Source: Squalus acanthias
Taxonomy: Eukaryota
DNA length: 64,000 nucleotides
Assembly: GCA_030390025.1 (NCBI GenBank)
Contig: CM059431.1
Coordinates: 152,956,001-153,020,000, forward strand
Direction of reading: 5' to 3'
Within the stretch, counting starts at the first letter, position 1. The number at the start of each line of letters is the position of its first letter. The translations under genes and the position numbers were made by a program. Under the pieces are notes generated by a model. The model had not been told where the DNA came from. It did not search any database and saw only the letters and a list, made by a program, of their open reading frames with translations. This document shows positions 1 to 64,000 of the stretch, piece after piece.

Positions 1-2940
1 CTTTAAAAGGGGCCCCTGATGGGGAGACTTCCTCTTTAAACGGGGTTTCTGATGTTGAGACTCGCTCATTAAAGGGGTCCCTTATTGTGCGACTTCCTCT
101 TTAAAAGGTGTCCCTGATGTTGAGATTTCCTCTTTAATCGGATTACCAGATGTTGAAACATTCTCTTCAAAAGGGGTCCCTGATGGTGAGACTGCCTTTT
201 TAAAAGGGGCCCCTGATGGTGAGACTCCATATTTAAAGGGGTACCTAGTGCAGAGTCTCTCTCATTATAAGGGGGCCATGAAGGGGATACTCCCTCTTCA
301 ATAGGGGTCCCTGATAGTGAGAGCCTCTCTTTAAAATGGATCTCTGATGGTGAGCCTTCCTCTTTAATAGATGTCCCTGATGATGAAACAACCTCTTTAA
401 ATGGGTTCCCTGATGTTTAGACTGCCTCTTTAAAATGTATCCCTAATGGGGAGACTCTCTCTCTATGGTGTCCCTGATAGAAAGATGGCCTCTTTAAAAG
501 GGATCAGTGATAGAAAGACTCTCTCTTTAAAATGGGTCCCCGAGGGGGAGACTCCCGCTTTAAAAGGGGTCCTTGACAGAAAGACTCTCTCTTTAAAAGA
601 GATCCCTTATGATGAGACTCCCTCTTTAAAATGTTTCCATGAAGGAACCACTCCATCTTAAAAAGTGGTCACTGATAGAAAGATTCCCTCTTTAAAATGG
701 GTCCTTGATAGTCAGACTTTCTCTTTAAAAGGGGTACCTGATGGTGAGAGTCTCTTTATAAGGGTCCCTGATGGTGAGAATCCCTCTTTTAACGGAGTCC
801 TTGATGGTGTGACTCACTCTTTAAAAGGGTTCCTTGATGGTAAGACTCTTTCAAAGGGGATCCTGATGATGAGACTCACTTTTAAAAGGGTTCCCTGATG
901 GTAAGACTCTTACAAAGGGGATCCTGATGATGGGACTCCCTCTTTGAAAGCGGTCCTAGATGGGGAGACAACCTCTTTAAAATGTGTCCCTGATTGAGAC
1001 GCTCATTCTTTAAACGGTGTACATAATAGGAAGATTCTCTTTAAAAGGGATCCCTGCTGGAAAGTCTCAATCTTTAAAATGGGTCGCCAAGGGTGAGACT
1101 CAATATTTAAACGGGCTCCCTGATAGAAAGACTCCCTCTTTAAAAGGGTTTTCTGATGTTGAGACTCCCTCATTAAAGGGGTCCTTTTTGGTGAGAAACC
1201 TTCTTTAAAATGGGCCCCTGATGGTGAGACTCCCTCTTTAAATGGGGTCCCTGATGTTGAGACTCCCTCTTTAAAATTAGACCCTGACGGTGAGATTCTC
1301 TTTAAAAGCGGTTCCTGATGGCGAGACTCCCTCTTTAAAGGGGTCCTTATGGTGAGACACCTTCTTTAAAATGGGCCCCAGAGGGTGGGGCTCCCTCTTT
1401 AAAAGAGGTACCTGATGTTGAGAATCACTCTTTAAAAGGGGCCCCTGATGTTGAGACTCTCTCTTTAAAAGGGATCGCTGATGGGGAAACACTCTCTTTA
1501 AAATGGGTCCCTGATGGGGAGACTCCCTCTTTAAAAGGGGTCGTTTAAAGTGAGACACCCTTTTTAAAAGGGCCCACAGATGGTGAGATGCAATTTAAAA
1601 GGGGCTCCTGATGGAGAGAATCTCTTTGAAAGATTTCCTGATGGTGAGACTCGCTCTGTAAAAGGGTTCCCTAATGTTCACTCTCCCACTTTAAAAGCGG
1701 CGTTTGATGGTGAGACTCTCTCTTTAAAATTGGTCCCTCATGTTGAGTCTCCCTCTTTAAAAGTTATCCCTGATAGAAAGACTCTCTCATTAAAAGCTGT
1801 CCCTGATGTTGAGACTCTCTTTTTAAAAGGGGTCCCTGATGGGGAGACTCGCTCTTTAAAAGCGGACCCTGATGCTGAAACTCCCTCTTTAAAAGGGGTC
1901 CCTGATGATGAGACTGCCTCTTTAAAAGGGGCCCCTGATGGTGAGACTCGCTCTTTAAAAGCGGACCCTGATGCTGAAACTCCCTCTTTAAAAGGGGTCC
2001 CTAATGGTGAGACTCCCTTATAAAAAGGGAGCCCTGGTCGAGAGATTCTCTCATTAATAGGGGTCGCTGATGGTGAGAATCCCTCTTTAAAAGGGAATCC
2101 TGATGGTGAGATACCCTCTTTAAAAGCGGTCCCGAATAGGAAGATTCTATTTAAAAGGGGACCCTGATACAAAGCCTCCCTCTTTAAAAGGGGTCCTTGA
2201 AAGAAAGTCTCACTCTTTCAAATGGGTCCCTGATGGTGAGACTCCCTCTATAAAAGGGGACCCTAATGGGGAGACTCCCTCTTTAAAAGGGGTCCCTTAT
2301 GGTGAGACACCCTCTTTAAAAGGGGTCCACGCTGGTGAGACACCCTCTTTAAAAGTGATCCCTGATGGTGAGACTCACACTTTAACAGGGCTCCCTGATA
2401 GAAAGACTCCCACTTTAAACGGGTCTCTGACGGTGAGACTTCCACTTTTAAAGATGTCTCTGATGGTGAGACTCCCTCTTCAAAATATTTCCCAGATGTT
2501 GAGACTCTTTCTTTAAAAGGGGTCCCTGATGGTGAGACTCCCTGTTTAAAAGGGGTCCCTGATGGGGGAGACTCCATCTTTAAAGGGGTCCCGAATGGGG
2601 AGACTCTCACTTAAAAAGGGGTAACTGATAGAAAGATGCCCTCTTTAAAATGGGTCCCCGACAGGAACACTCTCTTTTAAATGGGTCCGTGAGGGTGAGA
2701 CTCCCTCCTTAAAAGGGGTCCCTGATGGTGAGACTCCCTCTTTAAAAGAGTTCCCTGATGGTTAAACTCACTCTTTTAAAGGGGTACCTGATGGTGAGTC
2801 TCCCTCTTTAAAAGGGGTCCCTGATGGTGAGATTCCCTCTTTAAAAGCGGTTCCTGATGGTGAGACTCACTCTTTAAAAGCGGTCCCTGATGGTGAGACT
2901 CACTCTTTAAAAAGGATCCCTGTTGGTGAGACTCACTCTT

Positions 2941-3707
2941 ACAACCGATATTTATGATGAACCTGAAACACCTAAAGGAGAGACACGAGTCTGCAAGCTA
3001 GCAGCTGAAATAATTGTAAGAATAGCAGGGGTCAACAGAAAAATGAATAGTGATAATTAGCTTACATCAGCAGAAAACTTCAAAGGATATACCACTGAAC
3101 TTTCCAATGGGAAGACAGAATTCGCTGGAAGGGGCAAAGCGATTATCAGCTTCAGAGGCAAGCTCTGTAAGTTTTCAACTCTTTGAGTCTCGGGAATCAA
3201 GGTATTTGATTTTGGTGGATGTCCTGGAATAAGACTAAGTAAGAAATGTAAACATGTAAAAAGTTAAGATTTGAGATAAAGGATCTCTGATAATAAGAGT
3301 TGTCAGTTTTTGTATTTTGAACTGTTAATGTTGCGACTGAATCACCAACTGTAATTGCCTGTTGGTTCTTTAATAAATTGTCTCAAATAATACTTCTGTA
3401 TCAAACTCACAAACTCATTCTCTGTATGCTCTTTCGTGAGGAGTTGCAGAATTCTGGAGGAGTTTTCCGGACCCTCATAATATCCAGAAGGTTACAGTCT
3501 AGCTAAGCTTATTGAAAATGCTATCTGGAGGACGGTAACATCTTCAGGTTGTTCCTTTCTTTTAGGGAGAGATAGTCTGGACCTTTAGACCCAATTAAGC
3601 GTCTTTAGGATCCGGCTACCTTTAGATTTAGTAGAAGGTGAACGTCTGGGGAATATGCCTGATCCGTAGTAGCTCGAAAGGGGCTAGGACTACTAATTAT
3701 CCTTTCA
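2941..3707 (+). mobile_element. 5'-truncated LTR of the foamy-like ERV family, opposite orientation to the other copies
   Basis: Reverse complement of the LTRs at 28682-30134 and 34934-36320. Ends AATTATCCTTTCA (CA at 3706-3707) and has AATAAA near 3373. The U3 5' half is missing. Confidence 0.88.
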
Positions 3708-6700
3708 CACGAGGGTGAGACTCCTTTTTTTAAAGGGGTCCCTGATAGAAAGACACTCTCTTCAAAAGGAGTACCTGATGGTGAGACCTCATCTTTAAAA
3801 GGGGTCCCTGATGTTAAGACCCCCTCTTTAAAAGGGGCCCCTGATGGTGTAATTCTCTTCTTAAATGGGATCCCTGATGGTGAGACTATATCTTTAAAAG
3901 GGGTCCCTGATGGCGAGACTCGCTCTTTAAAAAGTTTCCCTGATGGTGAGACTCACTCTTTAAAAGAGTTGATAACACTCCCTTTAAAAGGCTCCCTGAT
4001 AGAAAGGCTCCCTCTTTAAAAGGATCTCTGATGTTGAGACTCCCTCTTTAAAAGGGCTCCCTGATAGAAAGTCTCCCTCTTTAAAAGGGATTCCTGATGG
4101 TGAGACTAACTCTTTAAAAGTGGTCCCTGATCGTGGGACACTCTCTTTAAAATGGGTCCTGACGGTGGGACTCCCTCTTTAAAAGGATTCCCTGATGGTT
4201 CGACTCTCTCTTTAAAAGTGGTCCCTAATAGAAAGACTTTCTCTTTAAAAGTGGTCCCTGATGGTGAGACACTCTCTCGTTAAAAGGGGTCCATGTTGGT
4301 GAGAGTCTCTCTTTAAAAAGATATCTCTGAAAGGGAATTTCCCTCTTCAAAAGGGGTCCCTGATGTTGAGACTTTCTCTTTAAAAGGAGACCCTGATCGT
4401 CAGACTCCATCTTTAAAAGGGATCTCTGACGGTGAGACTGTCTCTTTAAAAGATGTTCCTGATGATGAGACTCCCTCTTGAAAGGGGTTCCTGATAGAAA
4501 GTCTCCCTCTTTAAAAGGGTCTCTGATGGTGAGACTCTCTCTTTAAAAGTGATCCCTGATGTTGAGACTCCTTCTTTAAAAGGGGTCCCCGATGGTGAGA
4601 CTTTCTTTTTAAAGGGATCCATGATAGTGAATATCCCTCTTAAAATTAGGACTGATGGGGAAACATCCTCTTTAAAAGGTGTCCCTGATGGAGACACTTC
4701 CTCTTTAAAAGGGCTCCCTAATAGAGAGACTCTCTCTTTAAAATGTGCCCCTAATAGAAAGATTATCTTTAAAAGTATCCCTGACAGAAAGACTCCCTCT
4801 TTAAAAGGTGTCCTTGATAGAAAGACTCTCTCTATAAAATGGATTCTCGAGGTTGACACTCCCACTTTAAAAGATGTCCCTGATGATGAGACACCTCTTT
4901 AAAAGGGGTTCCTGATTATTAAACATCCTCTTGAAAAGGGGTCCGTGATAGAAAGTCTCCATCTTTAAAAGGATCTCTGATGGTGAGACTCTCTCTTTAA
5001 AACTGATCCCTGATAGTGAGACTCACTCTTTAAAAGGGTCTTTGACGATGAGACTCCCTCTTTAAAATATGTCTCTGATGGGGAGACTCTCTCTTTAAAA
5101 TGTGTCCCTGATGGTGGGACACAATCTTTAACATTGGTCCATGATGTTGAGACTCCCTCTTTAAAGGGGACCCTGTTGGAGAGACTCTCTCATTAATATT
5201 GGTCCCTGAAGTGGATACACCCACTTTAAAATTGGACCTTGATGGTGAGACTCTCTCTTTAAAAGTGTTCTCTGATGGAGAGACTTCCTTTTTAAAAGGG
5301 ATCCCTGATGGTGACACTCCCTTTGTAAAAGCGGCCCCTGTTGGTGAGATCTCCTCTTTAAGAGGGACCCCTAAAGGTGAGACTCTCGCTTCAAAAGTGG
5401 TCCCTGATGGAGAGACTCGCTCTTTAAAAGGGACCCCTTATTGTGAGACTACCTCTTCAAAAGGGGACCCTGATGGTGAGACTCTTTTTAAAAGGTGACA
5501 CTGATGGAGACACACCCTCTTTAGCAGGGGTCCCTGATGGTAAGACTCACGTTAAAAGGGCTCCCTGTTAGAAAGACTCCCTCTTTAAAAGGGGATGCTG
5601 ATAGCGAAACTCTTTCTTTAAAAGGGGTCCCTGTTAGGGAGACTCCCTTATTAAAAGGGGTCCCTAATTGTGCGACTTCCACTTTAAAAGGTGTCCCTGA
5701 TGGTGAGATTCCCTCTTTAATCGGATTACCAGATGCTGAAACATTCTCTTCAAAAGTTGTCCCTGATGATGAGACTGCCTTTTTAAAAGGGGCCCCTGAT
5801 GGAGAGACTCCATATTTAAAGGGGTACCTAGTGGAGAGACTCTCTCATTATAAGGGGGCCATGAAGGGGATACTCCCTCTTCAATAGGGGTCCCTGATAG
5901 TGAGAGCCTCTCTTTAAAATGGATCTCTGATGGCGAGCCTTCCTCTTTAATAGATGTCCCTGATGCTGAAACAACCTCTTTAAATGGGTTCCCTGATGTG
6001 AGACTGACTCTTAGAATGTATCCCTAATGGGGAGACTCTCTCTCTATGGGGTCCCTGATAGAAAGACGGCCTCTTTAAAAGGGATCACTGATAGAAAGAC
6101 TCTCTCTTTAAAATGGGTCCCCGAGGGGGAGACTCCCGCTTTAAAAGGGGTGCTTGACAGAAAGACTCTCTCTTTAAAAGAGATCCCTTATGGTGAGACT
6201 CCCTCTTTAAAATGTTTCCATGAAGGAACCACTCCATCTTAAAAAGTGGTCACTGATAGAAAGATTCCCTCTTTAAAATGGGTCCTTGATAGTCAGACTT
6301 TCTCTTTAAAAGGGGTCCCTGATGGTGAGAGTCTCTTTATAAGGGTCCCTGATGGTGAGACTCCCTCATTTAACGGAGTCCTTGATGATATGACTCACTC
6401 TTTAAAAGGGTTCCCTGATGGTAAGACTCTTACAAAGGGGATCCTGATGATGAGACTCCCTCTTTGAAAGTGGTGCTAGATGGGGAGACAACCTCTTTAA
6501 AATGTGTCCCTGATTGAGACGCTCTCTCTTTAAACGGTGTACATAATAGGAAGATTCTCTTTAAAAGGGGTCCCTGATAGAAAGTCTCAATCTTTAAAAT
6601 GGGTCGCCAAGGGTGAGACTCAATATTTAAACGTGCTCCCTGATAGAAAGTCTCCCTCTTTAAAAGGGTGTCTGATGGTGAGACCCTCTCTTTAAAAGGG

Positions 6701-9700
6701 TGTCTTATGGAGAGACTCCCTCTTAAATAGGGATCACTAATGGGGAGACTCTCTTTAAAAGGGGTCCCTGAGGGAGAGAAATTCTCTTTAAAAGGTTTCC
6801 CTGATGGAGAGACTCCCGCTTTAAAAGTTGTCTCTCATGGTGAGACTCCCGCTTTAAAAGGGACCCCTGATGGTGAGTTTATCTATTTAAAAGAATTCCT
6901 TGATGGTGAGATTCCCTCTTTAATAGATTTCCCTGATGAAGTGTCTATCTCATTAAAAGCGGTCCCTGATGCTGAAACAGCTTCTGTAAAAGGGGCCCTG
7001 ATGATGAAACTCCCTCTTTAAAAGGGGTCTCTGATGGTGAGACTCTCTCTTTAAAAGTTGTCAATGATGCTGAAACACCCTCTATAAAGGTATCCCTGAT
7101 GGTGAATCTGTCTCTTTAAAAGTGGTCTCTGATGGTGAGACTGAATCTTTAAAAGGGGTCCCTGATGGTGAGACACCATCTTGAATAGGGGTCCCTGATG
7201 GAGAGACTCCCTCTTTAAAAGATCTCTCTGATGTCGAAACTCTCTCTTAAAAAGGGCTCCCTGATAGAAAGAATCCCTCTTTAGAAGGGTCTCTGATGGT
7301 GAGACTCGCTCTTTACAATAGCTCCCAATAGAAAGACTCCCGTTTTAAAAGGTATCCCTGATGGTGAGTCTCTATCTTTAAAATGTATCACTGATGGTGA
7401 GACTCCCTCTTTAAAAGGGGTCCCTGATGGTGAGACTCGCTCTTTAAATGTTGTCCCTGATGGTGAGACACCCACTTTAAAAGAGGTCCCTGAAAGGGAT
7501 ACGTTCTCTTTAAAATGGGTCCCTGATGGTGCGACTCTCTCTTTAAATTGATTCTCTGAATGTGAGACTCCGTCTTTAAAAGAGGTTCTGAAGTTAAGAC
7601 TTTCTCTTTAAAAGGGATCCCTGATGGTGAGACTCCCTCCTAAAAATTGGTCCCGGATGGTTAGACTGTCTTTAAAAGGAAACCCTGATAGAAAGACTCC
7701 CTCATTAAAAGTGTAGCTGATGGTAAGACTCCCTAATTAAAAGGGCTCCCTCAGAGAAAGACTCCCTCTTTAAAAGAGGTCCCAGATGGTAAGACACACC
7801 CTTTAAAAGGGTTCACTAACAGAAAGACTACCTATTTAAAAGGGTCTCTGATGGTGAAACTCCCTCTTTAATCAGAGTCCCTGATGCTGAAACATCCTCA
7901 TTAAAAGGGGTCCCTGATAGAGTGTCTCCCTCTTGAAAACGGGTCCCTGATGATGAGGCACCCTCTTTAAAATGGGGCCCTGTTTGGAGAGACTCTCTCA
8001 TTAGTAGTCGTCCCTGAAGGGGATACCTCCTCTTTGAAAGGGGACCCTGATGGTGAGACTCTCTCTTTAAATGGGGTCTCTGATGGGGAGATGACCTCTT
8101 TAAAAGGGATTCCTGATGTTGACTCTCCCTTTTTAAAAGGGTCCCCTGATGGTGAGACTCCCTCTTTAAGAGGGGCCCGTAAAGTTGAGACTCTCTTTTT
8201 AAAAGGTGTCACTGATGGTGAGACTCCCTCTTTAAAAGGTGTTCCCTGATGGTGAGACTCCCTCTTTAAAAGTGCCCCTAATGGGGATACTCTCTCTTTA
8301 TAGGTTCCCTGATAGAAAGACACCCTCTTTAAAAGGGGTCCTTGATTGAAAGTCTCTCTTTTTAAAGGTGTCCCTGATGGTGAGACTCCCTCTTTAAAAG
8401 AGTTCCCTAATGGTGAGACACACTGTTTAAAAGGGGTCCCTAGTGGAGAAACTCTCTCATTCAAAGGGTTCCCTGAAGGGGATACTCCCTCTTTAAAAGC
8501 GGTCCTTGATGGTGAAACCCTCTCTTTAAAAGGGGACTCTGATTGTGAGACTACCTCTTTAAAAGTGTCCCTAATGGGGAATCTCTCTCTTTATGGGTAC
8601 CCTGGTAGAAATAAGCCCTCTTTAAAAGGGGTTCTTGATTGAAAGACTCTCTCTTTAAAATGTGCCCCTGTTGGTGAGACACCCTCTTTAAAAGGGTTCC
8701 CTGATAGAAAGTCTCTCACTTTAAAAGGTGTCCCTGTGGGTGAGGCTCCCTCTTTAAATGAGGTCCCTAATGGTGAGGCTACATCTTCAAAAGGGGTCCC
8801 TGGTGGAGAGACTCTCTCGTTAGAAGGGGTCCCTGAAGAGGATACTCCCTCTTTAAAAGGGCTCCCTGATGGTGAGACCCACTCTTTAAAAGGGATCTCT
8901 GCTGGTGAGACATCTTCTTTAAAAGGGTTCCCTTATGGGGACAATATCTCGTTAAAAGGGATCCTCCATTTTAAGAATCCCTTTTTCAAAATGTGTCCCT
9001 GATGGTGAGACTCCCTCTTTAAAAGATGTCCCTGACGGGGATACACCCTCTTTAAAAGGGGTCCCTGATGTTGAGACTCTCTCTTTAAATTGGTCTCTGA
9101 TGGTGAGACTCCCTCTTTAAAAGGACTCCCTGATAGAAGAATCCCTCTTTAAAAGTTTCTCTGATGTTTAGACTCCCTTATTAAAAGGGCTCCCTGGGAG
9201 AAAGACTCCCTCTTTAAAAGGAATCCCTGAGGGTGAGACTCACTCTTTAAAAGAAAATCCCTGATGGAAAGATTCACTGTTTAAAAGGGCTCACTGATAG
9301 AAAGACTGCCTCTTTAATAGGCTCTCTGACGGTGAGACTCACTCTTTAAAAGGTGTCTCTGATGGTGAGACTTCCTCTTTAAAAAGCATCCCTAATGGGG
9401 AGAATATCTTGTTAAAACGGATCCCTGATGGTGAGGCTCCCTCTTTAAAAGGGGTCCCTGATGGTGAGACTCCCTCTTTAAAAAGGATTCCTGGTGGTGA
9501 GGCTCCCACTTTAAAAGGTGTCCTGATGGGGATACCCCCTTTTTAAAAGTGGTCCCTGATGGAGACACTCTTTCTTTAATAGGGGTCTCTGATGCAGACA
9601 CTCCCTCTTTGAAAGGGGACGCTGATGGAGTCTCTCCCTCTTTAAAAGGGGTCCCTGATGGAGGCACTCTTCTTTAAGAGCGTTCCCTGATGCAGAGACA

Positions 9701-10749
9701 ATCCCTCTTTAAAAGGGGTCCCTGATGGAGAAAAACTTTCTTTAAAAGGTGCCCCGGATGGAGAAACACCCTCATAAAAAATGCTCCCTAATGGAGACAC
9801 TCCCTCTTTAAAAGGGATCTCTGATGGTGAGACTCCCTCTTTAAAAGGGGCCCCTGATTTTGAGACAGCCTCTTTAATAGGAGTCCCTGATGCTGAAATA
9901 CCCTCTTTAAAATAGGTCCCTCATGGGGAGACTCTCTCTTTAAAGGATTCGCTGATCGAAAGACGCCCTTTTTAAAAGGGGTTCCTGATAGAAAGACTCC
10001 CTCTTGAAAAGAAGTCCCTGTTGGAGAGACTCACTCAAAAAGAGTGGTCATTGAAGGGGATACACCAACTTTAAAAGGGGAACCTGATGGTGACACTCAC
10101 TTTTTAAAAGGCGCCCCTGTTGGTGAGACCCCCTTTTAACAGGGGCCCCTAAAGGTGAGACCAACTCTTTAAAAGGGGTCCCTGATGGTGATTATGCCTC
10201 TTTAAAAGTGTCCCTAATGCAGAGACTTTCTCTAAATGGTTTCCCTGATAGAAAGACGCCCTCTTCAAAAGGGGTCCTTGATAGAGAGACTCTCTCTTTA
10301 AAATGGGTCCCTGATGGTGAGACACCCTCTTTAAAAGGTGTCCCTGATAGAACGTCTCGCTCTTTAAAAGGGGCCCATGATGGTGAGACTCAGGGGTAGA
10401 AATTAGGTCGCGCCCCATTTGGGGCGCAAATATCGTCCGGACGCAAATATTAGCGCCTGGCGCTAATTATCGGCACTGACAGGAAACTTCACTTTTACCG
10501 CCCCGGGAGGTGAGTGGAGTGCTAAAGTAGGCGCTGCACACCTCTCTTAAGGTTCAAAGGCCAAGGAGTGAGGCGCTACCTCAGCGCACGAGCGCAGCGC
10601 AGCTGCTGCCAGTTAGCGAGGGAACACAGACACACTGGCGCCGGACACTTCTTAAAGCGGGGGGGGCCACTTGCTCCCCAGCCACACCCTGCTCATTGCA
10701 GCCTTGAATCTCAGCCTGGAGAGACCTGTAATCCATTTTGCTGCCAAGC

Positions 10750-12571
10750 ATGGAGAGGGTGAGAGAACGCGCTCATCGCTTCACCGAGCGGGCCTTGGAT
10801 GCTCTGGTTGACGCAGTGGAGTGCAGACGATGCATGCTGTTCCCGGAGAGTGGCAGGAGGCCTTTGCCACGCGAGTTCAGAAGAGTGTGGAGGGAGGTGG
10901 CTCAGAGCGTCTCCTCCAGGAGCATGGTGCCCAGGACCCATGTTCAATGCCGCAAAAAGTTCAACGACCTCACCGGGTAGTCAGGGTGAGTGGCTTTTTC
11001 TCAATACCTCTCCATCCCTCCATCTCAACCTCACTCTATGGCCAGAGGGTCTTAAAACCCCAATGCACAACACTCATCCAACACCTATGGCCCTTTCATC
11101 AAACACACACACACATTCCACACTTTGCATACAGTAAGGGCTATTCACCTATGGGAGGCACATCAGGCAAGACCATGGCTGTATATTGTTAGGGCTATTC
11201 ACCTATGGGAGGCACATCAGGCAAGACCATGGCTGTATATTTACTCAGATGCTGTCCTTTTTCTTGCAGGCTAAGCTGGCTCATAATCGGAGACAGCAGC
11301 AACGGACGGGTGGAGGGCGGCTTCAGCTGCAACCCCTCAGCGATCTGGAGGAGCGCGTCCACAGGATTGTGGCAAGCCGGGTGATCGGTCCCGTCGCCAC
11401 TGGAGACGCCGACCCCGTTGTGGACAGCAATGGTAAGGTCATCACCTTTTTGTCCTCTGTCCTTCCACTTGTCCCTCACAATACCAGCCTTTGACACTTT
11501 CAATCCAACTTGCTAACTCGTTGCACTTATTCCTCCCTTACTGCCACCCTGTCCTCACGCTAAAGCCACTCTTGTACCTCCCTGCTTTCAGATGGTGATT
11601 CACCAGCTGAGGAGACGGGCCCTGAAGCTGCCACTGGGAGTGATGCTGCAGCTGAGGAGGAAGAGGAAGCCGGACCATCAGTGCCACCCTCTCCCGAGGA
11701 AGCCCATGCGCACACTGGGAACACGCCTTCCCCGGAGGGGAGCAGGGGGGAAGGGGCTGATGATGGTGAAGCTCCAGGACCCAGCGGGCTGCAGCAACGC
11801 CATGGGGGGGGTAGGGAAGAACGGGGGCCTTCTCCCCAGAGGGAGAGTATGCCAGACACTCCTACTGCAATGGACGCAGAGGAGGAGCGGCTGATTGCAG
11901 AAATGAACACCCAGGCGGTGGGCATGCACACTGAGCTCATGGGTGCAGTGGGAAGGGTGCCCGATTGCATTGAGTCACTGGCAAGGAGTGTGGAGCACTT
12001 CGCTGTAGCACAGGCGGATGCCACACTAACGCTTAGTGCTGCAATTCAGTCACTGGCTGCCGTGATCCCACCTCTGACTGCTCTCATACAGACTCAGATG
12101 GAGGCCACGCGAGCACAGACTGCTGCCAACCTCGATGGTTCGTGCACATGTCCCCGGGGCTGTCACCGCGCCGCAGCAGGCCAGCAATCTGTTCTCCGGC
12201 AAATTGCTCCGGATGCTGAAGTGCTGCCCCGTGGGAGTGCCAGTGTGTCGGGCGAGCAGGGAGTTGCTGGCCTCTCTCACGATGACAGCATTCCTGCTGC
12301 CAACACTGTCACTTCTCCACTGCACTTGCCACCGCCTGTAGGACAGACTGCTGCCGCCCATGCAGAGTTGGTGCAGTCTGCAGCCGGGCCCTCCAGGCCC
12401 AGAAGTGGTCGAGGCCGTCCTTCAGGGGCATCTGCAGTGTCAGGGTCTGACGAGCAGCAGCCTTCCACCAGCCTTGCTGCAGCCACTGAGGTCCCATTAC
12501 GGAGGAGCAGTAGGGTTAGAAGGGGGGAAGTGCGCAAGGGAAGGAGATCACCCTCGAAGGGCAAAAAGTAG
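10750..12571 (+). pseudogene. Harbinger Myb/SANT-like (trihelix) DNA-binding protein, 3 exons (10750-10985, 11270-11432, 11592-12571), 1-nt deletion near 10974
   Basis: Exon 1 reads MERVRERAHRFTERALDALVDAV...WREVAQSVSS...RTHVQCRKKFNDL. Donor GTGAGT at 10986; acceptor TTGCAG ends 11269; exon 2 reads AKLAHNRRQQQRTGGG; donor GTAAG at 11433; acceptor TTTCAG ends 11591. Exon 3 is in frame with ORF 11681-12571 and ends in a basic tail. Exon 1 is 236 nt, one short of a phase-0 join. Confidence 0.88.
11137..11241. repeat. 54-bp-period direct duplication in intron 1 of the Myb-like gene
   Basis: AGGGCTATTCACCTATGGGAGGCACATCAGGCAAGACCATGGCTGTATATT starts at both 11137 and 11191. Confidence 0.92.
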
Positions 12572-12865
12572 GAGGTGTGCCAAAATGCTGGTCATTTTTT
12601 TATTAAAGGCCGAGGTTCATGGTCCAACTTTTGTTTAGTGTTTTGGACATTATCTCCAGGTTGTGAGAACCAGTTATGTTATTGACTGTTTTTTTGTGTT
12701 TATTTCTATGAGTTTGTCATGAGGAATTGACACACAATGAGTTTGTAAAATAAATAAGTTTCTGTATTCAAAATATACATGGCTGGTGGTTGGAATTATT
12801 GGTGCCTTGGCCGGCTTAGGGGTTGCGTGCTGGGTTGATTAGTGTTTGTAGCAATGGCAGGGGCC

Positions 12866-14026
12866 CTAGAAGCGGCTTGCTATTAGTCGTTGACGGACGG
12901 CCCTTGCAGTTTGACCATTGTGGGCCGCCCTCCTGCCTTGGTGCTGCTGATGATCATCGTCCTCGTCCTGTTCCTCCTCTTCCTCCTCCTCCTCTGGTGG
13001 TGCTACAAGGCCTGGTGGCATTGGCTGGGTCCTGAGGATTGCCATGTTGTGCAACATGCAGCACACGACTACGAAGTTCGAAACTTGCTCAGGCGAGTAC
13101 TGCAGGGCTCCTCCGGAATGGTCCAGACAGCGGAACCGTTGTTTCAGCACGCCGATTGTGCGCTCAATAATGTTCCTGGTTGCTTGATGGCTTTCATTGT
13201 ACAGCAGCTCAGCAGGGGTGTTTGGCGTACGGAGCGGTGTCATCAGCCAGATGCTCACTGCGTACCCCTTGTCCCCCAGAAGCCAACCAACTGGCTGATG
13301 CGGTGCCTCGAAAACTTCTGCCACAGTAGTCTGGCGCAGGATGAAAGCATCGTGGCAGCTGCCCGGATAGTGGGCATTGACAGCGAGTATCACCTGTCTG
13401 TGGTCACAGACCAACTGCACATTCAAGGAATGGAACCCCTTTCTGTTCCGGAACTCCTCTGCATTCTCTCGCGGAGCACGCAAAGCCACATGCGTGCAGT
13501 CAATGGCGCTCTGCACCATGGGGAAGCCTGCTACCCTCGCAAAGCCCAGAGCACGGTCACGCTGCTTGTCTGGGGTCATAGGGAAAGAGATGAAGTCTCG
13601 TCTCCTTCTGAAGAGGGCATTGGTGACCTGCCGGATGAAGCGATGCACCGCAAACTGGGAGATATTGGCGAGGTCCCCAACAGCAGCTTGGAATGAGCCA
13701 GTGGCGTAGAAGTTCAAAGCCACTGTGACCTTCACTGCCACCGACAGAGACGTCCTGGACCTCAGCTGAGGCTGCAGATCTGGCTGCAGCAGGTGGCAGA
13801 GCTCAGTGACCACCTCCTTGCTGAATCGCAGCCTTCGCAAACACAGCTCATCGGACATATGGATGTAGGAGAGCTGTTCACGATATACCCTGGGAGGGTA
13901 AGCTCTCCTGTACATGCACCTGATGGCCCTCCTCCGTCTGGCCATCATTGCCACTCTCTGTCTGTGTCTCAGTATCCTCCGATTCAGCTGGAGCAGGACG
14001 ACGCCCCCAATCATTGCAGCCCCCAT
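12866..14026 (-). CDS. Harbinger DDE transposase (HARBI1-like family), 386 aa, intact
   Basis: Motifs AIDCTH, NRKGFHSLNVQLVCD, YPGSCHDAFIL, LLGDKGY, IERTIGVLKQRFRCL and CCMLHN; lies inside the Harbinger TIRs. Confidence 0.97.
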   Translation of the reverse strand: MGAAMIGGVVLLQLNRRILRHRQRVAMMARRRRAIRCMYRRAYPPRVYREQLSYIHMSDELCLRRLRFSKEVVTELCHLLQPDLQPQLRSRTSLSVAVKVTVALNFYATGSFQAAVGDLANISQFAVHRFIRQVTNALFRRRRDFISFPMTPDKQRDRALGFARVAGFPMVQSAIDCTHVALRAPRENAEEFRNRKGFHSLNVQLVCDHRQVILAVNAHYPGSCHDAFILRQTTVAEVFEAPHQPVGWLLGDKGYAVSIWLMTPLRTPNTPAELLYNESHQATRNIIERTIGVLKQRFRCLDHSGGALQYSPEQVSNFVVVCCMLHNMAILRTQPMPPGLVAPPEEEEEEEEQDEDDDHQQHQGRRAAHNGQTARAVRQRLIASRF

Positions 14027-17000
14027 ATTCTCTTTGCCAGAAAAGTAATGAGGTACAGCAACTAAAGTAGCAACAAAGTTAGGATGAACTAGGCAAAACT
14101 ACCTCACAAAGCGTTGAGTCAATGTAGAAGTCTCTCTCTCTCTCTCTCCGAATCTCTCTCTCTCTCTCAGAACGAGTGGTGCATAAATGTCGACCACAGA
14201 AAAAGACAGGAAGAGGCCCCCTTTAAATAGCACCCCCCCAGCCGCACACCGATTGATAACGTTCCAGTCTTCCGGTCGTTGGAAGCGCCAGGCGGTAAGG
14301 CACAGGGCGCCACTCAATTTCCGCTCCGGGGCGCCCCAAGGGCGTTGCACCATGGAATGACGTCACAATCTGCGCGCGCAGGTGGTCGCAGCGGTAAGTT
14401 TTAACGCCGCCGCACAATCTCAAGTTAAGTTCTCGAGCGGCGCAAGCAGCGCTGCGCCCGGGCGTTAGCGGCTTAACGCCCCATTAGCGCCCTCTTAAGG
14501 CGCTAACGGGAGGCGCAACCAAGTGAATTTTTACCCCTCAGGCTTTAAAAGGGGTCCCTAGTGGAGAGACTCTCTCATTAAAAGTGGACCCTGATGGGGA
14601 TATTCCTTCTTTAAACGTGGTCCCTGATCTTGAGACCCTCTCTTTAAAAGGGAACTCTGATGGTGAGACTTGCTCATTAAAAGAGATCCTAACTGTGCGA
14701 CTCTCTCGTTTAAAAGGGGTCCCGTATGGTGAGACTCCTTCTTTAAAAGGGATCTCTGATGTTTAGACTTCCTCTTTTTATAGAGTCCCTGATGCTGAAA
14801 CACCCTCTTTAAATGGGTTCCCTAATGGTGATACTGCCTCTTTAGAATTTGTCCCGAATGGGGAGACTCTCTCTCGATGGGGTCCCTGATAGAAACGCGA
14901 ACTCTTTAAAAGGGATCCCTGATAGAATGACTGTCTCTTTAAAATGGGTCCCCGAGGGTGAGACCCCCTCTTTAAAAGGGCTCCTTGACAGAAAGACTCT
15001 CTCTTAAAAGAGATCCCTTATGGTGAGACTCCCTTTTTAGAATGGGACCCTGATGGGGAGACTCCCTGTTTTAAAGCTTTCCTGATGGAGCCACGCCCTC
15101 TTTAAAAGTGGTCCCTGATAGAAAGATTCCCTCTTTAAAAGGGGTCCTTGATAGTCAGACTTTCCCTTTAAAAGGGATCCCTAATGGTGAGACTCTCTTT
15201 AAAATGGGTCCCTGATGTTAAGGCTCCCTCTTTAAAAGGGGTCCCTGATTGTGAGACCCCCTCTTTTAAAGGAGTCCCTGATTGGGAGTGTCTCTCTCTT
15301 TAAAAAGGTGCCCTAAAAGGAAGGTTCACTTTAAAAGGGGTCCCTAATTGTGAGACTCTCTCTTTAAAATTGGTCACTGATTTTGAGACACCCTCTTAAA
15401 AGGGGTCACTGATAGTGAGACTCACTCTTTAAAAGGGTTCCCTGATGGTAAGACTCTCTTTAAAAGGGCTCCCTGATAAAAAAAATACTCCCTCTTCAAA
15501 AGTGTCCCTAATGGGGAGACTCTCTCTTTATGGGTACCGTGATAGAAAGATGCCCTCTTCAAAAGGGGTCCTTGATAGATAGACTCTCTTTTTAAAATGG
15601 GTCCCTGATGCTGAAACTCCCTCTTTAAGAGAGGCCCCTAAAGGAGAGACTCTCTCTTTAACAGGAGTACCTCATGGTGAGACTACTTCTTTAAAAGGGA
15701 CCCCTTATGGTGAGACTCCCTCTTTTAAAGGGACCCCTGATGGTGAGACTCCCTCTTTAAAAGGGGAACCTGATGGAGTGACTCTCTTTAAAAGGGGTCC
15801 CTGTTGGGTAGAATCCCTCTTAAAAAGTGGGCACTGATGATGAGACTCCCTCTTTAAAAGGCGTCCCTGTTGGGGAGACACCCTCTTCAAAAAGAGACAC
15901 ACCCTCTTTAAAATACCTACCTGATACAAAGACTCCCTCATTTAAAGGCGTCCCTGATGGGGAGACACCCTCTTCAAAAGGAGACACACCCTCTTTAAAA
16001 TACCTACCTGATACAAAGACTCCCTCATTTAAAGGGTACCCTGATGGCGAAACTCTCTCTTTAAAAGGGGTTCCTGATGGTGCGACTCGCTCTTTTAAAG
16101 GGATCCCTGATGGTGAGATTCACTCTTTAATCGGAATCCCTAATGCTGAAACATCCTCTTCAAAATGTGTCCCTGTTGGTGAGACTGCCTCTTTAAAAGT
16201 GTCCCTAATGGGGAGACTCTCTCTTTATGGGGTCCCTGATAGAATGATGCCCTTTTTAAAAGGGGTCCTTGATAGAAAGACTCTCTCCTTAAAATGGGCC
16301 GCTGATGGTGAGACACCATCTTTAAAAGGGGTCACTGATGGTGAAACTCCATCCTTAAAACGGATCCCTGATGGTGAGAACCTCTCTTTAAAAGGTGACT
16401 CTGATGGTGAGAATTCCTTTTTAAAAGTCATCCCTAATGGTGAGACTCTCTCGTTTAAAAGTGATCCCTGATATGCAGGCTCCCTCTTTAAAAGGTGTTC
16501 CATATGGTGAGACGCCCTCTTTAAAAGCGATCATTGAGGTGAGACTTCTTTAAAAGGGTTCCCTTATGGGGAGACTCTCTAGTTAAAAGGGGTCTCTGAT
16601 GGTGAGACTCACTCTTTAAAAGGAGTCGCTGATTGTAAGACTCACTTTAAAAGGGCTACCTGATAGAAGCACTCCCTCTTTAAAAGGGTCTCTGATGGTG
16701 AGTCTCCCTCTTTAAATGTACTCCCTGAAAGAAAGACTCCGCATTTAAAAGAGATCCCTGATGGTGAGACATCTTCTTTAAAAGGGATCCCTAATGGGGA
16801 GACCCTCTCTTGAAAGGGGGCCTTGAAAGAAAGACTCCATCTTTAAAAAGGTCTCTGATTGTAAGATGCTCCCTTTAAATGTGTTCCCTGATGGTGAGAC
16901 TCCCTCTTTAAAAGTGGGCCCTGAGTGTGAGACACTCCCTTGATAAGGGCTCCCTGTAAGAAAGACTCCATCTTTAAAAGCTTCTCTGACGGTATGATTC

Positions 17001-17555
17001 TCTCTTTCAAAGGGCTTCCTGATGGTGAGAATCTCACTTTAAAAGATATACTTGAAAGAAAGACTCCCTCTTTAAAAGTGTCTCTGAATGTGAGATTCTC
17101 TATTTAAAAGTGTTCCCTGAGTGTGAGATTCTATCTTTAAAAGGGATCACTGATGGTGAGACATAATCTTTAAAAGGGCTGCCCGATGGTAAGACTCCAT
17201 CTTTAAAAGGGGTTCTCATGTTGAGACTCGCTCTTTAAAAGGGGTCACTAATGGTGAGACTCTCACTTTAAATGGGGTCCTTGAAAGAAAGTCCCCTCTT
17301 TAAAAGGGTCTCAGATGGTGTGATTATCTCTTTAAAAGGGGCCCCTGATGGTGAAACTCCCTCTTTAAATGGAGACCCTGATGGTGAGAGAATCTCTGTA
17401 AAAGGGGACACTGATGGTAAGGCTCTCTTTAAAAGTGCTTCCTGATGGTGAGATTCTCTCTTTAAAAGGGATCTCTGATGCTTAACCACATTTTTAAAAG
17501 GGGTACCTAATTGGGAAACTCTCTCTTTAAAAGGAATCTATGATAGAAAGACTTT

Positions 17556-18430
17556 GGGGTAAAAATTCAGTTGGTTGCGTATCCCGTTAGCGCCTTAAGA
17601 GGGCGCTAATGGGGAGCAAAGCCGCTAACGCCCGGGCGCAGCGATGTTTGCGCCGCTCGGGAACTTAACTAGAGATTGTGCGGCGGTGTTATACTTTACC
17701 GCTGCGACCACCTGCGCGCGCAGATTGTGACGTCCTTGTGGCGCCCCGGAGCGGAAATTGAGTGGCGCCCCCTGCCTTACCGCCTGGCGCATCCAACGAC
17801 CAGAAGACTGGAACGCTATCAATCGCTGTGGGGCTGGGGGTGGCGCTATTTAAAGGGGGCCTCTTCCTGTCTTTTATTGTTGGTGGCATTTTTAAACTAC
17901 GCATTCTGAGAGAGAGAGGGAGAGACTTCTGGAGAGATTCAACGTTGTGTGAAGGAGTTTTGGGTAGTGAGCAGCACTTTGCAGGTTCATTTTGATTTGC
18001 CATTCCTTGTATCGATTTAGCAGAGACTGTGGGAGCTGCACTCTGAGTTCTTTGCCTGGTACTCTCCACTGTTCTTTCCAGCACATTTGATGTGCAAGTC
18101 TCTCCAGGCCGAGATTCAAGGCTGCAATGAACAGGATGTGGATGGAAAGCAAGATTAACCATCCCCTTTAAGAACTGGCCCGTGCCATTGTGTGTGTGTT
18201 CCATTGCTGACTGACATTACATGAGCTTCGCCAGCGCTCTGAGTTAGCGCCTCACTCCTTGGCCTTTGCGCCTTAAGACAGGTGTGCAGCGCCTGATTTA
18301 GCGCTCCACTCAGCTCCCGGGGCGGTAAAAGTGAAGTTTCCAGTCAGTGCCGATAATTAGCACCAGGCGCTAATATTTGCGTCCAGACGATATTTGCGCC
18401 CCAAATGGGGCGCAACCTAATTTTTACCCC
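17556..18430. mobile_element. Non-autonomous Harbinger derivative (875 bp), inverted relative to the full-length copy
   Basis: Perfect TIRs GGGGTAAAAATT / AATTTTTACCCC; TSD TTT. About 17556-17960 matches the reverse complement of 14100-14537, and about 18098-18430 matches the reverse complement of 10393-10725. Confidence 0.95.
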
Positions 18431-19074
18431 TTTCTCTTTAAAAGGGGTCCTTGAAAGAAAGAAAGACTCACTCTTTAAAAGGGACTCTGATGGTGAGATT
18501 TCCTCTTTAAAAGGAATCCCTGAGTGTGAGACACACCCTTTAAAGGGGTCCCTTTGTGTGAGACTCTCTCTTATAAAGGGATCCCTGATGGTGAGTCTCA
18601 ATCTTTAAGAGGGGTCCCTGATGGTGAGACTCCCTTTTTAAAAGGGGTCCCTAGTGGAGAGACACTCTCGTTGAAAAGGGGTCCCTGAATGGGATACACC
18701 CTCTTTAAAAGGGGTCTCTGATGGTGAGCCCCTCTCTTTAAAAGAGGTTTCTGATGGTGAGACTTCCTCATTAAAAGGGATCCCTAAAGGTGAGCCTCTC
18801 TCGTTTAAAAGTGGTCCCTGATGGTGATACTCCCTCTTTAAAATGTGTCCCTTATGGTGAGACTCCCTCTTGAAAAGGGATCTCTGATGGTGAGTCTCAC
18901 TCTTTAAAAGGGGTCCCTGATGGTAAGACTCATTTTAAAAGGGTTCTCTGATAGAAAGACTCCCTCTTTAAAAGGTTATCTAATGGTTCGAATTCTTCTG
19001 TACATGTTTTCCATTATAGGGATACTCTCTCGTTAAAAGGGCTCCCTGATGATGTGAAGGGAGAATTACATAAG

Positions 19075-21466
19075 GAACCAACTCGGGAACAGGCTATATT
19101 GGACTGGGTACTGTGCAATGAGAAGGGACTAATTAGTAATCTTGTTGTACGGGGACCCTTGGGTCAGAGCGATCATAACATGATCGATTTCTCACTCGAA
19201 ATGGAGAGCGAAGAAATTGACTCAGATACTAAGGTCCTGAATTTAAACAAGGGGAATTATGATGCCATTAGACGGGAACTGAGTAGGTCTGATTGGACAA
19301 CGTTCCTGGGAGGACTGGAGGTAGATAAACAATGGCAAGCATTTAAAGATAGAATGACAAAATTGCAAAAATTGTTTATACTAATCTGGCATAAAAGGAA
19401 ATCTAAAAAGGTAACTCAACCGTGGATAACAGGGGAGATTAGAGACAGCATAAAATCCAAAGATAGGGCGTATAAAATAGCCAAAAAAAGCGCCAGAGCG
19501 GAAGATTGGGAACAGTTTAAGATAGAGCAAAGGAGGACAAAGGGCTTAATCAAGAGGGGCAAAATAGCTTAAGAAAGCAAGCTGGCGGAAAATATAAAAA
19601 CTAACTCCAAAAGCTTTTATAAGTATATCAAGAGGAAAAGACTGGTGAAAACCAAAGTTGGCCCATTGCAGTCAGATACGGGGGAATATATAACGGGAAA
19701 TAAGGAAATGGCAGACCAACTAAATGCATACTTTGGGTCAGTCTTTACGAAGGAAGACACAAAAAACCTCCCTGGGATATCGGGAAAAATAGGGACATTT
19801 GCAAAGGAGGAACTGACGCAAGTCAATATCTCTAAGGATATGGTGTTAAGGAAGCTAAAGGGATTGAAGGCGGACAAATCCCCAGGGCCTGATAACATGC
19901 ATCCTAGGGTGCTGAAGGAGGTGGCCCTAGAGATAGCGGATGCACTAAGTATGATTTTTCAGAATTCATTAGACTCGGGAACATTGCCCATGGATTGGAG
20001 GGTAGCTAACGTTACCCCACTATTCAAAAAGGGGGGCAGGGAAAAAGCAGGTAATTACAGACCTGTAAGCCTTACATCAGTTGTGGGCAAAATGCTGGAG
20101 TCCATCATTAAGGATGAAATAGCGGAGCACTTAGCAAATGGGGACAGGATAGGACAGAGTCAACATGGATTTACAAAGGGTAAATCGTGCTTGACTAATC
20201 TATTGGAATTTTTTGAGGGAGTAACTGGTAAAATAGATGGGGGAGAGCCAGTAGATGTGGTGTACCTGGACTTCCAAAAGGCCTTCGATAAGGTCCCACA
20301 TAAAAGATTAGCAGGGAAAATTGAAGCTCATGGGATAAAGGGGAAAGTATTGACGTGGATAGAGAACTGGCTGTCAGATAGAAAACAGAGAGTTGGAATA
20401 AACGGCTCATTTTCTGAATGGCAGGCAGTAACGAGTGGGTTACCACAGGGATCTGTCCTGGGTCCCCAGCTGTTCACAATTTACATTAATGACCTGGATC
20501 AGGGAGTCGGATGCAGCATTTCCAAATTTGCAGACGACACTAAACTAGGAGGGGGGGTGGGCTCAGAGGAGGAGACCAGGAAGCTCCAGAGCGATTTGGA
20601 CAGACTGGGTGATTGGGCGGATAAATGGCAGATGCACTATAATGTGGACAAGTGCGAAGTTATCCACCTTGGGTGCAGGAACGGGAGGGCAAATTATTAT
20701 TTAAATGGCAATAAATTGGGAGAGGGGGAAGTACAGAGAGACCTGGGTGTTCTTGTACACCAGTCACTGAAGGCGAGCATGCAGGTGCAACAGGCGATCA
20801 AGAAGGCAAACGGTATGCTGGCCTTCATAGCAAAAGGGTTGGAATACAGGAACAGGGATACCTTGCTGCAGCTGTACAGGGCACTGGTGAGACCACACCT
20901 CGAGTACTGTGTACAGTTTTGGTCGCCTCATCTGAGGAAAGATGTTCTTGCCATGGAGGGGGTGCAGCGGCGATTCACCAGCCTGATACCAGGAATGGCG
21001 GGATTGACCTATGAGGAGAGACTATGTAGTTTAGGGATGTACACACTGGAGTTTAGAAGATTGAGAGGGGACCTCATAGAAGTGTATAAAATTCTGACAG
21101 GTCTAGACAGACTAGATGCAGAAGGAATGTTTCCCTTGGCGGGTGAGAACAGAACTAGAGGACATAATTTAAGGATAAGGGTTAAACCATTTAGGACAGA
21201 AATGAGGGGGAATTTCTTCACTCAGAGGGTGGTGAACCTGTGGAACTCATTGCCACAGAGGGCAGTGTACGCCAGCTCATTAAATATATTTAAGAGGGAA
21301 ATAGATATATTTCTACAGGCAAAAGGGGTTAAGGGTTACGGAGAGAAGGCGGGGACGGGATACTGAATTGGAGGATCAGCCATGATCTCATTAAATGGCG
21401 GAGCATGCTCGAAGGGCCGGATGGCCTACTCCTGCTCCTATCTTCTATGTATCTATGTATCTATGT
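19075..21466 (+). mobile_element. CR1 LINE, 5'-truncated, young
   Basis: ORF2 runs from the end of the APE domain (SDHNMI) to 21366 with a single in-frame stop at 19570-19572. Short 3' UTR and (CTATGTAT)n tail. ATAAG is duplicated at 19070-19074 and 21467-21471. Confidence 0.95.
19645..21366 (+). CDS. CR1 ORF2 reverse transcriptase region (573-aa open segment)
   Basis: KSPGPD, NYRPVSLTS, YLDFQKAFDKVPH, PQGSVLGP, KFADDTK and [11 protein letters not shown] motifs. Confidence 0.93.
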   Translation: MKTKVGPLQSDTGEYITGNKEMADQLNAYFGSVFTKEDTKNLPGISGKIGTFAKEELTQVNISKDMVLRKLKGLKADKSPGPDNMHPRVLKEVALEIADALSMIFQNSLDSGTLPMDWRVANVTPLFKKGGREKAGNYRPVSLTSVVGKMLESIIKDEIAEHLANGDRIGQSQHGFTKGKSCLTNLLEFFEGVTGKIDGGEPVDVVYLDFQKAFDKVPHKRLAGKIEAHGIKGKVLTWIENWLSDRKQRVGINGSFSEWQAVTSGLPQGSVLGPQLFTIYINDLDQGVGCSISKFADDTKLGGGVGSEEETRKLQSDLDRLGDWADKWQMHYNVDKCEVIHLGCRNGRANYYLNGNKLGEGEVQRDLGVLVHQSLKASMQVQQAIKKANGMLAFIAKGLEYRNRDTLLQLYRALVRPHLEYCVQFWSPHLRKDVLAMEGVQRRFTSLIPGMAGLTYEERLCSLGMYTLEFRRLRGDLIEVYKILTGLDRLDAEGMFPLAGENRTRGHNLRIRVKPFRTEMRGNFFTQRVVNLWNSLPQRAVYASSLNIFKREIDIFLQAKGVKGYGEKAGTGY

Positions 21467-22947
21467 ATAAGAACATAAGAAATAGGAGCAGGAGTAGACC
21501 AATCGGCCCCTCGAGCCTGCTCCGCCATTCAATGAGATCATGGCTGATCTGATCCAACCTCAACTCTAAAGAACACATGAAGCAGGAGCAGGACCAGGCC
21601 ACTCGGCCCCTGGCCCGCTCCGTCACCCATAGGGCCTTGACCGATCCGAACTCATACTCATGTCCAATTTCCAGCCCGCTCCCCGTAACCCCTGATTCCC
21701 TTTACTTCTAGGAAACGGTCTATTTCTGTTTTAAATTTATTTAATGAAGTAGCTTCCACAGCTTCCTGGGGTAGCAAATTCCACAGACCCACTATCCTCT
21801 GAGTGAAAAAGTTTCTCCTCATCTCAGTTTTGAAAGAGGAGCCCCTTATTCTAAGATTATGTCCCCTAGTTCTAGTTTCACCCATCATTGGGAACATCCT
21901 CACCGCGTCCACCCGATCAAGCCCCTTCACAATCTTATATGTTTCAATAAGATCGCCTCTCATTCTTCTGAACTCCAATGAGTAGAGTCCCAATCTACTC
22001 AACCTCTCCTCGTATGTCCACCCCCTCATCCCCGGAATTAACCGAGTGAACCTTCTTTGTACTGCCTCGAGAGAAAGTATGTCTTTTCTTAAGTATGGAC
22101 ACCAAAACTGTATGCAGTACTACAGGTGCGGTCTCACCAATAACCTATACAACTGCAGCAATACCTCCCTGTTTTTATATTCTATCCCCCTAGCAATAAA
22201 AGCCAACATTCCATTGGCTTTCTTGATCACCTGCTGCACCTGCATACTAACTTTTTATTTTCTTGCACCAAGACCCCCAGATCCCTTTGAACTGCAGTAC
22301 TTTCCAGTTTCTCGCCATTAAGATAATAACTTGCTCTCTGATTTTTCCTGTGAAAGTGCATAACCTCACATTTTCCAATATTGTATTGCATCTGCCAAAT
22401 CTCTGCCCACTCACCCAGCCTGTCTATATCCCCTTGTAGGTTTTTTATGTCCTCCTCACTCTCTACTTTCCCTCCCATCTTTGTATCATCTGCAAACTTT
22501 GATATGTTACACTCGGTCACCTCCTCCAAATCGTTAATATAGATTGTAAAGAGTTGGGGTCCCAGCACCGACCCCTGCGGAACACCACTGGCTACTGGTT
22601 GCCAGTCCGAGAATGAACCATTTATCCCCACTCTCTGCTTCCTGTTAGATAACCAATCCTCCACCCATGCCAGAATATGACCCCCAATCCAGTGATTTTT
22701 TATCTTGAGTATTAATCTTTTATGTGGCACCTTGTCGAATGCCTTCTGGAAGTCTAAATACACTACATCTACTGGTTCCCCTTTATCCACCCAGTACGTT
22801 ATGTCCTCAAAGAACTCGAGCAAATTTGTCAGACATGACTTCCCCTTCATAAAGCCATGCTGACTTTGTCCTATTAAATTATGTTTATCTAAATGCTCCT
22901 TTACTGTCTCCTTAATAATAGACTCCAAAATTTTACCCACCACAGAT
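21467..22947 (-). mobile_element. CR1 LINE, 5'-truncated, frameshifted
   Basis: RT fragments in ORFs 22227-22943 and 21658-22029; TTCTTATGTTCTTA tail; ATTACA duplicated at 19065-19070 and 22946-22951. Same subfamily as 58635-62085. Confidence 0.95.
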
Positions 22948-25900
22948 TACAAGTCCTAGCCCTTTTCAGGCTACCCCAGATCAGGCCTATTCCCCAGACG
23001 TTCACCTTCAACTAAAGTTAGCGGTAGCCGAATCCTATAAGACGCTTAATTGGGTCTAAAGGTCAGACTACCTCTCCCTAAAGGAAAGAAACGACCTGAA
23101 GATGTTACCATCCTCCGGATAGCCCTTTTAACAAGGTTTACTAAACTGTAACCTTCCTAACATCATGAGGGTCCAGAAAACCTATCAGAATTCTGCATCT
23201 CCTCACAAAAGTGTGTACAAAAATTGAGTTTGCGAGGTTGATACAAAATTATTCTGTGAGACAATTCTAAAAAATATATAGATTTATTAAAGAACCGACA
23301 TTCAGCAAACAGCTGTTGATTCAGTCGTAACCTTAACAGTTCAAAATACAAATTGCTTAAATTTCTTATCAGAGATTCTTATTCTAAAATCTTAACTTCG
23401 TTACATTTCCACACCTCTAATTATTCTTAATACAGAATATCCACGAAAATCAAATACCTTGATTAGCAGAGACTCAAAGGGTTAAAAGCTTATAGAGCCT
23501 GCCTCTGAAGTTGAGAATCGCTTGCCTTTCCAGCGACTTCTGACTTTCTATCTGAAAAGCTCTATTTTTATTCTCTTTGTTAATGGTATATTATTTAAAG
23601 TTTTCTGCTGATGTAAGCTAATTATCTCTAGCCATACCTCTGTTGACTTCTTTCTATTCTTACTGTTACTTCAGCTGTTAGCTTGCAGAATTATGTTTCT
23701 ATCATTAGGTGTTCGAAAGTTATCTTAAAATATGGTTATTACTGATGTATCTATTTGATGCCATTCTTACGAAGGTCTCCCATTCAATTCTTAATATTGG
23801 CTGAACTGCTTTTATTACAGACTTTGCATCTCCTTGTGTTCCAAGTTCAACACATAAACAATGTGATTGCTTGGTACATCTATTGATGTATTTTTTTCAA
23901 AGTCTTCTGTAGGTATCTTTTACAATATGTAAGACAAATCCACTTCAACCAGGGTGTTTTTTTTCCTAGCCATCTTAGTTGGTTATATACGTAATTGTGT
24001 TTCCTGTTTCATTTGATGTTACTTTTATCAATGTCACATGTATTTTTTAATATTCTCTGTTCCTGTTCAAAGTATTATATTTTAACACTTTACTTGGGCA
24101 TTGCTATTGTGTTGGTTCCAAACTGCAGACTCCTTGGAAAGTACAATCCTCTGTTTCAATGAGGCCATTGTCTCAGTGTCAATAACCATTTCTCATTTCA
24201 AAAGCTTACCTTATGTTTAAAGCTTTGTGTTAACACGTCATCTTATCTCAGAATCCTCTATTTCTGTTTACGGCTTTTGTCGTTGAGGCTTTTAGATTTT
24301 TAACCCCAATTTGTTATGTTTTAATAAAGCTAGAATTATGTTCATACCATGCTGTATTTTTCAGAAATATGGCTATTCCATTAGAGGTGAGACTCCGTCT
24401 TTAAAAGGGGTCACTGATGGTGAGACACCCTCTTTAAAAGGTATCCCTGAGTGTGAGACTCTCTCTTTAAAAGGGGTCCCTGATGTTTAGACCCCCTCTT
24501 TAAAAGGGATCCCTGATGTTGTGTGTGCCTCTTTAAAATGTATCCTAATGGGGAGACTCTCTCTTTATGGGGTCCCTGATAGAAAGACGCCCTCTTTAAA
24601 AGGGGTCCATGATAGAAAGAATATCTCTTTAAAATGGATCCCCGAGGGTGAGACTCAATCTTTAAAAGGGGTCCCTGATAGACAGACAGTCTCTTTAAAA
24701 TGGGTCCCTGATGGTGAGACTCTCTCTTTAAAAGGGATCCCTGATGATGAGACTCCAACTTTAAAAGGGGCCCCCGATGGTGAGATTCCCTCTTTAAAAG
24801 GGACCCTGACGGTGATACTCTTTAAAAGGGTTCCCTTTGGGGGCGACTTCCTCTTTAAAAGTGGTCCCTGATGGTGAGACTCCCTCTTTAAAAGTGATCT
24901 CTGATGGTGAGACTCACATTTTAAACGGGGTCCCTGATGGAGAGACTCCCTCTTTAAAAGTGTCCCTGATGGCGAAACTCTCTCTTTGAAAGGGGACCCT
25001 GATGGTGGGACTCCATGTTTAAAAGGTGTCCCTGAAGGTGAGACTCCATCTTCAAAAGTATACCCTAACAGTGAGACCATCTTTAAAATTGGGTCCCTGA
25101 TGGGAAGATACCTCTTTAACAGGGGTCCTTGATAGAAAGTGAAAAAGGTTCTCCGATGGTAAGACTCACTCTTTTAAAGGGTATCCCTGATGGAAAGACT
25201 TTCTTTCAAAGGGATCCCTGATAGAATGACTCCTTCTTTAAAAGGGATCCCTGATGTAGAGACTCTCTCTTTAAATGGGGTCTCTAATGCTGAAACACCC
25301 TCTTTAAAGGCGATCCCTGATGGTGAGCCTCTTTAAAATGTGTCCCTGATAGAAAGACTCCCTCCTTAAAAGGTCTCTGACGATGAGTCTCTCTCTTTAA
25401 AAGGGATCCGTGATGGTGGGACTCTCTCTTTAAAAGGGGTCTCTGATGGTGTGCCTCTTTAAAAGTTGTCCCTATTGGGGAGACAATCTCTTTAAAAGGG
25501 TTCCCTGATAGAAATACACACTTTTTAAAAAGATTCCCGGAGGGAGAGACTCCCTCTTTAAAAGGGCTCCCAGATAGAAAGATTGCCTCTTTAAAAGGGA
25601 TCCCTGATGATGAGACTCCCTCTTTAAAAGGGACCGCTGATGGTGAGACTCTCTCTTTAAAAGCACTCCCTGATAGAAAGACTCCCTCATTAAAAGTGAT
25701 CCCTGATGGTGAGACTTCTTCTTTAAAGTGGATCCCTAATGGGGATATGCTCTCTTTAAATGGGGTCCCTGATACTGAGACTTCCTCTTTAAAAGGGGAC
25801 CCTAATGGAGAGACCCCCTGCTAGAACGAGTCTCTCTTTAAAAGGGGTCCCTGATGTTGAGACTCCCTTTTTAAAAGGGGTCCCTAATGGTGAGACACCC

Positions 25901-28681
25901 TCTTTAAACGGGTTCCCTAATGGGGAGACTCTCTCGTTTAAAAGGTCTCCCTGATGGTGTGAATCACTCAGTTAAAGGGATCCCTGATGTTGTGACTCAC
26001 TCTTTCAAAGGGCTCCCTGAAAAAAGGACTCTCTCTTTAAAAGGTGTCGCTGATGGTGAGACTCCCTCTTTAAAAGGGATCGCTGATAGTGAGACTTCCT
26101 CTTTAAAAGGGATCCCTGATGGCGGGGCTCCCTCTTTAAAATGTGTCCCTAATTGGGAGAATCTCACATGAAAGGAATCCCGAATAGAAAGACCCCCTCT
26201 TTAAAAGGACCCTGACATAAAGACTCTCAATTTAAAAGGGGTCCCCGAGAGTGAGTCTCCATCTTTAAATGTAGTCCCTGATAGAAAGACTCCCTCGTTA
26301 AAAATGTCACTGATGGTAAAAAAGCTCTCGTTAAAAGTGGTCCCTGATGTTGAGACTCTCTCTTTAAAATGGTTCCCTGATGGTGAGCGACTCTCTTTAA
26401 AAGGGGTCCCTGATAGAAAGACTCCCTCATTAAAAGGGTCACTGATGTTGAAAAGTTCTCTTTAAAAATTATCACTGATTGTGAGACTCACCCTTTAAGA
26501 AGGGGTCGCTGATGGTGACATTTCCTCTTTCAAAGGGGTCCCTGATGGTGAGATTCCCTTTTGAAAAGGGCTACCTGATAGAAAGACTCCCTCGTTAAAA
26601 GGGTCTCCGATAGTGAGACTCCCTCTTTAAAAGGGCTCCCTGATAGAAAGACTCCCTCTTTAAAAGGGTCTCTGACATTGAAACTCTCTCTTTAAAAGGT
26701 GCCTCTGATGCTAAGACTCCCTCTTTAAAAGGAATCCTTGATGCTGGAACACCCTCTTTCAAAGTGGTCCCTGATGCTGTGACTTCCTCTTTAAAGGGGT
26801 CCCTGATGTTGAAACACACTCTTGAAAGGGGTCCCTGATGCTGTGACTGCCTCTTTAATGGGGTCACTGATGGTGAGACTCTCACTTTAAAAGCGGCCCT
26901 TGATAGAAATTATCCATCTTTAAAAGAGTCTCTAATGGTGAGACTCCCTTTTTAAAAGTGCTCCCAGTTTATAATACTCCCTCTTTAAAAGGGTCACTGA
27001 CGGTGAGACTCTCTCTTGAAAACTGATCCCTGATTGTGAAACTCTCTCGTTTAAAGGGGTCCCTGATGGTAAGACTTCCTCTTTAAAAGGTGTCCCTGAT
27101 GGTATGACTCCCTCTTTAAAATGGCTCCATGTTAGAAAAGCTCCCTCTTTAAAAGGTTCTCTGATGGTGAGACTCAATCTTTAAAATGGCTCCCTGATAG
27201 AGAGACTCCCTCTTTAAAAGGGATCTCTGATTGTGAGAATAATGCTTTAAAAGGGCTCCCTCATAGAAAGACTCCCTCTTTAAAAGAGATCCCTGATAGT
27301 GAGACTCTCTCTTTAAAAGGGGTCCCTGATGTTGAGAATTCTTCTTGAAAAACAGTCCCTGATAGAAAGACTCTCTCTTTAAAAGTGATCCCTGATTGTG
27401 AGACTGCCTCTTTAAAATGGGTCCCTGATGGTGAGACTTTCTCTTGAAAAGGGGTCCCTGATGGTGAGACTCCCTCTTAAAAACGGCTCCCTGATACAAA
27501 AATGGGGCCCCAAGGTGAGACCCCCTATTTTAAAGGGTTCCTTGATAGAAAGACTCCCTCTTGAAAAGGGACTCTGAATACGAGAATCCCTCATTAAAAG
27601 TAAACCCTAATGGAGGCGACTCTCTATTTAAAAGCGGTCCCTGGTGGTGAGACTCTCTCTTTAAAAGGGTCACTGATGTCGATACAGCCTCTTTAAAAGT
27701 GACCTCTAATGGTGAGACTCACTATTTTAAAGTGGTCCTTGATGGTGAGACTCTCTTTAAAAGGGCTTCTGAAAGAAAGAGTCCCTCTTTAAAAGGGTCC
27801 CTGATGGTGAGACTACTTCTTTAATAGGAGTCGCTGATGCTGAAATATCCTTTTTAAAATGGGTCCCTGTTTATGAGTCTGCCTCTTTAAATGTGTCCCT
27901 AATGGGGAGACTCTCAGGTGAAAAGGGGTCCCTGATAGAAAGATTCCATCTTTAAAAGGGGACCCTGATGGTGAGACTCTATCTTTGAAAGCGGTCCCTG
28001 ATGCTGAAGCACACTCTTTAAAATGGTTCCCAATTGTGAGACTACTTTTTAAAAGGGGTCCCTGATGTCGAGACTCTCACTTTAAAAGAGGCCCCTGATG
28101 GTGAGACTCACTCTTTAAACGGGCTCCCTGATCGAAAGATTCCTATGTTAAAACGGTCTCTGATTGTGAGACTCCCTCTTTAAAAGGCTCAATGATAGAA
28201 GGACACCCTCTTTAAAAGTGTCCCTGATTGTTAGACTCTTTCTTTAACAGTTGTCCTGATGGTGAGACACTCCCTTTAAAAGGGGTTCCTGGTGGAGTTA
28301 TTCTCTCATTAAAATGCGTCCCTGACTGGGTTACTCCCTCTTTAAAAGTGTTCCCTGATGGGGAGACTCCCTCTTTAAAAGAGATCGCTGATAGTGAGAC
28401 TTCCTCCTTAAAAGTGTCCCTGATGGTGATACTCCTCTTTAAAAGGTGTCCCTAATGGGTAGACGCTCACTTTGAAATGGGACCATGATAGAACGACCCC
28501 CTCTTTAAAAGAACCCAGACAAAAAGACTCTCTCTTTAAACGGGTCCCCGAGGGTGAGTCTCCATCTTTAAACGGGGTCCCTGATAGAAAGACTCTCACT
28601 TTAAATGGGTCACCTGATGGTGAGACTTCCTCTTTAAAAGTGAATCTTGATTGTAAGACTCACTCTGTTAAAGGGATCCCT

Positions 28682-30134
28682 TGAAGGGATAATTACCAGT
28701 CGTAGCACTTTTCGGGCTACCCCAGATAAGGCAATTTGCCCAGACGTTCACCTTCAACTAAAGATAGAGATAGCCGAATCCTAGAGACGCTTAATTGAGT
28801 CTAAAGTTTCAGACTATCTCTCTTTAAACGAAAGGACCGACTTGCCGACGTTACCGTTCTCCAGATAGCACTTTTAATAAGTTTAAATAGACAGCAAACT
28901 ACCGGATATTATGAGGCTCCAGAAACCCCCACAGAATTCTGCAACTCCTCACAAAAGAGTGTACAGAAATTGAGTTTGCGAGTTTGATACAGAAGTACAC
29001 TGTGAGACAATTCTTAAAATATATAGATTTATTAAAGAACCGACATGTAATTTACAGTTGGTGATTTCAATCGCAACTTTACAGTTCAAAATACAAATAG
29101 CTTACATTTGTTATCAGAGTTCCTTATTCTCGAATCTTAACTTTGTTACATTTCCTCACTTCGTACTTATTTATAATTCAGAATATCCACCAAAATAAAT
29201 TAATTACCTTTTTGATCCCCGAGACTCAAAGATTTAAAAACTTACAGAGCCAGCCTCTGAAGTTGAGAATCGCTTTGCCCCTTCCAGCAACTTCTGACTT
29301 ACTATCTGAAAGCTCTATATTTTATACCCTTTTTGCAGTGGTATATTCTTTGAAGTTTTCTGCTAAAGTAAACTAATTATCTCCAGTCATCTTTCTGTTG
29401 ACTTCTTTCTATTCTTACTGTCAATTCAGCTGCTAACTTGCAGAATTCTGTCTCTATCTTTATGTCTTCGGAAGTTATCATACAAAATGGTTATGACAGA
29501 TGTATCTATTTGATACCATTCTTACAAGGTCTCCTATTGAATTCTTAAATTATTTTAACTGCTTGTATTAACAACTTCACGTCTCCTTGTTTTCCAAGTT
29601 CAACACATAAACCATGTGATTACTTGATGCATCTATTGATGTCATATTTACAAAATCTTCTGTATGTACCTTTGACAATAAGTAAATCAAAAACACTTCA
29701 ATCGAGTGCTTGATTGTTTTCCCAGCCATCTTAGCTGGTTATATTACAAACTTATGTTTCCTGTCTTTCATTTGACGTTACTTTTACAAAGACACACGGT
29801 TTTTTAAAGTTCTGTGTTTCTGTTCGACGTTTTCGTTTTTAACACTTTAAACATTGGTACAGCTTTTGTGTTGGTTCCAAACTGCAGACTTCTTCGAACC
29901 AAAAACCCTCTGTTTCAATGTGGCCATTGTCTCAGTGTCAATAGCCTATTCCCATTTCAAAAGCTTGTATGGTGTTTACAGCTTTCTGACTCATCTTATC
30001 TCAGAAGCCTGTATTTACAGCTTTGTGTCGCTGAAGCTTTTAGATTTTCAAACCCAGTTTTTCATATTTTAATAAAATCAGAATTCTGTTCATAGGATAG
30101 TGTTTTTTTCTGAATTATGGCTCATTCCTTTACA
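28682..30134 (-). repeat. 3' LTR (1453 bp)
   Basis: TG...CA termini on the minus strand; TATA-like motif at 29314-29326; AATAAA at 29028-29033; colinear with 34934-36320. Confidence 0.93.
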
Positions 30135-30145
30135 CCCCACTCTTT
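30135..30145 (-). promoter_or_regulatory. Polypurine tract
   Basis: AAAGAGTGGGG immediately precedes the TG of the 3' LTR. Confidence 0.8.
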
Positions 30146-30779
30146 ACCAAATGATGAGCTTAAAACATCAGGGCAGAGTTTGGTCAATGATACCTAATCA
30201 GGTTTCAAGAGCATTTTAATTTCACGAGATTTACAATCATGTGCTACATGAAAATCCCTTTTAAGTCATCCTAGGACAATGTTTTGCCTTATTTTTAAAT
30301 TGAACACAATTTAAAAGGATGATAGTACATCGTCATGCGAATAGCGAAACAACATGTACTTAGTATGTCCAATCGGCAGATGTATGTTCTGTTGAGGTGA
30401 GTTATTCATACGAGTGAGGGGACGTCATTTGAAACTAGTTGAATCTTGACACACTGTTCCTTCGATCCGGCGTGTGTACAGATGCGTGTTTTCGTAAAGG
30501 ACTTGCTAGGCACTCAGTTGATTCCTTCTTCATCCGCGATGTCTTCCTCCTTCGTTGAAGTAACTCATTCATATTTCCTTGTTTCGGTAATCACATTTCG
30601 TGAATACAATTCCTGGTGCGTTGCCAAGCAATGTGCAGAGGAGCCGGCAACACCGTCTGACTGACCATCGTCAGTAATTCGATCGCATCCATTTCCTGTG
30701 TCGTGCTGCAAGCTGGGTCTTAAAACACAGTGTACGACTGCACCTTGTAATCTTCCTCCTTTTTGGTATCCCGCAGGAC

Positions 30780-32830
30780 ATCGCTTGATATTTTATATGG
30801 AGGCAGTTTTAAGAATGTGCTTGCCATTCGGCTGGTTAATATGTATTTGAACTGTTCTTTCGTTAATAACCGAATGTATTTGAACAGGTTTTTTCCACTT
30901 CAGTCTTAAACCAGGTTTTTGCTCGAAAACCTCTTCCTGTACCCATTCTCCTACTATGTGTTGCCATATTTTATTTGTCAATTTTTCCTGCCTATTTGCC
31001 TCCCTTATCCTCTGATCAATTCGATGAATCTCCTCGGTACCTTCTTTTTTTTAAATCTAACTGTTGCTGTCGTGTCACAAACTCAAATGTGTAGAGGCAA
31101 TAAAAGAACTATGGGTAAGCGGTGTATGTTTCTCAACCCCATACATCAGATAATATGGAGTTTTAGGGGACACTCTCCCTGATGCAGATGCGGGCACATT
31201 ATTGAGTGATAGCTGTACCTCCGGAATGATGGTGGTCCAGTTCTTCCCCCTGATTCTCAAAAGTTTGACCAGTAGCTTTATTACTTCCTGGTATTTATAG
31301 TTCCACCAGCCCCGCTGATTGCGGATGACGTGGCATGCTGTGCTCTAAGCCAAGCCCCCTTTTTCACAGTAGTCTTTGAAGACCTTGGATACAAAGGCTC
31401 CGCCTTCAACGGATTTTGGGTGCACCAGCTACAGTATTTATATCAAAAATAGGCCTGGCAAGTGTGTTTTCCAAAACAGTTTTTGTGGGTATCAGCCAGC
31501 AGAAGGAAGTGCATCCATCCACTCAAACGAGAACATGTCTATATCCCAAAGACGGGTAGAGTGGTCCAATAATTTCAATAATTAATTTTCCCATTGGCTC
31601 ATCAGCTTTCACAGGAGCCAGTTTTGGTGGCTTAATTAGTGGTGAGTTATTGATCAAATAGCATGGCTCACAATTTGCCACGTATGTTTTTCAGGCTTTA
31701 AGCATGCCTGACCACCAATATATGGAGGTCAATTTGCAGAATGTTGTTCTGGCACCACAATCTGCTTGACTTATGCCCTCGTGAGCTTATTTTAGAAGCT
31801 GTTCTCGTTTGTGGCTCGGGGGTAATTGTCGGTTTCCCTTGGGCAACTTAACTAGTACAATACCTGTAGGGGTTTTCCGAGTAAAAGTACTTTGGTGGAT
31901 ATCCTGGTGGTTTCTCTGTTATCGGGTCTAATAGCTAAATCAGTTCCTTATCCTGATTAGCTGCCCGTTCTGACTTAGTGCTCACACTAACATTGGCAGG
32001 CCACTCTCGAGGGTTTGTCAAGCAGACCGAACGTTTCGCTTCTTCGTCAGCAAGGCTGTTGCCTTTTGATTGTACTATCTCAGTGGTATTCCCGTTTACT
32101 TGAATCACCTGACAATTCTGTTTCTCCATCTCGAACGGAGAATTTCTTCCCACGGTGTGGTTTTAATAAAGTCTGCCTTCTCTAAAGCATACCGTAATGC
32201 TGAAGATTGTTGGGATGTCCCTTTTTCAATCGTCATTGACGTTCCATCACAGTCAATAACTTGATGGTATTCTGTTAGGGGTCTCATAGGTATTTATCAA
32301 TTCCCTCCTCCGTATCATCATCCGCCATGATGGGGAGATGCTCAATCTTTCCACCTTAATTTAGATGGCGTTGTCGATAATGGTAGTATCTATTAATGAG
32401 TTGCTCGAGGAGGTCTTTGCCTCCCCCCTCCGGGCAAGTTCGATCAAGTTGTGTTCGAACATGTTTTTCCCTGTCATCCTGTTCTGTGTATGCTTCTAAG
32501 GATCTAGTTGAAATTTTAAGGTAATGTTTCATGTCTGGTTGTCTATAATGAGGGAACAGCCCAATTGTGGTACCAGTCCTACATCAAGGGTCACCGTGAT
32601 TCCATATATAGTAATAGGCATTTTGTAAAAAATAATTATTTTGGTTGAGAGGTCTTTTGGTCTTTTACAAATGGTCTTTTACAAATTGGGCTTCCCAAAT
32701 CTGTCCAGTTAGTGTTTATAATTGCAAGATCTATTAAAGTGTAATCAGCTCTGTTGTCAAACAGAGCCTTCACTTGTGTGTTTGTGGGCAAGTTTGCCAG
32801 GGCATAGGGGAATTCAAGAGGCCCTGGCTG
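30780..32830 (-). pseudogene. pol: pol remnant: protease, RT deleted, shortened RNase H, integrase; several stops and frameshifts; boundaries approximate
   Basis: Hand translation. PR: QVKALFDNRADYTLI (~32730-32775). RNase H: PLTEYHQVIDCDG...KGNSLADEEAK (~32030-32290). IN: VLVKLPKGNRQLPPSHKREQLLK*AH...YWWSGM...[56 protein letters not shown]...TPYYLMYG, and C-terminal VGEWVQE...LRLKWKKP...INERTV. Confidence 0.88.
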
Positions 32831-33845
32831 GGTGCCAGGCCTTCAATCCTGGGACTGTTCATCCTCAGGATCCTGACTTTCATTTGCTGCTTTGTCTTTA
32901 ATTATTTTAATGATTTTTGTTCCTCCCTCTTGGGGGTTTCATATTTTCCAGATCCCTGAGAGGGTTTGTCGGACCGTTTATTATCTTGACGATCCTCCTG
33001 TTGAGATGCACGTTGGTTCTGCCGGGAATCTTTTTGATCCGCATAACAGTTTTCCCGGTATCCTCCCACGGCTCTCTGATAAATTTAGCCAGTTTAAAAG
33101 CTGTCCCCATAGGGAGGCCACAGTCCTTCACTTTCCTTTCGAGGTCTAGCCCCTCGTCTATCCCATCTTTCTGGGGAGAAAAGTTTCTCGTATTCTGGAC
33201 GAGTTGGTGTTGTTACGTTTCTGGAATACTCTCTTGGGGTTCACTAGCCACGAGTTTGTGTCTGGGCGGGGTGCATTGAGACTTGGGTCTATACAGTCCT
33301 TGTTTCTGAGTACCAAATCTACCTTCTCCGTTTTTTATATCCCTAGTTTCTGAACACTTTATAGGTTTAGTTTGGGGTAGACCTAAGAGGTCATGATTTA
33401 ATTCGATATTGCGATTGACATTATCCCATCTCTCTTGGTTATCTCGATAATCATTTAGAGCACCCTCACAAGCAAGTTTGAGGGCTGTATTCTGGTATTG
33501 TTGGTCAGGCAACCATGGACAAAATCCCAGTTATCCTGTGTCAGTATTTGCCTAATCTGTAAGCAGCTACCAGCCCTTTAGTTGTTGCTGTATTAGTGAG
33601 TATCTCCTTGATGGAACCCATTTCCTGCCCTCCCTGAGTAGCTTTGAGAACATAAGCGGATATTTGAACCCAGTTGTTACACTGGTTTAATGGGGGAATT
33701 AAGTTTGATCTTAGTATCATTTGCAGTATTTGCCACAGCTTTTGGGCATTCCAATCTTGGCAGCAGGTTTCCAATTGATCAAGGTTAGTTAGAATCCAGC
33801 AGGTTTTTTCCTGGCTGGTGTTTCCCAGTCTACCACACATTGTGT

Positions 33846-34045
33846 ACAAAAGTGAGAAGTCGCACAACACCAGGTTAAGTCCAACAGTTTTATTTGAAAT
33901 CACAAGCTTTCGTAGCGGCTCTCCTTCGTCAGGTGCCGCTCCGAAAGCTTGTGATTTCAAATAAAACTGTTGGACTATAACCTGGTGTTGTGCGACTTCT
34001 CACTTTTGTCCACCCTAGTCCAACACCGGCATCTGTGCATCATGG
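33846..34045 (+). mobile_element. 200-bp Penelope-like hairpin element (inverted 3' end plus tail) inserted in gag
   Basis: Inverted repeat 33846-34009, then a 36-nt tail CCACCCTAGTCCAACACCGGCATCTGTGCATCATGG. 11-bp TSD ACACATTGTGT (33835-33845, 34046-34056). Contains a hammerhead motif. Confidence 0.85.
33900..33935 (-). ncRNA. Minimal type I hammerhead ribozyme motif
   Basis: CAC-CTGACGA-AGGAG-AGCCG-CTAC-GAAA-GCTT-GTGA: CUGANGA and GAAA cores, palindromic AAGCTT stem III, CAC/GTG stem I, one mismatch in stem II. Confidence 0.7.
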
Positions 34046-34913
34046 ACACATTGTGTCGATAGAGCTCAGGTTTATTTGACCTAGGGGCACAATTTGGTTT
34101 GCTGGGGTTAGTTTACTCGACCATTAATCATTGCGCCTCCAGCATTTTGTATTTGCTGGGGTTAGTTTACTGGACCATTAATCATTGCGCCTCCATCATT
34201 TAGATAAGAGTGAGCGAGTGCCTGTCGGAATTGATTAAATTGAATTCTAAGCTGTCTATATTTTTCTCGAAGATTGTTGTCATTTATTTCATCGTGAGTT
34301 TGCCACCTTACCCGGAGTCCATGTCCCTTAGCACCACAGGCTGCTCTGGGTCCTGCTATTCGGCAATGGTTGCCACCAGCTTGTTGGGCGCCGTTCATTA
34401 GCGCTCCCAATTGTGCAGGTGTGCACCTTATCATTAAGGAATTTATTGGATTTGGAGTATTTGTTTGATTATTCTACTGGATATTCTGTATCCCCTGGTT
34501 CTGGTGATCAACATTAATCGTGACATGAGTTCTAACGGCTCCTTCGGCATCAAAGCCTTTTATTTCAAAAATTATCACTTGGTTTTCCGGAGGTACACGC
34601 ATAGGATTATTTTCCCTAATAAAGCAATCGTTTGAATTTTCTAATAAATATAATTAGGCAATTCCGACAGGGTTTACATTTTGTCAGGACCTAACCTCGG
34701 TTACTTTTTAATATCAACTTTATAAGAAATTTCCAGATCTCAATGGTATATTGAGGGAGTTCTGAGTTAAGTTCTACAAGGCCTGATCAGGGACTTGTCG
34801 TCTCTAGAAACTTAAATCTCGGTGTTAGTCAGTAAACACTCCTTCTATACTTATAAATCTGCAAGATGGATAGAGTTATAAATATAAGTATATGTTATGT
34901 ATCAAGTCCTTAA

Positions 34914-34931
34914 CACACACGTTGGGCACCT
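34914..34931 (-). promoter_or_regulatory. Primer-binding site, tRNA-Lys(CUU; Lys1,2) type, degenerate
   Basis: AGGTGCCCAACGTGTGTG versus canonical TGGCGCCCAACGTGGGGC (13/18, core GCCCAACGTG exact), 2 nt after the 5' LTR end. Confidence 0.8.
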
Positions 34932-34933
34932 AC

Positions 34934-36320
34934 TCAAGGTATAATTACTAATCGTAGCCCTTTTCAGGCTACCCCAGATCAGGCTTATTCCCCAGAAGTT
35001 CACCTTAAACTAAAGTTAGAGAAAGCCTAATCCTAGAGACGCTTAATTGGGTCTAATGGTTCAGACTATCTCTCACTAAAGAAATTAATGACTTGAAGAT
35101 GTTACCATCATCCAGATAGCACTTTTAATAAGTTTATCTAGACCGTAATCTTCTGGATGTTATGAGGGTCAGAAAACAACCAAGAATTCTGCTTCTCCAC
35201 ACAAAAAACGTGTAGAAATTGAGTTCCCGAGTTTGATACAGAATTACTCTGTGAGACTATTCTAAAAATATATAGATTTATTAAACAACCGACATGTACT
35301 TAGCAGCTGGTGATTTCAATCCCAACTTTAGCAGTTCAAAATTGAAATGGCTTACATTTCTTATCAGAGATCCTTATTCTCAAATCTTATCTTCGTTACA
35401 TTTCCAAACTTCGTACATATTTATAATCCAGAATATCCATCAAAATCAAATAAGATAACCTTTGATCCCCGAGACGCAAAGAGATAAAAAGTTACAGAGC
35501 CTGCCTCTGAAGTTAAGAATCGCTTTGCCCCTTCCAGCGACTTCTGACTTCCTATCTGAAAGCTCTATATTATATACCCTTTTTTGCAGTGGTATATTCT
35601 TTGAAGATTTCTGCTGATGTAAGCTAATTATCTCCATTCATCTTTCTGTTGACTTCTTTCTATTATTACTGTCAATTCAACTGCTAACTTGCAGAATTCT
35701 GTCTCTATCTTTAGGTGTTCGAAAGTTATCATACAAAATGGTTATGACAGATGTATCAATTTGATGCCATTCTTACGAAGTTCTCCTATTGAATTCTTAA
35801 ATTACTTTAACTACTTGTATTACAGACTTCGCATCTCCTTGTGTTCCAATTTCAACACATTAACCATGTGATTACTTGATGCATCTTTTGATGTAATATT
35901 TACCAAGTCCTCTGTTTTTACCTTTTACAATATTTAAATCAAAAACACTTCAATCGAGTACTTGATTGTTTCACCAGCCATCTTAGATGGTTATATTACA
36001 AACTTATGTTTCCTGTCTTTAATTTGATGTTACTTTTACAAAGACACATGTTTTTTTAATGTCTGTGTTTCTGTTCGAAGTGTTAGTTTATAACACTTTA
36101 AACTGGGAATAGCAATTGAGTTGGTTCCAAACTGCAGTCTTCTTGAAACCTTGTATGGTGTTTCCAGCTTTGTGATTCATCTTATCTCAGAAGCCTCTAT
36201 TTACAGCCTTGTGTTATTCCGGTTTTTAGATTTTTAAAGCCAGTTTGTCATATTTTAATAAAATCAGAATTCTGTTCATAGGATGGTATATTTTTCTGAA
36301 ATATGTCTCATTCCTTTACA
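34934..36320 (-). repeat. 5' LTR (1387 bp)
   Basis: Begins TGTAAAGGAATGAG at 36320; TATA-like motif at 35564-35576; internal deletion near 36150 relative to the 3' LTR; terminal CA mutated. Confidence 0.92.
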
Positions 36321-39300
36321 CCCTGACGGGGATATCCCCATTTTAAAAGTGGACACTGATGCTGAAACACCCCCTATAAAAGGGGTCGCTAATGCAGAGA
36401 TTTCCTCTTTAAAAGGGGTCCCTGGTGGAGAGACCCTGTCATTAAACCGGGTCCCTGACGGTGATACACCCTCTTTAAAAGGGGACCTGATGGCGAGTCT
36501 CTCTCTTTAAAAGGGGTCCCTGATGGGCACACTCCCTCTTTAAAACTGGACGCTGTTGGTGAGACTTCCTCTTTTAAAGGGGTCCCTTCAGGTGAGACTC
36601 CCTCTTCAATAGAAGACCCTGATGGTGAGACTGCCTCTTTAAAAGGTGTCGCTAATGGGGAGAATCTCTCTTTAAAAGGGGTCACTGATAGAAAGACGCC
36701 CTCTTTAAAAGCGGTCCCTGATAGTAAGACTCTCTCTTTAAAATGGGTCCCCGAGGGTGAGACTCCATCTTTAAAAGGGGTCCCTAATTGCAAGACTCTC
36801 TCTTTGAAAGGGATCCCTGATGGTGAGACTCCCTCTTTAAAAGGGATTCCTGATTGTGAGGATCCCTCTTTAAAAGGGATCCCTGAGGGTGAGATTCTCT
36901 CTTTAAAAGGGCTGCGTGATAGAAAGACTCCCTCTTCAAAATTCTCTCTGATAGTGAGACTCCCTCTTTAAAAGGGCTCCCGGATAGAAAGACTCACTTT
37001 AAAATATCTCAGATGGTGAGACTCTCTCTTTAAAAGTGATCCCTATTGGTGAGACTCACTCTTTAAAAGGGCTCCCTGATAGAAAGACTTCCTCATTAAA
37101 AGGGTCTCTGACGGTGAGAGTCTCACTTTAACAGTGATCCCTGAATGCGAGACTCTCTCTTTAAAAGGGGACCCAGATGGTGAGACTTCCTCTTTAAAAG
37201 GGTTCCCTGATGGTGAGACTCCCTCTTAAAAAAGGAGTCCCTGATGCTGAAACATCCTCTTTAAAAGGGTTACCTGATAGAAAGACTCCCTCGATAAAAG
37301 GTATCACTGATGGTGAGACTCACCCTTTTAAAGGAAACCCTGATTGTGAGACTCATTCTTTAAAAGGGATCCCTGATAGAAATACTCCGTCTTTAAAAGG
37401 CTCTCTGATAGTGAGACCTACTCGTTGAAAGGGCTCCCTGATAGAAAGAATCCCTCTTTAAAAGGTATCCCTGATGGTGAGACTCACACTTTTAAAGGGA
37501 ACCCTAATTGTGAGACTCATTCTTTAAAAGGGCTCCCTGATAGAAGGAATCCCTCTTTAAAAGGGTCACTGACCGTGAGACAATCTCTTTAAACGTGATC
37601 CCTGATTGTGAGACTCTTTCTTTAAAAGGGGTCCCTGATGGTGAGACTCCCTATTTAAAATGGTTCCCTGTTAGAAAGACTCCCTCTTTAAAAGGGTCTC
37701 TGGTGGTGAGACTCATTCTTTAAAAGGCCTCCCTGATAGAAAGACTCACTCTTTAAAATTGATCTCTGATGGTGAGACTTCCTCTTTATATGGGGTCCCT
37801 GATGGTGAGACTCCCTATTTAAAAGGGCTCCCTGATAGAAAGACCACCTCTTTAAAATGGATCCCTGATAGTGAGACTCATTCTTTAAAGGTATCCCTGA
37901 TAGAAAGACTCACTTTTTAAAAGGGGTCCCTGACGGGGACACTCCCTCTTTTAAGGGGCCCCTGATGGCGAGGCTCTCTATTTCAAAGGCGTCCCTCATG
38001 TTGAAACACACTCTTTAAAACGTGTCCCTGATGGCGAGACTCCTTCTTTAAAAGGGGTCCCTGATGGCGAGAATCCCACTTTAAATGGGATCCCTGATGG
38101 TCAGACTCTCTCTTTAAAAGGGATATCTGATGATGAGACTTAAGCTTTAAAAGTGGTGACTGATTGAAGAATCTCTTTAAAAGCGCTCCCTGAGACAAAG
38201 ACTCTCGCTTTAAAAGGGTATCTGATGGTGAGATTCATTCTTTAAAAGGGCTCCCTGATAGTGAGATTCTTTAGCAGGGGTCCTGATAGAAAGACTCTCT
38301 TTTTAAAAGGCGTCCCTAACGGGGATACTCCCTCTTTAAAAGGGGGCCTGATGGTGAGGCTCTCTATTTCAAAGGGGTCCCTCACGCTGAAACACCCTCT
38401 TTAAAACGGGTCCCTGATGGTGTGTCTCCTTCTTTGAAAGGGGTCACTGACGGCGAGACTCTCTCTTTAAAAGGGGTCACTGATGGTGAGACTCCCCTTT
38501 AAAAGGTCTCCCTGATAGAAAGACTCACTCTTTAAAAGGGTTCTCTAATGGTGAGACTCTCTCTTTATAACTGGTCCCTGAGGGTGAGACTGCCTCTTTA
38601 AAAGTGGTCCCTGATAGAAAGACTCTCTCTTTAAAATTGATTCCTGATTGTGAGACTCTCTTTTTAAAAGGGGTCCCTGATGGTGAGACTACATCTTTAG
38701 AAGGGCTCCCTGATAGAAATAACACCTCTTCAAAATGGATCCCTGATATTGACACTTATTCTTTAAAGGGGTCCCTGATAGAAAGACTCACTTTTTAAAG
38801 GGGTCCCTGACGGGGATACTCCCTCTTTTAAGGGCCCCTGATGTTGAGGCTCTCTATTTCAAAGGCGTCCCTCATGCTGAAACACACTCTTTAAAACGTG
38901 TCCCTGATGGTGAGACTCCTTCTTTAAAAGGGGTCCCTGATGGCGAGAATCTCTCTTTAAAAGGGATCCCTGATGGTGAGACTCCCTCTTAAAAAGGGGT
39001 CCCTGAGTGTGAGACACTCACTTTAAAAGGGATATCTGATGGTGAGACTTAAGCTTTAAAAGGGATCACTGATGGTGAGAGTCTCTCTTTAATATCGATC
39101 TCTGATGGTGAGACCTCCTCTTTAAAAGTGATGCCTAATGGGGAGCCTCTCTAATTAAAATTAGTACCTAATTGTGAGACTCCCTCTTTTAATGGGGTGC
39201 CTGATAGTGAAACATTCTCTTTAAAAGGGGTCCCTGATAGAAAGACTGTCTTTTTAAAAGGGGTCCCTGACGGGGATACTCTCTCTTTAAAAGGGGCCCT

Positions 39301-39965
39301 GATGGTGAGTCTCTCTACTTCAAAGTGGTCCCTCATGCTGAAACACCCTCTTTAAAACGGGTCCCTGATGGTGAGACCTTCTTTAAACGCGGACCCTGAT
39401 GGTGAGGCTCTCTATTTCAAAGTGGTCCTTCATGCTGAAACATCCTCTTTAAAACGGTTCCCAAATGGTGAGACCTTCTTTAAAAGGGGTCCCTGATGGC
39501 GAGACTCTCTTTAAAGGGATCCCTGATGGTGATACTTACGCTTTTAAAGGGGTCACTGATGTTAAGACTCTCTTTAAAAGCGCTCCCTGATAGAAAGACT
39601 CCCTCTTTAAAAGTGTCATGATGATGTGACTCATTCTTTAAAAGGGGTCCCTGGTGGAGAGACTCTCTCATTAAATGATGTCCCTGCCGGGGATAATCCC
39701 TCTTTAAAACAGGTCCCTGATGGTGAGACTCCCTCTTTAAAAGGGGTCTCTGATGACGAGACTCCCTCTTTAAAAGGGGTCCCTGATTGAGACACTCCCT
39801 CTTTAAAAGTGTTCCCTGATGGTGAGACTCTCTCTTTATACGGTGAGCCTAATATGAAGATTCTCTTTAAAATGTGTCCCTGATAAAAAAGACTCTATCT
39901 TTAAATGGGGCCCTAGATAAAAAGACTCACTCTTTACAAGTTTCTCTATTGTTGAGACTCTCTCT

Positions 39966-40136
39966 TTATGAGTGTCCGGTAAACTCCCCCAGAATTCTTC
40001 AAGTCCTCACCAAAGAGCGTACAGAGATTGAGGTTGTGAGTTTGATACAGAAGTAAAATGTGAGTCAATTCTAAAAATATATAGATTTATTAAAGAAGCG
40101 ACATGTAATTACAATAGGTTTTTCGATCGCAACATT
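39966..40136 (-). mobile_element. Short R/U5 fragment of the same LTR at the satellite edge
   Basis: Matches about 28908-29080, including GAGTTTGATACAGAAGTA and ATATATAGATTTATTAAAGAA. Confidence 0.85.
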
Positions 40137-40496
40137 ATCTTAGTGTCGGGTTGAGGTCCTGGTCTTCAAACACTCTCTTCCTCAGGCGACCGAAAGCTGC
40201 ACTGGCACACTGATGGCAGTGTTTGACTTCGTCATCGACGTCTGCCCTTGTTGACAGTAGGGTCCCGAGGTATGGAAAGTGGTCCACGTTGTCCAAGGCC
40301 TTGTCGTGGATTGTGATAATCGGGGGGCAGTACTGTGTGGCGGTGGCAGGTTGGTAGAGGACCTTTGTCTTACGGATGTTTAGTGTAAGGCCCATGCTCC
40401 CGTACACTTCAGTGAAGATGTTGACGATGGTTTGGAGTTCGACCTCCGAGTGAGCGCAGACGCAATCGCCGTCTGCATACTGTAATTCGACAACAG
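40137..40496 (-). mobile_element. RTE-clade LINE RT fragment
   Basis: ELQYADGDC...GLTLNIRKTKVLYQP...VDHFPYLG...ASAAFGRLRKRVF, typical of the RTE RT C-terminal part. Confidence 0.82.
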
Positions 40497-41433
40497 ATGC
40501 TTTATAAATATATTAAGAGTAAGAGGATAACTAAAGAAAGGGTAGGGCCTATTAGAGATCATAGGGGTAATCTGTGTGTTGTGGCGGGAGTCGTCGGTAG
40601 GGTTCTTAATGAATAATTTGCGTCTGTTTTCACAAAGGAGAGGGTCGAAGCAGACATTACTGTCCGGGCGGAGGAGTGTGAAATATTAGATGAAATAAAC
40701 ATAGTGAGAGAGAAAGTATAAAGGGGTTTAACAGTTTTTAAAGTTGTTAAATCCCCAGACCCGGATGAAATGTATACCAGTCTGTTAAGCAAAGCAAAAG
40801 AGGAAATAGCAGAGGCCCTGAAAATCATTTTTCAATCCTCTCTGGCTTCAGGTGTGGTGCCGCAGGACTGGAGGACTGCTAATGCGGTACCCCTGTTTAA
40901 AAAGGGAGAAAGGGTAGACCGAGTAATTACAGGCCAATCAACCTAACCACGGTGGTGGGAAAATTATTGGAAAGAATTCTGAAGGACAGGATAAATCATC
41001 ATTTCGAAAGACACGGATTAATCAAGGATAGTCAGGACGGATTTGTTAAGAGAAGGTCGTGTCTGACAATCTTGATTGAATATTTTGAGGAGGTAACAAA
41101 GAGGATAGTTGAGGGTAGTGCGTTTGATGTCCTTTATAGGGACTTTAGCAAGGCTTTTGTTAAGTTTCCACATGGCAGACTGGTCACGAAGTTAAAAGCC
41201 CATGGGATCCAGGGCAAAGTCTCAAGTTGGATTCAAATCTGGCTCGGAGACAGGAAGCAGAGAGTAATGGTTGATGGTTGTTTCTGTGACTGCAAGGCTG
41301 TTTCCAGTGGGGTTCCGCAATGCTCAGTGCTAGGTCCCTTGCTTTTTGTGGTATATATTAATGATCGAGTCTTGAATATATGGGGTATGGTTAAGAAGTT
41401 TGCAGATGATAATAAAATCGGCTATGTGGTTGA
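40497..41433 (+). mobile_element. Degenerate CR1 ORF2 fragment
   Basis: ORF 40952-41545 contains DFSKAF, GVPQCSVLGPLLF and KFADD. Confidence 0.9.
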
Positions 41434-41443
41434 TACACTACAA

Positions 41444-41510
41444 CAGCGGTTCCCAACCTTTACCTTTATGTGGACCACTACATCGTCATCAAAAGCTTTT
41501 GCGGACCACA
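41444..41510. mobile_element. Possible hAT (Charlie-like) terminus
   Basis: CAGCGGTTCCCAACCT starts where CR1 homology stops, followed by two GGACCAC subterminal motifs. No partner TIR was seen. Confidence 0.4.
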
Positions 41511-42434
41511 ACGTTAGCAAGCCGTTTAAAACATTTTGTGAATAATATCACAACTTACCTCTGGCACTATTATTAACCTTCTCTTCACTTGCCATGTTCA
41601 ATGTGAAGTTGTTTTTCGCCATTCTGTTGCAGTTTTTACACTCTTGTCTTGCCTTCTGGTTTTGAAGCCGCCTGAATTCTGTGCCCTTTACCGTCATGGC
41701 ATAAATCCCTTTTTCTCTTCTGGATGAATTGTTTACTAGTTCCGTTGAACGAGGCTGGACTGTAATGACGCTCTATACCTCTGCTTTGCATGGGTACACG
41801 CATTCAGAATCACCTCCTTGAAGGAACTCCATAGAAGTACAGCAACAACCACCGCATCGAGTTTAAACACTACCCACATTCTATCTGTCCTGCCTGCCAA
41901 TACTTCAAACCCTTTTGTTTCACTGGAACCCATCAGGTCTGTATAAGCTCCCTCTATTTCGAAAGCTGTAGCACTGTTTCATGAAACGAACCCTTGTGTC
42001 ACTACAGCACAGGCTCAGCGATGCTTGATCTGTCTAATTCCCCTCTGTCTCTCCTGACTAACACATGACACCGGAAGTATTTCAGAAAGTGGTACAATTG
42101 ACACAGTATTGGGGACTCCAGGACAATCCTGGAGGGGTGTGTAAAACATGTTTTGAAATGAGCTGGAGAGAAATGTGAGGTGACGAGTCTCTTGTGGCAG
42201 ACTGAGGAGAGGGTCTGTACATTGAATGGGAACATGTCAAAAAGAGCCAGAAGGGTTAGGGATTCAGAAACACAAACCTCACCGAAGGGTTACTTCCTCC
42301 CCGCCTGTTCCGAATTTTTGCCAGACACGTTTCAGGTTTAACATGGATGGTGTGTTCATTATCTGTACAATAACTCTGTGACCCAGTGTGAGAAGTAAAA
42401 CACAAACCGCACAGCGCGGGGCTCTGACAATCCG

Positions 42435-42510
42435 GGCAGCTTTTCTCACAGTTATTGAGAGCGTGGTGCTAATATCGCTAAGGGCACGGGTTTAATCCCT
42501 GTACGGGTCA
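42435..42510 (+). pseudogene. tRNA-Ile(AAT) pseudogene
   Basis: AGAGCGTGGTGCTAATATCGCTAAGGGCACGGGTTTAATCCCTGTACGGGTCA aligns to vertebrate tRNA-Ile-AAT; anticodon at 42471-42473; D arm and T loop mutated. Confidence 0.85.
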
Positions 42511-43136
42511 TCAGCAGTTTATTTCTCACCTTTTCGGTTTCTGCTGACATTGAAAATACAGACTTTACAAAAAATCTCCACAAACTGTTCGGGGGAAATG
42601 ATTTTCAATAACATCCATTTCACCTTTGAACTGGGCGGAGCAACACATCTTTCAGTTTATTTGCCTTTCTTCGGTTTTCTGATCAACGTTTAACTCGCGG
42701 CCTGTTCCCGTTAATGGTCACAAGCAGTAACAGACAGTCAGAGCGTGTCTGACCGCCCCGAGATGTGTAAAAGGCATCAGGTTAGGACAAATGCATCAAA
42801 TCAAATGTTCACCCGGCACCGAGATAGACAAAAACCAGTGAAAGGGGCAGAAGGAGACAGAGAAATAACAGCTAAATACAGCCAATAGAAATAGTTTTCA
42901 TCCTTGATGTCTCTCTCTATTCAAACCCAACCCTTCAGTGGCGAATAAAAGAGTTCAGTTTAATTCGAAAGTTTGAGAAAATTTCCCAAAGAAAGAGACA
43001 CTAAAATATCTTAAAGCCGCCGAATCCCAACTGTACTATTTCGGCCTCGCATCAAAGTGATTTTCGTGTCATTCTTTTAAAGAAACTCTAATCCCTTCTG
43101 CTCATTAATCACTTCGGGGGAATGGGACCCGACCAG

Positions 43137-45424
43137 ATAGAGTCATAGAGTCATAGAGTTATACAGCGCAGAGAGAGGCCCTTCGGCCCATCGTGTCTGC
43201 ACCGGCAATCAAGCCCGATCTATTCTAATCCCATTTCCCAGCACTTGTTCCGTAGCCTTGTATGCTATGGCATTTCAAGTGCTTAGCTAAATGTTTCTTT
43301 AAATGTTGTGAGGGTTCCTGCCTCTACGACCCTTTCAGGAAGTGAGTTCCAGATTCCAACTACCCTCTGGGTGAAAAGGTTTTTCCTCAAAACCCCTCTA
43401 AACCTCCTGCCCCTTACCTTGAAACTATGCCCCTGGTTATTGACCCCTCTACTAAGGGGAAAAGTTACTTTCTATCTACCCTACCTATGCCCTTCATAAT
43501 TTTGTACAGCTCAATCAGGTCCCCCCTCAGCCTTCTCTGCTTCAAGGAAAAGAACCCCAGTCTGTCCAGTCTCTCTTCATTGCTGAAACGCTCCAGCCCA
43601 GGTAACATCCTGATGGATCTCCTCTGCACCCTCTCTAATGCAATCACATCCTTCCTATACTGTGGCGACCAGAACTGCACACAGTATTCCAGCTGTGGCC
43701 TAACTAGCGTTTTGTACAGCTCCATCATAAACTCCCTGCTCTTATTTTCGATGCCTCGGCTAATGAAGGCAAGTATCCCATATGCCTTCTAACCACCTTA
43801 TCTACCTGTCCTGCTGCCTTCAGGGATCTATGTACATGCACATCAAGGTCCCTCTGATCCTCTGTCCTTCCTAGGGTCCTACCATTCATAGTTTATTCCC
43901 CTGCCTTCTTAGTCCTCACAAAATGCATCACCTCACACTTTTCAGGGTTAAATTGTATTTGCCACTGTTCTGCCCATCTGACCAACCCGTCTACATCGTC
44001 CTCTAGCGTGAGGCTTCCCTCTTCGCTATTTACAACTGCACCAATTTTCGTGTCATCTGCGAACTTACTGATCATACCTCCTACATTCATATCTAAATCA
44101 TTAATGTACACTACAAACAGCAAAGGACCCAGCACCGATCCCTGCGGTACACCACTGCACACAGTCTTCCAGTCACAAAAACAACCTTCGACCATCAGCC
44201 CTCTGCCTCCTGCCACTAAGCCAATTTTGGATCCGATGTGCCAAATTGCTCTGCACGCCATGAGCTCTTACCTTACTGACCAGTCTCCCATGCGGGACTT
44301 TTCAAAAGCAGTACTGAAGTACATGTAGACTGCATTAACTGCACTAACCTCATCCAGACACCTAGTCAGCCCCTCGAAAAATTCTATCAATTTGGTTAGA
44401 CTTGATCTCCCCCTTACAAAGCCATGTTGATTATCCTTGATTAAGCCTTGCCTCTCCAATTGGAGACTAATTTTGTCCCTCAGAATTTTTTCCAATTATT
44501 TCCCTACCACTGATGTTAGGCTCACTTGACTGTAATTATTTGGGTTATCCCTACTACCCTTCTTAAATAATGGTACTAAGTTAGCTGACCTCCAGTCCTC
44601 TGGCACCTCCCCTGTGGACAGTGAAGTTGTGAAAATTTGTGTCAGAGCAACTGCAATCTCCTTCCTTGCCTCACATAGCAGCCTGAGTTACATCTCGTCT
44701 GGGCCTTGGGATTTATCCACTTTTAAGCCCACTAAAACCGCTAGTACCTCCTCCCTCTCAATGCTAATTTGTTCAAATATATCACAATCCCCCTGCCTGA
44801 TTTTCATTCTTACATCATCCTTCTCCACAGGGAACACAGATACAAAATATTCATATAAAACCTCACCTACATCTTCCGGCTCTACACACAGATTGCCACT
44901 TTGGTCCTTAATGGGCCCTACTCTTTCCCTGGTTATCCTCTTGCCCTAATATACTTATAAAACACCTTGGGATTTTCCTTTACTTTGACCGCCAGCGTTT
45001 TTTCATGCACTCTTCGCTCTCCAATTTCTTTTGTAAGTACCCCCCTGCACTTTCTATACTCCTCTCGGGATTCCACTGTTTTTAGTCGTTTGTATCTGCC
45101 AAGAGCCTCCCTTTTTTCCGAATCCATTCTTGTATATCCTTGAAATCCAGGGTTCCCTGGCCTTGTTGGTCCCACACTTGACCTTATTGGGAAAATGTTG
45201 GCGCTGTACTCTCTCTATTTCCTTTCTGAATGACTTCCACTGCTCTGATGTGGATTTTCCTAAATGTAGCTGATCCCAGTCCACCTTGGGCAGATCCTGC
45301 CTTATCATATTAAAATCGGCATTCCCCCAATTTAGAAGCTTTACTTCCGGTCCATCTTTGTCCTTTTCTAGGATTACCTTAAATCTCACCGAATTATGGT
45401 CAACTGTCACCAAAATGTTCTCCT
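43137..45424 (-). mobile_element. CR1 LINE, 5'-truncated, degenerate
   Basis: (CTATGACT)n tail; RT fragments in ORFs 43465-43728, 43893-44261, 44268-44495 and 45054-45413. Confidence 0.93.
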
Positions 45425-45871
45425 ACATAGAAACATAGAAGATAGGAGCAGGAGTCGGCCATTCGGCCCCTCGAGCCTGCTCCGCTATTTAATGAGATTA
45501 TGGCTGATCATGCAAATTCAGTACCGCCTCCCTGCTTTCTCTACATATCCCTTGATCCCTTTAGCCTTAAGAAATATATGTAACTGCTTACTGAATGTAT
45601 TTAATGAGTTGGTCTCAACTGCCTTCTGTGGTACTGAATTCCACAGGGTCACCATCCCTGTGTGAAGAAATTCCTCCTCATCTCAGTGATAAATGGCTTA
45701 CCCCTTATCCTTAGACCGTGACCACTGGTTCTGGACTCCCCCACCGTCGCTAACATCCTTCCTGCATCTAGTCTGTCCAGTCCTGTTAGAATTTTATAAG
45801 TTTCAATGAGATCCCCTCTAATTCTTCAAAACTCCAGCGAATATAAGATTAATCGACCCAATCTCTCTTCA
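45425..45871 (-). mobile_element. CR1 3' fragment, continues at 53265-53432
   Basis: CTATGTTTCTATGT tail and CR1 C-terminal coding sequence. Homology resumes after the Penelope/Tx1 insert, with TSD CAATCTCTC(T/A)TCA at 45859-45871 and 53265-53277. Confidence 0.88.
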
Positions 45872-46915
45872 AATGTGAGAAGTGGCACAACACCAGGTTA
45901 TAGTCCAACAGCTTTATTTGAAATCACAAGCTTGTGGTGAGCAGCAGCAGCAGAGTGGTGGTCTCTGTGAGCAGGAAGAGGAGAAGGAGAAGGAGACCAG
46001 ACAGCAGGCCACCACCAACCCACAACCAACAACCACAACTGAGGTGCCTGGAGAGAGAGGACAGGAGAGGAGAAAGAAAAGAAAGGAAGGCCAAGGCCAT
46101 TAACAACAGAGGAGAGGCCTTTCCACACTGCCTCCTCAATTGGCCTCCATTTTAGGAGAGGGAGAGAGGGGAGAAAAACAACACAACATCCATCATCTGT
46201 TTGGAAGGAGGAAGGAAGGAAAGAACAACAGCTACAGGTGGGTGTGATTCTGGTGCACTCTCCCAGAGACTTTGTTTTGTAGGTGGGGGGAGGAAAGAAG
46301 ATAAGAAGAGGGCCGGAACATCCAAGGGGTGTGTGTGTGTGTGTGTGTGGCTTTTGTAAAAGCTAGGCCGCACACACCATATTAAACACCCCTTTCCCAT
46401 TGCCTGACCTGGGACAGCTGGAGCTGCCTAGGTGAAGTCCCCAATTAATTTAATATTATTGGGCATCGTTAAGACCTGGTGCAAGACTGAGCCTCGGCAT
46501 CTCCAGCTATCCCAGGTGAAGACATCTTCTCCCCCCACCAGAAGACCACCACCACCAAAGACTTTTATTACATCGGAGAGTGCACCCCCCTGCCAACACC
46601 CACCCACCCACCATCCTGAGTGGCGACCCTGCCCTTGCGGCTTCCCTCCTTCCCACCCCCCCTCTCTCTCTCTCTTTGTCTCTTGTCTCTCTCTGCCTCT
46701 CTCTCTAAGAGGCACCTCAATCTATTTTAATTAAGTACCTATTGAGCAGAGGGGAGAAGGCCCCTCTCCCAATTAATTCATATAAAGGGAGAGGTGTGCC
46801 TTCAATTTAAGAGCTCCCTCTGCTCAGGGGAAAACAAAAACAAAAAACCAGAGGCCATTAACACCTTCAGGCCTGTGACTTGGGGTGAGTGTAGCCCTTA
46901 AAAGACCCGTCCATC

Positions 46916-49072
46916 ATGGCGAGCACATCTTCGTCGGTGGCGGGGGCAGCGAGGACGTATGCGAGCGTGGCAGCCGCGGCCACGGCCGCAGCCACGAGTC
47001 CTGCTGTTACCCCGTCACCATTTACCCTCCTAACGAGGAAGAATGGGGTCAAGAGCTACACTCACCCCAACATGACTATAGAGGCGTGCGTTAAAGCCAT
47101 GGCTGGGGTTGTCGGCCCTTCAGCCATCGTCGCCGCCTCTAAAATGTACGGCAAGGCTGTGTTCTTCCTGGGGTCGGAGCGGGCGGTGTCCCTGGCCATC
47201 GAGAAGGGGCTCACCGTGGGCGGGACCTTCCTGCCGGTGGAACCCCTTGAGGCCACCGCGCAAAGGATTGTGGTTTCCAACGTCCCGCCCTTTGTTCCGG
47301 GTGAGCTCCTCCTCCCCCACCTACATCAACTGGGGGAGGTGAGGTCGGGGATCACACCCATCCCGCTCGGCTTCCGGGAAGCCAGCCTTCGGCACGTCTT
47401 CTCCTTCCGGCGCCAGCTTTTCGTCCGGCTGGCGCGGGAGGAGGACGCGGATGGCGCGTTCACGGTGCTCCACGGGGGGACCGCCCACCTCGTCTTCTGG
47501 ACCTCGGACGGCGTGCGGTGCTACGCCTGTAAGGAGGTGGGGCAGGTCCGCAAAAACTGCCCCGCCTCCAAGGCCGCCACGACACCTGGCGCGGCCAGGG
47601 TTGGCGCCGCCGCCCCCCCTCCCCCTGATACAGTCCGCGCGTCGACGGCGACGGATGCGCGGTCGAAATCGGAGGGCAACACCACCACGGCCTCCGGCGG
47701 GGGGGAGGGAGAGCGTCCGGTGGGAAGGAAGGCGTGTAGGAAAAATAAACATCTAGGGGCGGATCCCCTCGCGGAGGAAACATCGGAGTTGACCGAACTC
47801 ACGCCCGAGTACATCGCGGAGTTGGTCGGGACGCATGAGACTGGGGGGGTCCTCGTGCCCGGGCCCGTGACCGTGACCGCAACTGCTGAGGCAGCTAAAG
47901 CAACACCTGCAGCCGGGCTCGGGCCCGAGGGGCCCAAGAAACCCAGTCGTCGGAAGGGGGCAGAGAGGGAGACCCCAGCAGACATGGAGGCCTCCCCCTC
48001 TCCGGGCCCCAACTTGTTAAAAAGAAAGCTCCGCCCCCAGCAGGAGGACTGCGAGGAGGAAGGTCCCTCCGCAAAAGGGGGGCAGTCGCCCGCAGCGGGT
48101 GCTGCGCCCCACCCCACCACCGTCATCGTCGCACGCGATCGGCGGGGGTCGTCTGTCCCTCGGGAGGGTGAGACAGCCGAGTCTGTCCCACCTGTGCCTC
48201 CCGGGGATGGGGAAGAGACCCTGCCCGTGGGGGGGGGGGGCGCGGAACAACCTGCGGAGGGAAATGTAGTTCCGGAACCGTTGCTCCTCGCCGGGTCGGG
48301 CGTCCTGGGGACTGGGGCGGGCGAGGCCAAAGAGGCTGAAGCCGAGCCCGCCTTTTATAACCCAGACATCTCCCAGGGACTGCTCGACCTGGTGGAGGAG
48401 TGTAGCAATCCCCAGCCCGCTGGGTCGGAGGTTGGTGGCGGGGAGACGGAAAGCCCCCTGACTCTGTCTCTGTTGTTGGCGCCGGACGTGCTGGAGGAAT
48501 TAGAGATTATTTTCTCCCCGGTTTCTCCGGTCGCTCCGGCGCCTGAGGCGGGGGGGGGGCCTGAACCGCCGCCGCCTCCCGGCCCGGCGCCCCTGAAGGA
48601 GCCCAGGGTGGACTCCTCTGCCACCGATCCTGGGGGTGGGATCGTGACGGAGGCGGAGCCGGCCGGTGCGGCCGAGCCGTTCGCTGCACTCCGTGTGACG
48701 GACGGGTTGGCCGCCGGTGACGACCTCCCGGAGGAGGACGGGGACTCGGTGTTGGGCAACGAGGACGATTTGGAGTCCATCAGCAGCGAGGCGATGGACG
48801 CCCTCGTGCCCTTCACCGACTCTCCCCTCATCCCCGTAGGGGAACTCCGGGATTTTATGGCCATGAGCCAGGGTCGTCACAAGAAGATCCGGCTGGCCCT
48901 CGACAAGTGGTCGGAGCTGGCGCTGCTCGTCGTGTCCGTCCGCGCCGCCGTTAAAATCATGGGCGCGGACAAGGACGTTGGCCGGCTCGAGCTGCGTCGG
49001 CTCAAGAGTTTCCACACTGGGCTGCTGAGGGAGTGGCGGTCGTCAGTGACCGCGCTCCCTCCCCTCCGTTAG
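46916..49072 (+). CDS. Tx1 ORF1 (gag-like nucleic-acid-binding protein), 718 aa
   Basis: RTYASVAA N-terminus; AASKMYGKAVFFL, VVSNVPPFV and RHVFSFRRQ motifs; zinc knuckle CYACKEVGQVRKNC (His replaced by Gln); long low-complexity C-terminal half. Confidence 0.92.
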   Translation: MASTSSSVAGAARTYASVAAAATAAATSPAVTPSPFTLLTRKNGVKSYTHPNMTIEACVKAMAGVVGPSAIVAASKMYGKAVFFLGSERAVSLAIEKGLTVGGTFLPVEPLEATAQRIVVSNVPPFVPGELLLPHLHQLGEVRSGITPIPLGFREASLRHVFSFRRQLFVRLAREEDADGAFTVLHGGTAHLVFWTSDGVRCYACKEVGQVRKNCPASKAATTPGAARVGAAAPPPPDTVRASTATDARSKSEGNTTTASGGGEGERPVGRKACRKNKHLGADPLAEETSELTELTPEYIAELVGTHETGGVLVPGPVTVTATAEAAKATPAAGLGPEGPKKPSRRKGAERETPADMEASPSPGPNLLKRKLRPQQEDCEEEGPSAKGGQSPAAGAAPHPTTVIVARDRRGSSVPREGETAESVPPVPPGDGEETLPVGGGGAEQPAEGNVVPEPLLLAGSGVLGTGAGEAKEAEAEPAFYNPDISQGLLDLVEECSNPQPAGSEVGGGETESPLTLSLLLAPDVLEELEIIFSPVSPVAPAPEAGGGPEPPPPPGPAPLKEPRVDSSATDPGGGIVTEAEPAGAAEPFAALRVTDGLAAGDDLPEEDGDSVLGNEDDLESISSEAMDALVPFTDSPLIPVGELRDFMAMSQGRHKKIRLALDKWSELALLVVSVRAAVKIMGADKDVGRLELRRLKSFHTGLLREWRSSVTALPPLR

Positions 49073-49097
49073 GTAGAGGTTGCACTATGCTTCTGAG

Positions 49098-52000
49098 ATG
49101 AAGATAACCATAGCCAGCCTCAACATCAACGGCAGCAGGGAGGCGCGCCGTAGATTCAATAACTTCTCGGTCCTTCGGGACGGGAAATATGCGGTGTGCT
49201 TCCTGCAAGAAACACACACCGTTCCGGGAGACGAGGCCACGTGGCTCCTGGAGTGGTAAGGAGGGGTCAGCATGAGTCACCTCTCTAACAATTCCTGCGG
49301 GGTGGCTGTCTTGCTGGCCCCGCATTTTCAGCCGGAGATCTTGAGGGTCAAGGAGCACGTGCCGGGCCGCTTGCTCCAGGTCACTGTTCGCCTGGGAGGC
49401 GTGCCGCTCCATTTAGTAAACGTGTACGCCCCCCGGACCGGTGTGCAGCAAGTGCGCTTCTGCAGAGAAGTGTCCGCTCTTCTGGGCTCCATCGACGTGG
49501 GCGAGTGCGTCATCCTCGGGGGGGATTTCAATTGTACCCTCGAGGCGCGGGACCGGTCGGGTCCCCCGCGAAGCCCGGCGGCGATGGAGAAGTTGCGGGA
49601 CCTGGTCGGGTCCTTCGACTTGGTGGACGTCTGGCGAAATCTCCATCCCGACTCCAGCGCCTTCACGAGCGTGAGGTCTGGAGGAGGAAGGTCCAGAATC
49701 GACCGCCTTTACATTTCCCGGGCGTACGTCTCCTGCGTTCCGGCGGCTTCCATGCGGCCGGTGCCGTGCACGGACCATCACCTGGTGTGGGCGGAGCTCG
49801 CTCCGCTGCGTGCGCGGGGGGGGTCCGCGTACTGGCATTTTAACAACCTGCTGCTGGAGGACGCGCGGTCCGGGATTCGTTTCGCCGGTTCTGGGCCGAC
49901 TGGAGAAGGAAGCGGGGAGGCTTCCCCTCCTTGAGGCTATGGTGGGACGTGGGCAAGGCTCACGTCCGCGTCTTCTGTCAGGAGTACGCGAAGGGGTCGA
50001 CCAAGAGGCGGGAGGCCCGGGTCGGGCGATTGGAGAAAGAAGTGCTCGACCTGGAGTCCCGTCTCGGTCAAGTCGTCGAGGACCCGGCCCTGCGGAAGGT
50101 GTACGAAGAGAAGAAGGGCGCGCTGAAGGACCTGCAGCTGGTCGGGTCCCGAGGCGCGTACGTGAGGTCGCGGATCCAGTTCCTGCGGGACCTGGACCGC
50201 GGCTCCCCCTTCTTCTACTCGCTGGAAAAAAGACGGGGGGTCCGTAAGCAGCTCTTGGGGCTGCTGGCCGACGACGGATCTCTGGTCTCGGATCCGGAGG
50301 GCATCAGCGTGGAGGCCCGGGCCTATTACGGGGCTCTGTTCTCTTCGGATCCGTCCAGCGAGGATGCGCGCAGAGTTTTGTGGGAGGACCTGCCGAAGGT
50401 CGGCCCGGAGGGCGCCGAGAATTTAGAAGCTCCGCTAAGCCTGGCGGAGCTGACCGGCGCCCTGCGCCAGCTCTCGAGGGGCAAGTCCCCGGGGCTGGAC
50501 GGGCTGACCGTGGAGTTCCACAGGGCGTTCTGGGACGTCTTGGGGGACGACTACGCGCGGGTCCCGGGGGAAAGTCTGGCGACCGGGGAGATGCCCCTCT
50601 CTTGGCGCAGGGCGGTCATCGTCCTGCTGCCCAAGAAGGGCGATCTCCGCCTACTTAAGAACTGGCGCCCGGTCTCCCTCCTCAGCACGGACTACAAAAT
50701 TTTCGCCAGGGCTATGTCTGCTCGCCTTGGCACCGTGCTGGCCCGTATGATCCACCCCGACCAGTCCTACACGGTCCCGGGCCGGAGTATCCACGATAAC
50801 ATCCATCTGGTCCGGGATCTGGTCCACCATTCCCAGAGGGCTGGTCTGTCGGTCGCCTTCCTTTCCCTAGATCAGGAGAAGGCGTTCGACAGGGTGGATC
50901 ACGAGTATCTTTTCGGGACTCTGCGCGCATTCGGGTTCGGGACGCATTTCGTCGCCCGGATCCGACTTCTGTACGCCGCCGCGGAGTGTCTCATTAAAGT
51001 TAACGGGTCTTTGACGGCGCCCCTTCGCTTCGGGAGGGGGGTGCGTCAGGGATGCCCCATGTCCGGTCAGTTATACGCCGTTTGCGTGGAGCCTTTCCTG
51101 CGCCTCTTGCGGAAGAGGTTGACGGGACTGGCTCTGCAAGGGCCGGGCGTGGAGGTGGTCCTCTCGGCTTACGCCGATGACGTGCTCCTCGCGATCACGG
51201 ATCCCGTCGACTTGCGGAGGATGCGAGAATGCCAGCAGATTTACTCGGACGCATCCTCCGCCAAGATCAACTGGGAGAAATGTTCTGGACTCCTGGTGGG
51301 CCCATGGCAGGTGGACTCCCTGCCGGAGGAGTTCGGGCCTTTCGCCTGGAGCACCACGCACCTCCTCTACCTGGGAGTCTACCTCAGCCCGGCCGAGGAC
51401 GCCTGGCCGGCGAACTGGCAAGAGCTGGAGGCCAAAGTCACCGCTCGCCTAGGGCGCTGGACAGGACTGCTCCGAGTGTTGTCCTACAGGGGTCGAGCGC
51501 TGGTCATAAACCAGCTGGTGGCCGCCATGTTGTGGTACCGGTTGGTCACTTTGATCCCTCCCCCTGCGTTTGTCGCCAAGATGCAGAAGAAGCTCGTCGA
51601 CTTCTTCTGGGACAAAAGGAAGCACTGGGTCTCTGCCGTGGTTTTGAGTCTCCCGCTTAGGGAGGGCGGTCAGGCGCTGGTGTGCCTTCGCACCCAGGCG
51701 GCGACTTTCCGTCTTCAGACGCTGCAGAGATACCTGTACGTGGAGAATCCCCCTCGTTGGCGTGCGCTGGCGACGTATTTCTTCCGCCAGCTGCACGGCC
51801 TCAATTACGACACGCAGCTCCTGTTTGTGAGAGTGGGTGGCATGCGTGCCAGCCTGCGGGAGCTGCCTGTCTTCTACCAGGAACTGCTATGGGTTTGGAA
51901 CAGCGTCGCCTCCGAGCGCAGTTCTCCCCCGTCAGGAGCGGCGGCCGTCCTTCGGGAGCCGCTGTTCAGGAATCCGCACCTCCACGAGCGCGGGTTCGGC

Positions 52001-52996
52001 TGGCTGGCGGAGGGTAGGGCTGTGCCCGGTAAGGTGACCAGAGTCGGGGACCTGCTCGATGGCGGAGGAGCGGGCTGGATGGCGCCGGAGGAGTTGGCGA
52101 GGCGCATGTCCTGGGTCAACGTCCGGCTCGCGGTCAAAGCCATCGAGTCGCTAAAAGTGGCACTGGGCCCCGTCTCCACTAGGTGTATCGAGGAGGCTCA
52201 AGCACGTGGGGCGATCCCGTCCGAACTGACCCCCGTTCGGACGGAATTCCTTATCGGCGCCCGGCCCCGAATCCTCCCTCGGGAGCCGCCGCCTCACCAC
52301 TTGAGCCTTCTCGGAGAAATGCCCTCCGTGCCCTTTCAATCCGCACGGAGGCGTTTCCTGTACGGGCTGCTCCTGCACACTCTCCACTTTGCCATCTTCG
52401 TCTGCCGTCCGGACACGCCTTGGCGTACCATCCTGCCGTCCGGCGGAGGCGAAGGTCCCCATTGGAAGGCTCTCTACGTGGGAGTCTTCCCTTGTTCTAT
52501 TGGGGACTTGGCCTGGAGGGTGTTGCACGGAGCAGTCCCGTGCAATAGGATTTTAAGTAGGTTTACGGACTCCCAGGCTGCTTGTCATTTCTGCGGCCTG
52601 GAGGAGTCCGTCTATCACATTTATATTGAGTGTGAGAGGTTGCAGCCCCTCTTTCATTATTTGAAGGGGCTGCTCCTCAATTTCTGGTTGCACTTCAGCC
52701 CCACGCTCCTGATCTACGGTCACCCGGTGCGGAGGGGAGCGGGTAGGTCGGAGGACCTCCTCGTAGGACTGCTCCTGGGCCTGGCCAAGAAAGCCATTAA
52801 TTGGTCCAGGCAGCGGGCGGTCGAGGGGGTCGTTCGGCCCGATTGCCTGCCTCTCTTCCGCGGCCATGTTCGCGCCCGGGTGGCCCTGGAGATGGAGCAC
52901 GCGGTGTCCGCCGGCACGCTTGAGTTTTTCCGCGACCGGTGGGCGCCGCGGGGGCTGGAGTGCATCGTCACCCCGGACTTCCAAATTTTGATTTGA
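49098..52996 (+). pseudogene. Tx1 ORF2 (AP endonuclease, RT, CCHC) with one nonsense codon and one frameshift
   Basis: Starts MKITIASLNING...FLQETH. TAA at 49257-49259; GGDFN, SRIDRLY, TDHH; 1-nt deletion near 49869; then NWRPVSLL, LDQEKAFDRV, GVRQGCP, AYADD and CHFCGLEESVYHIYIEC. Confidence 0.95.
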
Positions 52997-53139
52997 TTTA
53001 TTAAGTTTCATTTAAAGTTTTAATTGATTTACAGTAAATTTTGATTTGTTCAACCAAAAAGAGCAACACCAGGTTATAGTCCAAACGCTTTATTAGAAAT
53101 CACAAGCTTTCCGAGCGCTACACCTTCGTCAGGTTCACT

Positions 53140-53176
53140 TCACCTGACGAAGGAGCAGCGCTCCGCAAGCTTGTGA
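53140..53176 (+). ncRNA. Minimal hammerhead ribozyme motif (GAAA mutated to GCAA); antisense twin at 53100-53134
   Basis: TCAC-CTGACGA-A-GGAG-CAGCG-CTCC-GCAA-GCTT-GTGA, with stem I TCAC/GTGA and stem II GGAG/CTCC. The minus-strand arm keeps GAAA but has stem II mismatches. Confidence 0.7.
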
Positions 53177-53433
53177 TTTCTAATAAAGCTGTTGGACTAT
53201 AACCTGGTGTTGTGCGACTTCTCACATTTGTCCACCCCAGTTCAACACCAGCATCTCTACATCACAATCTCTCATCATACGTCATACCTGCCATCCCAGG
53301 TATCAGACTGGTCAATCTTCGCAGCACTCCCTCCAAGGCAAGAACATCCTTTCTCAGATAAGGCGACCAAAACTGCACACATTACTCAAGGTGTTGTCTC
53401 ACCAAGGCCCTGAACAGCTGCAGCAAGACATCC

Positions 53434-53736
53434 ATGTTAGCGTAGGGTCACCACGAGTAATTTTTGAGTAGGTTCACCACCAGCAAATTTAGATTAGTTT
53501 CACCACTAATATTAGAGTAGTGTCTCCAACAGTAATGTTAGAGCAGAGTCAACTCAATCATGTTAAAGACGGGTCACCATCATGTAATATTAGCGTAGGT
53601 TCACCACAAGCCATGGTAGAGTAGGGTCAACACCAGTAATGTTACAGTAGTGTCAACACCAGTAATGTTACAGTAGTGTCAACACCAGTAATGTTATAGT
53701 AGCGTCACCACCAGTAATGTTAGAGTAGGGTCACCA
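53434..53736. repeat. ~26-bp minisatellite
   Basis: Tandem GTAATGTTA(G/C)AGTAG(G/T)GTCA(C/A)CACCA units, best conserved at 53630-53736. Confidence 0.88.
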
Positions 53737-53984
53737 GTGTTCAGTGTATCAGGTAGTTCTATAGTGTTGTGGCTGACTACTGCCATCAGCTTTTTAACTG
53801 CCAGACTGGCAAACATCGCGCATTATGTCGCCACAGAAACCAGATATCTGCTCATGTATTTGAGTTCCTGTACAAACACCTGTATTTATGCAGCGACACA
53901 AACCAAATTCATGGAAGAGTTTCGAAGTTGGTGAAATCTCTTTGTACATTGATTCTGATATTGGTTAATAAAATGAAGAAATAA
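53737..53984 (+). pseudogene. 3' remnant (TM6-TM7 and tail) of a GPR139-like class A GPCR
   Basis: FSVSGSSIVLWLTT...LLMYLSSCTNTCIYAATQTKFMEEF, then frameshift to VKSLCTLILILVNKMKK*. The 5' part is absent and the minisatellite abuts it. Confidence 0.75.
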
Positions 53985-54579
53985 ACCATAGCTTCCTGTT
54001 CTAACTAGAGCTCAATTACAGCTCGTGTTCCGTTTTAGAATGGAAATCTTTCCCTTGGGATAAAAGCGGATAGTTCTTGTGAAAATTAACAGGTTTCAGG
54101 AAATATTTCTCCAATTTTGTGCCGTGTGTTTGATGTCTGCTGCTTTCAACGGGTGAACATAATCGATTCCCAGTAAAACAGAGCCCTTTCCGCTCAAGAT
54201 TCAAAGAGAACAATAATGATTGAACTTCAGCTGTGGAGTAGAACATGTGGACGTCAGCTTTAACTGTCTCACACCGCAGATACTGGAATAAGACGCTCAG
54301 TTTAATTAACAGATAAAGCTTTATCTAATGTAGAACCAACGAATGATTTTACAATCCTGGTTATTTTAATTGTTCTCTAATCTTCGTGCGAACGTTCTGG
54401 GCGCTGGACTCTCCATCAGCCTCCGCCCCCCATTGTCTCCTGGACCAACAGAACGGGGCCCTGTCTCCTGATCTGTGTCTAATGATGGAGACAGTAGGAA
54501 CTTGACTGGTCAATGTGACATTAGATATTTTTGTTTACAGATATTTACTTAAAATCACAACTTTTCATCACAATGTAGG

Positions 54580-54900
54580 AATGTTATAACTGGGGTATTG
54601 AGCATTCGACCCAACCAGTCCCTGCCGCAGTTCACCATCCACCCGAGCAAATATTTCCAATCCCTTTACCGGCTCTGCCTCGACATGTCTTCGATCTATT
54701 TTCATTCATCCATCTATCCAATTTCATCTTGAATATTGGAATAATTTCTGAGTCTGTGAATTCCACAGCCGTATGGCTCTCCGCGTACAGAGATTCCTCC
54801 TAACCTCAGTTCTATATGTCTTACATTTATTATTTAATATATGGCCGTTATTTCTAGATGCCTCAATTAATGGAAGTAGTCTGCGTGTATCGATTCAATC
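54580..54900 (-). mobile_element. Old, highly diverged CR1-like 3' end
   Basis: GAATTCCACAG...AGATTCCTCCTAACCTCAGTTCTA resembles the minus-strand CR1 3' coding end; boundaries approximate. Confidence 0.5.
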
Positions 54901-55019
54901 CCGAAACATCGGGACCAGGCATGGAGAGATTACAATGAAACACCTTCAGATATCCAATCTTTAGATAGATGTGATGTGTTGCTCGTGAATGCACGAGATT
55001 TGCATGATGAAGATGCCCT

Positions 55020-56131
55020 GAAGAATGGGTCCAAGTCATGGATTTCAAAAGGGAAAATTTTGTTTGACCAACCTTATTGAATTTTTTGAAGAGTTACCAT
55101 AGAGAGTCGACAAGGGGAATGTAGTAGATGTAATTTATCTAGATTTACAGAAGGCCTTCGATAAGGTACCACAAAATAGAGTAATGAATAAGGTCAGAGA
55201 ATGCGGAGTCGAGTTACAATTAGCAGAATGGATTGCTAGCTGGTTTCAAGTCAGAAAGCAGAGCGTGGGAGTAAAGGATGGAGATTCACAGTGGTAGAAG
55301 TTGGCTCGTGGTGTTCCACAAGTATCAGTGCTGGGAGCACTGCTGTTCCCAATTTAAATTAACGATTTAGACTTTGGAATCAAAAACACAATTTCTAAAT
55401 TTGTGGATTATACCAAATTGGGGGTGATAGTCAATATTGAGGAGGACTGGAAAAAATTACAGGAGGGCATTAATAAACTTGCAGAGTGGGCAAATAATTG
55501 GCAAATGAAATTTAACACAGACAAATGTGAGGTATTACATTTAGGTAGGAAGAATAGGGAGGTCACTTATCACTTGGAGCATGGGAGACTAGGTGGGGTA
55601 GAGGAACAAAGGGATCTAGGAATTCCAATGTAAAAATCACGTAAATTTGCGCCACAGGTTAGCAAGGCCATTAAAAATGCAAACCAAGCGCTGGGGTTTA
55701 TTTCTGGAGGGATATAATTGAAAAGCATGGAAGTTATGCTAAACCTGTATCGAACCTTGGTTAGACCACACTTAGAATACTGCGTGCAGTTCTGGTCGCC
55801 ATATTATAAAAAAGGATATAGAGGCACTTGATAGATTGCAGAGAAGATTTACAAGGATGATACCAGAAATGTGAGGGTATACATATCAGGAAAGGATGAA
55901 CAGTCTGGGCCACTTCTCTGTTCAATAAAGAAGGTTGAGGATTGAACTAATAGAGGTCTATAAAATTGTGAAAGGATTTGATAGAGTGGATACAGAGACA
56001 ACGTTACAAATTGTGGGGAAGTGTATAACTGGAGGCCATCAATATAAGATAGTCAACAAGACATCCAACAGGTAATTCAGAAGAAACTTCATTACCCAAA
56101 GCGTGGTGAGAATGTGGAACTCGCTGCCACA
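55020..56131 (+). mobile_element. Degenerate CR1 RT fragment
   Basis: YLDLQKAFDKVP, WQMKFNTDKCEVLH and [11 protein letters not shown] readable, with stops. Confidence 0.9.
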
Positions 56132-58416
56132 GAACATAAGAACATAGTAAGATGTAGGAGCAGGTGTAAGTCATTTGGCGCCTCGAGCCTGCTCTGCAAT
56201 TCATTAAGTTCAGGGCCGATATGACCTTGGCCTCAACTCCACTTCCGTGCCCGCTCCCCATAACCCTTGACTCCCTCACCAATCAAAAATATGTTTATCT
56301 CCATCTTAAATATATTTAATGACCCAACCTCCACTGCTTTCTGGGGAACAGAATACCAAAGATTCACGACCATCTGAGAGAAGAAATTCCTACTCATTTC
56401 CGTTTTAAATGGGTGCCCCCTTATTCTGAAACTATGCCCCCTATTTCTAGATTCCCCCACGAGTGGAAACACCCTCTCTGCATCTACCCTGTCAAGTCCC
56501 TTCAGAATCTTATATGTTTCAATAAAATCGCCTCTCATTCTTCTAAATTCCAATGAGTATAGGCCCAACCTGCTCAACCTTTCTTCATAAGACAGCCCCT
56601 TCATCTACGGAATCAACCTCGTGAACCTTCTCTGAACTGCCTCCAATGCAAGTATATCCTTCCTTCAATAACGAGACCAAATCTGTACGCAGTACTCCAG
56701 GTGTAGTCTCACCAACGACCTGTACAGTTGTAACAGGATTTCTCTGCTTTTATACTCCATTTCCTTTGCAATAAATGCCAACATTCCATTTGCCTCCCTA
56801 ATTACTTGCTGTACCTGCATGCCAACTTTTTGTGATTCATGTGCAAGTTCCCCCAGATCCCTCTGTACCTCAGCATTTTTTAATCTCTCCCTATTTAAAT
56901 AATAATTTGCTTTTTTATTTTTCCTACCAAACTGGATAACCTCCCATTTTCCCAAATTATATTCCATTTGCCAGATTTTTGCCCACTCACTTCGTTTATC
57001 TATATACCTTTGGAGATCCTTTGCGTCCTCCACACAGTTTGCTTTCCCACCTATCTTTGTATCTTCTGCAAACTTTGCCACATTACACTCGGTCCCTTCA
57101 TCCAAATCATTAATATAGATTGTAACTAGTTGAGGCCCCAGCACTAATCCCTGCGGCACCCCACTGGTTACAGTTTGCGAACCTGAAAATGACCCATTTA
57201 TCCCGACTCTCTGTTTTCTGTTTGTTAGCCAATTCCCTATCCATGCTAATATATTACCACCAACCCCGTGAGCTCTTATCTTGTGCAGTAACCTTTTACA
57301 TGGCACCTTATCGAATGCCTTCTGTAAATCCAAATACACGACATATATTGGTTCCCTTTTGTCCACCCTGCTCGTTACACCCTCAAAGAAATCCAGAAAA
57401 TTTGTCAAACATGATTTACCTTTCATAAAACCATGCTGACTCTGCTTGACTATATTATGATTTTCTAAATGTCATGCTACCACTTCCTTAATGATGGACT
57501 CCAGCATTTTCCCAATGACAGATGTTCGGCTAACTGGTCTATAGTTGCTTGCTTTCAGTCTCCCTCCTTTCTTAAATAGAGCCGTTACATATGCGGTTTT
57601 CAAGTCCGCTGGGACCTCTTCAGAATCCAGGGAATTTTGGTAGATTACAACCAAACCATTCACTATCTCTGCAGTCACCTCTTGTAAGACCCGAGGATGC
57701 AGGCCATCGGGTCCAGGGGACCTGTCCACCTTTAGTCCCATTAGATTGCCTAATAATTTTTCTCTAGTGATAGTGATTTTTTAAGTCCCCCCCCCCACCA
57801 CCACAATAGTCCCTTGATTATCCATTATTGGGATGTTTTTAGTGTCTTCTACCGTGAAGCCCGATAACAAATATTTGTTCAAGTCTCTGGCATTTCCCTG
57901 TTTGCCACTATTAATTCCGCAGACTCATCCTCTAGCGAACCAACGTTTACTTTGGCTACTCTCTTCCTTTTTGTATACCTGTAGAAGCTCTTACTGTCTG
58001 TTTTTATATTTCTTGCTAGCTTACTCTCATAAGCTATCCTCTCTCTCTATCATTTTTTTAGTCGTCCGTCTATTGCTGGTTTTTTAAAAATTCCCAATCC
58101 TCTGGCGTTCCACTATTTTTCGCAACATTGTATGCTTTATTTTCAATTTGATACCATCCTTTACTTCCTTAGTTAGCCCCGGATGTTTCATCCTTCTCTG
58201 AGAGTCTTTCTTTCTCATTGGAATATACCTTTGCTGAGAGTTATGAAATATCTCCTTAAATATTTGCCACTGCTTTTATACAGTCCTACACTGTAATATA
58301 TTTTCCCACTCCATCGTAACCAAGTTTGCCTTCATACCTTTGTAATTATATTTATTTAAGTTCAGCACACTAGTTTGAGAACTAGCTTTCTCACCCACAA
58401 ACTGAATTTGAAATTC
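56132..58416 (-). mobile_element. CR1 LINE, 5'-truncated
   Basis: TTCTTATG tail at ~56132; ORFs 56233-56604, 56665-57426 and 57472-57741 carry RT motifs. Confidence 0.93.
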
Positions 58417-58419
58417 AGG

Positions 58420-58634
58420 GCGAGATTGAAGCGAATAGTATGTATAGAAGCATTTAAGGGGAGGGGAATCTAAAGAAGCATATGAGGGAGAAGCGAATAG
58501 AGGGCTATGCTGATAGATTTAGATTGGGAATAACAGGAATAGATTCAAGTGGAGCATGAACAGCATTATGGACTGCTGGGGCCGCATGGTCTGTTTCTGT
58601 GCCGTATATCCTATGTAATGCTATGTAATCCTAT
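58420..58634 (+). mobile_element. 3' tail fragment of another CR1 subfamily
   Basis: Ends GGGCCGCATGGTCTGTTTCTGTGCCGTA followed by (CTATGTAAT)n. Confidence 0.75.
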
Positions 58635-61600
58635 ATAGGTAAAAAAACGGGATGAGGTCCTAAAAGCAGAATATAGGGAGTTAGGAGTTAAATTAAAAAA
58701 TAGGACCTCAAAGGTAGTAATCTCAGGATTGCTACCAGTGCCACGTGCTAGTCAGAGTAGCAATAGGAGGATATTTCAAATGAATACGTGGCTAGAGGAA
58801 TGGTGCAAGTGGGAGGGATTCAAATTCCTGGGACATTGGAACCGGTTCTGGGGGAGGTGGGACCAGTACAAACCGGACGGTCTGCACCGGGGCAGGGCCG
58901 GGACCGCTGTCCTAGGGGGAGTGTTTGCTAGTGCTGTTGGGGAGGATTTAAACGAATGTGGCAGGGGGTTGGGAACCTGAGCAGGGAGACAGAGGAAAGC
59001 ATGTCAGGAAGGGACAGAATGTATGGAGTAAAAGGTGAAGTGTTAAATAAGGAAAAAGCAGGAAGTAAGTGTTGCAAAACACATTTGAAAGTTATTTATC
59101 TGAATGCACGTAGCATTCGTAACAAAATTGAGGAGTTAACGGCACAATTAACTATGTATGGGTATGATCTTGTGTCAATTACAGAAACATGGCTGCAGGG
59201 TGATAACGACTGGGAATTAAATATGACAGGGTATTTAACAATCAGGAAGGACAGGCAGGAAGGAAGGGGAGGAGGGGTGGCTATGTTAATAAAGGAAGGA
59301 ATCACTGTAATACAGAGAAATGAAATTGGGTCAAAAGATCAGGATACTGAAACAGTTTGGGTAGAGATAAGGAATAATAAGGGGGGAAAAAACACTAGTG
59401 GGAGTAGTATATAGGCCTCCTAATAGTTGCAACTCTGTTGGAAGAAGTATTAATCAGGAAATAGTTGGGGCATGTAATAAGGGAACAGCTATAAATATGG
59501 GGGATTTTAACTATCATATTAACTGGACAAATCAAATTGGGCAGGGCAGCCTTGAGGAAGAGTTTATTGAGTGTCTTAGGGATGGATTTCTTGAGCAGTA
59601 TGTAACTGATACTACAAGGGGGCAAGCAACCTTGGACCTGGTACTGTGTAATGAGTCAGGATTAATTAATAATGTCCTAGTTAAGGATCCCCTTGGAATG
59701 AGTGACCATAACATGGTTGAATTCCATATCTAATTAGAGGGTGAGAAGGTTGGTTCTCAAACAAGCATACTGAGTTTGAATAAAGGAGACTATGATGGCA
59801 TGAGAGCAGAATTGATTAAAGTGGACTGGGACAATAGATTAAAGGGTAAGACGGTACATGAGCAGTGGTGTTCATTCAAGGAGTTATTTTACAACTTTCA
59901 AAATAAATATATTCCACTGAGGAAAAAAGGGTGTAAAAGAAATGACAGCCATCCGTGGCTAAGTAAAGAAATTAAAGAAAGTATCCAACTAAAAACAAGG
60001 ACATATAAGGTAGCCAAAGTTAGTGGGAGGATAGAAGATTGGGAAGTCTTCAAAAGACAACAAAAAGTAACTAAAGGATAGATTAAGAAAGGGAAAATAG
60101 ACTATGAAAATAAATTAGCAAAAAATATAAAAACAGATAGCAAGAGTTTCTATAGTTATATAAAAAAGAAAAAGGGTGGTTAAGGCAAACGTAGGTCCCT
60201 TAGAGGTTGAGACAGGGAAATTAATGGTGGGAAACATGCAGATGGCAAAAATGCTGAACAAATATTTTGTTTCAGTCTTTACGGTAGAGGACACTAAGAA
60301 TATCCTAACACTGGACAAACAGGGGGCTCTAGTGGGGGAGGAGCTAAATACGATTAAAATCACTAAGGAATTGGTACTCAGTAAAATAATGGGACTCAAG
60401 GCGGATACATCCCCTGGACCTGATGGCTTACCTCCTAGGGTCTTGAGGGAAGTGGCAGTAGGAATTGTGGATGCTTTGGTAATAATTTTCCAAAACTCCC
60501 TGAACTCAGCAAAGGTCCCGGCAGATTGGAAAACTGCTAAAGTAACACCCATATTTAAAAAGGGTTGTAGGCAGAAGGCTGGAAATTATAGACCAGTTAG
60601 CCTAACATCTGTGGTGGGTAAAATTTTGGAGTCTATTATTAAGGAGACAGTAACGGAACATTTAGATAAACATAATTTAATAGGACAAAGTCAGCATGGC
60701 TTTATGAAGGGGAAGTCATGTCTGACAAATTTGCTCGAGTTCTTTGAGGATATAACGTACAGGGTGGATAAAGGGGAACCAGTGGATGTATTGTATTTAG
60801 ACTTCCAGAAGGCATTCGACAAGGTGCCACATAAAAAATTATTACTCAAGATAAAAAAATCACTGGATTGGGGGTAATATTCTGGCATGGGTGGAGGATT
60901 GGTTATCTAACAGGAAGCACAGAGTTGGGATAAATGGTTCATTCTCGGACTGGCAACCAGTAGCCAGTGGTGTTCCGCAGAGGTCGGTGCTGGGTCCCCA
61001 ACTCTTTACAATCTATATTAACGATTTGGAGGAGGGGACCGAGTGTAACATATCAAAGTTTGCAGATGATACAAAGATGGGAGGGAAAGTAGAGAGTGAG
61101 GAGGACATAAAAAACCTACAAGGGGATATAGACAGCTGGGTGAGTGGGCAGAGATTTGGCAGATGCAATACAATATTGGAAAATGTGAGGTTATGCACTT
61201 TGGCAGGAAAAATCAGAGAGCAAGTTATTATCTTAATGGCGAGAAACTGGAAAGTACTGCAGTACAAAGGGATCTGTGGGTCTTGGTGCAAGAAAATCAA
61301 AAAGTGAGTATGCAGGTCCAGCAGGTGATCAAGAAAGCCAATGGAATGTTGGCTTTTATTGCTAGGGGGATAGAATATAAAAACAGGGAGGTATTGCTGC
61401 AGTTGTATAGAGTATTGGTGAGACCGCACCTGGAGTACTGCATACAGTTTTGGTGTCCATACTTAAGAAAATACATACTTGCTCTCGAGGCAGTACAAAG
61501 AAGGTTCACTCGGTTAATTCCGGGGATGAGGGGGTGGACATATGAGAAGAGATTGAGTAGATTGGCACTCTACTCATTGGAGTTCAGAAGAATGAGAGGC

Positions 61601-62085
61601 GATCTTATTGAAACATATAAGATTGTGAAGGGGCTTGATCGGGTGGACGCGGTGAGAATGTTCACAATGATGGGTGAAACTAGAACTAGGGGACATAATC
61701 TTAGAATAAGGGGCTGCTCTTTCAAAACTGAGATGAGGATAAACTTTTTCACTCAGAGGGTAGTGGGTCTGTGGAATTTGCTACCTCAGGAAGCTTTGGA
61801 AGCTACTTATTAAATAAATTTAAAACAGAAATAGACCGTTTCCTAGAAGTAAAGGGAATCAGGGGTTACGGGGAGCGGGCTGGAAATTGGACATGAGTTT
61901 GAGTTCGGATCGGTCAAGGCCCTGTGGGTGGCGGAGCGGGCCCAGGGTCCGAGTGGCCTGGTCCTGCTCCTACTTCTTGTGTTCTTTAGAGTTGAGGTTG
62001 GATCAGATCAGCCATGATCTCATTGAATGGCGGAGCAGGCTCGAGGGGCCGATTGGTCTACTCCTGCTCCTATTTATTATGTTCT
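58635..62085 (+). mobile_element. CR1 LINE with ORF1 C-terminus (SGNH esterase-like) and a frameshifted complete ORF2
   Basis: ORF1 ISGLLPVPRAS...WCKWEGF...DGLH; ORF2 YLNARSI, ITETWL, VYRPP, MGDFN, SDHN, KFADD; stop at 61894-61896; two-module 3' UTR. Confidence 0.95.
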
Positions 62086-63486
62086 AATACATGGTCCGTC
62101 ACGCTGACATCACCACTGCATGAATGATTAATGTAGCTCTGGAGAGAGTAATGTTTAAAACAAATGGGTAGAGATCTGCACAAGAGAAAAGGTCGTGATA
62201 GATATATGGTGATGAGGTATTGCATAGTGTTGGACTTAAGTAATCTAGCTCAAACAGAGGGGAGATTGTAGGTAAAGGGTTAATCAGACTGTCCTAAAAT
62301 CTGATAATGTTATACTGTATTGGTTTATCTTTCTATTGTAATAATGTTAATCTTTAGCCTATCCCTGTTAAGTAGGGAAGAATAAGTCAATTTAAAGTAC
62401 CAGTGGACTGCTGGGCCAGAGCTGAGCATGCAGCAGTGTTCACTCTCAGGATGAAGCAGTTAGAGATTTAATTAAACACATGCCATTGCAATCTGATTCA
62501 AACATTTCAGAGAATTTTAATAACTTGCTACAATGTTGGAAGACAGTTAGGTCTACAAAGGAAAATATCGGGGCATACATCATCATTTTAATTGGTAGAA
62601 TGATCCAAAATCAAACGCAGACATATAATTAACGGTTTCACTTTGTAGAATTGAAATGTTGTGGATCAAGAGTGAAGCTATCGATAAGGTATCGACTCTG
62701 ATGTAATTACGCTTGTAAGCCCACCAGATAAAGAGATCGTTAAGTAAGGAAAACTGTCCTTTTAATCAAGGATAAGTCGAAGCAAGTCTCCTGATACGCA
62801 GTTACATTTTAACGTTCATATAGTTATATAATGCAACATTGTGTGGATGTTCACGGAGAGGGAGTTTGACAATTGTAATACAACTGGCTGTTTGTACTGA
62901 GTATTCCGATTCGTGAAAGCCTAAGATACTGAGCTCAGAAATGTAATAGGCACATTATCATTTAACTGGATTCAGACGACAACAGTTTTAAAATGCCGTC
63001 AGTCAGCGATGTATCTGCACCCAGCTACAATCGTGAGCGGGCGATGTGTAATCAAACACATCATCCAAATTCAACACATAAAGCAGAAAGCAAATGCATG
63101 CAAAAGTTAACCATTGCAAAATCGTGTCAAATTCAAATCCATATGTTTGAGATTATCGCCGCTGTTTCTAATTAAATAGTTGATTTGTTTTTCATGAGAC
63201 CCTCTATTTATAATTAAACTGATACCATTTCCCTGATATTGTCATCACATCTATTTCTAAATGAACCTTTGCTGTGTTCCCCTCAATTCCCATAGCCGTC
63301 AAACATGCCCGACGGCACGTCAGACAGCCAGCAGACACATGTTCCTCAAACACAGAGCGAGAGAGAGCAACCCTGACTGAAGCTCAGCGACAGACACAGG
63401 CTGTTGACTGACATCACACAGACTGCAGGCTGACGTCACAGAGCCTGACGTCACACTAGACCCTGCCTCAGTTATTACTGCACTAG

Positions 63487-64000
63487 ACATAAGAACATAA
63501 GAAATAAGAGCAGGAGTAGGCCATACGGCACCTCGAGCCTGCTCCGCCATTCAATAAGATCATGGCTGATCGTCGACCTCAACTCCACTTTCCCGTCCGA
63601 TCTCCGTATCCCTTGATTCCCCTAGAGTCCAATAAACTCTCTATTTCAGCCTTCACCGCCCTCTGGGGCAGAGAACTCCAAAGATTCATTACCATCTGAG
63701 TGAAGAAATTCATCCTCATCTCAGTCTTATATGGCCTAACCCTTATCCTTAGACGACGTCCCCTAGTTCTCACACTCCAGCCAGGGGAGGCAACCTCTCA
63801 GCATCTACCCTGTCAATCCCCTTCAGAATCTTGTATATTTCAATGAGATCACCTCTCATTCTTCTAAACTCCAGAGAGCATAGCCCCATTCTAAACAATA
63901 TCTCATCATAGGACAGCCCTCTCATCCCAGGTATCATTCTAGTGAACTATCGCTGCACAGCCTCCAAGGCAAGTATATCCTTCCTTAGATAAGGAGACCA
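63487..64000 (-). mobile_element. CR1 3' end running off the window
   Basis: TTCTTATGTTCTTATG tail and C-terminal ORF 63579-63773. Confidence 0.92.

What the first reader, a model, noticed from the sequence alone, without database searches (positions are those of the whole stretch)
45872..53264. Tx1 retrotransposon inserted at the hammerhead ribozyme of a Penelope hairpin: candidate new target-specific family
Seen: a full-length Tx1 sits inside a ~200-bp Penelope-like hairpin with a long 46-bp duplication. Its 5' junction falls exactly after AAGCTT, the palindromic stem III of the hammerhead. The element starts GTG, creating the palindrome CACAAGCTTGTG and recreating the ribozyme substrate strand AAGCUU/GUG. 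A same-strand hammerhead lies about 75 nt past the 3' end (53140-53176). Established: Tx1-clade families are often sequence-specific for multicopy targets (U2 snRNA, 5S rDNA, tRNA arrays, microsatellites, a DNA transposon in Xenopus), and Penelope minimal hammerheads act as dimers through palindromic stem III. Inference: this family targets Penelope termini and might borrow their ribozyme to cut its RNA out of read-through transcripts at both ends. I know of no description of this, but it rests on one insertion and only a 3-nt stem I match.
Basis: partly seen in the sequence, partly recalled or inferred. Interest (0 to 1): 0.85.

Follow-up and report, generated by a model that had tools for sequence, protein, structure and literature searches.

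The report
Tx1 LINE targeting Penelope element tails
A young Tx1-type jumping gene in this shark-like genome lands almost only at one exact base in the tail of a very abundant Penelope-like element, and its full-length copies carry a piece of that target as a built-in 5' leader; the proposed borrowing of the Penelope ribozyme is not supported.

Summary
The Tx1 element (45934-53063) does sit inside a Penelope-like (PLE) hairpin. Its family is target-specific. In an unbiased sample, 35 of 42 3' junctions abut the same PLE site, starting CAACACCAGG. Genome-wide, 368 junctions match the target pattern and 12 match a strict off-target pattern. There are 68,929 intact empty sites.

1. The 46-nt repeat is not a target duplication. 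5'-truncated and off-target copies have 11-15-bp duplications. In 13 of 18 full-length copies the upstream D16-46 differs from the local target. It is a PLE-derived 5' leader inherited through the RNA.
2. The AAGCTT|GTGGTGAGC junction belongs to one sub-lineage: 107 of 618 exact 5' ends, against 429 and 82 for two other forms.
3. A same-strand hammerhead-like motif follows only 4 of 42 junctions. The one in the window has GCAA instead of GAAA. No Rfam ribozyme model matches.

An inherited leader upstream of the proposed cut site argues against hammerhead processing of the 5' end.

The scan already reported this Tx1-to-PLE targeting from other DNA of this genome. The leader result is new here. 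Tx1 families that target other transposons are published, so this is a new member of a known kind.

The parts
45860..45871 (.). Possible host target duplication of the PLE hairpin insertion (AATCTCTCTTCA). Its partner is at 53266-53277 (AATCTCTCATCA).
   Evidence: Read by eye; 11 of 12 positions identical. Not tested further.
45872..45887 (+). Outer end of the hairpin's left arm. This is the PLE tail read antisense ('U'), ending ...GTGGCA just before the Tx1 nick site.
   Evidence: arm 45870-45945 pairs with 53155-53230. The same U sequence (GAGAAGTCGCA) lies upstream of other copies.
45888..45902 (+). D1-15 (CAACACCAGGTTATA): the upstream copy of the 13-15-bp target-site duplication.
   Evidence: Duplication length comes from 5'-truncated and off-target copies. 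D12-16 is at least partly inherited with the element in the short-leader lineage.
45903..45933 (+). D16-46: PLE-derived 5' leader carried by the Tx1 RNA. It is not a duplication of the local target.
   Evidence: It differs at 3 positions from the local target copy at 53079-53109, and one of the local variants is shared with the other hairpin arm. The same holds for 13 of 18 full-length copies, including copies whose local PLE ends at D18 (L015) or turns back at D13 (L144).
45934..53063 (+). Tx1-clade LINE body of sub-lineage (a), starting GTGGTGAGCAGC and ending ...CAACCAAAAAGAG. There is no poly(A).
46895..49072 (+). ORF1-like open frame (725 codons, stop to stop).
   Evidence: No Pfam match.
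49098..49862 (+). ORF2 N-terminal APE endonuclease region, interrupted by an in-frame stop at about 49257-49259.
   Evidence: tblastn with Xenopus Tx1 ORF2 aligns residues 1-258 here. The open frame only starts at 49260. Exo_endo_phos E=1.1e-6.
49859..52996 (+). Rest of ORF2 (RT and zf-RVT), in a different frame from the APE part (frameshift near 49860).
   Evidence: residues 262-1293. RVT_1 E=4.5e-38 and zf-RVT E=9e-5.
53064..53078 (+). D1-15: downstream copy of the target-site duplication (original target).
53064..53134 (+). Left arm of the PLE hairpin (PLE tail and hammerhead region read antisense).
   Evidence: inverted repeat I2, 71 nt, 92%.
53142..53212 (+). Right arm of the hairpin (PLE sense strand). 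It holds the hammerhead-like motif at about 53144-53172 with GCAA in place of GAAA.
   Evidence: Compared with intact motifs in other PLE tails. No Rfam hit.
53213..53265 (+). 3'-terminal tail of the PLE (TGCGACTTCTCACATTTGTCCACCCC...CATCA).
   Evidence: The same tail, read antisense, lies upstream of many Tx1 copies.

Best explanation
This is one copy of a young, high-copy Tx1-clade LINE family that inserts by target-primed reverse transcription at one fixed position in the tail of a very abundant Penelope-like element (PLE). It always inserts antisense to the PLE. The first nick falls between ...GTCGCA and CAACACC. The second nick falls 13-15 bp downstream, giving a 13-15-bp target duplication. 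Both duplicated copies keep the recognised CAACAC... sequence, so sites are hit again and head-to-tail arrays build up. Full-length copies carry a stretch of the target itself at their 5' end: D1-16 in a short-leader lineage, D1-46 in the window's lineage (a), and about D1-59 plus a few more bases in the commonest lineage (b). This stretch is inherited with the element, so it is part of the RNA that is copied. Inferred, not shown: transcription starts in (or upstream of) the target-derived sequence. The cDNA end complementary to this leader then anneals to the cut target and primes second-strand synthesis, giving seamless and uniform 5' junctions, as proposed for R2 elements whose RNA keeps upstream 28S sequence. 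The PLE hammerhead plays no demonstrable part.
For: 3' specificity: of 42 distinct 3' junctions found with a query that held no flank, 35 abut the PLE site, 6 abut non-PLE sites that still begin CAACAC, and 1 is other. These come from the 30 best of 1390 candidates. Exhaustive pattern counts give 368 on-target and 12 strict off-target. There are 68,929 intact empty sites in 3.7 Gb. Independent insertions: the downstream PLE copies belong to different subfamilies or are hairpins. Duplication length: truncated on-target copies have 13-15 bp (L001, L013, L019, L026, L028). Off-target copies have 11-15 bp, all starting CAACAC (L012, L018, L024, L027, L082, L083, L089, L093). Inherited leader: all 30 sampled full-length 5' ends are preceded by D1-46. 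In 18 full-length copies with a non-tandem PLE flank, D16-46 differs between the upstream and downstream copies in 13, including two whose local PLE lacks that stretch entirely. In the short-leader lineage 9 of 20 junctions carry G at D12, against 54 of about 69,000 empty sites. 5' forms: 107 (a), 429 (b), 82 short-leader. Arrays: periods of about 7.15-7.2 kb at many loci. Tx1 identity. Published precedents: R2 RNAs that keep upstream 28S sequence have uniform 5' junctions (PMC3774820, abstract read). Tx1-Mar families target a Mariner element, and other Tx1 families target LTR retrotransposons. That paper also describes tandem insertions around a duplication and a target-derived 5' extension of a Tx1-mobilised SINE (PMC4494074, passages read).
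Against: No RNA data: the true 5' end of the transcript is unknown. The role of the leader in 5' joining is an inference from DNA copies only. The one full-length copy with an apparently off-target 3' flank (L084/L094) has 11 nt of U plus D1-46 upstream and no matching duplication. That fits an RNA starting upstream of D1, or a later rearrangement, and was not resolved. Five of 18 pairs show no difference in D16-46 and are uninformative. D1-24 is nearly invariant among PLE copies, so the pairs alone cannot place the boundary between duplication and leader. Arrays of equally truncated units share private 5' variants but differ in their 3' tails. Simple repeated insertion does not explain this. 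Endonuclease specificity and a need for primer-template pairing at CAACAC cannot be told apart from sequence.
Confidence: 0.85

Rival explanations
1. One reading: the family targets the PLE hammerhead region and uses the PLE ribozyme to cut its RNA out of read-through transcripts, at AAGCUU|GUG at the 5' end and by a downstream hammerhead at the 3' end.
For: In lineage (a) the junction CACAAGCTT|GTG recreates the hammerhead stem III palindrome and a 3-nt match to stem I (107 exact copies). Hairpin-type targets do place a sense-strand hammerhead-like motif roughly 80-110 nt downstream. Intact PLE motifs show the expected pattern: invariant core, variable N7, variable stem II loop, and CAC/GUG to UAC/GUA covariation.
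Against: The leader upstream of AAGCTT|GTG is inherited with the element, so the copied RNA was not cut there. Only 107 of 618 counted 5' ends have this junction. The majority form reads AAGCTT|TCGG, which has no stem I match. Tx1 is antisense to the PLE, so no ribozyme core lies upstream. A same-strand motif follows only 4 of 42 junctions. The window's motif has GCAA for GAAA. A cut there would also leave about 109 nt of PLE sequence on the 3' end, not a clean end. No Rfam hammerhead or HDV-like hit in the leaders or hairpins at E<=10 or E<=1.
Confidence: 0.04
2. The 46-nt repeat is a genuine long target-site duplication made at insertion, and the three mismatches arose later.
For: A 46-nt direct repeat flanks the element exactly. 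D1-21 is identical in both copies.
Against: Three changes in 46 nt (6.5%) next to an element whose last 164 nt are 100% identical to 14 other copies. The upstream copy equals the family's usual leader, whereas one downstream variant is shared with the hairpin's other arm. Other copies have the leader where the local PLE lacks D19-46 (L015) or D14-46 (L144). Truncated copies have 13-15-bp duplications.
Confidence: 0.02
3. The apparent specificity is a by-product of DNA-level amplification: a PLE or segment that already carried a Tx1 was copied, or arrays were dispersed by duplication. It is not targeted retrotransposition.
For: Many copies lie in tandem arrays with regular periods. Units of truncated arrays share private variants, so some local duplication or conversion does occur.
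Against: Downstream PLE flanks differ in subfamily and architecture (linear, hairpin, truncated) between loci. Truncation points differ between loci, each with its own 13-15-bp duplication. Off-target insertions share only CAACAC with the target and have their own duplications. Tx1 lies antisense in the PLE tail and could not be carried by PLE retrotransposition in 5'-truncated PLE copies of very different lengths.
Confidence: 0.02
4. The PLE-derived leader is a passive fossil: a 5' transduction from master copies whose transcription starts in the flanking target. It has no role in integration, and leader-bearing lineages dominate by chance or for unrelated reasons.
For: At least two different junctions between PLE sequence and Tx1 body exist (D46 and about D59), which suggests separate accidental captures. 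The short-leader lineage also makes uniform junctions and arrays. A similar target-derived 5' extension is reported for a Tx1-mobilised SINE, with no function claimed (PMC4494074, passages read).
Against: Leader-bearing forms make up 536 of 618 counted 5' ends. Every lineage examined, even the 'short' one, keeps at least D12-16. All 30 sampled long-leader junctions are seamless. None of this proves function.
Confidence: 0.4

Closest known systems
Tx1L of Xenopus laevis (prototype of the Tx1 clade), which inserts at one site of the DNA transposon Tx1D
   Same: ORF2 is 52% identical over its whole length, with APE, RT and zinc-finger regions. Both insert sequence-specifically into another, multicopy transposable element (PMC1950540 and PMC4494074, passages read).
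   Different: The target here is the tail of a Penelope-like retroelement, hit antisense at ...GCA|CAACACC. Three literature searches found no such target. The Tx1L duplication length and 5' structure could not be checked because PMC85248 is not held.
Crocodilian Tx1-Mar families and SINEU (Kojima 2015, PMC4494074)
   Same: [quoted passage not shown] Other Tx1 families there prefer LTR retrotransposons. The paper reports tandem insertions around a 16-bp duplication. A SINE mobilised by them has a 5' extension derived from the target, read as transcription from the flanking target (passages read).
   Different: The target family differs (PLE). Here the target-derived leader sits on the autonomous LINE itself and marks its dominant lineages. 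The paper's supplementary figures S3-S6 were not seen.
R2 elements whose HDV-like ribozyme cuts upstream in the 28S rRNA (Eickbush et al. 2013, PMC3774820)
   Same: The RNA carries target sequence at its 5' end and the 5' junctions are uniform. The proposed mechanism is annealing of the first-strand cDNA to the target to prime the second strand (abstract read).
   Different: R2 has a restriction-like endonuclease and a demonstrated 5' ribozyme and is co-transcribed with rRNA. Here the LINE is APE-type, no ribozyme model matches, and the origin of the RNA 5' end is unknown.
Penelope-like elements with minimal hammerhead ribozymes in their terminal repeats
   Same: The target carries CUGANGA...GAAA-AGCU motifs with variable N7 and stem II loop and covarying stem I. 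It lies about 400 nt downstream of an ORF end with a GIY-YIG-like motif whose relatives carry an RT domain. PLEs are described as bearing minimal hammerheads that lack helix III (PMC6155905, passages read).
   Different: No Rfam model matches. Self-cleavage is untested. The hammerhead copies in the window are degenerate.

Membership tests
Tx1 clade of APE-type non-LTR retrotransposons | ORF2 with an N-terminal APE endonuclease, RT and a C-terminal zinc-binding region | tested here: met
   Exo_endo_phos E=1.1e-6, RVT_1 E=4.5e-38, zf-RVT E=9e-5. Collinear with Xenopus Tx1 ORF2 residues 1-1293.
Tx1 clade of APE-type non-LTR retrotransposons | Closest relatives are Tx1 elements rather than L1 or other clades | tested here: inconclusive
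   The best named hit is YTX2_XENLA (52% identity, 100% coverage, E=1.7e-273), and other hits are named 'Transposon TX1'. No tree with other clades was built.
Tx1 clade of APE-type non-LTR retrotransposons | Sequence-specific insertion with target duplication (common in the clade, not universal) | tested here: met
   35 of 42 sampled junctions lie at one PLE site. Counts are 368 against 12 by pattern. Duplications are 11-15 bp.
Penelope-like element (the target) | RT ORF ending in a GIY-YIG endonuclease domain | tested here: inconclusive
   The ORF end (P0116) has ..VVYLIRC..YISET..NGHR.., which I read by eye as GIY-YIG-like. The local Pfam copy gave no hit. Relatives are shark proteins with RVT_1 plus PF28514 and PF26215, whose names are not in the local library. 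RVT_1 was confirmed in two of them.
Penelope-like element (the target) | Minimal hammerhead motif in the terminal repeat; frequent inverted or tandem partial copies | tested here: met
   Core motif with variable N7 in 28 instances, 20 of them distinct. Hairpin at 33850-34010 and in the finding. About 22 +/- site pairs within 300 bp among the first 100 listed sites (counted by eye).
Hammerhead ribozyme (the motif at 53144-53172) | Intact catalytic core CUGANGA ... GAAA | tested here: not met
   The window copy reads GCAA instead of GAAA. The opposite-strand copy has a disrupted stem II. 23 of 80 other PLE tails in the fetched loci keep the full core.
Hammerhead ribozyme (the motif at 53144-53172) | Match to curated covariance models | tested here: not met
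   No hammerhead family at gathering score in the window, nor at E<=10 in 52900-53400 and 33800-34080. Minimal PLE forms lack helix III, so a miss is expected.
Hammerhead ribozyme (the motif at 53144-53172) | Self-cleavage | not testable with these tools
   Needs in vitro transcription and a cleavage assay.
R2-type 5' processing (works-like comparison only) | Self-cleaving ribozyme at the element's 5' end | tested here: not met
   No HDV-like or other ribozyme family at E<=10 in 45850-46350 or at E<=1 in loci holding the (b) and short-leader 5' ends.
R2-type 5' processing (works-like comparison only) | RNA retains target sequence at its 5' end; uniform 5' junctions | tested here: met
   Inferred from DNA copies: the leader is inherited. 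All 30 long-leader junctions are seamless. Of 20 short-leader junctions, 17 share one form and 2 share a near-identical form. RNA itself was not observed.

The most novel reading that the evidence does not exclude
An APE-type LINE lineage has captured 31 to about 47 nt of its own target (the antisense PLE tail) as a heritable 5' leader. The leader guides seamless second-strand priming at the next PLE site. This would be a convergent, ribozyme-free counterpart of the R2 strategy of keeping upstream 28S sequence, and it would explain why leader-bearing lineages make up 536 of 618 counted 5' ends.
Probability: 0.35. Interest if true: 0.6.

Novelty: new member of a known kind. Interest (0 to 1): 0.4.

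Why it matters
Target-specific LINEs show how an endonuclease and an RNA together choose a landing site, and they are being explored as tools for site-directed insertion. This family offers about 69,000 natural target sites and hundreds of young insertions. It also has off-target sites that share only CAACAC, and three 5'-end forms that differ in how much target sequence they carry. That makes it a natural experiment on two questions: what the endonuclease or primer pairing recognises, and whether 5' homology to the target improves completion of integration, a step that is still poorly understood. It is also a clear case of one retroelement using another as a safe harbour. For the scan, it shows that the ribozyme idea attached to this locus should be dropped.

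Tried and rejected
Rfam: no ribozyme family matched in the window at gathering score. None matched at permissive E-values in the hairpin, the second hairpin, the (a) leader, or loci with (b) and short-leader 5' ends.

RNA evidence: the look-up of sequencing runs listed no holder on record as RNA. The four runs laid were short contigs broken at repeats and showed no starts or ends. Nothing can be said about expression or RNA ends.

Pfam on the PLE ORF end gave nothing. PLE identity therefore rests on homologues and a motif read by eye.

I tested whether a 240-nt truncated form (start at element position 6890, seen at three loci) is a propagating mini-element. The exact junction occurs only once, so this was rejected.

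Search for full-length off-target insertions to map the leader's start:
- Three candidates were followed. One full-length 5' end was found (L094), with an ambiguous structure.
- Eleven more candidates were followed. Three had a 5' end at the expected place, all with PLE or tandem context.
- The start of the leader remains undefined.

Christensen et al. 2000 (PMC85248) is not held, so Tx1L's own duplication and 5' structure were not compared.

I considered whether the leader arose by template switching onto hammerhead-cleaved PLE RNA. This was rejected because the leader is antisense to PLE RNA.

I considered an intact hammerhead in the (b) leader. It shares CTGACGAAGGAGCAGC with the PLE motif but has no GAAA or closing stem II.


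Full report
**What is at the coordinates**

The stretch 45934-53063 (+) is a Tx1-type LINE.
- One long frame (46895-49072) has no Pfam match.
- ORF2 carries an APE endonuclease, RT and a zinc-binding region.
- ORF2 is 52% identical to Xenopus Tx1 ORF2 (YTX2_XENLA) over the whole query.
- The Xenopus protein aligns as residues 1-258 at 49098-49862 and 262-1293 at 49859-52981. This copy therefore has a frameshift near 49860. It also has an in-frame stop at about 49257-49259, because the open frame only begins at 49260.

The element sits in a hairpin. Arms 53064-53134 and 53142-53212 are 92% complementary, and 45870-45945 pairs with 53155-53230. A 46-nt direct repeat (45888-45933 and 53064-53109) flanks the element, but the two copies are only 93% identical. 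An uninterrupted hairpin of the same kind lies at about 33850-34010.

**The hairpin belongs to a Penelope-like element (PLE)**

- In longer copies next to other Tx1 insertions, the same sequence continues into an ORF end about 400 nt away, read antisense. That ORF end has a motif I read by eye as GIY-YIG-like.
- Its relatives are shark proteins that carry an RT domain. The local Pfam copy itself gave no hit on the ORF end.
- In 28 PLE tails from the fetched loci the motif CUGANGA - stem II - GAAA - GCUU is kept. N7 varies, the stem II loop varies in length, and stem I switches CAC/GUG to UAC/GUA. This is what a minimal PLE hammerhead should look like (PMC6155905, passages read).
- No Rfam model matches.
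- In the window the same-strand motif reads GCAA instead of GAAA, and the opposite-strand motif has a broken stem II.

**Target specificity holds**

I searched the genome with the last 164 nt of the element and no flank. This gave 1390 candidates, 40 of them scored, and 14 other places were 100% identical. In the 30 loci returned there are 42 distinct 3' junctions:

| 3' junction class | Count of 42 |
|---|---|
| Abuts the PLE site beginning CAACACCAGG (including three point variants and one 6-nt deletion) | 35 |
| Abuts a non-PLE sequence that still begins CAACAC | 6 |
| Different | 1 |

Exhaustive pattern counts give 368 junctions followed by CAACACCAGGTT. Twelve match a strict off-target pattern and 24 match a looser one. 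The intact empty 30-nt site occurs 68,929 times in 3.7 Gb, so random insertion would almost never hit it.

The downstream PLE copies differ in subfamily and architecture, so these are independent events. Tx1 always lies antisense to the PLE.

**The 46 nt are not a target duplication**

- 5'-truncated copies inside PLE sites are flanked by 13-15 bp, CAACACCAGGTTAT(A) (L001, L013, L019, L026, L028).
- Off-target copies have their own 11-15-bp duplications, all beginning CAACAC (L012, L018, L024, L027, L082, L083, L089, L093).
- By contrast, all 30 sampled full-length 5' ends are preceded by D1-46.
- I paired the 5' and 3' flanks of 18 full-length copies whose downstream flank is local PLE. D16-46 differs in 13 of them.
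- In L015 the local PLE stops at D18, and in L144 it turns back at D13. Both copies still have the full D1-46 upstream.
- In the window, the upstream copy equals the usual family leader. The downstream copy has three differences, one of them shared with the hairpin's other arm.

So D16-46 is inherited with the element and is part of the copied RNA.

**The 5' junction after AAGCTT is a lineage marker**

Exact-match counts for three 5' forms:

| 5' form | Count of 618 |
|---|---|
| AAGCTT+GTGGTGAGCAGC (the window's form, a) | 107 |
| AAGCTT+TCGGAGCTGCTGAC(TGA/GAA)GGAGCAGC (form b) | 429 |
| Short-leader form, D1-16 joined to CCTCAGCAGCCAG... | 82 |

Rarer forms were seen but not counted. Even the short form inherits target-like sequence. 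Nine of 20 of its junctions have G at D12, a variant present in only 54 empty sites against 68,929 with T. Its junctions are nearly uniform: 17 of 20 are identical in form, 2 are near-identical, and 1 has a deletion.

**What this means for the ribozyme idea**

- The sequence upstream of AAGCTT|GTG is copied along with the element, so the template RNA was not cut there.
- The majority form has no stem I match after AAGCTT.
- Tx1 is antisense to the PLE, so no ribozyme core lies upstream.
- A sense-strand motif exists only downstream and only in hairpin-type targets: 4 of 42 junctions.
- In the window that motif has a core change. A cut there would leave about 109 nt of PLE sequence on the RNA.
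- No hammerhead or HDV-like model matches any of the leaders.
- The (b) leader shares CTGACGAAGGAGCAGC with the PLE motif but lacks GAAA and the closing strand. I read it as a relic of a master copy that sat in a hairpin.

**Most likely mechanism**

Shown by sequence:
- The first nick falls at ...GCA|CAACAC... on the strand that is PLE-sense.
- There is a 13-15-bp staggered second nick.
- Both duplicated copies keep the CAACAC... sequence.
- Head-to-tail arrays have periods of about 7.15-7.2 kb at many loci, and arrays also form at off-target sites.
- The 5' leader is inherited.

Inferred: transcription starts in or upstream of the target-derived stretch. The cDNA end complementary to it then anneals to the cut target and primes the second strand, giving seamless junctions. 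This is the mechanism proposed for R2 elements whose RNA keeps upstream 28S sequence (PMC3774820, abstract read).

A passive origin, meaning transduction from a master copy transcribed from its flank, is equally able to create the leader and is not excluded. Kojima 2015 reads a similar target-derived extension of a Tx1-mobilised SINE that way (PMC4494074, passages read).

**Open points**

- The RNA 5' end is not mapped. The runs found were contigs only.
- One full-length copy with an off-target 3' flank has 11 nt of upstream PLE plus D1-46 and no matching duplication.
- Arrays of equally truncated units share private variants near their 5' ends but differ in their 3' tails. This points to local conversion or template switching beyond simple re-insertion.

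**Comparison and novelty**

Tx1 families are known to target multicopy sequences. Published targets include DNA transposons (Tx1L into Tx1D; Tx1-Mar into Mariner-N4_AMi) and LTR retrotransposons. Tandem insertions around a duplication are also described (PMC4494074, PMC1950540, passages read).

Three full-text searches found no description of a Tx1 family that targets a PLE. Subscription journals and Repbase reports are not covered by that library.

Earlier follow-ups in this scan reached the same targeting conclusion from six other pieces of this genome. None held the words I searched for a carried leader.

The verdict is a new member of a known kind. Its special claims (46-bp duplication, fixed GTG start, ribozyme borrowing) are wrong or unsupported.

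Noticed in passing
L002 (units 350-999, 1015-1664, 1680-2329); also L001, L019, L026: Tandem arrays of Tx1 units with identical 5' truncation points, separated by 14-15 nt of target. Units share private variants near their 5' ends but differ in the 3' tail, including tail variants that recur in several units. Simple repeated insertion does not explain identical truncation points.
   Followed up: partly
G000:C2:150177120, 150179409, 150181698 and G000:C6:68639307, 68640515, 68654442: Arrays also form at off-target sites. Three 3' ends spaced 2289 bp apart are each followed by the same non-PLE CAACACCATCTT. A second group on C6 is followed by CAACACCAAACC. Array building therefore does not need PLE sequence beyond CAACAC.
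   Followed up: no
window 33850-34010: A second, uninterrupted PLE hairpin of the same family, with an intact GAAA in its sense-strand motif. It serves as an empty-site comparison for the finding.
   Followed up: partly
L096 (G000:C1109:644838-645638): At the expected 5' end of a copy with an off-target 3' flank (L092), Tx1 positions 925-401 lie on the opposite strand. This looks like a 5' inversion of the kind known from L1 insertions.
   Followed up: no
L010, downstream of position 1664: The PLE copy hit by this Tx1 runs into a long array of roughly 60-nt repeats (GGACAGGGTAATTTAGGGGAACAC...). This may be an internal minisatellite of one PLE subfamily.
   Followed up: no
L019 at 2107, L022 at 2428, L088, L141: Several on-target 3' junctions read G instead of C at the first target base (..AAAGAG|GAACACC). 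This is a recurrent variant right at the priming site. It could reflect slippage or an untemplated base at the start of reverse transcription.
   Followed up: no
window 45500-45870 and 53266-53400: The PLE hairpin itself is inserted in another common repeat of this genome. The flanks read on across the insertion, with a 12-nt near-duplicate AATCTCTC(T/A)TCA on either side.
   Followed up: no
first 100 listed sites on G000:C1: About 22 pairs of + and - target sites lie within 300 bp of each other. Hairpin (fold-back) PLE insertions therefore make up a large share of the roughly 69,000 intact sites (counted by eye from the list).
   Followed up: no
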